From Vezdaea acicularis (Eukaryota): DNA of 64,000 nucleotides. This document shows, one piece after another, positions 1-64,000 of this stretch. Position numbers and translations under genes: made by a program. Under the pieces are notes generated by a model. The model was not told where the DNA came from and did no database searches. It was given only the letters and a program-made list of their open reading frames with translations. The stretch's first letter is position 1; each line of letters starts with the position of its first letter. Where the stretch lies: the NCBI GenBank assembly GCA_026025075.1, contig JAPEUI010000077.1, forward strand, positions 1 through 64,000, read 5' to 3'.

Positions 1-2656
1 GGCTTGGAAGGTGTGTTTCGTTGGGACTGGATGGCGCTGAGGGGGACAAGTCTTCTCCGAAGAGTGGGGGTTCGGTGACTCGGGTCCTTTTCGAGTGCTG
101 GGAGGTTCCACTCTGGAACGGGACCTTGTCAAGACTTGGCCTTTGGGAAGGATAATGCTTCTCCTTTAGTTCGTGGAGGTTCCGTACTGGGATTAGTAGG
201 GGCTTGTATGCGTGCGATTGTGCCGAATCCGAGTCTTTTTTTAGTGGGAAATGCTCCTGCGATTTCCTTAGAGGCTCTGATTTCCGTTGAAGTAATGGCG
301 AGCATGACCATGGCTCTGGCGAGTCACCCAGGAGCATGCTGGATAAACGTGGTGTCTGATGTAAATCTAAAGGCATATTTGCCTGCTTTCCTCGGAGTCG
401 GTGATCTCCCCTGTCAGCCAGCCGGGCACCCTGTTCGTCGCCTGAGTAGTTCGATCCATCATCGCTCGAGTCATAGTGTAAATATCGTGTTGCGAAGCCT
501 GGCGTACTCTTGATTATAGTCATGGCGTGCTCATCGTATTCAGTCTCATGAGATTCGCCATTCTGTCTCGATTTCCTTGGGGTCCTAAGCGATTGGGCTT
601 CCACTTTTGATGCATTGAACCCTTGATTGGAAGCTCTCATCTCGACCTCTTCCACCCATACGGCATGCTTTCGGTTACCTGTCCCTTCTGCAAATTCATT
701 GGATGCTTTGATGGCGATATTTGTAAGACAGAAGTTTGAATCGTAGTCATTATCGAGAAGTTGCTGTACAAATCGCTTCATATGATGGAAGCCAACGTCT
801 CCTGTTCCTTTGCCGCAGCATCTTGCAATGGAGCAGAGAAATGAGGCGAGGTCATCATCAGGATCGTTTTGGTCTTGCTTTTGGCTTCCGGGAGCTATTC
901 TTCGCGGGTAATTCATCACGGAGGCTAGTAGGGATATCTTTTCCTGTAAGATAATCTTGGTTGGATTTCTCCGGATGGTGAGTAGAATGTCTGCAAACAA
1001 AACAGAAGCAAGCTCCGTTGAATAGAAGACCTGAAGGTGAGAGCTTCTCAAATAGTTGACATTATCGTAAAGACCTGAAAATAGCTGAGGGATTAACCTT
1101 GTAGGCGCTCGAGTTTCTACTGCCACCGGCTCTGAGAAATACTGGTAGAAGCTTTCTACTGCTGTGAGAGCGCTTACTAGGCTCATGACTGGATTTCTCC
1201 ACGTCTGCTCGGGTTCTGCAAACACTTTCCCCTCGTTTTTCGGGGGCTGCTGTGGAAGGCAGTCTTGGTAGTCGTCTTTGCCCCTTGGCAAGCTGCATAT
1301 TAGTCGGATGACTATATCAATGAGATCGATAGCATAAGTACCCGCCGAGTCATTTCGCACTATTGAAGTAACGGCAAAACTCCAGACAGCTTCCATGCCC
1401 GGCACTGAAAGCCATGTTTTAGGGTCTTTCACAGCCTCAAGTACTGCGCCGACCTGACGGTAGAGGAACCCATATCTGCCAAGTTGGGCCGTGAATGTGT
1501 GCAGTGCATCTAACCGCATGTGGGGCTTTAGATGGAGGCATGCCTTGGACGTCTTACGTGCTTTTGTTGGGTTTGTAGCTCTCATCAAACATGCAAAGAG
1601 CGTTTCAGCCTCTCTTGAGGCGCGGAGGTCTTTCGTGTCCAAACAAAGCCAAATTAAAGCCTTCGCCATATCTACCGAGAACATGCAGTCTTTTATAGCC
1701 TCGCCGAGGATGTAGGTACCATGAGCTCGAACGATCTGTTTCAGAGGCCGCCATCCGTTTTCGGAAGGACTATAGTGCGCTTCCAAGCCAGAATATATTT
1801 CTGTGGTAACGCGTGTCGAGATAGAATCACATCTTGTGTTGTCGGTTTCTCCGCGGTCTTTTAACCAGAGTTCATCCGCTTTGATGAAGTCCGGCACTCG
1901 ACGAAGGCACATCGAGAAAAGTGACGGAGCGCCTTTCCGTTGGGATTCCGAAAGCGATGAGGCGGTTGTGCTCAGAAGAGTGTGGAAACTGTCACAGATA
2001 CTCAGAAATGCGAGATGTGTGGATTGTCCCGTTGACCTCCCCAAACGGCGGAGGATCTCGTCCATTTCTACACTCTGAGCCCATTTGCTACCCTTACGAA
2101 CACGAATGCTAGGAGCCTTGCCATCTTCCTCTTGCTCCTGCGCGCTGCTTTCAGTGTCCCCACAGACTTGGTGATGTTGTAGACTCTGGGCAATCACTGG
2201 GGTGGGGATTGTGAACTCTCTAATCCCATTGCCCTTTCGAGAATTATCTGGAGTCATATGGTTTGTGGCATCTTTTCTGGGCCTTCCTCGGCCGCGCCTC
2301 ACATAGCTCTTTTTGATTGGCCTCTTGCGACCTGCCTCCGGAACCCATCTTGGGTCTGGCCCCTCATCATCTGAGCACTCCAGCTGAAGGGTATCATTAT
2401 CACCGGCCCTGAGCACATCATGTGTATTATCTTCTAACTTCTTCGCGCCGCTCGACTTGCCCGAATTCTTTTTCGAGGTATCTTTGGTGATAGCGTCATG
2501 CCGGAGAGCTGCTACTTTGGAGACAATAGGCCGTAGTAGTCGATTACATCGAGTCGCAGTCCAGGCGGCGCGAGCTCCACAAGGTGATTCCGGAAAACTT
2601 GAAGTATCTGGATTACGTCTTAAAGGACTAAGCTTGGGAACAGCTAGTTGCCCCAT
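1..2656 (-). CDS. Conserved fungal protein of unknown function with an AT-hook-like motif (partial, runs off the window start)
   Basis: Hand translation from ATG 2656: MGQLAVPK...AWTATRCNRLLRPIVSKVAALR...RRGRGRPRK...GAPSLFSMCLRRVPDFIK...GWRPLKQIVRAHG. Absent from the ORF track, consistent with no stop inside the window. Confidence 0.75.
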   Translation of the reverse strand, partial: MGQLAVPKLSPLRRNPDTSSFPESPCGARAAWTATRCNRLLRPIVSKVAALRHDAITKDTSKKNSGKSSGAKKLEDNTHDVLRAGDNDTLQLECSDDEGPDPRWVPEAGRKRPIKKSYVRRGRGRPRKDATNHMTPDNSRKGNGIREFTIPTPVIAQSLQHHQVCGDTESSAQEQEEDGKAPSIRVRKGSKWAQSVEMDEILRRLGRSTGQSTHLAFLSICDSFHTLLSTTASSLSESQRKGAPSLFSMCLRRVPDFIKADELWLKDRGETDNTRCDSISTRVTTEIYSGLEAHYSPSENGWRPLKQIVRAHGTYILGEAIKDCMFSVDMAKALIWLCLDTKDLRASREAETLFACLMRATNPTKARKTSKACLHLKPHMRLDALHTFTAQLGRYGFLYRQVGAVLEAVKDPKTWLSVPGMEAVWSFAVTSIVRNDSAGTYAIDLIDIVIRLICSLPRGKDDYQDCLPQQPPKNEGKVFAEPEQTWRNPVMSLVSALTAVESFYQYFSEPVAVETRAPTRLIPQLFSGLYDNVNYLRSSHLQVFYSTELASVLFADILLTIRRNPTKIILQEKISLLASVMNYPRRIAPGSQKQDQNDPDDDLASFLCSIARCCGKGTGDVGFHHMKRFVQQLLDNDYDSNFCLTNIAIKASNEFAEGTGNRKHAVWVEEVEMRASNQGFNASKVEAQSLRTPRKSRQNGESHETEYDEHAMTIIKSTPGFATRYLHYDSSDDGSNYSGDEQGARLADRGDHRLRGKQANMPLDLHQTPRLSSMLLGDSPEPWSCSPLLQRKSEPLRKSQEHFPLKKDSDSAQSHAYKPLLIPVRNLHELKEKHYPSQRPSLDKVPFQSGTSQHSKRTRVTEPPLFGEDLSPSAPSSPNETHLPS

Positions 2657-3518
2657 CGAAAAAAAAAATAGGCAAGCTATGCCCTCATTAGCTGAAAATC
2701 CATACGGCGCCCACGACAGCTGGACCGTGCTCACCAATGGAAAAGCAAAGACTATACGCTTGTCTAATCCATACCCTAAAGTGATGCTAGAGACGCGAAC
2801 GTCGGATCTATGATGCTGAAGCTATGACTTTAGTATTCTAGTTTTGCGAGATGATGGTGGAGCGTGGAGGCGGAGTAAACAAATGGAAAATCGTTAATCC
2901 GCTAAGTACGGAGCAACCCTGTTCACGGCTTTACCAACCCGTGCGACCGAACAGAAAGGGATGCATCGTTGCTTCATGGATAGTTATCACCGTTGCAAGT
3001 AATCTTAAAAGCGAAGCTAGTGTTATAGCATCCAAGCTGTCTTCATCAAGAGATGGAAGTACACGACCCGCCATACGGTAGGAATTACAAGCTCTTAATG
3101 ATAAAAGTACGTCCATATCCACCGCCTCATGGATGTCGCAAAATATAAAACTGATAGTGGAGTTGAGGTAACAATACCGTGCCAGAGGTTGGCGGAATCC
3201 ATGCCAGGGACGCCGAGCAAGCGTTCCGATGCTCCAGGCCTTTCCCAATCCCATCCAAACCGCCGCGACCGTTCCCGGCAACAGGTCCGTAAACAAAAGG
3301 AAAACGTTTGCGCCCCACCCATCCCATTCCGTCCGTACATCCGTCCACAACGCTCCGTCCCATCCGTTGCATACTTGGCCGCCAAACCCATTGATTGCAC
3401 GTGAGCCAGCGCTAATGCTCGAGAGACATTACCGTCCCAGACCCCAAAGGAAAAAGAAGAGAAGGAAAAAACGCGCCATCCGGCCCCGTACCCATTTGAT
3501 GTTTATGTTACACGGCCC

Positions 3519-4781
3519 TTAGGCCTTACCCAAACGCAGTAAAGCCTCGATCGCCTCCCGCTCCTGGACGTCAGATGCAAGAACGCCGTCCTGAATGCTA
3601 TTATCGCTGTAGTGATGATTATTAGATAGGTGATATTTCCTGTTGTTATGCACAAGCGCTGGCGGAGTAGGTTTTGCCAGCGCCGAAGTGACGGGCCCGC
3701 CGCCACTGCGATTGCTGTTATATACACGCGTCGCCATATAATTGCGCCCTATAAGAGCTGGATAGGATGCCTTACGCAAGGCAGCGGCTCCTATCGCAGC
3801 CCAGTCTTCCTCGTCCGTTACGTCGTCGGGGTCTTCGTCCAAGACCGGTCCTTCCTCTGGCGCAGCCTCGGAGGAGGAATAAGATTCTTCGCCGTCGAAA
3901 GACATCTTGTCGGCTTCGTGCTCGGCCATTGTGATGTCCTCAAGATATGGCATTTCCATCTCTTCGTCGTGAGAGAAGACAAAAGATTCACCAGTCATGC
4001 TTCTCCCTGCCTGCGTACTCGTGCGGCGACCCATCCAGTCTTTGCCTGGAATCGCTAGGGAGCTATTGGCGTAAGATGAAGGCACGCTCGCCGGAGGTGA
4101 GATACCCAGTAGAGAGTTCTTCTGGCGGCTCTCACGAGGGGGTTGTCCCTTGATGCGAGCGTCCCATCGGCCCCAGCCGACCTTCTCAAATTCCACGTCT
4201 CCGTTCACACCACCGCCTTCACCTCCGTTCCCTCGTCCTTCAAGTGCACCCACGACTAGTCGTCTAGCCTTCGCTGGTGGAATACCAGAGAAGCCCGGGA
4301 CGGATGTAGTCAGGTAACCCATGACATGACGGATCGCCAGAGGGCCATGGGCAAGGAGGATATCCGGCAGGTGGTGTCTAGCCAATAGGGAGGGAGTGAT
4401 GGCTCCTGCGGCGTCAAAAGGAATGGAGGATTTGTCGCTCGCGACTACAAAGCCATGTTGTGGCTTTACGGCCTGAACGTTGTCATCGGTCCCAGCGTCC
4501 TGAAGATCGATATCAGAATCCACGTGGATCGGTGTGGCAGGTGTAGCAGGCGTGGTCGCCTGAACTTGAGGCTTGAAACCCTGCGGCGGAAGATTCGGAG
4601 AGATGGAGTTGGGCGGAGTAGGAAGCATGCTGCCTGGTTTGCCGGTAGGGACTGACCTTGCTGCTACTGCAGCGAAGGTGTCTCGTCCAACAAAGCTGGT
4701 GTGATGGTGATGCTTGGGATGATCGATGGGCACCGTATTGCCAGTGAAGGCCACAGCGGCATCGGATTTGGTGGGAGCCAT
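3519..4781 (-). CDS. STB3: Sin3-binding protein Stb3 family
   Basis: 420-aa single-exon ORF with HLPDILLAHGPLAIRHVMGYLTTSVPGFSGIPPAKARRLVVGALE...FEKVGWGRW and TDEEDW motifs. Confidence 0.88.
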   Translation of the reverse strand: MAPTKSDAAVAFTGNTVPIDHPKHHHHTSFVGRDTFAAVAARSVPTGKPGSMLPTPPNSISPNLPPQGFKPQVQATTPATPATPIHVDSDIDLQDAGTDDNVQAVKPQHGFVVASDKSSIPFDAAGAITPSLLARHHLPDILLAHGPLAIRHVMGYLTTSVPGFSGIPPAKARRLVVGALEGRGNGGEGGGVNGDVEFEKVGWGRWDARIKGQPPRESRQKNSLLGISPPASVPSSYANSSLAIPGKDWMGRRTSTQAGRSMTGESFVFSHDEEMEMPYLEDITMAEHEADKMSFDGEESYSSSEAAPEEGPVLDEDPDDVTDEEDWAAIGAAALRKASYPALIGRNYMATRVYNSNRSGGGPVTSALAKPTPPALVHNNRKYHLSNNHHYSDNSIQDGVLASDVQEREAIEALLRLGKA

Positions 4782-6503
4782 GTTGATTTCAAAAAGCTTT
4801 CTCGTCGTCTACGATGATTGGAGTGAATGAGTCAACGCGAACCCGATGGATAACAGCAGGCCGACGACGCGACGGCTGACTGCAGAAGTTAAAGGCGGTA
4901 GCTTACCTCACAAAGACTCAGGAGCGAAGCAGGAGTCGCGAGTGACGATTCAACTAGCAGCACTTATGCAAGTTGATAACAGATCGATGGAAGCCGTTCG
5001 ATGTTTACCGAACAGCCTGAGCCGATGAGCGACGAGCGAGAAAGCGAATCTTGAAGGCGACGTAGGGCTGGCTGAGATCGGTAGCAGACACGGTCTCTCG
5101 GAGGGTGGTAGTTGGATTTATTCTGACAGTTTCTGAATAGCTATGGTTTGGTAAGTGGTGTTGTTCTGGAGAACAAAGCGGGGGTGTATGGAGGTGGGAA
5201 GGATACCTTTAAGATGGGTGTGATGAGCGAAATCGGGCATTGGGTTGCGTAACGAGCAAAAAGACAGAACACGGTTGTGCTTGCATGAGCGAAAAGAGGA
5301 AAAGCGGACGAGCGAGAGAGCGCAGGAATGGGCAGGTTCTGCGCCGGGCAGGTGATTGGCGACAGCGTTCCGGCACCCACGCCGGAAGCAGGGCTGGCTA
5401 AACTGCTCCCGCCAGGCCCGAATCTGACCGTCTGACGGGCGCGAGGGATCGCTGGGACGGACGGACCTCCAGGCGGCCGCTGCGAGAGCCGTCAAAGTCG
5501 AGCTGAACGAGCAGAATGAGTGGCAGCCACCAGGTCGCATTCCCCAGTTCTCCGTCCACTGCAGCCGAGAAGCCATCCATTCCAGGTTGTGCGGAGGGAA
5601 AAAAGAAAGCGACGCGTGCAAATTCTTAAGACGCGGAGATTGCGCAATGGCGAAAAATTCTCCCCACTTCACAAAAGGAAGGATACGGCATCGCCGGCGT
5701 CGCTGTTGTCCGTGTGAACCGCTGTGCGGCATGAAGGACCGTTTCACGTGAGCAGCCAAATCTGATGGTCCTCCCTCAGGTACGGCGACTTTGCGCTCGC
5801 ACGCTGTATTACTGGCGGCTGCGATTGGTTGTGGAGGGCAGGCCAGCTTTCGCACCTCTCTCTGTTCCTTGCTGGCGGTACCCATCCGTCCCATCCACGA
5901 GGCGAGCCCACCTGCGGTGTCTTTCCCGCTGCCATGCAATACTTCAGCCACGAGCTATCGCTATCCACAGATGCAACAACGTGATCATCCAAAGCGGGGG
6001 AAGGCTCGAGCGTGCAAGCGTTCGCTGGAGGTGTCTGCGGCTTTACGATTTGATAGTCTTCGCCCGCTCGGCCGTCTCTGCCATGCTGCCATTTTTCTTG
6101 GTAGCGCCGACCATATCGAAGTTTCCTGAATCCAGGGCGGTGGGATCCGGACGAGGTAGAGAGATAGACACGGTATCGGGAGGAACCGGTTTTGTTCTTT
6201 ATCAGAGTTTGTTATCGCAAGGTACCAGGTACCGTGAGTGCCGCGAACCGCAAAGCCAGGAGGCCAGCTCCTAGGCGCTCGGCATTGTTGCGATAAGCCT
6301 GTTTGATTGTCGCAAGTGAGAGAAGGCCTCAGTGGCGTTTGTGGCGCTCCCACTTCGGATGTTGTGCAGCACCCCAGACTGGCGCGATGACCCCCACTGG
6401 CACGCCAATCTCGTCGATCACGACAATACCGGCATTTTTACGAGATCAACCCGTCAGCAGTTCTTAAGCCTGTCATAGCTGATGACCAGGGTCTATTGCT
6501 CCG

Positions 6504-8959
6504 TCATTGTCTTCCTTGGTTTAGAACGTAGCGCCTGCAGGCCTGGGACATGAGTTCGTTAACAGCTGAAGGCCCAAACTTGCGGGTGTAGAGTATGTAC
6601 TAACATTCTTAAGGACGTCAATCTGTTGCGACGTCTTGACAAATACTTCTCTGTACTGCTCCAAGCTCTCTTGGACAACTTGATTGCGGGTCTTCGTACC
6701 AGCACAGATTGCTTTCATCTTCAATTCCATCTGCAACTCAATTAGCGATGAACCTATCTCGGAGAACTAGCCCATAGTGGCAGGAGCCTTCAAGTACCTC
6801 TTTTCTAAGGAATGGCTTGCTTAGGCTGGTATCAAACCCAATTTGGTCGTAGCCTTCGACAAGCGCGACACCGAGCGTGGTTGGAATGAATTCCACCATA
6901 GAGTTTCCACTCGGTCTTTGGGGGCCACTGTCAGCAAGTCCCGCACGGCCACGCTCTCTGCCTCTTCTATCTCGCGATCCACGTGAGGGAGCCCCGTTCC
7001 CATCATCCATGTTACGTCCAGCAGCAGACTTCATTTGAGTCATCACGTACTGCCGCTCCTTAATCTTAGCGATGTGCTCTGCCATCGTGGCATCAGTACC
7101 GATACCGTTGGCATCCATCAACGCGATCAGTTCGGGCTCAGTAAGATAGCCGGGTGCAGTCGTCTTCCCTTCATTCATGGCCGCCTCTGTCGGCTGGAAT
7201 TGCTCTCCAACCGTATATGCTGGAAGCCTCTGACTGCTCTCCCATTTGTCGTACGGATACACCTCTAAATAGTTTCGTGCTCGCACAATCAGGCCATTGG
7301 CATGGAAGGATTCATCTCCATACTCAATCTCTACCATGGTCGATTCGCCCTTTGCATCCTCGGAACAACAGGCCAGGAAGCGACGCGTAACGAACTCATA
7401 CACTCGACGGTGCTCGTCGCTCTCAAGTGCGTTCGCGTTGACGAAGGTCACCGGGTGTATAGGAGGATGAGCTTGATCATTGTTACGGCCGGCTCGTGGC
7501 TGGCGGAAATTGCCGCCTATCAAGCTGTCTCTCACTTAGCGATTGCGCTGAGTAAGACCTAAGTTTGGTGCTTACTCTCGAGCATACTGTCCCCATTGGG
7601 GAGCCGGGTATTGCTTTTCCACCAACTTTTTGAGGTCCATTCCTTTGTCAAATTGGTCCGTCTCGGTCCTAGGATAACTGATAAAGCCTTTGTTATAAAG
7701 CTCCTCTGCTATCTGAATAGTTTTAGCTCGACCCCTTATTCCATGACCTTGGACAACATACCTTCATAACTCGCTGACTGTCCATGCGTAGAAACCTACT
7801 CCCTAATTTCTGCAACTCAACAGTAGTAAGGGGAAGGGGTCTCCATTTACTAGTGGGTTTTTTCTGCATCTTGATAACCTTGGCTACCTTGGCTGCAAGG
7901 CACCGCTCGAACAAGATAGTGACAGCCATCCTGTCAAAAAGACGGACTCGGCGCCAGCTAAATGTAACATTAACATCCTCCCTAGTGTGCATAACTTTGA
8001 TACTCCAGAAGTTTTCTGGTACGAAATTCTTGACCCGGAAATATCGGTCAACGACAAACCCAAGGGTTGGAAACTGGCAAGAACCTAGTCATTGAGTGTC
8101 AGCTGCAGTCACAGCTGCAATTCGTGAGTGTTTATCTACTTACCATAGCTAATTACCTGATCACTTAGCTCTGGGCCTAGGGGCTGAAGAGCAAGTGTCT
8201 GAAGTCGAGTAAAAGCAGATCCAATTCGGAGATCAAGCTCAATACGTGCGGCAACAGCATTGACCTGTCGTTCATCAAGATCAACTGGACTTCGAGCCGC
8301 TTGCAGTACATGGCTACCATTTGTTAGGACTTGAATGGAGTTTTGGGACGAGAAGACGTACGCTCTCTCTATATTGCTAAATCGTGCCCTCTTGATTTCG
8401 AAGCGTCCATTTGACTTCCTCGCAATGTCACGTACTTCGCCGCCAATATGCTCCCCTTCTCGATCGCAATCTGTCCATATGAATAGAGCCTTGCAGTACT
8501 GAGCCTGCCTCTGGATATTATCTGCTATGGCCGTCTTGTCCTACAACTTGACTTAGATACAATTGACAGGCCTTCAGGGGCTTGAAGTCCTCTTACTTGA
8601 TCGACTTTGTTGATGACGCGTGCATCAAATAGAGCCCCTGGTTGGCATGACTTCCAGCCTCGGAAGGCCGGATCAAAGTCTGAATTGGTCATATGTCCAA
8701 TTACGCTTGTCATAGTGACAGAGCAATTCCCCCACGGAGCTCCAAATGGAAACGTGAACTCGTAGTTCTTGACATATGGATTTCCATTGATGGAGCGCTA
8801 TATTGTTAGCCTCTTGAATGCTCATGCAACTACAAATGTGGGCACAGGATCTTGTAGTGGGGCAATTACAGTCTGAACCTGTCCCCCACCAAGGTGCTGC
8901 GCGACTGCCTTTGCAATTGAAGGTTTCTCAGCCACACAAAGAATTCTGTTCCCAGGCAT
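6504..8959 (-). CDS. TOP3: DNA topoisomerase III (type IA), multi-exon
   Basis: MPGNRILCVAEKPSIAKAVA TOPRIM start; TSVIGHM, PLPLTTVELQK, DQAHPPIHP and GIGTDATMAEHI motifs; last exon ACRRYVLNQGRQ*. Confidence 0.95.
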
Positions 8960-9277
8960 CTTCCTCTATAGGTTCATCTATGCCTTTTTCATGCATGGTC
9001 TGTACGCTGCGCTCACCCAGTCAATTGCTCGACGTTGCGAGCTTCGCGTAGCACAATGGTGTTGTCTAAACCCGGAAAAAAGGTTTGGTTTCTCGCGTGT
9101 TTAGCGAGCTCGGGATGATCTCCGCCGCCAAGACAAGATAATCCCTGACTATAGCGTCGTTGTAGCCGTCATCCTGGAGTATCTCTCTTATTTACTTCTG
9201 AATCTGATCGTGCTCGCACCCTCATACCGGATCACCAACTCAACCGCAGATCGCCTACCTCGAGGCTTGCAGCCGAG

Positions 9278-10405
9278 ATGGCTCTCCCAGCCGTCAAGAC
9301 CTTGGGCGATTGCACCGACTTTGGCATCACTGTGCTACCCTACCTGTCGCAGATGAAAACACTCCCCATCCAGCTCTACCAATCCTACAATGATCCTCAG
9401 GCACTCAAAGACATATACCTATCTACAAACCCTGTTATCACATCGCTCGCGTTCGCGCTCTACATCTGCTTTCCAATTTTCTGGATTGTCTCCGATGCCA
9501 ATAGGAACTACTCTCAGGTAGACCGCATGTGGAGCTTTCTCCCTACGATGCACAATGCCCATTTCGTGGTCTACGCGCATATGACGGGCCTTCCCACGCA
9601 AAGGCTTGACACTCTTCTTGCATGCAGTGTAGTCTGGAGTCTTCGCCTGACATACAACTACTGGAGAAAGGGCGGATATCAGATTGGGCATGAGGACTAT
9701 CGCTGGTTCGTTGCAAACCCTCATTGCCTCTTCACCGAGGCCCACTGTTTCTAACAAACCCTTAGGGAATTCCTCCGCTCCAAACTCTCCCCAAATATTT
9801 ATCACTTATTCTCCATCCTCTTCAACTATCTCTTCCAATCAATCCTCCTAATGCTGATCGCAACCCCAACCTACGTCCTTCTTCTCGCCTCTCCTATACT
9901 CCCTAGCAGTATGACCGTCCCTGACATCGTCTTCAGCCGCCTACTCATGGCACTCGTCCTTCTCGAATATTTCGCCGACGCCCAACAATGGACGTACCAG
10001 AACGCCAAGAAGGCCTATCAAGCTACCGCCAAAGTCCCTCTCGGCTTCGAGCGCGAAGACCTCGACCGCGGCTTCGTAGTGACTGGTCTGTGGAGCTGGA
10101 GTCGGCACCCGAACTTCGCGGCCGAGCAAGCTTTCTGGGTCTGTCTGTACCAATGGGCTGTGTGGGACACGGAGGGCTACTTCAACTGGACCATCGTGGG
10201 TCCACTCTTATATCTCGCGCTATTCCAGGGTAGTACATGGTTCACGGAGCTCATCACCAAGGGGAAATACCCCGAGTACGCGGAGTACCAGCGACGAGTG
10301 GGCAAGTTCGTCCCGAAGCTCAGTTCGGAGCTGCCGGAGGATAAGTTGGTGGAGGCGACTGAGAAGGCGGCCGAGAATGTAAAAGCGGAGGCGAAGAAAG
10401 ATTAG
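9278..10405 (+). CDS. DUF1295 / steroid 5-alpha-reductase-like membrane protein, 2 exons
   Basis: NYSQVDRMWS, RLTYNYWRKGGY..EDYRW, GLWSWSRHPNFAAEQ, KYPEYAEYQRRV; intron ~9705-9765. Confidence 0.9.
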
Positions 10406-10774
10406 AGGAGGGGGCAATGGTATGGGGTGCAAGGGGCACTAGGAGCAATAAGCGAGCATTTATTGGCTTATTTATGACTTTTTATTAGTTAATACAATGC
10501 AATTCTTACGGCATCACAAGGCGTGCACCGCACCAGTGTGATTCTATTGAAATGCCAATGTCCGCATAAAGGAGAGGAGGAAGGAGGCCACGCTTGGAGC
10601 CCTTTTCTAGACCTGAACCCCAACAACGATGCATAAAGAAGATGCCGAATATGTACATTTCAAACAGGAAGAGAGCTTCAATCGATTGATTTATAAGCAG
10701 GAGCGGGGGATTCGGGTGGGTTATCGATCTAGGACTCCAGCATTAGCGAAACACTTCCCTTACGAGAACCCGAA

Positions 10775-13536
10775 TTAAGAAATTACCGTCTCGCTAGGAA
10801 AAGGCGGAGGAGCGCTCTTTCCTGTTGGTGGCATGGGCTTCTCATCGAAGTATTTCGTGAACTCCTTGTTGTCTTCGAAAGGCCTCTTGCCCAGGATGCG
10901 GATCATGTCATCACGTCCTAGTACTTCTTTGCTCAACAGCTCCTCGGCAATCTTGCCGACCTCAGCCTTCTTCTCAGTGAGCAGTTCTCGACACTGCTTG
11001 TATGCCTCATCGACTATCCTCCGGACCTCGGAGTCGATGTTCTGAGCAGTCTCCTCGCTGAAGGGCTTGTGAAGTTTTTGTTCGTCCTCCTCAAAGGAGA
11101 GATATCCAATCTTCGAGGACATTCCCCATTGTGTCACCATGGCCGTAGCCATACGTGTCACCTTCTTGAAGTCGTCGCTAGCGCCGCTAGTCACCGTATC
11201 AAAGTGCAATTCTTCAGAGACACGTCCTCCGAGCGTCATCGCCATACGGTCCATGAGTTGATGTACATTCATCAGATAAGTGTCACCTTGAGGGAGATAT
11301 TGAGCGTATCCAAGAGCGCCCTGGCCGCGGGGTATAATCGAGACCTTGAGGAGAGGATCCGCATACTTGAAATACCAGCCGCAGATGGCGTGTCCTGCTT
11401 CGTGATATGCTACAGTCTTCTTTTCTTCTGGACTTAAGACCAGAGACTTCTTCTCAAGACCTCCGATGACCCTTTCGATCGCCTGCTCAAAGTGCTTCAA
11501 CACAACTCTATCTGCACTCGTTCGGGCAGCTTTGCATTTCGTTAGCCACAGAATGCTACAGGTTTATAAGAAGTCTTACCAATTAGGGCAGCTTCATTCA
11601 CGCAATTGGCAATGTCTGCTCCTGAGAACCCAGGTGTCAGAGCGGCAAGACGTCCTACTAGCTGCTGAGTATCGTCTTCGGTAACGATCTTTCCAAGATG
11701 AACTTTAAAGATTTGCTTCCTTCCATCCATCGTAGGACGATCAATGGCGATATGTCGGTCAAATCGTCCTGGACGCAAGAGAGCTTTATCTAATACGTCT
11801 GGCCTATTTGTCCCAGCCAGCACGACTACCTGCTCTGAAGTGTTGAAGCCGTCCATCTCAGTCAAAATCTGGTTCAGCGTGCTCTCCCGTTCATCGTTAC
11901 CACCTCCGAAATTATTTTTACTCCGTGATTTGCCGATGGCATCTATTTCGTCGATGAAGATGATGCATGGAGTGTTGGCTCGCGCGTTTTTAAACAGATC
12001 CCTTACTCTCGAGGCACCAACTCCAACAAACATCTCAACGAACTCAGATCCGCTGACGGAGAAGAAGGGTACCTGGGATTCTCCGGCTGTCGCTTTGGCA
12101 AGAAGTGTCTTACCAGTCCCGGGGGGGCCTGACAGAATAGCTCCACGAGGTATTTTTGCTCCGAGCCTTTGGTACTGTCCAGGCTCTTTTAGGAAGCTGA
12201 CGAATTCCATTATCTCTGCTTTCGCCTCATCCATACCTGCGACATCCTTAAATTTGACTTTGATATCCGTCTCTTGATTGAACTTCTTGGCACGGCTCTT
12301 GCCAATGCCAAATATCCCACTCTGACCGCCAGCAGCTCCGCCTGCCCTCCGTGAAAGCCAGAATAACCCACCGACAAGAAGCAAGGTTGGTCCAAGTGAT
12401 AACACGGCGTTTAGCCACGAAATTTCATCTGTATATGCAACTGGTATTCGCTCTGAGCTTGGAATGCCTAGTTCTGTCTGGGCATCATCCAATTTCCTCT
12501 CGAAGGCCTCCACAGAACCTATACTGAAGTAATAGTGGAACATCCGTTGGGATGCAGGGGAATCTGGATACATCTGAGCCGTTGCTTCCCGATGTAAGTC
12601 GACCCGGACCCGAGTCCTGTTTATGACAGTGAGCTTTTCAACAAGGCCTTTGTCGAAGAAGGTATTGCGGAACTCCTGCCAAGTGATTTCTCGAGTGTTT
12701 TCGCCTGGCATGGCTGTCTTGTACACTAGATAGGCGGTGAAAGCAGTCATTAGAAGGGTACCAGTATCGAGTTTGAGCTCCATGAACTTGAATTCCTTCT
12801 TGTCCCCGCCGGCTTTGCCATCCGAGCCCTTTCCAGATTGTTGGCCTTTGCCGAATTGAGGCTGCTCGGGAGGAGCTTGCGAGCTCCCTTGCTCCGCGTT
12901 AGAAGACTCATCGGACTTTGAGCTTGACACTTTCTCGGCTGTCCGTCTCGCCATCTGAGTAGTGACCCTCACTAACTTCGCTGCAGTTGCCACATCCATT
13001 CCTTTCCCATCCTTGACCTGGATCATAAGGTCTCGAACTTCTTGAGGAATGCCTTCGGTCTTGATTTGCTCGAACACTTTCTCCAACTCTTGCGCTTGCT
13101 TTGGCGGCATGCCCATCCTAAGAATGGTTACCAATTTGTCTATTTGCTCCCTTTCTGCCTCAGTGATTTGGCTCATCCCATCCATCGACTTCGGCGTCTT
13201 ACGAGAGACATCACTTTTCTCCGACTCGTGGTTTTGCTCTTCAGATGGCGGGAGAGGATCGACCTTATTGTACGCATGCTCAAAGCCAGGCGCAGACTTG
13301 TTTATCTTCGATGTGCCTTTGCTGTCCTTTCCTCCTGCTACCTGCTTCGGATCCTTCTTTGCATCATCTCCCGTGCTTCCCTTGTCTGGATCTTCGGGAG
13401 AAGTGGCGTATGAGCGCGTCCTACGCGTGATTGGGAATCGAAGGAAAGGTGAGTGGGCTCCATTCTGTGGTATAGTTCGAAGCCTAGAGCCGGCCAGCCG
13501 TGCTATATTCCCTGAGCGGCGTGCAAATGGGGTCAT
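10775..13536 (-). CDS. AFG3: Mitochondrial m-AAA protease subunit (AFG3/YTA12, FtsH family)
   Basis: Walker A GPPGTGKT, Walker [22 protein letters not shown] zinc motif; N-terminal presequence from MTPFARRS; one intron ~11531-11579. Confidence 0.93.
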
Positions 13537-14050
13537 GTCGAAGAGCGCAGCACGAGAAGACCAAGACAGGATTGCCCGTCGTGGCTCTTGTGACTGACAA
13601 CTCAGGCTAACAAAAGCGTGCTCTGCCGCAGTGACATATGAGAGTTCGGACACTTGTAAAGAGTGTTTTCGAGATTTCAGTGACTGTATGGCAATAATAT
13701 GAAAATTGCGTCCTTCGCCTCTGCCTTAGTGCATGACGAGTGGATAAATCCGACGCCGTCGCTTAATTCGATAGCTTAGTCACCTAAATCATTCGACCGG
13801 ATGCGAGTGCACTTGTCTTTAATTCATAATTTTTAAGTCATTTGAAAGAGGGGTGGTCCATCACCCAATTGGACGGTTATCCCTAATGAATCGCTATCCA
13901 GCCATCTGCAATTCCCATCTCGAAGCGCCCTGCTGTTTCAAAGGCATTCTATGGTACACGCTCCATCCATTACAACAACGCTCAGCTCATCTTGATGTCG
14001 GACTTCGCAAGCATGAAAGTATAAAGTTATGAACATAAGCCAATACAGTA

Positions 14051-16929
14051 CTATTGTCCGTTCGGAACCTGCATATCATCACTGGAGAGCCCGAGGGGAT
14101 TGACTGCAGTCAAATCAGCCCAATCCCATTCCAAAGTCATTGGCATCTGCCAAAGATCTTGGGGAACGAAGGGCTGCTGGAAAGCTTCTATGTTGACAGA
14201 GGACGAATTGTTGCCGTTGAGATATTGCTGAGGAGCCACATCCATGAATCCTGGCGTTATACTAGTCGGTGCACTTAGCATGCTTGGCCCGTCAGTGCCA
14301 GAAAACTCGGTCATCCACGAAATGTCGTTACTGGGCGTAAATCCGTTCACATTGGCACCATAATTCTGCGGTTTGAGAGTTAGTTTGGCGACGAGAGCCA
14401 CGAACATAGTTTCTCACCTGGCTATTGAAGCTGTCCACACTTTCTGGAGTATATATGCCTGCTGGTGGCGCCGAGTTCGGAGCGGGCATAGGGGACCGCG
14501 GCTGGGGAACCTGTTGCGTCCTTGGATCATCTGCTTGGCTCTTTCGTTTTCTTCGCGTTGATGATTGTTTTTCTGCCTTGTCAAGTACAACTTTCGCTAT
14601 CCTCTCGAACTCAGAGCATACACCCAACATTCGCTTTATACTACCGTTTTCTTCATCGTGTGTCAGCATCGAGAGGAAGTTGACAACTAAGTTCATGAGC
14701 TTGACGTCTTGTCGTGCCTTCGGATCTAAAGGATTTTGTAGAATATTGGCGAAGAGGGTCACCAGTGCTGACACGGGAAAGTACAAGATGAGCCTGACGA
14801 GTCGTGAGCTAAGTTTCATTTGCAGACACAGTCAAGACGTACCAGACACAAGCGAAGTCACCTTGAGGAATATACTTGACTAGTCCAATAGCTGCCCTTG
14901 CAGCGGTAACGCAGAGCGCCGCAGAGGAGTACACCCGTGGGTTGAGTGGGCGAGCATTCAGTCCTTGGATAGCATAATTGGAGAGTCTACTTGTCCAGTA
15001 GCCGTGATGGACTGACATGCGGTGGATGGTGGTAAGACAGTTGTAGTAAGAGAAATGCAGAACCACAACGTGTAATATAAGCGGTGTATGTGATGCCTTG
15101 ATCTCGTGTTCTGGTCGAAAGTCTATCGGAATGTCGTCTTTCCACTCCTCAAGCTCACGATCAAGTTCCCCAATTGTATTTAGGAGCTCTCCGTCAGATT
15201 GCTTTGAAGCCTTCGTTGAGTACAATTGCTTGTAAACCTTACTCGCTATGACTGCGAAGGTACACATTAGACGAAAGAGATTTAGCTTCCCTTTGCCATC
15301 TGCCAATGGGATGTTTCCGATATTGTCTGCAGGGTCCGCAGAAGGCAGCTCGACGTTATAGTCATCGTCATCTTGCGCGGGTGGCCTGCCAGACCGCAAA
15401 CAAATGCTAGGCTATTATCAGTACCAGATGATGAAACGTGGCCTGAGCATTGCCTACTCTTTGTCCAACATATATCCAATCCAGAAAACTCTTCTACGCT
15501 GCTCTATCTCTTCGCGATTGAGATTGAAACCGGAGCCTCGTTTATGGAGCCCGATACTATGTGATAATCGAATTGCAGCAGACACTAGGAAGAACGATGG
15601 TTGCGGATTTGGCGTTCCTTGTAAAAACATCGCCTGAAGGCATCGTCAGTAGAATAATGTGGGAAAAAGTCACACGCTGAGTACCATCCCCAGTAGAGCT
15701 TGCACGCTGAGTAGATCAGTGTTGTGCATCGTCAATTCTGTCATAACAGCTAAGGCGTTTTTCAAGTAAGCCCAAGCTTTTCGATCCTCATCTCTTGGCA
15801 CTAGGTTGCTCATTACTCGTAGGCGGTGCGCAATGGCTAAAGCAACGTTCAAACTTGCCCACCATCCAGATCCCTCATACGGATTGCTCGAATAATGCCT
15901 TTCAACGAGATGCATGAACGTTGGCTCGTGGAAAAGGGGGAACATGCAGTTAAAGTTCTCGAAAAAATCTTTGAGCAAAGACATAGCTTCACACTTGTGA
16001 GGCAGTTCGGTATATTTCCGATGAGAAAATATGTCACCGAAGATCTCTGGCTTCCAATAGACCCATTTGTTGTCATCTAGCGATGAGGTCTGAATCATTT
16101 CCTGGAACGAGTTATCGCCGGTTTTCTCGTTGACCCATTGGATACCTTTAGGTGAGAAGATTGAAAAGCCGGAAGACGATCCTAGAAAGCGTCAGGACTA
16201 GAATGAGACCGTACGTTGTCACAACCCACCAATATATCTCGTCTCTCCGCAGTTGTTTGTGACTAATGAACACATCATGTCTGAAAGATCTACCACTTCC
16301 TCTCCCTCTTTATGGGTTTCAGGGGAAGCTATGGTGCTAGCACTTAGTGTAGGGGGACTAGACAAACTTCCATCATGTCCTGGCGTGTCGCGACTTGATG
16401 TTGATGGAGAGTGCTGAGCGAGTGAGTCCGAGCGATTAGATGCGCCCGACGAACCCACGCCATTATTCTGCGTTTTACCGGCGAGGCGCTTCTCTAATGT
16501 GCCGAGGTCTGTTCTACCATTGTCCTCCTCTGTGAGAGCACCTGAGAGCTTGAGTAGAGACTCCATCCTGGCAAGACGGTTTTCCAAGCCTTCGATATAT
16601 TTCGCCCCCTTAGGAGGGCTACGCTTCTTTTCGACCAGCGTGAAGACGCATTCGGTTTTGTAGTTAATACAATGTGTGCAAGCCGGCATTTTGCCGTCGC
16701 ATTTGATCTTTTTCTTGCGGCACATATCGCAAGCTCTTGCGATGCGACGTCTTTTCGCTTCGTTTGCGTCTTCAATGCTTTGAGCGGCCACATCATGGGC
16801 GAAGATTGGACCAGGAAGAGAGGGTGGGATCGGTGAGCCATCTGAAGTATATCCTCCAAAAACCGTTGGTGGGGGGTTCAAGACTGGAGGTTGAAGCCCA
16901 TTATTTTCATGGGAATTGCCCGTTTCCAT
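14051..16929 (-). CDS. atrR: Zn(II)2Cys6 transcription factor with fungal TF middle domain, AtrR/Asg1-like, multi-exon
   Basis: [39 protein letters not shown]...[15 protein letters not shown] and C-terminal [23 protein letters not shown] resemble Aspergillus AtrR as recalled. Confidence 0.8.
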
Positions 16930-18202
16930 CGTCGAAATTTGTTGCAAGGTAAGCCGTACAAAGCAGATGATCCGATTACAAACCAGCGATTCAAGGGCAG
17001 GGCACTGGGTCTGCCCGCGTGGAAGCGCAAAATGTTCCAGGAGCCTTCAAATCAGCCTGAGGTAGCTTTCGTATACCGAGATGGACAGAAAGCTCAGCGG
17101 GTTTGCTGGCTATTGACCGACCAATTAAGAAAAGAGTAGAGCTGGAGGGCAGGCATCGGCGAAACGGAAAAAAGAATGCCGAAGCTGCTCAAAGACCGAG
17201 ATGTCAGCGTGTCTATTCTTATGATTCGGAAGCTTCAGCTCTATTCCGAGCTTGCGCGTCGGGGATGGATGTATAGGGGAAAACCAACCGTGCAGTGAGA
17301 AGCTCTCATAGTCCTCTTCAGCGCGCGGTTCAGGTGGAACGACTCTACCATTGATGAACGCACTCGGGGCGATATCTCGCCGTGGGACCGGTGCATCGGG
17401 TCGTTTGTCAGCATCCTCTACCGCCGAATTTGGCCTTTGGCTGCGAAAGGATTCTCGCTTTCGATTGGCGATAATAAAGCGCACCCCAAGCCTGGGCGAT
17501 TACGTACCCTTCGACCCCACAAGGGGCTGTGCGCCAAACAGCAATTGAGCTTCTGCGAGCCAAAGGTTCGCCAAAGCTTAGCCAGTAGGAAATCGGACCT
17601 AGACTTTTATTAACCAAATCTGCCCTCATAGGCTTTCTACAGTATCAGAGATTCATACATGCACGTAAACGTCATCAGGCGCCTTACCAGCAAGCTCTTG
17701 CATCAACGGCATTCTGCCTCTTCGGCTGCTAAACAGGCGCTGTTTGCGGCGCTTGACCACACTTGACCACGCTTAAGGTCAGAGGCTTGAATGAAAAGTC
17801 CTGCTCTATTTGGCGACTCATTAAGATGAACCATTGAAGGGAACTAGAAAATTTGCTAATCTTTCAGTGCACGTGAAGGTTTCAGGAGGGAGCTTATGCA
17901 CGTGATCATACGTCGAGTTCTAAGTCCCCGTGCCCCACGATCCTCCCCACAATCCTCCGATCTGACGACCCTACCTACAATCACTCGGAAACTCAAGACA
18001 CATATCAGTTCACTTTAATGCGAGAGTCATAGTTTCGTAACACTCAAGGAACTTGCGAGGCTTCCAGGAGAATAGTTATCTCAAGCACGACTGTCCGTTT
18101 GATAGGATATAGTACGAAGGTGGGGTAGAGGGACCACCGACCTGGCAACCAGTTTCTCTGCCCTCGGTCTGGCACTGAATTGATATCTGGCACACATTCG
18201 AT

Positions 18203-18598
18203 ATGGGTCTCATCTTCAACACCTACCTCACCGCTAGGCGAGTTTATGGATGCAAGAACTGTAAGACGCACTTATCTAACCATGATGAGATCATCAGTCG
18301 GGTACGTTAAGAAGGAAATGTCCCAGGCTCCCCCTTGAGTTGGTTACTGACCCCCCCCCGGCAGAACTTCCGCGGTCAACATGGCAAGGCATACCTCTTT
18401 AATACCGTCGTCAATATCGATCAGGGTGAAGCCTGCGAACGCAACATGACAACAGGCAAACACACTGTGCGTGATATCCATTGCCGGCAATGCAAGGAGA
18501 CTGTGGGTTGGAAGTACGATAAGGCCTACGAGCCAAGCGAGAAGTACAAGGAGGGCAAGTACATCTTGGAGGAAGCTCTTCTATGCACTGTTTCATAG
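18203..18598 (+). CDS. MOH1: Yippee/Moh1 zinc-binding protein, 2 exons (18203-18301, 18365-18598)
   Basis: MGLIFNTYL..YGCKNCKTHL..IISR|NFRGQHGKAYLF...MTTGKHTVRDIHCRQC..GWKYDKAYEPSEKYKEGKYILE. Confidence 0.93.
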
Positions 18599-18772
18599 GA
18601 TGAGTAGCACTGGAGCCGTCGCTCGAGTTCAATTATACGCACACGCTATGATCTTCCTCGCTTAGGTTAGTGGGATGTTGTGTCTTTGTAGTTCGCTAGC
18701 CTCTATCTACCGGCAGAAGTATTCTACTCCAGACCTTTAACGAGTCACCTCCACAAAACTCGGAAAAATCCA

Positions 18773-18849
18773 TCACCTGTCCCTCACCTGTCCCTCACCT
18801 GTCCCTCATCTGTCCCTCATCTGTCCCCCACCAATCCCTCACCTGTGCT
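18773..18849 (+). repeat. 7 x 11-bp tandem repeat, consensus TCAYCTGTCCC
   Basis: Units start at 18773, 18784, 18795, 18806, 18817, 18828 and 18839. Confidence 0.95.
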
Positions 18850-18890
18850 CCGCCTCCCACTTCTCTGACTTCACTCTCAACTTTGTCCAG

Positions 18891-20178
18891 ATGTCTGCCG
18901 AAGATAGCCGCGACTCTGGTGTTGCTCAGGTCGATGATCCTTCTTTGTTCACGGAGTCGTTCGCTCGGGTGTCTCTAAATGATCCTTCCGGTCAAGACGC
19001 AGACCGGATCGGCCCAGACGGCCAGCCCGCACCAAGGACAGAAGAGGAATATGCGCAAACTCAATTGACGCTACGCGCTATCGTCTCATCCAAGGAAGCT
19101 GGTGTGATCATTGGTAAAGCCGGCAAAAATGTTGCAGATCTACGAGATGAGACGGGGGTGAAGGCTGGCGTCAGCAAAGTCGTGCAAGGCGTACACGACC
19201 GTGTTCTTACAGTAACTGGAGCCTTGGATGGGATTTCAAAGGCCTATGCTATTGTTGCCAAGGGTCTTTTGGAAGGTGCACCTGCAGTAGGAATGGGTGG
19301 GTTGGTCTCTTCAAATGGTACACATCGTAAGTCAATCTCACTTGGTATTCATGCACCAGGGCGTTGGGAGATTGGTAGAGAAAGCGTCAGCGATACCTTA
19401 TAAGACTTGTGGTGATTAATTGGCGACGGAATTTTCCTCCATGAATACTAGTTACACATGCTAACCATACGATACTGTAGCTGTCCGCCTTCTCATCTCT
19501 CACAACCAAATGGGCACCATAATTGGCCGCTCAGGTCTGAAGATCAAACATATTCAAGATGTGTCTGGGGTAAGGATGGTTGCTCAGAAAGAGATGCTAC
19601 CCCAATCTACCGAACGAATCGTAGAGGTACAAGGCACTCCCGATGGAATACAGAAAGCTATCTGGGAGATCGGCAAATGCCTCATCGATGATTATCAGAG
19701 AGGAACTGGAACCGTTCTCTACAATCCTGCAGTTCGAGCACAAGGTGGCACTGTGGCTGGAGCCAACAATGGAGTTATAGGAGGGCCGGGAATGGGCGGC
19801 AATAGCAGATCGTATAACCGCACTGGCAACGGCACTGATTTCAGCGATCAACCTACCGGAGCATTTAGCCGGAGATCAAATTCGGATGCTGCTAACAGAG
19901 GACCATTCACCACTGAAGATGGTGAGGAGATACAGACTCAGAACATAAGCATTCCATCCGACATGGTTGGTTGCATTATTGGCCGTGGTGGAAGCAAGAT
20001 CAGCGAAATAAGAAAGAGCTCCGGAGCACGGATCTCTATTGCAAAAGCTCCTCATGATGAAACAGGAGAGCGCATGTTCACCATCATGGGCAGCTCTAGC
20101 GCAAACGAGAAAGCGTTATATCTACTTTATGAAAACCTCGAGGCGGAAAAGATGCGACGAGGAGCCAGCCAGGAGTAG
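18891..20178 (+). CDS. rnc1: Triple KH-domain RNA-binding protein (Rnc1/Hek2/Pbp2 family), intron 19327-19480
   Basis: Three GxxG KH motifs: IIGKAG, IIGRSG, IIGRGG; ends LYLLYENLEAEKMRR. Confidence 0.9.
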
Positions 20179-22213
20179 TTGTAACCGAAAAAGCTACAAA
20201 AGCCAGCATCGGACAGTTCGGAATGCACCGCAGAATCTCAGTCACCAAAAACTCTCACAGATACAGCATAGCAAGGGCGTGGCGGCTGGAGTCATGAAGA
20301 TTGATTCGTTCCTCTTTCGACAGATGTTATGATGAGCAGCATGTGCGTGCTTGTTATCTCTATTCTCGACTCAATTCCGCGCTAGCCTTGGTGATGGCCT
20401 CCGTTATTTGCCGGCTCGAAAAGCATTATCATTATCTGTTAGCCACGATAAAGCCTTCGATTCACAGCCAAATATTCACTTATGTTAACGATGTTCTGAC
20501 GGTCTTAACTTTTATCCACCCTCTGCTCTCTTTTATGACTTACGACGCCGGTCCTCGAAGCGCGCAGGCGACATCCTCTAGCCTACAATATTGAGCGACT
20601 TTGCATCATTCTCAACCCTCACCTTTTCCTACTTGAGTTTAGGCTCTTCCACCACCCTTTCGATCGCTTTCTTACTTGCTGTTCTAAGCGCGGCCGAGCG
20701 ACGAGTATAACTCCCAGCCGTCTCACTGGACGGGCGATAACCTCCCCTCTCCTCACGTTCCCACCGTTCCTCTTCTCCTACACTCATCGTTCCACACCTT
20801 CATCATCTTCTACTACTCCTAACTCAAACTCTGCTCTGCTCATTCTCAATCCTGTCATCTCCTTGCTCTCCACCTTCCTTCAAATCGACTCTGTCATCAC
20901 TCAATCCTTCCTTCCTCCAAGACCACAATCCTGTCACGTCTGCTTTCCTCACTCCCTCAATCCAACGTGTAGCGATAGGTCCCTCAGACCGAGGTAGCTA
21001 AAAAGAAGTGCAAAGTCAACCTTCTGCATCTCGCATTGACGAACTCTGTCTGACCTTGACTTGTCCTAAGCCCGTTGATGGCCCCTAAGCATCGATGCCT
21101 ATACATCCAGGTAATCTATACCCCGTCTTCCCCCTACTGCACCAAATTGCCCTCGCTTCCGTCCTACTAGCCATCTCTCCCCCGCGTCAACGGGCGATAT
21201 GTGGCCAATTCCTCAGCAGTGACTGCCCCCCCCCCTCTCCCAGCGCGCACAACACCCAGCTGCGCATACCCTTTCATGACTTCTGCCCCAGAACCTGAGA
21301 TTTCACCGACCAAATCACCTTGCCCTTAGGGGCGCTGAAGGACATATACCCTCCCCTATGCCTCAACACCTTCCAGATGCATATCTGGCTAGAGGTACGA
21401 CCTGCTTCACGCGCACGCTGCAGAAGAGGGCTGTGATGGTGGTTTGGGGTGAGAGAATGTAGCCAGAGCACGTGCAGTTAAGGGTAAGTAGCGTGATGTG
21501 TGTCACGACTTCCTGGTCGAGTAGGTGGACGCTCTAAGAGAGGGAGAGATGGAAGGGAGGGGGCTTACGCGGATGGGAGACTTGCCGGGTGTGTGATGTC
21601 AAGACGGGTTCGGGCGTGAGGATCAGGAGTACATAATTTTAGAGGGCTATTGTTACAAGACGACCAATGAAGTGCAGGAGCAGGTGCGTGATTGTTTGGG
21701 GGAGTTTATTGTTGGATGTTCAATTCTGCATTCACCGGCCATTTGCGCGGTTGAGCAATGTGCTGGACATAAAGACGGGTCCAGAGAACGGCGGCAGATT
21801 CATCACGAACCACGCGTGAGATCGCTTGGTGGAAGATCCAAGCGCAACATCTCATCACAGCAAGCCCAATCCTCAAGAAGAATTCCAGAGATACGAACGT
21901 TGTATGATGGCCATAGCACGCCCGTCCAATTGATAGTGATATCGTAAAAGTACTGTACAAGACATGCCACGGACTGAAGCGCTACTCCCGCGCGTTCTAA
22001 GGGCACTTGGCCGGTTGCTCGCGCGAACATACCTCTCTCTGATGGGTATCAACCGTCTATGCATCCATTCCCCAGAAAAATAATAAGGAAAGAGATGTTA
22101 TGCAGGTGACTGTCAAAAGAAAAATCTAATCAATGCTTACTCTACCAGAAAGATACGCTGTCAGGATAATACTCGGTCATAGTGGAGCTGTTCAGTCATA
22201 ATGATGTTCCCTG

Positions 22214-25200
22214 TTATTCTACATCCTGCTGACACCACGGATGCTGCAGGACCTGCGAAATGGTGGCGCGCTGATCGACGTCTCGATTTAACATCGAGCG
22301 GATGAGGTCGATGCTGCCTTCGCTCATGATATGCGGGACGCGCAGGTCATGGTCCATAATCTCATCGATGCTATAGAAGGGATTCTCCTTGTAGACAATG
22401 GTGTACAAAAGAATACCTAGTGCCCATACGTCTTGCTCTTTGCCGCGGTAGGACTTGCCGGCTAGGACTTCGGGTGCTGCATAGTCTGTACGTAGATCAG
22501 TATAGTTGGGGATCCTTAGATGGAAAGGAGGGGATGATTACCAATCGTGCCCACGAAAACGTCAAAGGGACCGTTTTTGATGTAAGCAGCGCTTCCGAAA
22601 TCAATAAGCTTGATTTTTCCCTCACCGTCGAGAACGACGTTCTCGTCCTTGATATCCCTATGCACTACCAGTGCTTTTGTATGAAGATGATGAAGCGCAT
22701 CGGCTACCTGGTAAAATATAGACCTGCATTCTCCTTCCTCCATGTTTACTCGCAACTCAATGTAATCAAACAAGTCCATTCCTGGAAGACCATGAGGCAC
22801 CATCTCTATGTAGTAATTAATGTCGTCTTCGAAGAAGTCAGACATTTCAACAATATTCGAGTGCTTAAGGCCATCCCGACGCAAATAGTCAAGGACGTGA
22901 ATCTCGAGGGGTACGGTTCCTAAGCGGCGGTCCCGTGTCCACGTGTCAACCAGGATACGCCTTTTTGTGACATATTTCAGCACTACCTTCTTTGAGGCTT
23001 GTCTTTTGTATCGCGCAAGTTTTACTTGCCCGTATGCACCCTGCCCCATCTCTTCGAGAATGACGAAGTCGGTTATGGTCTTTTTCTTAGGCGCTTCGGG
23101 CGAAGATGGCGCGCTCTGATCTTTTGCTACTCTGGCTATTACAGCCCCGTTAGTATCGCCTCCTCCTATCGGTTGAGAAGCAGCCTCTTGTATCTGCTGA
23201 GTGAGGGCCGAAACGTTTGTGATTATTGGACTAGGCTCATCCGGGTCCATCTCTACAGGTACTACACCTGAGGCTTGCCCTGGTGAAGGTTGATGAGGCG
23301 GAGATCCAGGGCGAGACAGTAGCGGAGATATTGCAGTCCCTTTCTGCTGAGGAACAGCATGTATGTGCCTCGAATAGGTGATCCACAGAGCGTACACAAC
23401 TTCGGATTTTGGGGCTGCATCCTCGCCTTCAGATTCATCCTCGCTCCTCTCTTCAATAGCATCCTCAGTGTCATTAGGCCTGAAGCTTTCGCTTTTGACA
23501 ACACGCATTTGAACATCGACCCTGATCTCTGTTCCATCCCGATGTCTTCCAAGAAGGCCGATAGGCCTGAAGAACATTTCTGCGGCATCGGTTTTCCCGT
23601 CGCGCATCGCAAGAATGGCCCGGGCTCTACGGAAGCTATGCTCTGGGATCACCATGCCATCTACCAGTCGGACGCGATCCTCTTCTGTGAGAATGCGAAG
23701 AATCCGATCGAATGCAGGTATCAATTCCGTTATTTTGAGCCCTTCTGGTCTCTCTTGTCCAAAAAGCGCTGCCGAGAAAACCGAATTTGAACTAGTAATC
23801 TCCAAAGTTGAGTCAGAAAGAACCATGATGCCTGCTATGTGCGGAAAGCTTGACGCACGTAGCGCATTTTTGGAGGGTATTCGTTCTAATGTAAGTGGTA
23901 TGCCAGTATCACCAATTGTAAGACCCGCAAAATGTCGGAGCTCTTGAATTTTCTCGTAGTCGACCACTCTATTTTTCCCGTGCCGCATGAAAGGGGTGTG
24001 TGGTATAAGACGTGTAATGTCTATTCCAGACTTAATCTCATCATTTGCCCATATTGCGTTCGTTGCGCCACTGATTCGAGTGACAGAACCTTCATCGTTC
24101 AGCTCGATAGTTGCTACGTCTTCCACAATCTCCTCCAACACCCATATCAGCCCTCCCCTTTTCTCTTTAACCCAGAGACTTGCAGAGCCAGTTGCTCCGT
24201 TACGTTTAAGAATCGGTACTACGTCGCCACATAGGAGGACACCACGCGACTTATTGCTTTGGTGATGCGCTGCTCCCTTTGTTGACTTTGGCTTGGCGTA
24301 AGTTGAGCCACTGCCGTCATCCGTTTGCGAGCGTCTTGTCGCGGCTACTTCTCGGGAAGAAGGCTTCCTTAGCAGCTGGGCTGTCACCCCATTCCCCGAT
24401 ACCAAGCTAGAGGTAGGCAGGCTTGAGGTAGGGTTGGGACTTGTACGCTGGCTTTGGCTGTACGGGAGCCTATCTCGAGCCCTTGCATCTGCTCCAGGCA
24501 TGCCAAGCTTCTCTTCGAGCCATTTTCTACGTTCTTCTCGCACAACTTCAAGAATCCCAATCCTTCGAACTTCAGCCTTCGTTACGCCAAATACGAGACA
24601 TGCGAGATCATTTGCTGCCAGAATAGTCCAAGGAGCCTTCCCCTCTGTCGTGAAGATAGCTTGGGCAGCTGGGGCCCAGCGACTCGTGTGGCCATGCACC
24701 ACTGGACCAGTAGTGAGAGGGCCTGCGGAAAGGAGAGAGGGTATGGAGCTCCCTAGAACTGGGGCAGTGGTCGGAGATACCAATGCCTCAGTCACGGAAG
24801 CTTGATCGGTAGCAATATATGGTTGAGCAAGAGCCTCCATGAGTTTGGTTTGAAGTGTCAACGGAGAGAGGTCAGTGTAAGTTCTTTTCAAGCTACCTCT
24901 CTTGAGAGACGTCGGAGAAGTTTGAGCAGTCGATTGATTATCGTCCGTTGTCTCATGAGACGAGGCTTCAGTAGACGCAATCTTATGTTCACTGACGGGG
25001 TCGAGTCCCTTAACAGGTTGTTGTTTTGGAAGACCTTTCATTATCGGTCCCAAGGGACCTTCGTCTTCACCTTCGGGGCTCTCGGTTTGAGAAACAAAAC
25101 TGTGTTCAAATATATTGAATCCATCTACATCTGCAGGCCCAGTCAAAGGGCCGTGTCGAAGGCCAAGGCCATGCAAATCATGAGATTCCGGTCCAACCAA

Positions 25201-26093
25201 ATTTGCACGCGTCAACAACTCCATCATGTTTTGCACATCTTTATCACCACTGACTTTTGCTTGCGCATTTGCTATGGCGGTATTACTTGCTGCCCATCCG
25301 AATCGATCTCGCATGAAATCTATTGATCGCTTTAGAAGGTTTTGCCTATTGTGTAGAGAGTCTTCTGTCTGATGTGCGAATGAGAATGAATGCAGAGATT
25401 CTGAGGGGAACCGAGAAAGATCTTCACCCATACGCAAGGTCGGTGAGGTTGGGCCTGCTGAGCTCGATCCAGCTCCTAGCCTGTTGGATGGCATGGGAAT
25501 AGTCATAGAGTACGATCGCGGAGGTGCTAACGCCCCTACCGAGGATGACAGAGATGATGGAAGAGTCGGAGCTCGGGATTGAGGCTGCTGTCTAATGCGG
25601 CGCAGACCTGAGGTGCCTAGACCATGTTCATGTTCCGGAAGAACAGGAGACCTAGCACAGTCAGATGAGGAGTCAATGAGTTGTGCTGTCGGAGGGATCT
25701 AAGAAGCTAATCTTTTCAACATACATCGCCAGTGCATCTTGATCCCGTAAAGAGCTTGCGTCAAAAGAGAAGCGTATTCTGGATGTGTCCTGTGGCAAGG
25801 AGTTCTGTGCCAGTAGATTTCCCGTACTTTTGTTCTTTGGTAAATTAAGACTATCACCGGTTGTCACTGAACGCGCATTGCTTGTTGGAGCGTGTTGCAC
25901 TTTGAATTCGCCTATGGCAAGAAACAGTCAGTGACCTGCTCCTTGCTGTCTTTGGGTCGTCAAGGGCTCAAAGGTGATGTACTTGTGGTCATCTGGGATT
26001 GCGAACACAAGATCTGGAACTGCTAGCACTGCTAGACATAACAAAATGTCTACAAGGCGACGTACCATGTTCATCTACATCTGACTCAAGCAT
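22214..26093 (-). CDS. PSK1: PAS-domain Ser/Thr kinase (Psk1/Psk2/Ppk6), 4 exons
   Basis: QAIFTTE..PWTILAANDLACLVFG PAS region; GQGAYGQV, HRDIKDEN, DFGSAAY; short first exon MLESDVDEHG found by splice-site reading. Confidence 0.92.
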
Positions 26094-27135
26094 ACTTGAG
26101 TGCGTCAGACTATAGAGGGTTCGGGTGACCACAAGCCAGCTGACCGGTCAAACGCTTCACAGCTTTGAGAGATAGAGAGTGTAAAAATTAGAATAGCAAT
26201 GCAGCCAGATATGTAATAATATGCTGAGTGAAAGGAGCGGACACTCGGCAGCAGCAAGGCCTCTTGAAGACTCGGAACAGATATCTAGTGCTTGGGCTAG
26301 AGCCACGACATTTACATGAAGCCGGTGTCGGTATCGGCTTTAAGGTTGTGATGGTAGTAGCCTGTCCGACCCGATAGGCGAGGGCGCCAAAGTGAAGGGA
26401 GGGGTAAAAGAGAGACCAGTGATGGTGGATGATGGTTGACAGAATAAGAGATAGAGGGCAGAAAACGTTAGAAAGAGAGCGCGAGTTCGAAAAAAGATTC
26501 CTCTCACGGCGGGCAGAGTCCCGACCCGAGCTGATCGGCGGGGTGTCCTGTGGTAGAAAGTGACTGGCGAGCCCTCATCATGTTGCATGTTGTTAAAGTT
26601 AGGACGTCGTGCCGCAGCGCCGCATGTGACTGCGCATTACATGAGTTCAATTATATGGATTCTGACTACAATCCGTGCAAATTTTGCTAGTCATTCACTG
26701 CGATGCCATAAAGTTGCTCGTATAAAGGCAGTTTCTCCAGTTAATTACATGATAAAGAGGCGCGGTTAAACGGGGTTTTGTCCACATTGTTTTATTGATG
26801 GACGCACTCTCAATAAAGGCATAAATTGGTGATGGGAGACTAAAATCTGACTTTCATAACATAAAATTGCATCCATCAGCCCTCTTGGGTATACTGAAAG
26901 CATTGGTCACGCCCTTCAGAAGCGCGTCTTGGGCGGCATTCCTTGACTTTGAATTCCGAGCGTCTCCAGCAACCTTTAGATCCGGGAGCACGGGCCGGAA
27001 TTTGGTGGGACGTGTATAGCAAGCCACGCGAGCGGTGGCTTTCTACAACCGAGGGGAAGATCAATCGGAAGCGAGCAACTTGTGCCGACCGTCAAAATAT
27101 TTGGATATGTTCAGCTAAGGACTTAATTCGACGAT

Positions 27136-28392
27136 ATGAGCCCCAATACGTCCAAGGTAAATCATCCACCTTATCCAGAAGGTACCTTGCTCTGATGCTC
27201 CAGTATAGAAACGTAAACATGTCTCCTCTTCTTCCAGCTCATCCTCTGCAGCGAACATCGACACCTCCAAGCCTACCGCGATCTTCAAACCCTCGTCAGG
27301 TCGTCGTTGGACTCTGAGCATAGCTCTGCCCGGCAGTATTATATTAAAGTGATTGATTAGCTCTGGGCCATATGGGTCCCTATACTTTCCAGCTAATGGT
27401 TACTTCTCTCTAGTGCCCAGAGTCACGATCTCAAAACAACACTCGCTGGACAAATCGCCAGAGCGTTGGCTGTATTTTGCGTTGACGAGATTGTCATCTT
27501 CTCCGACGAGCCTGTTCCGTTGCATACTCCGAGCTTACCAAAAAATGCTTACACTGGCAACTCTGAACCTGGCCAATTCCTAGCTCACCTTCTTTCATAC
27601 CTCGAAACGCCTCCCTTCCTCCGACGGTCCTTGTTTCCTGAACACGAGAATCTTCGATTTGCGGGGAAGTTACCAAGTCTAGACATGCCCCATCATCTGC
27701 GGGCTCACGAATGGTGTGAATACAGAGAAGGAGTGACGGTAAATCCATCATCGAGCTCCGGCAAGAGTATGTCGAAACGAGGAAAGATGCACCGAAGAAC
27801 CGAAAGCGAAGATGATGAGCAACTACAGCACCAGTCCCTCGTTTATACTGGTCTGAATGAGTTTGCGACCATCAACGTCTCCATTCCTCTCAACACTCGC
27901 GTCACGGTCAGATTCGATCCAGAAGATGGTAGGAGGGCCCCCAGACAAGATATTGAACAACGACTCGGAGCCGAGGCGGTAGCCCCTTCTGCGCCTCGCG
28001 AAGAAGCCGGTTACTATTGGGGTTATGCTGTCCGTAATGCTGAGTCATTGAGCTCTGTTTTCACCGAGTGCCCCTTTGACGGTGGTTATGACCTGAGTGT
28101 TGGGACCTCAGAGCGGGGCGAACCGTTATCCTCATTACAACCAATGCAAGGCGATGGATCGACTCTATTTGCTGGCTTCGAGCATCTCATAATTGTCTTT
28201 GGTGGAGTAGCAGGACTGGAAAAGGCTGTTCAAGTGGATGCGGAGCTGCAGGAACATAGTGTTATTGATCCGAAAGATGTCTTCGATTACTGGATTAATG
28301 TGTGCCCTGGTCAGGGTAGTCGGACTATTAGAACGGAGGAAGCTGTATGGATGGCTTTGATGGGCATGAGACCGTGGATCATGGGCGAATGA
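27136..28392 (+). CDS. SPOUT-class RNA methyltransferase (DUF171 / C9orf114-like), 3 exons
   Basis: TLSIALPGSII, GQIARALAVFCVDEIVIF, YLETPPFLR, GYYWGY, GTSERG, PGQGSRTIRTEEA. Confidence 0.92.
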
Positions 28393-28477
28393 CGGCTGAT
28401 AGATACCCCTGAGCTGCTTCCTTAGTCTACTCCTGACAGTCTTTCCACTAGGCACCTTTTGCACAAGTGGTGTGATT

Positions 28478-29027
28478 TCAGGTCGCAGCAACGCTCATCC
28501 GTAATTGCCTTTCTTTCTGCTGTGCTTGCAACGTCAATCGTTCCACCGCATAACTCAGCCTCTCCTTTTTCTGCGTAAGCATGCGCATTTTAATCGCGTT
28601 TGCCCCGCCTGCGTTCATACTCTTTGCCTTCTTCTTCGCCGCTGCGGCACTCCCACTCTTCCCTGCCGAATCACCCAATCGGCCCATTTGAAGTTCTGCT
28701 TTTGCGCGAAGGCTCTCCTCTCGCCTGCCGAGTCGTTCCAGGTACATTCCGACGCGGCCGAGAAGCATGGATACTTCGGGACGAATTTCGTCTTGTAGGG
28801 CATTTTGAGCCTGGTGTAAGTCATGTTCGGGGACTAGTTCGAAGTGCTTCAGGGGTCAACATTGCTATCTTGAGGGTGCTGACAGGACAGATCCTTACTC
28901 TTGTAGTTTGTAAAACCTTGGATAATCGCGGGAAATCACTGACACCCGAGTCAAGAATGTCAATGCTAGATCCCAGGATATCCAGAGTGGATTTCAGGGT
29001 TGCGACGCAACCTAACAGAGCAGTCAT
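28478..29027 (-). CDS. SPC19: DASH complex subunit Spc19, 2 exons
   Basis: LLGCVATLKSTLDILGSSIDILDSGVSDFPRLSKVLQTTR|HFELVPE...KKERLSYAVERLTLQ. Confidence 0.9.
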
Positions 29028-29296
29028 TATTCCCACGGTCAATTTAGAAGAGGTTTAATACGTCTGTGGCAAAAGAGACCAATCTACTAGAGAATCGTTG
29101 TGAAGTGTAGAACAAACACTTTCGTTGGGAAGACGCGCTCTGTTTATGTCCGACTGTAAAGCGGCGATATATTTTCTCACAAGCGGCGTTGGATCCCTTA
29201 AACTTCGCAACCTCTCCCGAAGCTTCCATCAACCATCTGATTTGCCCTTCAAACCCCCGATCACTTCATCTCATCCCTGCCTGACATCAATCCAAG

Positions 29297-29745
29297 ATGT
29301 CGTTCTGGGGCAAGAAATTTCCTGCACCTATTGGTGAATAAGTCTTTCCGATATTGCTTTTCGGTAGCTAATTGTTCACAGCTAAACCAATGGCTCCGTT
29401 TTACATTGCGGGTAATTCAGTTCATTCCTATCTGCAGCAATTCTCCAAGCCTCAACATGAGTTCTTGGCGTATCTGTCAAGTGGATTCAAGTTTGGGTTT
29501 ATGTTCCATAGTGCTGACGTTGTTTCAATCAGGCGTGGTGATATTATATGGAGTCAACTCATTTGCGAATGTCATGATGACCAGTACGTCTCCCGTCAAT
29601 TGAGCCCAATCTATTCTCTACCATCTAGCTCCTTCCCCAACGACGTACCATTGAAAACATGTGCTGACACGACACAGCCGATGATTATAAGAATGACCCT
29701 CGAAACCCACTCCTGAAGAATGGCAAAGCGGCAGAAAAGCATTAG
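29297..29745 (+). CDS. ATP18: Mitochondrial ATP synthase subunit j, 4 short exons
   Basis: Spliced product MSFWGKKFPAPIAKPMAPFYIAGVVILYGVNSFANVMMTTDDYKNDPRNPLLKNGKAAEKH*. Confidence 0.9.
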
Positions 29746-30056
29746 CTGGGCTTGTACAATAATGGAAACAGGATAAAACAGGAGATAGAAGCAGTAGCTG
29801 TGAATGCAAGCTAGTATACTGGTCTTTCGGAGGATGGAAGATGGCGTGCATTGTACATATGACTGGTATAGCATCTTGGCCGCTGTAAGCGAATAGAGCC
29901 TTTGATCTCCCAACCAATATCAAGACAAGACTGGATATGATCAACCAGAGAATCCTGAAACAAAGGTCACCCCTGAAAATAGGCATCAACAGGATTTCCT
30001 CTCGCCTAGAGCGCCGTAAACCTCCAGACTAACGCCAGTTAGAATTGACCGTCCTG

Positions 30057-31315
30057 TCAAATCTCCTCCCGATCATGCTTCATTGCCCCACGCCCCCGCC
30101 GAATTCGTTCCCCGAGCCCAAGGTCCCCTGCTTGACGGTTCAGCCTGTTCACGAAGCCTCCTCTAGAGCTCCTCGTCTTCTCATCTGCTTCGGCCTCCAT
30201 CTTCTCCCTTTCCTCCAGAGCTTTCAATCGTTCTAGACGATCGCGTTCAAGCTCATCGGCGTTCGACTGCATTGCTGCTAAATTTTTTTCACGCCTCGCT
30301 CTTTCAGCCTCCTTGTCTTCTTCACCAGAAGCCGAACGACGTCGCCTAGCTGGGCGGTCCCTGTGCCGCGGTCTTGAAGAGCCGTCTTGCCCCTTGGGTG
30401 ATGAAAAAGACCTAGCATAGCCCTTTCCTACACTTGGCGATGGGGACCGTCTAGGGTAGCGATTTCGACTCATTGGTGACGGTGAGCGTCTGGAATAGCT
30501 GTTTCGACCTATTGGTGACGGTGAGCGTCTGGAATAGCCGTTTCGACCTGTTGGTGACGGTGAGTGTCTGGAATAACTTTCCTGTATTCTCTGTGAAGAT
30601 GAGCGCCTTGAATGACTATCTTGCCTCCTCGGAGATGGTGAACGGGAGCGTGAAGTGTATGACAATGAGCGACGCCGTCTATGGTGATGCCGATGCTGGT
30701 GCCTGTGCTTTCGATGCCGTCGTTCCTTTTCTATATCCCTCATACTTGTATCCTCTGCACCAGCGGCTTTCAGGATAGCCCTTCTTCGAGTAGGATCATT
30801 CATCATGGCTTCGTAGGCTGCTTGCTCCTGCTTCTTGATCGCCAGCATTGGGTCCTCTCGGATCTTAGCAGCTGTGTCTCGGGTTGTATTCGCGTTCTGT
30901 AAAGCCATGAATGACTCCTCACTAGCCCCCTTCTCGAGGTGTTTTGTCTCATTTCCCTTAATCAGCCCATCAATCCTACGCCTGCCAAGAAGATAGCCCT
31001 CCATCTCCTCTGTAGTTCCCGCTTGACCGCTCGATGGGCCGGAATACATCCAGTCAACTCTGTTCATGCGCTTCTTGCCGCCTGCAGCCTCTTGCATCTC
31101 TTCTAACTCCTGGATATGCCGCTCTTCCTTTCTCTCCTTCATCATCTGGTCAATTCGTTTTCGCTCCTCCAAAGCCTTCTTCTCCTCTTCCCACACCTTC
31201 CGCTGGTTGCTCATGATTAGAGGATGCCATGATTTCTTGAGATTAAGATCCTGTAAAGGCTTTAGAGTCTGCAACCGACAACTTTTGAAGGAGTAGAGAG
31301 ACTTACGCCACCCAT
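30057..31315 (-). CDS. CWC25: Pre-mRNA splicing factor Cwc25
   Basis: [13 protein letters not shown]...[32 protein letters not shown]; 9-nt first exon. Confidence 0.93.
30434..30577. repeat. 39-bp in-frame tandem repeat (~3.7 copies) in CWC25 encoding [13 protein letters not shown]
   Basis: Units start at 30434, 30473, 30512 and 30551. Confidence 0.9.
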
Positions 31316-31804
31316 CTTCGGACCTAGGTGAGTGCTCGTGTAGAGGGGCAGGCACCAAGAATTTTCGAGCTTACAATCTCGAGTTTATGGACCCACGCTC
31401 CTTTATTCGCACGAAATTTCTTGCTGGATGTCCAAGATCTGGCTGATATAACTCGATCAAGCTTGCGATAGCCTTCTGGTCAAGATCTTTACCGAATGGC
31501 TGTCTTTGCTCTATCCGGGTAGATCTTCGGTTTAAGGTCTGGAAGCGACGTTTGGTTCCTCTAGCCGAGCGCCGGCGCAATGTAAATGCGGTGCCGAGAT
31601 CCAATGCTCAATGACCGAGCTCATAGCGAAGGCAGCCAACCTCGATTTCTGGAGCTCTGGCTCATCCACCTACTCTACGTGATTCCTGGAGAATATATCA
31701 TAATCGCATATTGAAGCTCAAAGACGGCCGGACGGGCTTCATGTAGACCCTGGAGCTTTCACGCCGTCCGATTCGCCCCATCTTTTCTTTAAACGGGCGT
31801 CAGA

Positions 31805-33491
31805 ATGTCGGACGAAGATGACTTCATGCAAGATTCGGACGCCGAAGAGTAAGTTGGGATCCTAGCTACCTAGATTTTGATTGCAAAAGGCTGAGTGTTA
31901 GGTACGACTTTGAGTACGAAGACGATGATGATGTAGAGACTGGAGACGTTGATATCGAGAACAAATACTATAACGCAAAACAGCTGAAGTCGTCCGATCC
32001 AGAGGAAGCCATAAAAGAATTTTTGGGCCTACCAGTATTGGAAAGCGAAAAGGGAGATTGGGGCTTCAAAGGGCTTAAACAAGCGATCAAGCTCGAAACG
32101 AGACTGAAGCAGTATGACAAGGTAACAAGTAAATCTCATTGGATAGGCATGTCCTGACTCCGTATAGGCTATTGCACACTATCGCGAGCTACTGACTTAT
32201 GTCAAGTCCGCTGTTACCCGCAATTATTCAGAGAAATCCATAAACAACATATTGGATCACATCGAGAAGGTCTCAGATGATGAGGCATCCGCGAGATCTC
32301 TCGAAGAATTCTATTCTCAAACCCTAGATTCATTTCAAAGCACCAACAACGAGCGGTTATGGCTGAAAACAAACATCAAGCTGGCGAAGTTATGGCTTGA
32401 TCGAAAAGATTACGCCCAGCTATCAAGAAAGTTACGAGAACTACATAGAGCATGCCAGAAACAGGACGGTACGGATGATCCGAGTAAGGGCACATACTCA
32501 CTTGAGGTGTACGCCCTTGAGATTCAAATGTATGCGGAAACGCGTAACAACAAGCGACTCAAGGCGTTATATCAGAGAGCGCTTAAAGTCCGCTCGGCTG
32601 TTCCTCATCCAAAAATAATGGGCATTATTAGGGAATGCGGAGGGAAGATGCACATGAGCGAAGAAAATTGGAAAGAAGCACAGAGCGATTTCTTCGAATC
32701 TTTCAGAAGCTACGATGAAGCTGGCTCTCTGCAACGCATCCAAGTACTAAAATACCTTGTCTTGACGAACATGCTTATGAAGTCTGATATTAATCCTTTT
32801 GATTCTCAAGAGACAAAGCCGTAAGTTTTGAATGACGTAGTAAAAATTGCAAAAACGCTAAAGCTGTCACAGATACAAGAATGATCCTCGCATTGCTGCG
32901 ATGACAGATCTTGTTGAAGCCTACCAGCGAGACGACATCCACAAGTATGAGTCAATCCTGCAAAGTAATCAGGATGTCTTGGCCGACCCCTTCATCGCCG
33001 AGAATATTGATGAAGTTACACGTAACATGCGGACAAAAGCAGTGCTAAAGCTTATTGCCCCATACACTCGGTTCACGCTCGAGTGTATTGCAACGAAGCT
33101 AAACATCGCTCAGTCAGAAGTCCAAGACATCCTTGGCTACCTAATTGTCGATAAGAAAGTCCGAGGAAAGATCGATCAGCAGAAAGGCATAGTGGAGATC
33201 GAAGCAAATAGCGATATTGACCGCATGCAATCTATGATGGAGTGGAGTACGGCAATCGGTTCACTGTGGGAGACTCTCTTCGCAGAAGGTGAAGGGTTCA
33301 GGACAGATGATACGGACATGATGGCCAGTCGAGGGGGCTTCTCGGATGGACCAGGGTTATTCATGACGAAAAGTCCGTTTGGCGCGGCTAGTAGAAGCAA
33401 GCCTGGTTTCAAGTTCAAGGGAGCTTCCGGAAAAACAACGTCAAGTGATGATAGTCAGCTCGGCAGGTCCAAGTCAGGGATAAGCAAGTAG
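31805..33491 (+). CDS. CSN2: COP9 signalosome subunit 2, 4 exons
   Basis: [72 protein letters not shown] domain. Confidence 0.95.
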
Positions 33492-35681
33492 GCCCTTTGA
33501 ATCAATATGCCGCTAGGATCGTACAGATCGGCCATTCAATGTATCCTCTTACGTCATGCCGTGAGTGTCACAAGGATCATCGACATCTCCGAAGCAGTGA
33601 GATAGGGCGCACAGGGTCTATGGCGCTTTTATTTCTAACCCCAGCGGCACGCCTAAAATCCGCCGTAGGTTACCTCGTGACCCCGGGTACATACTGCAAG
33701 CAAATTTGAGAACTTGATACTCCTGGCCTCCCCCTTCCGTATATTCCTTGCGCTGCTCTTATTGCTTTGTAAGATCTCGAGCTAAGTCTATCTTGGCTGG
33801 TGACGCCGATGCTCCTAGGAGCAACTGCTTGTTACACCATCAGCCTCACTTCGTACTCTTTGAATGGCGTCATGATATCCACGTAAAGCGTTATCTTGGT
33901 TTGGGCTTGAGAGGACAATTGTGTCTCTGGTTAGAAATAAGTGAGCGGGAAAAGCAATCAACGGATATCGTATTTTTGGAAGCTTCTTTAGAGGGAGTGA
34001 AGTGTCCGTGTCTAGGAAAGAATGAAGGCTATTTGCTAAGCCACTGAGCGCAGCTTAGCGGGTCCAAGTCTTCCAATTGATCGAATTGTCTTTGCCATAG
34101 GTGCGAAATTTCCCGTGCCATTCAGCTCCAACCCTGGAGAAGGCAGGGTTACCTGGCGAATGGGCAAGCAGCAAGCCATCTTGATGGAGCTGTAAGAATA
34201 GTCAAATCCACATGGCGCCCACCATACGAACTGTGTCAGCGCAAGCTGCATGAAACGCATTGCCTGCTGCAGAGCTTTAACGATTTTGAAGGGTCCCATG
34301 CATTGATCCTTATTCGACGTCGTAGTCCAATCAAAAAAACCTCTCGTCTTGATCTGATAACGAACTGGAGAACTACGATCTGCCGGCCAGCGATCCATTG
34401 TGGGGCGATTCGGTCCACCCCGCCAGGCAAGAACAGCTGTTCGTTCTGCAGATCAATTAACACGTCGAAGCTAGCAGCCGCGCGGGCGCCCGATGGTGAC
34501 AGGGTCTTCTCTTTTTCAACGGCAAGCTTGCTTTTCTCGACTCGATTTTCGCGAGATTGAGGGTCAACTTAGGCGGCATTGGGGTGGCGTGCGTGGCCGA
34601 TTGCCGCTGCCAATAGCTTCAGGTGCGCTGTGCATGGGCTGTTGGCTCGCTACCGCATCGACGTGTATCTCGAAGGTGCAGGAAGGGCCTGCGAATGGTG
34701 GGCCATTCTGCTATTGCGATCATCTCCCCCCAAGCATATCGACGCTCTAGGCTCGGCGGACCGTGGGACCGATAGGTCGTGCGGGAGGGATGGCCCAACT
34801 GCAACTTTCACGTTTTCCAGCGCCAGTTATGATCTTGCGTTAGGGATGGTCGGATTACGGAATTCCGCAGGTGTCAGGCAGAACAGTTGTGCTGTAGGAA
34901 GGCCCTAGAGCTCTCGAAGTGATGTGAATGGCGATGCTTTGGATTCCATTCAGGCATTGAGTTTGATCCATTCCCCACTCTTTATGTGCCGATTGTTGTA
35001 GATGTGGACTGTCCGTTAACCCCTTCCACGGTCTTCTCTCTCGAGGCCGACGGCTGTGCAATCGGCTTAATTACTGTAAACAGGTGTTTTACACCCCCCC
35101 ACATGGCGCAACGGCTGTTTTTTGGGGTGTAGACTGTCCCTGTAAACTTCTGGGCGAGGAGAAGTCTAAGAATGGAGATAGTGAGATGCATGCCCATATA
35201 TTCGAAGTGCCCCACCCCGCGCCTCCTCCCGTTCCCCGCTCTGTTGTAAACTACCCTCAGAACACGTTGATCCCTGAGGGACTGCCGTGGCGTTGCCGTT
35301 CATCACGTTTTGCGCGTGACGACGATTCAATTTCTTGTCCTTCTTAGACCCTTGCCTTTCATAGAAAGCACCTTTCCGTCGAGGCTGTCCTGCTCTTTAA
35401 ACATTGCATGACCCCATCACTCCAGTCGTTGGTTGATCCACGGGAAGGCGAGCTCGCCGAATACGTTGGTTTGTTCGGTCATGAAAACGCAAAATGCCCT
35501 CTTAAGACACCACAGCCCTTGGGCACAGGGTGAATATCCTCCATTCCGCCATCATCTCTTTCCACTCTCGTCTACATTTAGCCATAATCCTCACTCGGTT
35601 GCGCCCGCCGGTCACGTTCGTACGGCTATTCCCGCCCGGCACTCTTTACTTAGAGCTCCGTCGAATCCCTCAGCATTCAAG

Positions 35682-37441
35682 ATGGAGATGCAATCAGAAC
35701 AAGACTTAGCAGTATTGCAGAAATTGTCAAATGATTATGAGCCAGAGGTCATAGTAAGCTCAGTTCACCTACATTCGCCACATGCGATCCCATTGCTCGT
35801 GATTTAACCTTCGTTATTAGGGTCCTCTTGTGGGGAAGCGGCAATCGAGTCAGGCGATAACAACGGAATATGCCCATGCTGACCCTGTCTACGTTCAAAA
35901 GACATCGGTGAAAAAACAACGATGCCTGTTTGCTCGCATCATCTCTCTAACTCATATTCGGTCTAGGCTCTGCCACAGAAATACTCTCACTACCGGACCG
36001 TAAGGGGAGATGGAAATTGCGGATGGAGAGGTGAGTTGTGGCAGCCTTGCAATAATGACAGCTCGAACAAATGAGAAAAATAGTGGTCCATCAAGATTTT
36101 TCACTGATTGTGGATATAGCTATTGCATTCGGCTACTACGAGACTCTGCTTCGGCTCGGAGACAAGGACCGTATCCTTCTTGAAGAAACGAGGTTGAGGT
36201 CCCTCAACAATTTGTTAAACAATGTCGGGTACCCTGGTCACGTCTACGAAGATTTTGTCGATGAATCCCTTCTACTTCTTCGAGATGTCGCCGATCAAGT
36301 GCCCGCGACTGATCAGGGAGCTTCACTGCTCGAAAAGTTTAATGACGAGAACGTGTCAAATGCAATTATTACGCATTTTAAAGTAAGTGGTAACCCTCTC
36401 AAAACCGAGGTCCTATCATGTGGAACGCTAGGTTATGTCTTTACACATCACTGACGACGTCTAGCTCCTGACGGCGGCGTGGATGAAGACACATGTCAAC
36501 GATTATCAGCCATTCATTCTCGATGGGACCGTCGAGCAATATTGTGCATCATCTGTTGAACCGTATCAGGTTGAGATTGAGCACATTGGAATGAACGCCC
36601 TCATCGACGCCCTCGTGAAACCTGCAGGGTTTGCTGTGGAGATACTCTACCTGGATCGAAGCGAAGGCATCGAAGTCAATAGTCATAGATTTGACCCTCT
36701 GGATGCCGGAAGAACATCGGCTATCCTAGATGCCCCAACGATGAGACTCTTGTATAGACCGTAAGTGCTACAACCCCGGTCAGAAGCCTTCTTACGTTAT
36801 GCTAACACTTCAACAGCGGGCACTATGATATACTATACAAAATCGAAGATGTCCAACCTTTTGTCCAAGGTGCTTTAGCAGCAAGTCAACCAGCTCCGCA
36901 CCATGAAAGTCGAGTGCAGCTAGTCAACGGTTATTCATCCTTTCAAGGCGTCGGCACAATTGCTGTCGGATCTCCCGAAGAGATGGGTATCTGGGACGCT
37001 CTTCCTGGGGGTTCTTTCGCTCCATTGTCTGCTTCTGCGTTTCACGGGAATACTGCTTCGGCATCCGGGATAACTAGCAATTTCATGCATTCCCCAGTAT
37101 CTCCTATTCATCAGAATATAGCGAGCCCGTCCATCCCTTCGTCTCCTCCACTTAGAGAGGCTGGATCCATGTTCCGTCCGTCGTTCTATGAGCTCGAGGC
37201 CGATTTCCAACCCTCACCTGCACAAAATCTACCCTTTCAAACGAACACATTTCGAAAGTATGGTTGCTTTTCAATCGACAATTGCTTGAGCATCTTGCTA
37301 ACTGCAGCTAGCTCACATTTCAATCCAGCACACTACCGTAACTCAGAGTTTCAACCGGAGATGTGGACGCCTGATTCAGAATTCAGCTCAAGAGACAGTA
37401 AGGACTTGAGTGGCCATGCTCGACACAGGTCATCTCAGTGA
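35682..37441 (+). CDS. Otubain-like deubiquitinase (peptidase C65), multi-exon; start may lie upstream (35481)
   Basis: YSHYRTVRGDGNCGWR|AIAFGYYETLL catalytic Cys; VEILYLDRS; LLYRP|GHYDILYK catalytic His. Confidence 0.9.
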
Positions 37442-38342
37442 AATTTCGAGGCGAACCACACGTACACAAGCCTAAATTGAATGCACGTATGGTGAGATGA
37501 GCAGGGGTAGAGCCTTCTACCGAAGCAGCCTGAACACACGTATGATGATAACATCTTGATGTGCTTTTAGGAATTTCCTTATACAAGCGAAGCTACAGGA
37601 TGCCAGCGATACCCTCTGCTGCATGTTCTGCTCTTAGGAGCTGGCGGGAGAACCAAAGGAGTTTCTTTTTATAAGCATGCAAAGCATTGAGCGATGATTG
37701 TTTGTTCCGACCCCTTTCACTCTAAGCAAAAGTGAAGCGTCATGGAGTGTGTGTAAACTCTTACGACATAACCGTCCCTTTTTGGGTACTCGAGATGGAT
37801 TGCCCGACATCTGTAGCTGCTTTGCACTGTTGAAGCAAGGCCGCAGTATGAAAGCTGGAAAAGTGGGAAAAGTGTCCATGTATTCATGCAGCAGCCATAC
37901 GAAGATTGTAACTTTTAGAGCCTCGGAGAACTTGAAAATATAGTTCCGTGGGAGTGACACACAGCCGCCAATACAGCATGATCGCTCATATTATATTGAA
38001 GCCTTGTCTAGCGATTCATATAGCTGCGGATATGCCACAAACCTTAATTCACCAAAGTAGCCAAATCAAGCACCATCTCGTGGTTGAGCCTGGTTAGGTC
38101 CAACTGAGAATGCACTAAGGGAGGCGTTAATTTAACGAGGGGCTCGGCTTTTCTGGGCCCAGAAGTGACGTACGATCCCGGGAGATGTGAGCCCAGCTCC
38201 AGGATCAAGCGATATGAGCTTCGACCAACCACTTGTCAGGCTTTGACGCGCATCATCAATTCAACGTGGCGGGCTCATTAACGGGTTATTCTTCCGAGCC
38301 TTGCTCATTATCTTTTGCTTCATTCCGACAGCTGAAGTCATA

Positions 38343-39471
38343 ATGCCTCTCTGTGGAAAGAATAAAACTGTTCAGCGCAAGCTGGTCCTGTTGTGCGTCG
38401 CATCTTCGATCTCGTACATTACTTATTGCAGCAATCAGCTCACTTCTGAATCAGAGGAGATGGCGCATGTGGAAAAACATCATTACTGAATGTCTTTACA
38501 AGAGGGTAGGCTCTTCCGACGAGCTAGACGATGAATCTCTTGCTCTGGTCTGACATGATCCCTATTTCCAGGTATTTCCCGACCGTATAGTAAGTATCGG
38601 GACCGAAGTCGCCCTGTTCGGGTTGCCAAGATCGAGCACTCACTTTATAACTCTTGTTCGGAATTAGTGAACCTACTGTCTTTGGTGCGACAAAACTAGA
38701 ACTCCAAAGATCATATGATGCTAATAATGATATAGAGAATTATGTACATGGTAGAACTCTAGAGAGGAGCGGCTGTGATAGCAATGCTCATTTCTGCCTA
38801 GATATATTCGTCGACGACGTTCATATCGAAATATCGCTTTGGGATACAGCAGGGCAAGAAGAATTTGATCGACTCCGATCCCTCTCATATGATGATACCC
38901 ATGCGATCATGCTTTGTTTCAGTGTGAGTGGAGGCTGAATAAGATACTCTCTGCACGCATAGATTCCTAACATGAACATCCAGGTGGACTCAAGAGATTC
39001 TCTCGAAAACGTTGAATCGAAATGGGTCGGAGAAATCGCGGAAAATTGTCAAGGCGTTAAACTCGTGCTTGTCGCACTGAAATGCGATTTGAGAGAAGCA
39101 GATTCTGAGGACCATGAGGGAGACGAAGCTGATGGGAAGAAAGAGATGATCAAATATCAGGAAGGTCTTGACGTGGCAAGGAAAATTGGAGTCGGTTTTG
39201 TTTCTTACCGTTGAATGCCATTTGAGTGGATGACTAATAAAGGTATTTATCCTAGGCATTGAGATACTTGGAATGCTCCGCAAAGAGAAACAGGGGTGTA
39301 AACGAGGTGAGTATTGATACTTGATTCTTCATGCTCGGCAATTGTAGCGTGGTCGGTATCTAACTATTCAAACAGGCGTTTACAGAAGCTGCTCGAGTAG
39401 CTCTAGGCGCGAGGGGAGCCGCTGGGGGAAGCAGCGGTAACTCGCGCCGTGACAAATGTACAGTCATGTAA
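38343..39471 (+). CDS. RHO3: Rho3 small GTPase, 9 exons
   Basis: [44 protein letters not shown]|...[25 protein letters not shown]; CaaX CTVM*. Confidence 0.95.
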
Positions 39472-39931
39472 AGCAGACTGCAACTATATCCAAGGAAACT
39501 ACTTTCAGCGCGTTACTCAAAACGACCAGGACAACACTTCAAATCACTGCCTACCCATGTTTATATCGACCCTATTTTTTTTTCCTTTGTTCGGAGGTGG
39601 AATCAACGCTCTTCACGTACGACTGTTTTGGACACTATCGCATGGCGTTTGGATTCATTCGTTGTATTTAGATTATCGACCACCAATTGAGCCCTATAAA
39701 CCGTGGGCAATGGCTAGTGTATTAGTACCTGAATTGGACTTTTATGTACAACGAGAGATGTCCACTAACGGCATCAGATCCAACCATCTTTCCTGAGCCA
39801 TCAGGTCTTGCGCGTCTCAATATATGAAAATTTACTAGAGGTGAGAGAATCGTGCCGGATGTCCTTGGCGTCAAAAAGTGGGGTTTATGGCTGAGATGCT
39901 GTGATTCATTATATATGGCGCCTGGATACGA

Positions 39932-40525
39932 TCATTCCCCATTTTCAGGGCGAGGCCGCCGTCGATATTGTCGAGGTAATATACATGGCTCCCTCCGCGC
40001 CCTTGCAAACGCCTCCATTGCCATCGGAGAGGAATCTGTACGTATCACGCTTCCTATCGACATGAAGGTCCTAAGACAAAGTTATAAGTTGGATGGACGA
40101 TATCTTCCAAGACTTGAAACTAGATTTACGAACCCAAAAGTAGCCGCTGATCCTAGCATATATTGGCCTAATGATCGCATCACGCCATTTGCTCCAGCAC
40201 CGTATCGCATGATTGTCACACCACCTTTAAACCAACAATAAGCTATCGATTTTTCACAGATTGAAGAACTTGGAAAGGGGTGAGGCAAGACTTGCTAACC
40301 AAATATGAATCCAATGATGAGCCCAACGGCTGTCAACGTTAGAAGATTCTGTACTCATAGGTGTATATTTAGTGAATGGGTTAAATTACTACTGCCCATC
40401 ATAGCCCCCATTTTCACTGAAAGTGTCAGCTTAGAGCTGTTTGAGCAAATGATAGGACTCTTACATTTGTCAAAGGTGGTCGGCGGCCTACGGCTGCCGC
40501 CTGCCGTTGATGGCATGGGAGGCAT
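39932..40525 (-). CDS. MGR2: Mgr2/Romo1 TIM23 gatekeeper subunit, 5 exons
   Basis: Spliced product [63 protein letters not shown]. Confidence 0.92.
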
Positions 40526-41316
40526 ATTGTCGAGAAGAGTCTGGAGAAGTCCTCTATGTGTGGGGCTTCACGCTGTTTCTCAGAATCTGTTGTGTGGTCT
40601 CCCCGAATTGATATGTTTGCCTGGGCGCATAATTAAGCTTTACTTCTGCTGCTACCATTCGCCTTCACTGTACCCTATCACGTGAGTAGCGCATGATTTG
40701 AAACGCTCTTGCTCAATAGTATTTCACAGTCTCCAATTAAAAATTTCACCGATAACGTTAAGAAGCATCTAAAAGGTGCTTTCACAAGCTAAGCATTTGT
40801 TCAAACCTTGCCTGTTAAAGGCTCTCCACGCTGCTCGTGTGCTTGGCAGCGTTAGATCCAGTAAGAAAGGGTAGCGACCGACTCCCACGAGAACAACGAA
40901 CATCTCCGGGCACTCAAATTCACACGACTTTTAATCGACGACGTACCGACACCACCACGGCGAGCGATATCGATTGCTTCGACTGTCAGCATCGTATGAA
41001 CGACTGGCTTGGACCCCATTGTTGCCCTTGTTGCGACTTCCTATCGTGTAACCTTCGTCGCTGTTTGTCGCTCCACCTTCGTCCCTAGCGGCTATCGACC
41101 ATACTATCTCCATCTATATTCGCCCCTTTGATCTGGACCTTCTTTAGATCGTGGGAGACTGTGACTCGGCATAAGAGCATTGAATTAGTTGAATAGATAC
41201 TCGGGCTGCAATTGTAAACCTTTGGGTGTTTCGGCATACACGGTTGTGCTGTGGAAAGGGGATCGTTATCGAAGTCAGACTCTCCATCTAATCGAAAATC
41301 ATCAATAAACACGCAA

Positions 41317-43676
41317 ATGACGGCAGTTCAACCTCTACCAAGCTTTCCGTCTACTCAAAGATCACCATGGGGTTCTAGTAACGGCAACAGTCAAGGCAGC
41401 CTGGATGCCATGGGTGCCGGCGAGTACTCGAGATTGGTAAATGCCCGGAAGAGTGCATTGCGCACAAACTCGTCTTCATCTCTCTCATCATCCGCATCTT
41501 CCTCATCTACCATTACCCAACCGGCACCACAACTCAACGGCGTCCAACAGCAACAAGGTCTGGGCGGAGATCTAAGTAGTGGTTGGGCGTCAAGGAAAAA
41601 ACCAAGCCGAGGACTCTGGCCATCATCAAAGGCAGAACCTACGATCGGACTCACGAATCGATCGCAGATGGCAGGCTCTTCCTCTCTATCTATACCGCCC
41701 TCTATGAACCAACCGCCCTCAGTCCTACCCTCCCAGCATATGCAACAAACGCAACAACCAAATGGCCCCAGGATCGCTTCTTCACAAGGTCACGTTGAAG
41801 GAACGGCTGTGCTGTATCTCCTCCCTATAAATGGCACCTTTGAGCGCAAGACTATCACTGTGCCATGGTTTCCAGAGATCCTTCGCATAGGACGACAAAC
41901 AAATGCGAAGACGGTACCAACGCCTCTCAACGGATACTTTGATTCCAAGGTCTTGTCTCGTCAACATGCAGAGATATGGGCTGATAGGTACGGAAAGATA
42001 TTCATTCGGGATGTCAAATCATCAAATGGCACTTTTGTGAATGGTCAGAGACTCTCCCAAGAAAACAAAGACTCGGATCCCCACGAATTAAGAGAACAGG
42101 ACATTTTAGAACTAGGTATAGACATTGTTAGTGAGGATCAGAAGACTGTGGTACATCATAAAGTTGCTGCTAGGGTTGAGCATGCTGGGGTGTACAACAA
42201 TAGTAACGGGAATGGAATCCTCGATCTTAATTTTGGTGACATCGATCCCTCTGCGGGAGGTGGCTTAATGGCGCCGTCATTGGGTCAGAACATGTCTCAA
42301 ATGAGGAGCAGGTCCAGCAGTCAAGGATCGAACAATAGTCGTGGCTCTACGAGCACAGCAGGGACCAATATGGGAGGTGCTGGTGCTCAGCGTCAGATGA
42401 ACTTTTGGCTCACTCCAATTACTATGGAGCAGATCGTGAAGAGGCTAACGGTATGTCTTCTACTAACCTTGGCTCATGAATAACTACTGACATTCACGGA
42501 AAGTCTGAGCTCAAAAATGCGAAGCAACAATCGAACGATCTTCACCGTACCAGCGAGTATTTTGACAATATATTGACTCACAACGAAAACCCTCACGAAA
42601 CCGACACTGGGAATCATGGACCTGAGCCCATATTGAATGGTGCACCAACTAGTGCAACTCAAAAGACACCTTTCTCGGATCCTCCAGCGCCCCCGCCGCA
42701 GCAACCACTTCCGGAAAAGCCAGATGTCTTGCGTGCTGGAGGAACAAACTCACCCTCTCAACCGCCTCTCCTAAGGGCTGACACAGAACGGCAGCCTGCA
42801 ACTTTCTTTGGTAATTCTTCTCCTAAGGCAGAGACCTCGTCCCAGATTGTCTCTCTCATCGAGGCATTGGCTGCTGCGCGCAAAGAAATTGACTCCCAAG
42901 GCGCCCGAGTGAAAGATCTAGAAGACCTCTTACGACGTGAACGAGTTGCTCGTGAAAGCGCCGAGGAGCGTGCTATGCGACTAGAGTCGCACAGCAAAGC
43001 CGACACAGACGCAGGCGAAGTTCAGGCCGATAGTCTGCTTGGACTTGGGGAAGGCGACGAGAGTCTGCCACGAGAGTTTGATGGTGGGTCGACTGGTCTC
43101 GAGCTAATAAGTGACGCGAATCTTGCCAAGGAATTGGATGTCTCCGGAAAAGAGAAAGACGTCGTTGACTCCAACGCAGAGGACTCTGCAACACGACTTC
43201 AAAGAAAACTTGACCTCATGGTACTCGAGATGAATGAGATGAAGCAAGCCATGGAGAAATACAGGCGTCGGATGGAGTCTGCCGAAGAGGATAGTGCGTC
43301 TAGTCGGAAGAGTTTGGCGGCAATGATCGAAAGCATTCGCAAAGACGAAGCGGATCGAACCACCAATCATCATCCACAGGGCATCAAAGACGGCCTTTCG
43401 AAGGGCACGACCCATAATCTAGGTCTTGTCACTACTAATGGAGCAGCCGTCTCCTCCGGTGATGTTCTGAAAATAGCGGGGGTCCAGAACGGCAAACCTC
43501 TCGGACCTGAGGACATGATAGCGCTTGATCGGGCAATGTCAACAGCGCTTACAGCGTCAAGAAGTCGGCACGATCATCTAGTTCAGGCCGCACCATACGC
43601 CTCGATATTAGGAGTGGTGTGTATTGGAGTCGGACTTATGGCTCTCCTGAATGGATGGCAACGGGTTGAGAAATGA
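41317..43676 (+). CDS. VPS64: FHA/coiled-coil tail-anchored protein Vps64/Far9-Far10 (SLMAP-like STRIPAK subunit), 2 exons
   Basis: FHA motif RIGRQTN...NGYFDSKVLSRQHAE...DVKSSNGTFVNG; C-terminal TM YASILGVVCIGVGLMALLNGW. Confidence 0.9.
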
Positions 43677-44205
43677 AGAATCTTCCAATACACTCGACCT
43701 TTAGATTTTATACCACTGCTGAATGCGCTTGCTCGCAGCAACCTTTTCTTTGTCCGCGATTTCACACTTCCCACCCTCGAGTTAGTCGGCCAGGATTCAT
43801 CTTCGGCGTTTGGGGGACCAGTCTGCATGGTGAGCGGGTTCATGGGAACGTGCTAGGGGCGCGCATTGGTCCAGGTGGACTAATTGTTTCATGAGGATGC
43901 AGCTGGTGACACACATTTCATACGGGATGGGCATTCTTCTGCTTGCATAAGGGCTGTCAGGCAACCCCACGATCTTTTCTCCTTTTTGTTTGGATGGCCT
44001 CTGTGCTGGGCGCCGTGTCTACTAACCTGTATATCCTTGCTTCAGTATCAAGCACATCAAATTAAACTATCCAAAGCGATCTCACTTCATCATACATTGT
44101 CATGCTGTTGGGTACCTTGAGGATAAGAACGTCCTCGCATACTATTCTGGTAACTGAGGTATGCGTTGTTCTTAGTGATATTTACGCTCTGATTTTGAAA
44201 TGATG

Positions 44206-44277
44206 GGCGCGATGGCCTAATGGTAAGGCGTTGCTTTCCGGTGGCAAAGATTGTGGGTTCGAGTCCCATTCGCGTCG
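44206..44277 (+). tRNA. tRNA-Arg (anticodon CCG), intronless
   Basis: Cloverleaf: acceptor GGCGCGA/TCGCGTC, D arm GCCT/AGGC, anticodon arm TTGCT-TTCCGGT-GGCAA, T arm GTGGG-TTCGAGT-CCCAT; T-run terminator at 44282. Confidence 0.95.
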
Positions 44278-44583
44278 ATAGTTTTTGTTTAGCGAAAATA
44301 ACCGGGGAAATCTTTACTTTTGCCTTTTTTGTTTTATTCTCAATAGGGCTAGGTTCCTTATTTGTGATGATTGAGTTGAAGACCGGGTTGCGCGGTGGGC
44401 CGCCGCCTAGAGCGAGTTCGCTTAGCTACACGAAGTTTTGGACCTCATAGTTCGATGCCATAAACCTATCCCTCAGAAATACAGCCGAATAGTTAGTGAT
44501 ACCATTAATTCACAACACCTCGTCACGTTCTTAATTCGTCCTCCTACAAGTCTCCAAAACCTTCCGCCCCGTCACCAACCACC

Positions 44584-46094
44584 ATGTCCACGCTTGAAGA
44601 TCTCGAGGACCTGGAGCAGGCGCAGAAGAAAGAGGGCGGCGATGCCGAGATGACCGATGCTCCGGACGGGGCGCCCAAGGACGACATCTTCGACGCCGAG
44701 ATATTAAGTCTCAGCACGCCGGATATCTCGATGCGGAAACGGCTCATGGATAATGACCTCAAGATCATGAAGGATGAGTATCGGCGGCTGAATCATAATA
44801 AGAAGGAGATGAACGATAAGATCAAGGAGAATTTGGAGAAGATTGAGAATAATCGGTGAGTGGTGACTTTTTTGGGGTAGGACTGCAGCTACTGGGGGAG
44901 TTTGGCACAAGTTTTGGCAGCGGATTCATGGCTTGGATGTGGGCTGATGTTTTGAGCTATACAGGCAATTACCATACCTCGTTGGCAATGTCGTCGAGCT
45001 TCTAGACATGGACCCCGAAGCCGAAGCCGACAGCGAAGGCGCGAACATCGACCTAGACGCAACGCGAGTCGGAAAGTCCGCCGTCATCAAGACGTCCACG
45101 CGGCAGACCATCTTCCTCCCGCTAATAGGCCTCGTCGACGCGGATAACCTCAAGCCCTCCGACCTCATCGGGGTGAACAAGGACTCCTACTTGGTGCTCG
45201 ACACCCTGCCAGCAGAGTACGACAGCAGAGTCAAGGCTATGGAGGTCGATGAGAAGCCGACGGAGAAGTACACGGACGTTGGTGGGCTGGACAAGCAGAT
45301 TGAAGAGCTGGTCGAGGCGGTCGTCTGGCCGATGAAGGAGGCCGAGCGCTTCAAGAAGATCGGCATCAAAGCTCCAAAAGGTACATATAACCCCCTTTCC
45401 CCCATCCCCTCCAAACCTCCCAAACTAACCCCACAAAGGCGCCCTCATGTACGGCCCCCCCGGCACAGGCAAAACCCTCCTCGCCCGCGCCTGCGCCGCC
45501 CAAACCGACGCCACCTTCCTCAAACTTGCCGGACCGCAACTCGTCCAGATGTTCATCGGCGACGGCGCCAAACTGGTCCGCGACGCCTTCGCCCTCGCCA
45601 AAGAGAAAGCGCCCGCCATCATCTTCATCGACGAGCTGGACGCCATCGGCACCAAGCGCTTCGACAGCGAGAAGAGCGGCGACCGCGAAGTCCAGCGCAC
45701 CATGCTCGAACTCCTGAATCAGCTCGACGGCTTTAGTTCTGACGACCGCGTCAAAGTCCTCGCCGCCACCAACCGCGTCGACGTCCTCGACCCCGCCCTC
45801 CTCCGCTCCGGCCGCCTCGACCGGAAAATCGAGTTCCCCCTCCCCAACGAAGAAGCGCGCGCTCAGATCCTGCGCATCCACAGTCGCAAAATGACCGTCG
45901 ATGACGCGGTCAATTGGGCGGAGTTGGCGCGGTCGACGGATGAGTTTGGGGGAGCCCAGTTGAAAGCTGTTTGTGTTGAGGCGGGCATGATTGCGCTTAG
46001 GACCGGTAAGAGTAGAGTTGGGCATGAGAGCTATGTCGATGCGATTAGTGAGGTGCAGGCGAAGAAGAAGGAGACGGTGAATTTTTATGCGTAG
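44584..46094 (+). CDS. RPT5: 26S proteasome regulatory ATPase subunit 6A, 3 exons
   Basis: [66 protein letters not shown]-terminal FYA*. Confidence 0.96.
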
Positions 46095-47776
46095 GCGATT
46101 TGTGGGGTTGTGGGGAGGGGTGGACGGGGTAGGGGTGGATGAAGAAGGTGGTGGTGGTGGTGGGTGGATGAAGGTGGTGGGTGTTGCATTCTTGCATGGC
46201 ACGGCTTTAGATAGCGAGATAATAAGGGCATTTCGTAGTTACGCGGCTGTGCTAAACATGTCTTGACTTGGGAACGGTGATGCCCTTAGTAGTAACAGAA
46301 GCCAGTCGGGGCCGAGTCCACGACCCAGCGGACGGTATAGCATCGTCCATCACTCAAAAATTCACGTTCAATCACAAAAAGCAAGCAGTAGTAAGGCACG
46401 AATGAAGAATGTATCAAAGTCCCCTCGGGAACCCCTTATCAAGTTTTTTTTTGTCATTCCACGCAAACCAGCAGCCTAGCGCCGAATGCCGTGGTTTTTC
46501 TATCTGCCATTTTTTTCTGTGGGTTCACCATATACTTTTTGCTTCACCGCATCATCATCTAGCCGAAGATGGAAGGATCCCTAGCCCATGTAATTACAAT
46601 CGAAGGGGAATGAAAAAAAGCGGGGGGAAAGGAGGGGATATGTGTGATCGCCAGCGCTTGAAAATCGCAGCAGAGGGGGAGAAGAAAAAACAGACAAAGC
46701 AGTGTCAGAGGGAAGAAAAAAGGAGAAATATTAGAAAACGGTCTCGATGAAGAAAGGTTCTTCGCCGAACCCGCACAGAAAAGCAGTCCCGAGCAATGCA
46801 CGCAGAGTGAAAAAAAGACATCCCAAGTCTGCTTGGTCATCAAAGCCCTTCCAATCCCCCCGCTAATCACCCAGAGTATGCATTCCGTCTCCGTCTCCAT
46901 TTGAACGAGCCCAAATGAGGAAACCACACCACAATCGTAAGCAGCGCTATGTCTGTCCGCACAAGAGCAGCCGCAAGAAGTGAAAAGAAGAAAAGAAAGA
47001 AAAAAAGGTCGTTAAGCAGGCGTCAGGTCCGAAACTGAATGACCATCTGAACAGCCTTGCAAGTGATGAACAGAATTGGCCCCGCCCGCAGAAGGCAGGA
47101 ATGATGTTCTCGACCGAAGCTGAAGTTGGATGAAGGGAAGATAAGAAAGCCACAGCAGTCCCAGTCGATGCCGTTTGTCCCGATAAATTGCCCGAAAAAA
47201 CCCAAACCGCGCACTCCGGTGCAATGCAAAGGAAAGCTCTTGGCAGAATTTTTATGAGCGTGTAAAAACGCAAACGCGGACGCAGGGGGTGATGAGTGAT
47301 CGTCAATGAGAAGAAAGTCTAGTAGTGCAATGTCGCCAAGTTCGAAAGCAAAAAAAGCAAGCGTGCTGATCGAAAATATGCAGATTGCCGTGCCGAGTGA
47401 TCAAGTCGAGACGTGGAAGGATCGTTATCTGCCGAGAGAAATAGGAGAAGACCCGGGTGCCAGGACATGGGACGTTGTAACCGAGCGGTGTGAGACCACA
47501 AAGTTGCCGTATTGTGAGGACCGACCGGATAATCAAAGAACCGACATGAGGGAAAGTTCGAGTTGAAACGCCGAGAAAATTTTGTGAACGAATGAAACCA
47601 GGAAACGCCCGCTTGTGCTGCAAACAAATGGAATGAGAGCCGCAGTTAACATTTGGTGCTCCATGATGTTTTAGGGGAATTATCGTCTTCCTTTGCAAGG
47701 ATTTGTTTTTGGTGAACTGAACCGTGAACTCGAACGCCATTGGCCAGATTGTTAAGCGAGGTCTAAAACCACATGA

Positions 47777-49063
47777 TTAACCGACAACGGCCTGAGATCC
47801 GTAGGAAGGCATGAGTTGAGGTTGCTCATATGCCCTAGAGCACATTGAACACCAACAACCGAGGCCATGCCCATGACTCCATGGGTTCTGGGGATAAGCT
47901 TGAGCGTAGAGACTATGTTGGTAAGAGCAATGCTGTGGTTGCTGTGAAATCTGAGGCTGGTTCATCTGGCGAATAGACTGGCTTGGACCGAGACCATAAG
48001 CCTGTGGAGCCTGTTGATATGACCATCCGCTTGGGAGACCAAAATATTCTGGGGTGTTCGGTCCCGTCTCTGGTGCTGACGGTGGAGAGCTTTGACCCGA
48101 CGAAGAGTGGTACCAGGCGGGTTGATCGTAGGAATGATCATAGGTGGCCGGAGTCTGATAATGCGTCTGTGGGCGCTCAGCCTGGTAGCTCGGAGTGATT
48201 GGGTTAAAATGAGAGAGATAGTAGGAGCCTGGTGAAAGGGCTGATCGCTGTTGTTGATGCCTCACAACGTTGGTTTCGATCGGAGCTAGTGCCGCGCGTT
48301 GCTTCTGAGCCTGGATGGCACGTTCTTGCTTGTAGTTATCCCAGTGACTCTGCCAAGCAACGAAACCATGGGGGTCGTTCACATCCGTGTGAAGATTCCA
48401 GTCGATCGCCGTCAACCACTGCAACTCCAAAATGTTGAGCTCGGTCACCGGAAGTTGAGTAACTTCCGACCAAGAGCGGTTCTGAAACGTATTGTCGTCG
48501 AGAAATTTACTCCCGAGGAGCAGGGCGATGGTGAGCATGCGGTACAGCTGTCCAGATGAAGCTTTGGCAGCACTCTTCTGGTTCAGCATGCTCATCCGCG
48601 TCGCCAAGTAATGAAGACCGAGCAAGATGGTCGAGCTCGGGAGCCGCGTCGACGTGAGAATCTGCAGAACGAACTTGCGGAAGGTCGGTGAGACGAGCCC
48701 GCTGCGTTGAACGCTTCGAACGATGTCAACATCTGCCAGGCAGATTGGGGATTTATAGAGGTCATACATTCCCTGCGACATTTCGGCCACGTAGTCGGCC
48801 ATCTGATCCATTTCATAGTCTAGATGGGCAGATACTCCTCCTATCGCCTTCTCTTCTTTGACAGGATCCTGCCGTACGATCCTTTCTGGTTGGCGTTTCT
48901 GATGCTGTGTAAAAGGTTCATCGATGACCGATCGAGAGTGAGTTTGCATCGATGGTAGGACGGGAGCGGCTATTGGATACGACTGATGGGGATGGATGAG
49001 ACCCGGAGGTGGCACGCCATTGTAATTGAACGCCGAACGGTGGACGGATTGCGAATGATACAT
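47777..49063 (-). CDS. CLG1: Pho85-type cyclin, Clg1/Mug80-like
   Basis: GGVSAHLDYEMDQMADYVAEM, FRKFVLQILTSTRLPSSTILLGLHYL, LLLGSKFLDDNTFQNRSWSEV; first ATG at 49063, frame open further upstream. Confidence 0.88.
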   Translation of the reverse strand: MYHSQSVHRSAFNYNGVPPPGLIHPHQSYPIAAPVLPSMQTHSRSVIDEPFTQHQKRQPERIVRQDPVKEEKAIGGVSAHLDYEMDQMADYVAEMSQGMYDLYKSPICLADVDIVRSVQRSGLVSPTFRKFVLQILTSTRLPSSTILLGLHYLATRMSMLNQKSAAKASSGQLYRMLTIALLLGSKFLDDNTFQNRSWSEVTQLPVTELNILELQWLTAIDWNLHTDVNDPHGFVAWQSHWDNYKQERAIQAQKQRAALAPIETNVVRHQQQRSALSPGSYYLSHFNPITPSYQAERPQTHYQTPATYDHSYDQPAWYHSSSGQSSPPSAPETGPNTPEYFGLPSGWSYQQAPQAYGLGPSQSIRQMNQPQISQQPQHCSYQHSLYAQAYPQNPWSHGHGLGCWCSMCSRAYEQPQLMPSYGSQAVVG

Positions 49064-52000
49064 AAGGACAGGAGATGGAGTCGAAAAAGCACGGATGCTT
49101 TTACGATTCAAGAAGCACCGAACGCGACCGGAACAGACGTTGAACAGGCGCGATGTCTCGAACCGTTGTCGGCTGGAAGAATATCGTGAACGTGTGGGAA
49201 CGCGGATGACCCTCTTCCCTGGTTTGTTCCCTCGGACCCTGCGACAAACTGAGTCGTTTGACGTGAAGGCGTTTGGTGTTTTGAAAAGAATCACACGTTC
49301 GCCTTTTGCAGAGGACCCAGCAAAGGCGAAGCGAGACTTTTTGGGAGTAGCCGACCGTAGCAAAGACGAGGACCCGGAAAGAAAGGACGGTGAGAAGAAG
49401 GGAGGGGGAAAGGGAGGGAGAGGAGAAGAGATGAAGGGTGGGCAATCCCAGAGGACCGAAGGGAGAGATTAATATGGAAGAGAGAGAGAGATGGGAGAGA
49501 GGTGAAGGGGAAGAAGGGAAGGACAAGAGAAGGGGAAGAGAAGGGAAGGGAGGGCAGGCGAGTGGGCGAGGGAGGGCAAGTGAAGGTTCGGCGGCGAAGG
49601 AGATTGAGTAGCGAGCAGGCGAGCGTGGTGCAGTGCGCTTGGGCTGTGTGCGGGCGAGTGATGTCGTAAGTCGTTTAGGGCCGACCTGAGCACCGAGCCA
49701 GAGCAGGCAGTGAGGGTGAGTGTGGTGTGTGTGTGTGGGTGTGGGTGTGCCGACGGGTGCAGCAGCTCGTTCTCGCAGTAGGCAGGAGGCGGTAGGCGGT
49801 CGGTCCTCCCTCACGCGGCCGTGACGGCAGTCGACCGGGGTCCGCCGGCTTGGGGAGCGGAGCGACGGAAGGGGGACGGTGGAGGGTGGAGGGTGGAGGG
49901 TTGTCGGCGCCGCCAGGAATGGGCCGGCGAGTCGGTGAGTCGGGGCCGGTGTCTGTGACGGCGACAGGGTACGCGACCGCAAGGGCACGACGCAGCGACG
50001 GGGGTATCGGATGGTGAGGATGAGCAGGGAGCCAAAGAGGGAGAAGGGCGAGGGGAGCAGGGCGTGTGAGTGGTGGACGGGTGAGGTATGGAGATGAGAC
50101 GGGGTGCAAGAGAGACCGAGGATGTGGCCGTCAGCCCTTTTCTCTCGATTTGGCCCATTCCGTGCGGCCTTCCGCGTGTTGTGTCATGTTGTGTTGCGTT
50201 TGTGCGAGGTGAAAGGCGCAGGCGGAGGGAGCAGGAGCACCATCATACGGTATACGGGACGCACCTCGCGACGCACATCACGGGAATGGGCGAGGGCCGT
50301 GGCCCTTGGGGGCGTGGCGTGTTTGGTTGGCTTGGCTTGGCTTGTTTGGCGGGGTTGGTGGCACGTGTGGCCCACCGGAGCAGCTCGCTACGGCAATCTC
50401 GTCGGCGGCCTCGTCCACTTTCCACGTCCTTATTGCTTTGCGCCTCCTTGCTTGATTTGTTTTTGCTTCGCTTTGCTTTGCCCCCCATCGACACATTCGA
50501 TGGTATTGTTGCCTCCCCCCCCATGACCGCCTGCTCGTTTTTCGCCGCCGCGCCCTCTCGCTTTCTCGCGGGACGGCGATAGGCATCGGCAGTCCAATGG
50601 GCCTTTCGACGGCCGACCCAGAGGCAGAGAGCGGCGCCGCGGCCAAGGAGGCAGATCCCCACTAACCTCACTGCAGGCATGCCTGGCGGGCCATCGTCCC
50701 TTAGCCCCGAATGCTACGCTTTTAGCAGTCCGAGCAGTCTCGCACATCCCCCAGGCCCTGCCGACGACCTCCGCTCCAGGCGATCGCGGGCGAATGACGG
50801 GGGCTCATCCTCCTGCGTGGCCGTGGCCCTGCCCGCCGACGGAGCCCAACCAGAGGCTGCCGGGATAGCAAAGTTGGAGGTTGGTGGAAGGGAGGAGGGA
50901 GGAGGGCGCGCGAGATGCCGCACGCATCCTCTTCCGCTGCAGAAGGCTACTGTGGCTACCGAGATAGTGCGCGGACGACGCAGCGGCCAGCGACCTGTCA
51001 GAGGCCAGTGCTCCCCCAACGCCGGTCCCATCGCGCAGTGACTCGGACCTCGACGCCCTCGCGGGAGAAATTTCGTTCCGCAGGGATGTGCTTCGGCGCT
51101 ACTGTGGCGGTACGGGAGCCGCTGGCCGTCAAAGCGCAATTCGCGCTGGTCCGTCCGTGGTCGGATGGGCGAGGTGCCCTACCATCGATCCACCACCGAT
51201 CCACCATCGAGCAAGAACGGACGACAGGCGACAGGAGGCAAATGTGGGCCCACGAGGTCATCCACTCCACTCCATGTATCTCCGTCACCCTCGTCATCTC
51301 TCGTGCCTCACCTCATCTATCGAGCAGATGGAACGTGCCGATGATGCGTCCCCTCCGTCCCGTCCAGGCAGCAGCAGATAATAGGTCGCAGCCGTAGATC
51401 AATGTGGCCTCTTCGTCGTCCAAGCCCGCCGCTCGTCCCGTTCGCTGGACTTGACGATGTCTCTGCGGCTAGGAGCATGAGATGTCGGTGCGAGGTCCAA
51501 CCATCGAGCCCGCTGCGCTGTCAGCGCCCGTAAAGAGTCAGACCTCATCATCTCCAAACCGGCTTCAAATAAGGCCGCGCACCGAATCAGGATCGCACAG
51601 GCCGTCAGCTTAGGGCACACCAGACTTCTTCCCACAAATCCAGACTGCTCGGAGAATAAGGCGGTGCGACGGGGCGTGCAGGTGCGGGACTGAATAAGGA
51701 CACCGTCTCACCTTCGCACCACCACGCTTGAGCCAATGGGGGCGCCCCCATTATCCCTATTTTTCGCCTACGCTGTTTTTCCCTCAGCCACTCACAGGGC
51801 CGGTATCTGCAAATATCTGCAAAGGTTAAAATGGGTAGAGGGCATGCGAGGCCGAGACAAACCCGCGCGCAACTTCGCCCAAGGGCTTTCTTTTGGATCT
51901 CTCAGACTGGCCACCTCGTCCGCAACTTGCAGCTTGCCACGTCGGTCCTTTTCGACGGAAGAAGCAACCTCGAAAAGAGAAGGTCATGATGATTCGAGAT

Positions 52001-53840
52001 GACCCGATTGCAGCCGAGCACATCCGAGCAATGAAGCTGCCCGATAATCAAACCCTGACCTTCCCACTGAAGCCATGTCGTATCTTGTGCCTGTGCTCGT
52101 ACGCCAGTCGGAACGGTGGAGTCGAGCAACTCGCTCTCTATCAGGGATGACGCTGCTTGGTAACGGCAGATCTGGTCTCGGCGTGAGGTAGGACGACGAC
52201 ACCGCTAGCACCCAGCCAAATCGACGAGCAGCGGTTACGGAGCACTTAATCTCTAAGGTCATGCGTACCACAAGCGTGCTCTGACTGGATATATGGGTTA
52301 CCATGCAAAGCATTTGACCCCTTTAGACGCCGTCAAAAGCCACGAGGATGTCTTCTATCAACTGCCTCGGCCGCCCTTCGCGATGTCCGGAACCGAGTAC
52401 GGCGCGCGGCACGGACCAAGCCGGTCGCGGTCCCAGATATACCCTAAGAGCACGAATGATTCCTACTCTCACCGCTAGAGCGGGCCTCTAATCCTCCACC
52501 AATGCGAAGCAGGGACACCCCATGGACCGCAATGCGGGCCCCGTTCTGAGTCTTACGCTCAAGTCTTTGCCGCTTTTTATACCTCCCGCTCGTCGAGTCA
52601 CGAGCTCATCTCTAGCTTTCCGTCATGGACGGCTCTAGAGCGCTTTCGCGCCGGACTAATCAGATCATATGCCCCCCTCTCTCTCTCTCTGCCGGACCGG
52701 CCTTTTCCCTGGAGATATTCCGGCGGGGTTAGTTAAGCCTACTAATGTGTTGACTCCATCACGACCTCCCCACTAGAGTGATCGTGGAGTTATCAGAGGC
52801 GCGGATCGGCTTCCCGTCATTCCCGCCTCTCATCCCGTGGTTGTGGATGGGTGAAAGTATGTCTACCGGTTTTGCCCCACTATGAGGCGGGGGTTAGGAG
52901 TCCTTTTCCTCAAACTCCCTGACCTGCCAAAAACCTTTCCGTCATATCTTTCATTTTCACATGCCTCTTCCAACCCATCGCGCTTCACGAAATCCCGCAC
53001 AAACCCCCACCACCGCGGTTCCACCATGACCTCACCCCGCGCCCTGCCCCACGTGAGCAATGAGAGCGAGTGGGTATATGGTAGGGTCATACCGATGACA
53101 CCAGTGGGAATTTGAGATACGCATCCATCACCCTTGTCCCCACACGTGGGGCCCTTTTTTGTTTCTTTTGCCGGACAACCCCCATCCACCGCAAAGTGGG
53201 ACCGCCCGATGCGGCGTCGAGAGGTCGAGCACGACGACGCCGGAAAATGTCTAGGTCAGGAGTGGTTCCCTGGATTGGATTGTTGATGTAGGGGGGCACC
53301 TAGGGCTTCACCGCGGTACAGCATCAAGACCTCTCTCCAATAGATTCGGAGAAGAATAAGTTCGTGACAAAAGGACGGCGACAATGTAGACAAGAATAAG
53401 ATAATCTTGCGGGGAAAAGAGGTATTTGTATTTAGGGGAAGCTATAGCTAACGGCAAAATTCAAAATATGAAAACAATGAAATATTTACGAACTCGACGT
53501 TGCCACGAAGGCTATCTATCTGTAGTTGTGGCCCCCTTGCACGGAGGGATGCCACGTACACAGGCAACATGCGGCTGTGGAGATATGTGGTTTGGAAGCC
53601 AATAGGTCGCCAGGCCAAGGATAAACCTCGGGACGTCACACCCACCAAAGCTCGATGCTCCTCCAAGCCAACTCACTCTATGTGCACATATTGAGATTTC
53701 TTAAAGCTCAGTGTAAGTCGTGTACTGTGGTCTTTCCTGCTCACTTAAGACCTTCATAACTCAGAGATCACGTTCCTACTCTCGTCTCTGCGTAATAAAA
53801 CAGTCCGAACCTTTATATATGGGAGCCTTATACTTCAAAT

Positions 53841-54170
53841 TTCTAGACTACTCTTTGTAGTCTGGCCTTCTGCCGTACATAGGCTAGACCTCCATTTATA
53901 GGCTAGACTACTTTATATGGTCTAGACCTTTGTGCACGTATATAGGGCTAGGACTTCCATTCATAGGCTAGGCTACTCTATATAGTCTAGACCTTCGTGT
54001 ACCCATATAGGGCTAGACCTCCATTTAGGGCTAGACCTCGGGCTGTAGGCTAGACCCTCTTGCGTAGAATGCATTTTATAGGCTGGACCTCTACTTGTAG
54101 TCTGGACCTCCTGTCAAAGGCTAGACAACCGCTCGCGTTTAGGGCTAGACCTTTGATTATGGGCTAGGCT
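53841..54170. repeat. Degenerate array of ~16 AGGCTAGACC cores with a 19/19/26-nt higher-order pattern
   Basis: Repeated GGCTAGAC/GTCTAGAC/GGCTGGAC cores read directly. Confidence 0.85.
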
Positions 54171-54329
54171 TCCCTGCATTCGTCTGATATAAGGGCCAAC
54201 GTGGTAGGGTGTAAGAACGTAAGCGAGGGGTCAGTGGCCTTTTTACGATGTCGCTACCCCGCACTCAAAGAATCTCACAGAAGATAATGGAACCTTGTGA
54301 TGATTCCATAAGGTGAGGATAGCGGCACG

Positions 54330-54840
54330 ATAGTACTAAGGGACTGCTTCCAAGGTACAGTAGAATGGAGCGGCGGGACTGCCGGTGTACTAAGGGATCA
54401 TCCTATAGGGGACTGTCTCGTAGGGGACTGGTTTCAAGGGGGAACGGAGCGGCAGAACTGCCAGGCTACTAAGGGATCATCCCATAGGCGACCGTCTCGG
54501 GTGAGACTGCCAGCACACCCTAGGGGACCATCCCATAAGGGAATGACTCCACAAGGTAAGGAAAGCGGTAAGACTGCTGGTACGCCCTAAGGACCATGCC
54601 ATGAGGGATGACTCCACAGGGTAAGGAAAGGAGTAAGACTGCTAGTACACCCTAGGGGACCATCCCACAAGGGATAACCCTACAAGGTAAGGAAAGCGGC
54701 AAGACTGCCGGTATGCCCTGAGGGACCATCCCATGAGGGATAGCTCCATAAGGTATTGGAAGCGGTAAGACTGCCGGTACGCCCTAGGGGACCATCCACT
54801 GCCGGTATGCCCTGAGGGATCATCCCATGAGGGATGGCCT
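54330..54840. repeat. ~66-bp degenerate tandem repeat (GACTGCCGGTAYGCCCTARGGGACCATCCCATRAGGGA...GGAAAGCGGYAA)
   Basis: GACTGC unit starts at 54505, 54572, 54637, 54703 and 54769, plus more diverged copies upstream. Confidence 0.88.
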
Positions 54841-55477
54841 GCCCAGCGGGCACTGGAAGCTCTGCGACGCGGCCCTTTACCATCAAAGATTCCAAATTTT
54901 AAGAGGAGAAGCTCTAAATGTCGACGTTCGACATTGCTGAAGGATGAGATTAACTGCATTGCGGATGAGCAGTAGTTGAAGGATGAAACGCTAAATCAGC
55001 TTCTTGAGACACAGGCTGCGGCATCTTAAAATTCAGTCTCCTTATGGTTCTCAAGCGTTATCATTACGTTCTAGCCAGGATGACCATGACAGTCAGATCC
55101 GCTACACATTGCCATCACTACTGTATCATTACCCATTGAAACCCTCTAGGATAGCCACAATAGGGTTTGATAGCCTCTCTAAAATAAGATTGCAGATGAA
55201 GACTGTTGAAGAAGGTCGTGTGGATTCTCTCTAGAAGTGAGTTGCTGACAAATGTGTGTAGAGCAATACACCGAGGATAGTAGCAAAGCATAATGACAAA
55301 TCTATGGAATCTCAAAGATCTTTGAGAAACTATATGAAGCATAAAGACACTGTGGTGGGGGTGGGGGGAAGGACTCGGCATCTAAAATACCCAATGTATC
55401 TTATAGAAGTACCGCTGCCTTATGCTTACTCCTGAGCCACCTGTTGCAACGCTGTCTGTACATCCTCGTCTTTGACC

Positions 55478-58400
55478 TTAAGTGTCTGCCCTCTTCTCTA
55501 CCAGCAGCTGTACCACCGCCTCATGCCCATTTGAGGCTGCCCGGTACAACGCCGTCTGTCCATACTTGTCTTTGACGTCAATGTCTGCCCCTTTCTCTAC
55601 CAGCAGCTGTACCACCGCCTCATGCCCTCTCGAGGCTGCCCGGTGCAACGCCGTCCGTCCATCCTCGTCTTTGACGTTAAGGTCTGCCCCCTTCTCTACC
55701 AGCAGCTGTACCACCGCCTCATGCCCTCTCGAGGCTGCCCAGTGCAACGCCGTCCGTCCACCCCCGTCTTTGACGTCTGCCCCTTTCTCCACCAGCAGCT
55801 GTACCACCGCCTCCTGCCCTCTCCAAGCTGCCCAATGCAACGCCGTCCGTCCATACTCGTCTTTGACGTCAACGTCTGCCCCCTTCTCTACCAGCAGCTG
55901 TTCCACTGCCTCATGCCTATTCAAGGCTGCCTGGTGCAATGCCGTCTCTCCATACTTGTCTTTGACGTCAACGTCTGCCCCCTTCTCTACCAGCAGCTGT
56001 ACCACCGCCTCATGTCTATTCCAAGCTGCCCAATGCAATGCCGTCTGTCCATACTTCTCTTTGACGTCAAGGTCTGCCCCTTTCTCTACCAGTAGCTGTA
56101 CCACCGCCTCATGCCCATTCAAGGCTGCTTGGTGCAAGGCCGTCTGTCCATACTTGTCTTTGACGTCAACGTCTGCCCCCTTCTCTACCAGCAGCTGTAC
56201 CACCGCCTCATGCCTATTCCAGGCTGCCTGGTGCAATGCCGTCCGTCCATCCTTGTCTTTGACCTCAACGTCTGCCCCCTTCTCTACCAGCAGCTGTTCC
56301 ACCGCCTCATGCCCTCTCGAGGCTGCCCGGTGCAACGCCGTCCGTCCATCCTCGTCTTTGACGTCAAGGTCTGCCCCTTTCTCTACCAGCAGCTGTACCA
56401 CCGCCTCATGCCCATCCCAGGCTGCCCAGTGCAATGCCGTCTCTCCACGCTCGTTTTTGGCCTCAACGTCTGCCCCATCGTCTAAAAGCAATTGAGTTAC
56501 TGTTCTTAGACCAGAGGAAGCAGCAACATGTAGTCCAGAGACTTCCTTAGGAAACTGTTGGCTGTATCCGTGATTCCGGTATATGGGGCTATGCGTGACT
56601 TGAATGTAGCAAGAAACCCGAGACCTATCCTTGAGGAACCTCAAAATTAACTTCTGAAGCGCATGCTCCATATCTCCACGTGTATGCTCACTCCAGTATT
56701 GAGCAGCATACCTTAGCAGAGGGTTCTCCCGCAATCGAACCTCTAGATCGTCATCGGTGGAACAAAACCCCTTTGCAAATGCATCAAATAGGAGGTAAGT
56801 AAGACAGTGTTGCGCAATTTCCATTCGCGCATCAGGAAACCGATCCTCTCGAATGCGCTTAAAGAAATCCTGGGTAGTGTAGTGGACCAGGCGTACTAAA
56901 CCGCTCTCTTGTTCAATAGAGACTAAGCCAGCACAAATCGACAAGAGTATCTCCCCATCAACAATGTCGCCTCCATCTAATTTTGATGCTTCTGGCATAA
57001 TAGCTAAAGCATGTTGAAGCTCAATCATAGACAATGGGGTTTTGGCATATGTGATCCAGTATAAGATACGTGTTGCAAGCTTTCGATCCTCTACATTTTG
57101 GTGGTCAATCCTTTGCAAAGCTTCCTCATATGTATTATCAAGACCATTTGGAAGATGTTCTGTTGCTTGGACTACTGCATTTCGGGTCTGTTTGTTTGCT
57201 ATCATATCCATATGGAGTCGAGCAAGTAGAAACCTAGAAGAAAGTTAGGACGATTGCTATATAGTAAGGCATTGTGAAGCAATAGGATGTGAGAAGGGCA
57301 TGTGAAAGCTAGGCTGACGTACATTCCTCTGACATTTTTAATTACAGCATCTGTAACTTTTTCTCTCACCGTTGGCTCTGCTTTGACTATTTTAGCCAAC
57401 CGAGATGTTTGAGATATTCTTGCTTCTAGATATTTATACACATCTTCGTCTTTCGCAGTGATTTCTAGCTTTTCTCGGTTTGGAAAAGTATCTTCGATAT
57501 GTATACTAGGCCGTGAAGTGATCATTAGGCCCACAGTGTCAGCCAGTACTCCTAAGCTGTCAAGAAGATCTCTGCGAGAGTCTTCTAGACATTCATCTAC
57601 AGCGTCAACAACTATAAAAGCTCTTGGAAAGCTTAAAACTGCAGACTGAAGAGCTTTTGACATCTCTTGAAGTGTTGGTCGTGTAATCTTCTTCAAGTGT
57701 TTATCAAACATAGGTTCGAGACCATCGAGAAGAGAAGGCATTTGCTGGGCTAATTGTTTAAGCAAACTTGAAACGAGATTGACGGAAGACTGTTCGGTCT
57801 GGTCGTTGTAGTTGCAATATATAAATGCGACTGCATTGTCTGTCTCTGCAAAGGTTGTTTGTAGATAATCTATTGCAGTCGAGCTAGGAGTGGACGCTGA
57901 ATTAGCTGGCCATAAGCTAAGAAAGACACCCAGAGATCATACGCAAGGACAGTTTTGCCAGCACCAGCTATCACCACCTAGTCAGTCAGGAGGCATCAGG
58001 CAACAAGCTCGACTTACGCATTCCTGGGCACCACAGGATTCTTGGGGCACCGTGCAGCCACCCTATGAAGCTTTTAGACTTTAACAACCATTCGCCTGTC
58101 CCTTTCTGCCGTGTACGGAGGATATCGTTTTGTGTCTGGGGAAAATTGAGAGGAGAAAGCCAGCTAATGATAGACTTGTGAAGTTCAGAGATTGACTTTT
58201 GACGCTGAGCTGATTCACTATCAGCATGTACTCAATTAGGGAAGATAGAACTTCCGGAGTCTCACTTTGCTGTAGTATTGAAACACCGCCTACAATATCC
58301 ATCACGTTGTTGTTCATATCCACAATCTTCTGGTCTGTCGCAAGAGATAAAGCGCTAGACATAGTTAGCATAAGATAAATATATGATGTGATCATATATG

Positions 58401-58829
58401 ATCATCACAAACTAACAATTGTCCGCGTTGTAACGTAATCTCGATAGATGATTTAGCCCGTTCAATCTTTAGCAGAATCTCATTTGTCTTCTTCTTATCA
58501 AGTGTCCAGATCAAAGCCTTGCCAAGAGATTTCATGGAAGAAGTCGGCTTCAGGTTGCTTGTTAATTCCTCAATGGCCACCTTCAGTTGGTGCAAAGGTC
58601 TGCCCTCTTCCGCAAGGGATCGAATACCCTGAAACCATGGCTCTGATGATTTAGCTTCTTCCACTGCATCTCTTAAGTCTAAAAGAACTTTATAGAGATC
58701 TACCAGCTCAGTGCGGATCCTTTTCCGAGCCTCGGCGGCATCTTTGACGTCCTGGAGATACTTCACTGCTTTCAAAGTCGCATTGCTGATTTGGATGATA
58801 CTCGCCGTTAAGCTTACTACCTCTGCCAT
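55478..58829 (-). CDS. Fungal NLR: HeLo-like/SesA-type N-terminal domain, NACHT NTPase, ankyrin repeats; 6 exons, intact
   Basis: Hand splicing keeps the frame: WLSPLNF..GTGEWLL..LWCPGM|PGAGKTVLA|S Walker A, FIVVDAVDEC Walker B, ITSRP, GM|FLLARLHMD, LVHYTTQDFF, then ankyrin repeats. Confidence 0.93.
55481..56445 (-). repeat. Ten near-identical 99-bp ankyrin-coding units (one 93 bp)
   Basis: TALHxAAxxGHEAVVQLLVEKGADxDVKDxxGx repeated at both DNA and protein level. Confidence 0.97.
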
Positions 58830-59333
58830 TGATGAAGAAGGGAATAACTAAAACCAGACTTTAACGCAAATCCGGTGAGTTGATGTGGTATGTATTTCAA
58901 GAAAAATCATAAATGGAATGGAAAGGAATAGTCACGGCCTAGCACCAGTTTCTGTACATGTACTTCTGATACGACTCGCTACGTGTAGTGTTCGGATTTG
59001 ACCAATTTTGCGTGTTTTGCTCTGGAACAACATTGTATAAATCTTCCACACACAAAAATCATGTCTTTCCGCCCCACCTCAGGCCTTAATAGTCAGTCAT
59101 ATCTTGTGGAGAAAATATCAGTTCTGTGCAGTTGGAAGCACCCAAACCACCAAAACTTCCCTAATTCTAAGCGGCAGGTTTGCCGGTGTGCTAGAGGGAA
59201 TTGACTCTAAACGGCAGGGTTACTATGTGCTAGACAATTATCCCACAAGCAAGGATCCTACATGAATATCTAAGTAACAAGTTTACTGGTAGATTGAAGG
59301 CTTAAATGGGGTATGCAGCCTTTTAAATATGGG

Positions 59334-59478
59334 ACTACGGAGGTACAGGCCGTAAAGAATGTTAGCACAGGCAAGGGAGAACCCATGCACCAACCAATTA
59401 CCTTCGCACTATTTCGTTCAGTGCATGGGTTCTCCCCCTGCCCGTGCTAACATTCTTTACGGCCTGTACCTCCGTAGT
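59334..59478. mobile_element. Small foldback / MITE-like element, ~57-bp arms with 30-bp spacer
   Basis: 59334-59390 is the reverse complement of 59421-59478 with 2 substitutions and 1 indel; internal TA|CAG...CTG|TA. Confidence 0.75.
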
Positions 59479-60488
59479 TCTATGGTAAATTAGAGTAGCA
59501 GGACTGCCAGTGTATTCTGTAGGAGACTATCTTATGGGGGATCGCCTCTAAGGGGTCGCGGATAGAATGCAGAGAAGCTAAGCGCTTTAGCGCGTCCTAG
59601 CGCTCAATTTCGCCTGCTCTTTTAGACAGGCCTTTCTGAGCATACTTCTTCAACGCCTGTGTCGCGTCTTAGGCCTCAACAATGCAGCAAGCTTCACACG
59701 CCCATTAACGCACCTGTTTCCTTGAGATCCTGCTAGCACTATAGATAGCTTTGGCTCATAGCTAGTTATTAGAATCTATTCATGTAATCGCAGTTCGTCT
59801 ATTATATCGCTATATTTATATCTTTATACCGCTCAGTGATACTGCTAGCTATTGCCGGCGGCCCGCCTATCGCTATAGTCCATTTAACACGCAGTAACAC
59901 CGCAGGCAGGCCGCAGACGGCGCCCGGCCTATCACGCTCTCAGAATTAGGGGCAGCTATCATGCCCGTCCTTACAGAGATGATTGGTTTGGTGAACTTGA
60001 AACGCTTGAACCACTCATGGCCTTGCCTTGCAGGCAGGACGAGGTGATCAGCATAATAGGCTATAAGCACTTGAAGCGCTCCCGGCCGGCATGATGCACA
60101 TCGAGCGCTTGGAGCGCTTGCGGTCTTACATGCGGGCAGGAAGAGAGGGCTGGCACAAATGTGCTTGGAGCGCTTGAAGCACTCGGAGTGCTCAGAGTGC
60201 ACATGATCTCAGCTGTCAGGCAGGGTGACAGGTCGGCATTGTTAGCTTCAAGTGCTTGAAGCGCTTAGAACACTTGAAGCGCCTGAGATCTTGCATGTGG
60301 GCCAGACAAGACGGCTACCCTAAATGCGCCCTGAGCGCATGGAGCGCTCGTAATGCTTGAAGCGCTCATGGCATCGCTCAGCCGGCAAGACGAGGGGACT
60401 GGCACAATGCGCTCGGAGCGCTTGAAGCGCTCGTGGCTTCGCTCGGCCGGCGAGACAGAGGACCGGCGCGATGCGCTCGCCAGGTGTA

Positions 60489-60721
60489 CACGGGGTGTTA
60501 GCTATGTCTGTTCCGCCAAGGCTTGGCGTCCGATTTTCGCGATACTTCAGCACCACGACCACAGATGTGATTGGAATTTAAAAACTTATAGAGGCATCTC
60601 AGGATAGAATAGGATGTCTTTTGCCATCAATTAAATTGTTTGAAGCCGAAGAGTGGATGGTGGAGTCTCGGGAAAATCGGGCGCCACTTCTTGGCGGAAC
60701 AGACATAGCTAACACCCCGTG
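60489..60721. mobile_element. 233-bp Tc1/mariner-type MITE, copy 1
   Basis: TIR CACGGGGTGTTAGCTATGTCTGTTCCGCCAAG at both ends, flanked by TA at 60487 and 60722. Confidence 0.88.
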
Positions 60722-60723
60722 TA

Positions 60724-60956
60724 CACGGCATGTTAGCTATGCCTGTTCCGCCAAGAAGTGGCGTCCGATTTTCCCGAGGCTTCACCATCCACTCCTCGGC
60801 TTCAAACAATTTATTTAATGGCAAAAGACATCCTATTCTGCCTTAAGATGCCTCTATAAGTTTTTAAATTCCGATCGCATCTGTGGTCGTGGTGCTGAAG
60901 CATCGTAAAAATCGGATGCCAAGCCTTGGCGGAACAGACATAGCTAACACCCCGTG
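60724..60956. mobile_element. 233-bp Tc1/mariner-type MITE, copy 2 (inverted relative to copy 1)
   Basis: Same TIRs, internal sequence is the reverse complement of copy 1, TA at 60722 and 60957. Confidence 0.88.
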
Positions 60957-61863
60957 TACGTACCGCTTAGTCCGGGCTCGCTTATAGAGGCGAGCCCCCG
61001 TAACCGCAGCTCAGCGGCTTCGCAACTACACAGGCAAGACGAAAGGATCGGCGCGATGCGCTTGAAGCGCTTGAAGCGCTTGCAGTATCGCCCGATGCTT
61101 GGGGCGACCGGCCGGCACGATACGCTTGTGAGCGCTTCAAGCGCTCACAAGCCTCGCCGGGCGAGCGCGACAAAGCGGTGAGGGGACTTGAGGCGCTTGA
61201 ACCGCAGGCTGCTCAAATGCCACCGGTGGCTAAAGGCCCCATGGCTTTTCGAATAGGCGATGGAGGGCCCATCATCCGCCTTTAGGTGAAGGCGCTCGCT
61301 TAGCGAGACCGCATGCCAAGGGTGGGGTTTTTTTGTCACCCGCGTGCCGCGTCCCCCAGATCAAGTTGGAGCTATTTGATGGTAGACTTCTTCCGTCGTC
61401 TGACGTGATCTGCTCATGTAGAGTACTTGACAATACTTTGCGGTTGGCATGATACAAGGTCTCCGAGAAATGGCACAAGCATAAAACCACCAGATCACAC
61501 GGCGCTCACCTGATCATATATTTCTTCCGTTGTCTCGTATGCCATCAACCTGGGAAAGGCTGAGTATTTCATCTCCTTACTCCATCGTGATGGAGAATGA
61601 GGCGCACTCAACTCGAGCTCAACGTGATTGGACGTTTTGGTTATGCTGCAGCAAGGTAGATGCCTTACAGCCTTGTGTGCGGCCTCGCTGCGGTTGCAAG
61701 GCTGAGGGAACCAAACTCCCACTTTTGTTTGTCTTGAATAAGAGGGTATTAAGACTCTTATTTTCTCTTTCATCTTCTAGTGTTTTGCTTGCGACTCTTC
61801 TCATTTCTTGTTCGAGGCATGAGAGTTTGTTTCGCGTTTGTCTGACTCTCCACGCTCGCCGCG

Positions 61864-64000
61864 ATGGTTTCGCATAGTCCTTCGCGGGAAAGGCATGATG
61901 CGGAGTCGCATCAGTCAAAGCAATTGGTTTGTTATATTTGCGGAAAAGATGTAGAACGACTTGGACGCTATGAGGGGCCCGACACGACTGAGTTCCCATT
62001 CGAGTTGCCCCAACGTATCCGATGCCTTGCTTGCAAATCTTTTCCATTCGACCTCCAGGAAAAGATGGCTATACCTACAGCGGGCTCTACGAAAGCTCAG
62101 ACCGGAGAACCGGCGGCTAAAAACAACGTTTCTGATGGTCGCTCTGGCAAGCTCAAGACACAAGATGATACTAAAGGTACCCTCAATTGGTACTGCGTAA
62201 GCAATCAGCATCTGTATAACCCTAACGAAGCTACTAAGCTTGATATAGTGCCAGTGTGGAGATGGAGGTTGGTCCCTCACATTCGACATTCAATGTCCCT
62301 CGTACATGTGCGGCCATTTCCGTTGCGGAGGTTGCAAATACGGTAAGCTGAATCATACCTTGTTAATATGGCGGCAGAGATTGAATATTGACTGCATTTA
62401 GTAAGGACGTCGGATCCAATCCAGAACTTGGAGGTATCCCAGAAGTTGATGGAGAACGTGGAGGATGATACTCGGGAGGGGTTTGAGTCATTGCAAGTTG
62501 AGGAAATGATTGAGGCCGTGATGAATGCCGGAGGAAGCGCATCAAGAGTAATGTGGGATAGAGCAGACGATACCAAGCCGTCGAAAACCGCCTCCAAACG
62601 TTCAAGTCAAAGCGCTCCTAGGGACAAGAGTACAGGACATACCACGTTTGATATACGCGAGTGGCAAGTTGAGAGAGACTCCTCAACCATAGAAAAGTCC
62701 TTACAAGATTCATGGCCCCCTACAGATGAGCACGATCTTATTGCTGGGAAGATGGCTGTACCCAAGGAACAAAGAAGGAACAGCATTTGGGCAGAGTCTC
62801 CTCATTTAGACACCGAGGACGAAGTCGGAACTACGGTAGAAACTACAGATCCAATCCATACGGAAACCCTACGAGACGGAGAAGGCTCTTCATCAGCAGC
62901 GGAAAAGGAAACGATTGATAAGGCGATAAGTCGTAACATTGCTGGCACTAGCTTCCTCCAAGCTGTTCAGGGGGGCCAACCTGGTGCCGAGAAACAAGGG
63001 CCGGTCGAGTTCAACCATGCGCTTAGCTATGTGAACAAGGTCAAAAACCGATTTGCTGCGCATCCTGAGATCTACAAGCAGTTCCTTGAGATTCTTCAAA
63101 TATACCAATGGGAAGGCAAGCCTATACAGGACGTCTATGCGCAGGTTACACAGCTATTCAGCTCTGCCCCAGATTTGCTTGAAGATTTCAAACAATTCTT
63201 GCCAGAATCTGCAGCTCAAGCTGCTGCAAGACAAGCTGCGGAAGATGCATCTATACTCAGCAATTTAAGAGGAGGCGACCAACTTCACCCCCCCGGTAGC
63301 CAAGCAACTCTGTCTCAACATGCCCTAGGTATGCTTGAAGATTTCAAACAATTCTTGCTAGAATCTGCAGCTCAAGCTGCTGCAAGACAAGCTGCGGAAG
63401 ATGCATCTATACTCAGCAATTTAAGAGGAGGCGACCAACTTTACCCCCCCGGTAGCCAAGCAACTCAGTCTCAACATGCCCCATCACAGCGAAGTGACAT
63501 GAAGATGCCTCCTGTTGGTAACTTTGCAGCCACACTTAGAGATCAGGGCAAGCTAGACGAGGCAGCGTTAATGCAGATAGGTGTACTGGAGAAGATGACA
63601 AAAAACCTTGGCGGAGAGCATTCCAAAACCATCTTAGCAATGGACAACCTTGCAGACGACAAGCTTTTTGAAAAGCCATCTCCCGAGATATCAAACGCTT
63701 TCGGGCATTTCCCAAAAGTACATGATGTGGAAGCTGCTCCTCCATTGTTCAAACCTGGAGACACATCCATACTACAAGTACCTCATGCTCACAGCACAGT
63801 CGGTTTGCGGCAAGATCCACCACTGCACCTTGTTCCAAACGAATTCAATATCTTGCTGTCTACATCTGGCAACAAAGATATTGGAATGGACCTTGGCGAA
63901 TTGAGAATGCCCATCGGAAACGATCAACTGTTAGCCGTATCTGCAGCTGAGAGCCAAAGATCAAGTGACAATCAGGCTTCTCCTAATCAGGATCCATTTA
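61864..64000 (+). CDS. Mosaic protein: Cys-rich Zn ribbon, Sin3 PAH2-like segment, single TPR repeat (partial, runs off the window end)
   Basis: Exons 61864-62196, 62249-62342 and 62402->64000 with GT-AG introns in compatible phase; last exon stop-free for ~530 codons. Confidence 0.8.
63176..63481 (+). repeat. Tandem duplication, 150-bp copies at 156-bp period, in frame
   Basis: 63176-63325 vs 63332-63481, three substitutions. Confidence 0.95.

What the first reader, a model, noticed from the sequence alone, without database searches (positions are those of the whole stretch)
61864..64000. Intact mosaic gene carrying a captured Sin3 PAH2 domain between a Zn ribbon and an NLR-type TPR
Seen: most of this gene is missing from the ORF track because it has no stop in the window. 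Spliced by hand it reads CYICG..CLAC, then [26 protein letters not shown], then at ~62989-63528 [95 protein letters not shown]...[10 protein letters not shown], then one TPR. Established: that block closely matches fungal Sin3 PAH2 plus its downstream linker as I recall it, and PAH2 binds SID helices of repressors. No PAH1 precedes it and no PAH3/HID follows within the window, so this is not Sin3 itself. Inference: a host fragment was captured in frame into an accessory gene 3 kb from an NLR, possibly as a decoy/sensor or as a competitor for Sin3-Rpd3 recruitment.
Basis: partly seen in the sequence, partly recalled or inferred. Interest (0 to 1): 0.82.

Follow-up and report, generated by a model that had tools for sequence, protein, structure and literature searches.

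The report
Young chimeric gene carrying Sin3 PAH2
A fungal gene next to an immune-type NLR gene has recently copied the PAH2 protein-binding module of the Sin3 co-repressor into an otherwise orphan reading frame, but the copied piece is changing as if unconstrained, so it looks more like a by-product of gene birth than a proven decoy.

Summary
A three-exon + strand gene (ATG 61864, canonical introns of 52 and 59 nt) reads 675 codons with no stop to the window end. It carries a true PAH domain (Pfam 53.7 bits, cutoff 21.3) that matches Sin3 PAH2 specifically (98.7 bits, against 28.2 for PAH1 and 8.4 for PAH3).

Contigs of a relative's real SIN3 fix the copied piece at 62940-63527. It is 97.3% identical in DNA, and the parent sequence differs beyond both ends. 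The piece equals residues 491-638 of a 1588-aa full-length Sin3.

Three points are new:
- A 156-bp in-frame tandem duplication lies inside the piece.
- The piece is followed by exactly one 126-nt unit of a multicopy TPR array.
- All other parts of the gene have no detectable relatives.

Since capture the piece shows 14 nonsynonymous and 4 synonymous changes (pN/pS 1.0). Four fall at columns conserved in 75-79 of 80 homologues.

So this is a real in-frame capture, but nothing shows that PAH2 function is kept. The decoy or competitor idea is untested, and I found no RNA data. This is a new member of a known kind, of moderate interest.

The parts
61864..62196 (+). Exon 1 (111 codons), an orphan. 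It contains CxxC-x27-CxxC and ends in WYC.
   Evidence: An exhaustive phmmer against 1.84 billion representatives gave 1 hit at E<=0.001, a spurious low-complexity repeat protein. Pfam Zn_ribbon_3 reaches only E 0.12. The codon-usage log-ratio is positive only in this frame.
62197..62248 (+). Intron 1, 52 nt, GTAAGC...CTAAC...TAG
62249..62342 (+). Exon 2, Cys/His-rich (CQCGDGGW...[14 protein letters not shown])
   Evidence: No Pfam family is above threshold. It is too short for the codon-usage test.
62343..62401 (+). Intron 2, 59 nt, GTAAGC...TAG
62402..62939 (+). Exon 3, orphan acidic/Ser-Thr-rich stretch (about 179 codons)
   Evidence: No homologue in the word-indexed search of 292-931-aa proteins. 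None in JGI metagenome contigs. Codon usage is coding-like in frame.
62940..63527 (+). Piece copied from SIN3. It holds the pre-PAH2 residues, PAH2 and the linker, and equals residues 491-638 of a full-length Sin3. It is in Sin3's own reading frame.
   Evidence: SIN3 contigs of a relative match 62940-63221 (7 differences) and 63369-63527 (5 differences), then run on unlike the window at both ends. BLASTP to P0001 and P0122 agrees.
63010..63198 (+). PAH2 four-helix bundle (the Pfam PAH match is 63067-63201)
   Evidence: Pfam 53.7 bits. The AF2 model has helices at residues 25-38, 43-59, 63-73 and 78-87 of the piece, with pLDDT 85-96. The model matches 6xaw_A with TM 0.94 and rmsd 1.3 A.
63165..63476 (+). 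In-frame tandem duplication, 2 x 156 bp (52 codons each). It repeats PAH2 helix 4 and part of the linker.
   Evidence: TRF: period 156, 2.0 copies, 95%. The repeat finder family D2, 96%. The copies differ at 6 sites, all nonsynonymous. The parental contig skips 147 nt here.
63524..63654 (+). One unit of an NLR-type (TPR_10/TPR_12-like) TPR array, in its native frame. It is joined to the Sin3 piece across a 4-nt overlap, TTGC (63524-63527).
   Evidence: Several contigs match at about 80-90% identity. One returns from 63654 to 63544 after 15 extra letters, which gives a 126-nt period. Pfam is sub-threshold. Atlas gives TPR leads only, score 0.82.
63655..64000 (+). Orphan C-terminal stretch, open to the window end. 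63904-64000 is a further shared piece.
   Evidence: No homologue. 63904-64000 is matched with 6 differences in 97 nt by contigs whose upstream sequence differs. Codon usage is coding-like.
55478..58847 (-). Neighbouring NLR (helical N-terminus, NACHT/NPHP3_N, WHD, ankyrin repeats), divergently oriented
   Evidence: Pfam on its ORFs. Its first ATG is at 58829, and at least one open splice join is possible. The full gene model was not verified.
60486..60959 (.). Perfectly abutting palindrome (237-nt arms, 92% complementary) in the shared intergenic region

Best explanation
This is a young, lineage-specific chimeric gene made by DNA-level patchwork.

Origin (inferred). A 441-bp stretch of the organism's SIN3, covering PAH2 and the linker after it, was copied into an orphan Cys-rich reading frame in Sin3's own frame. 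It abuts a single 126-nt unit copied from an NLR-type TPR array. The joints carry little or no homology, which points to microhomology-mediated repair or template switching. A 12-nt slippage deletion and a 156-bp in-frame tandem duplication came later.

Function. If translated, the protein would carry one folded PAH2 bundle without PAH1, PAH3, HID or the Sin3 C-terminus. It could at most bind SID-type amphipathic helices without bringing a deacetylase. The copied piece is evolving as if unconstrained, so my reading is that PAH2 function is not (yet) under selection. I take the gene to be a product of gene birth in a rearrangement-prone region beside an NLR, not an established decoy.

Shown: the capture, its limits, the frame, the duplication and the substitution pattern. 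Inferred: the repair mechanism and the lack of function.
For: - Capture limits. The parental SIN3 contig (X3 record 16, 2042 bp) matches 62940-63221 and 63369-63527 with 12 differences in 441 nt. Beyond both ends it continues as true Sin3, and its loose ends translate to the Sin3 sequence of P0001.
- Source gene. The piece equals residues 491-638 of a 1588-aa Sin3 with three PAH domains, HID and Sin3a_C.
- Joints. The Sin3/TPR joint shares only TTGC. There is no poly(A) at the 3' joint.
- Substitutions. Against the parent there are 8 nonsynonymous and 4 synonymous-type changes over 340 N and 95 S sites. Between the tandem copies there are 6 nonsynonymous and 0 synonymous. Pooled pN/pS is 1.0. 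An omega of 0.2 or less is rejected at P 0.0018 and 0.3 at P 0.02.
- Conserved columns. At six replaced positions, 0 of 79-80 homologues carry the window's residue. Four of these columns are I in 79 of 80, I in 79 of 80, T in 78 of 80 and R in 75 of 80.
- Orphan flanks. Searches with exon 1, exon-3 residues 1-178, residues 418-532 and residues 418-532 as nt 63655-63999 found no true relative.
- Open frame of the piece. It is not informative, because 18 random substitutions leave it open 47% of the time.
Against: - The whole 675-codon frame is open. The 435 orphan codons alone would stay open by chance with P about 1e-10.
- Codon usage is coding-like in the annotated frame for 5 of 6 segments.
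- Both joints keep the native frames of Sin3 and the TPR, and both later indels (12 nt, 156 nt) are multiples of three. As a rough estimate that is about 1 in 81 by chance. Together these points suggest the frame as a whole is or was selected.
- The PAH2 fold is predicted with pLDDT 85-96 and matches the Sin3-Ume6 crystal structure. An alignment-driven model would give this in any case.
- The equivalents of the pocket residues V415, F467, F470 and L471, named in the 6XAW preprint, are all kept.
- pN/pS of about 1 from 18 changes cannot separate neutrality from a mix of positive and purifying selection.
- The comparator SIN3 comes from a relative's metagenome contig, not from the same genome.
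Confidence: 0.55

Rival explanations
1. It is a functional bait or competitor. The PAH2 module is kept as an HDAC-less binder of SID-type helices. It would act either as a decoy guarded by the divergently transcribed NACHT-ankyrin NLR, or as a titrator of Sin3-recruiting repressors.
For: - Head-to-head arrangement with an NLR 3.0 kb away.
- Intact frame and in-frame joints.
- Confident PAH2 fold, and 4 of 4 named pocket residues retained.
- PAH occurs as an integrated domain in plant NLRs. Arabidopsis WRKY19 is one case (passages read in PMC13725568). PAH is listed for A. thaliana and Z. mays (table passage read in PMC4759884).
- Two other annotated fungal proteins carry a lone PAH2-like domain in non-Sin3 contexts: P0089 (DUF3295+PAH) and P0107 (ULD_2+PAH).
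- Two substitutions (I to L, I to V) lie at i-3 and i+3 from pocket residue V415 on helix 1, so they could retune specificity. This is inference.
Against: - No NB domain is in this gene within the window, and only one TPR unit is present.
- Pooled pN/pS is 1.0.
- Substitutions fall at near-invariant columns, including R to W and T to I at the end of helix 2.
- No relative carrying the mosaic was found. The relative's contigs hold the parent gene but none of the unique parts, which is weak evidence because holes prove nothing.
- In the Sordariales NLR survey, head-to-head NLR pairs are reported as rare. PAH and Sin3 occur 0 times in the main text and in the 12 of 17 supplement files searched.
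Confidence: 0.22
2. It is a dead mosaic: an untranscribed or untranslated patchwork of coding fragments whose frame is still open only because it is young.
For: - pN/pS is about 1 in the Sin3 piece.
- The open frame of that piece is expected 47% of the time by chance.
- At least three joints to unrelated sequence lie within 1 kb (62940, about 63527, 63904).
- All other parts are orphans.
Against: - 435 orphan codons without a stop (P about 1e-10).
- Two canonical short introns with GTAAGC donors that restore the frame.
- Coding-like codon usage in frame.
- All joints and indels are in frame.
Confidence: 0.15
3. It is an assembly chimera that joins reads of SIN3, a TPR gene and other loci.
For: - I could find no independent reads of the source organism. 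The only runs holding parts of the stretch carry the parent genes, not the joints.
- No whole genome is held for the window.
Against: - The joints share at most 4 identical bases, far below any assembler's overlap.
- The piece differs from SIN3 by 12 substitutions and a 12-nt deletion, and has its own diverged tandem duplication with 6 differences. Mis-joined SIN3 reads would not produce these.
- Every joint is in frame.
Confidence: 0.05
4. It is the organism's SIN3 gene itself, or a truncated allele of it.
For: High identity of the PAH2 block to Sin3.
Against: - No PAH1 lies upstream, and the upstream exons are Cys-rich orphans.
- Downstream of residue 638-equivalent the sequence is a TPR unit, not Sin3.
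- The parental contig diverges at both ends.
- Real Sin3 has PAH1 about 210 residues upstream and PAH3/HID downstream.
Confidence: 0.01

Closest known systems
Sin3 co-repressor, PAH2 domain (yeast Sin3 405-473 region; PDB 6XAW Sin3 PAH2-Ume6 SID)
   Same: The sequence is 72% identical over the bundle. The predicted four-helix fold matches with TM 0.94 and rmsd 1.3 A. The equivalents of pocket residues V415, F467, F470 and L471 are kept.
   Different: Only residues 491-638 of a 1588-aa Sin3 are present, with no PAH1, PAH3, HID or Sin3a_C. The piece is replaced at four near-invariant columns and carries a duplicated helix 4 plus linker.
Integrated domains ('integrated decoys') of plant NLRs, including the PAH domain of Arabidopsis WRKY19 paired head to head with DSC1
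   Same: A host PAH domain has been copied out of a Sin3-type gene into an unrelated gene, which lies head to head with an NLR.
   Different: Here the carrier shows no NB domain within the window, only one TPR unit. No pairing function is known, and the copy shows no sign of constraint.
Other fungal proteins with a lone PAH2-like domain: Lasiodiplodia theobromae BFW01_g3760 (P0089, DUF3295+PAH) and Mollisia scopiformis LY89DRAFT_710862 (P0107, ULD_2+PAH)
   Same: Each has a single PAH2-type domain, starting near the 'RGP.EFN' motif, inside a non-Sin3 protein.
   Different: They are older and more diverged (45-49% identity to the window piece), sit in different host proteins, and keep the I, I and R residues that the window copy has lost. 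I did not check whether those gene models are correct.
Young chimeric genes formed by partial gene duplication or templated insertion at repaired breaks (general class; recalled, no paper read for it here)
   Same: The parent-derived fragment has internal breakpoints, minimal homology at the joints, high DNA identity to the parent and relaxed constraint.
   Different: At least three different source pieces are all joined in their native frames within one exon.

Membership tests
Sin3 co-repressor | Three PAH domains in order (PAH1-PAH2-PAH3) | tested here: not met
   There is one Pfam PAH match only. Upstream exons are Cys-rich orphans. Real Sin3 (P0122) has 3 PAH stretches.
Sin3 co-repressor | HDAC-interaction domain (Sin3_corepress PF08295) and Sin3a_C (PF16879) | tested here: not met
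   Both are absent from the 536-aa frame. The Sin3 homology ends at 63527 and a TPR unit follows. Sequence past 64000 was not seen.
PAH domain (PF02671), PAH2 subtype | Profile score above the gathering threshold, with the best match to PAH2 | tested here: met
   53.7 bits against 21.3. PAH2 scores 98.7 bits, PAH1 28.2 and PAH3 8.4 on yeast Sin3.
PAH domain (PF02671), PAH2 subtype | Left-handed four-helix bundle | tested here: met
   The AF2 model has four helices with pLDDT 85-96. Foldseek gives 6xaw_A at TM 0.94 and rmsd 1.3 A. This is a prediction driven by an alignment of Sin3 homologues.
PAH domain (PF02671), PAH2 subtype | Hydrophobic SID pocket formed by helices 1 and 2 | tested here: inconclusive
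   The equivalents of V415, F467, F470 and L471 are kept. However, I412L and I418V on helix 1, and T438I and R441W on helix 2, are replaced at near-invariant columns. Binding is not testable here.
NLR with integrated decoy, or a sensor/helper pair | The decoy domain is fused to an NB (NACHT/NB-ARC) domain in the same protein | tested here: not met
   No NB family appears in the gene within the window. The part beyond 64000 is unknown.
NLR with integrated decoy, or a sensor/helper pair | Head-to-head arrangement with an NLR | tested here: met
   The NACHT-ANK gene lies on the minus strand with its ATG at 58829, and the mosaic gene on the plus strand with its ATG at 61864. This shows the geometry only.
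NLR with integrated decoy, or a sensor/helper pair | The domain mimics a host target of an antagonist's effector and triggers the NLR | not testable with these tools
   This needs genetics or biochemistry.
TPR_10/TPR_12 (NLR-type, kinesin-light-chain-like TPR) | Profile score above threshold and tandem units | tested here: not met
   TPR_12 scores 19.1 against 30.1 and TPR_10 16.5 against 27.5. There is a single unit. Its descent from such an array is supported by contigs with a 126-nt period that match 63524-63654.
Zinc ribbon | Profile match, or two Cys knuckles in a ribbon fold | tested here: inconclusive
   Zn_ribbon_3 scores E 0.12, 12.4 bits against 27. The sequence shows CxxC-x27-CxxC and C-C-x-C...C-x4-C-x-H-x2-C-x2-C. 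No fold was predicted, because the motif spans an intron.
Retrocopy (RNA-mediated capture) | Poly(A) tract at the 3' joint and loss of parental introns | tested here: inconclusive
   There is no A-run at 63528. The parental contig has no intron within the copied stretch, so intron loss cannot be judged.

The most novel reading that the evidence does not exclude
A fungal 'bait gene': an HDAC-less Sin3 PAH2 module sits in a stand-alone protein that is divergently paired with a NACHT-ankyrin NLR. It would serve as a guarded mimic of the Sin3 co-repressor, sensing antagonists' effectors or selfish elements that target Sin3-Rpd3 recruitment. The replaced helix-1 and helix-2 residues and the duplicated helix 4 would then be adaptive retuning. 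This would be a fungal, split-gene counterpart of the PAH integrated domains of plant NLRs.
Probability: 0.07. Interest if true: 0.8.

Novelty: new member of a known kind. Interest (0 to 1): 0.35.

Why it matters
This is a cleanly dated example of gene birth by fragment capture in a fungus. The parent gene, both breakpoints, the later deletion and duplication, and the substitution spectrum can all be read directly.

PAH2 is the docking site through which repressors recruit the Sin3-HDAC complex. An expressed HDAC-less copy could interfere with repression or act as bait, as has been proposed for PAH domains integrated in plant NLRs. Its position head to head with an NLR makes that testable.

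On present evidence the piece drifts neutrally. The main value is therefore as a case study, and as one of at least three independent PAH2 captures in Pezizomycotina gene sets, not as a new system.

Tried and rejected
- Own-genome search for SIN3: no genome is held for this window. Identity and dN/dS against the same genome's SIN3 could therefore not be measured. A relative's metagenome contigs were used instead.
- RNA evidence: no RNA holder was listed. Only 3 DNA runs of one study hold small shares (0.06) of the stretch.
- Cover of 61864-62939 and 63655-63903 in those runs: none. A hole proves nothing.
- Homologues of exon-3 residues 1-178: none among 218 candidates, 292-931 aa only. In JGI metagenome contigs, 110 pattern matches gave 0 confirmed.
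- Homologues of residues 418-532: none among 72 candidates. In metagenome contigs, 125 pattern matches gave 0 confirmed.
- Exon 1 against 1.84 billion representatives: 1 hit at E<=0.001, a 567-aa tandem-repeat protein that matches 25 residues in 9 repeated stretches. I judged it spurious.
- ESM Atlas on exon 3 with Sin3 families skipped: only TPR_10/12 clusters at 0.82, which is lead level. Atlas on exon 2 was not available.
- Similarity of the gene to the rest of the window: none by blastn or tblastn.
- Earlier findings of this scan: nothing by place, sequence or words.
- Bacterial promoter/terminator scan: irrelevant for a eukaryote and disregarded.
- RIP as the cause of the differences between copies: 3 of 6 are C/T changes and the rest are A/G, T/A and T/A, which is not a RIP spectrum. 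Composition shows no AT-rich RIP block.
- Literature: two searches found no paper on captured Sin3 PAH2 in fungi. The Sordariales NLR paper has 0 occurrences of PAH or Sin3 in the main text and in 12 of 17 supplement files. 5 files were not searched.
Full report
**What is there.** On the + strand an ATG at 61864 opens a gene of three exons: 61864-62196, 62249-62342 and 62402 onward. The two short introns (52 and 59 nt) both begin GTAAGC and end TAG. Spliced, the gene reads 675 codons without a stop up to the end of the window. The long third exon is open from 62392 to 63999.

Pfam finds one domain above threshold, PAH (PF02671): E 1.7e-14, 53.7 bits against a cutoff of 21.3, at nt 63067-63201. 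It also gives sub-threshold TPR_12 and TPR_10 matches just downstream, and only a chance-level zinc-ribbon match in exon 1. Against solved structures the block aligns with PAH2 of yeast Sin3 at 98.7 bits, PAH1 at 28.2 and PAH3 at 8.4. An AlphaFold2 model of the piece, built on an alignment of 81 sequences, has four helices with pLDDT 85-96.

**Limits and source of the captured piece.** No whole genome is held for this window. Three metagenome runs of one study hold small parts of the stretch. Laying their contigs shows what those parts are.

- A 2042-bp contig matches 62940-63221 (7 differences) and 63369-63527 (5 differences), which is 97.3% identity over 441 nt.
- The contig skips 147 nt between the two matches. 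Beyond both ends it continues with sequence unlike the window.
- Its loose ends translate into the residues that flank this block in P0001, a partial Sin3 model of a close relative.
- The same protein cluster contains a full-length 1588-aa Sin3, labelled by its source as a MAG of Vezdaea acicularis. It has three PAH domains, Sin3_corepress and Sin3a_C. The window piece equals its residues 491-638.

The block is thus a 148-codon internal fragment of SIN3, in Sin3's own reading frame, inside a gene that is not SIN3.

- Tandem duplication. The piece holds a 156-bp (52-codon) in-frame duplication, 63165-63320 and 63321-63476. It repeats PAH2 helix 4 and part of the linker. The parental contig lacks it, and another parental contig carries 12 extra nt behind 63212 that the window copy has lost.
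- TPR unit. From about 63524 to 63654 many contigs match at roughly 80-90% identity. One returns from 63654 to 63544 after 15 extra letters, which gives a 126-nt period. This is exactly one unit of a multicopy TPR array, in its native frame.
- Joints. Sin3 homology ends at 63527 and TPR homology starts at 63524, so the joint shares only TTGC.
- Another breakpoint. A further shared piece starts at 63904 (6 differences in 97 nt), and the contigs' upstream sequence there differs from the window.

**The rest is orphan.**

- Exon 1, searched exhaustively against 1.84 billion representatives, gave only a spurious hit to a tandem-repeat protein.
- Residues 1-178 and 418-532 of exon 3 gave nothing in the word-indexed search of 292-931-aa proteins.
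- Residues 1-178 and the stretch 63655-63999 gave nothing in JGI metagenome contigs.
- The gene resembles nothing else in the window.

These parts still look coding. The 435 orphan codons would stay open by chance with P about 1e-10. A codon-usage log-ratio trained on twelve Pfam-supported ORFs of the window is positive only in the annotated frame for exon 1, both orphan stretches, the Sin3 piece and the TPR unit (0.12-0.25). Control ORFs score 0.15-0.17 and the intergenic region is negative in all frames. Exon 2, with 31 Cys-rich codons, fails the test.

**How the copy has evolved.** Against the parental contig there are 8 nonsynonymous and 4 synonymous-type changes over 340 N and 95 S sites (pN/pS 0.56). 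The two tandem copies differ at 6 sites, all nonsynonymous. Pooled, that is 14 to 4, pN/pS 1.0. This matches the neutral expectation and rejects omega of 0.2 or less (P 0.0018) and 0.3 (P 0.02).

The replacements are derived in the window copy. At six positions, 0 of 79-80 homologues share its residue. Four of them are near-invariant columns: I in 79 of 80, I in 79 of 80, T in 78 of 80 and R in 75 of 80, changed here to L, V, I and W. In yeast numbering, taken from the alignment, these are I412L and I418V on helix 1 and T438I and R441W at the end of helix 2.

A preprint on the 6XAW structure (passages read) says helices 1 and 2 form the SID pocket and names V415, F467, F470 and L471 as lining it. 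All four equivalents are kept. The open frame of the piece itself says little, because 18 random substitutions would leave it open 47% of the time.

Two caveats apply. The comparator is a relative's SIN3, not the same genome's, and 18 changes cannot separate neutrality from mixed selection.

**Context.** The first 52 kb of the window hold ordinary housekeeping genes. At 55478-58847 on the minus strand lies a NACHT(NPHP3_N)-WHD-ankyrin NLR. Its ATG at 58829 faces the mosaic gene across 3.0 kb. That spacer contains a 474-bp perfect-abutting palindrome, a hairpin and arrays of GCGCTTGAA-like 9-mers. Composition shows no AT-rich RIP block.

**Reading.** The capture in frame is shown. I infer a DNA-level origin by break repair or template switching with minimal homology, from the 4-nt overlap, the lack of a poly(A) tract and several joints within 1 kb. 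A slippage deletion and a tandem duplication followed.

As for function, the protein would carry an HDAC-less PAH2, so the only ancestral activity it could exert is binding SID-type helices. The substitution pattern gives no sign that this is maintained. My best reading is a young chimeric gene whose PAH2 part is drifting (0.55).

- Functional bait or competitor (0.22). It gains from the intact frame, in-frame joints and indels, the retained pocket residues and the NLR neighbour. It also gains from precedent: PAH is an integrated domain in plant NLRs such as Arabidopsis WRKY19 (passages read). In addition, 2 of the 120 proteins listed (P0089 and P0107) carry a lone PAH2-like domain beside a non-Sin3 family.
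- Dead mosaic (0.15).
- Assembly chimera (0.05). This is unlikely because the joints lack overlap, and because the copy has its own substitutions, deletion and diverged duplication.
- SIN3 itself is excluded within the window.

**Novelty.** Chimeric genes from partial duplications, PAH domains outside Sin3 and host domains integrated near or in NLRs are all known kinds. This is a new and unusually legible member. Two literature searches found no paper on captured Sin3 PAH2 in fungi. A Sordariales NLR survey does not mention PAH or Sin3 in its main text or in 12 of the 17 supplement files I could search.

The finding is real, but I rate it moderately (0.35). Expression data, the sequence beyond 64000 and population data would decide between drift and function.

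Noticed in passing
window 3519-4808 (-): An ORF with a strong Stb3 match ('putative Sin3 binding protein', PF10330, E 2.2e-38) lies 57 kb from the captured Sin3 PAH2 piece. This is probably coincidence, but its product would be a natural candidate partner to test.
   Followed up: no
window 60486-60959; 59329-59483; 59991-61086: The spacer between the NLR and the mosaic gene holds three features. One is a palindrome with 237-nt arms (92% complementary, no spacer). Another is a 49-nt-arm hairpin. The third is 12 copies of a degenerate GCGCTTGAA-based 31-mer. These are possibly MITE/foldback remnants that could promote breaks and template switching.
   Followed up: partly
window 63904-64000: The last 97 nt of the window match other contigs of the relative's metagenome with 6 differences, and those contigs' upstream sequence differs from the window. 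This is a further breakpoint, so the exon is a patchwork of at least three source pieces.
   Followed up: partly
window 63329-63334: The duplication junction created GTATGC, a splice-donor-like hexamer, inside exon 3. Whether it is used is unknown.
   Followed up: no
P0089 (Lasiodiplodia theobromae) and P0107 (Mollisia scopiformis): Two annotated fungal proteins carry a single PAH2-like domain next to DUF3295 or a ubiquitin-like ULD_2 domain. PAH2 capture into non-Sin3 genes may therefore be recurrent in Pezizomycotina. The gene models were not verified.
   Followed up: partly
window 55478-57244 (-): The NLR's ankyrin array consists of very similar 33-residue units (Ank_2 377 bits, 10 Ank stretches). 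This produces long spurious ORFs on the opposite strand (55482-56495 +). The NLR needs several introns, and one possible open join was found (donor 58416, acceptor 58218).
   Followed up: partly
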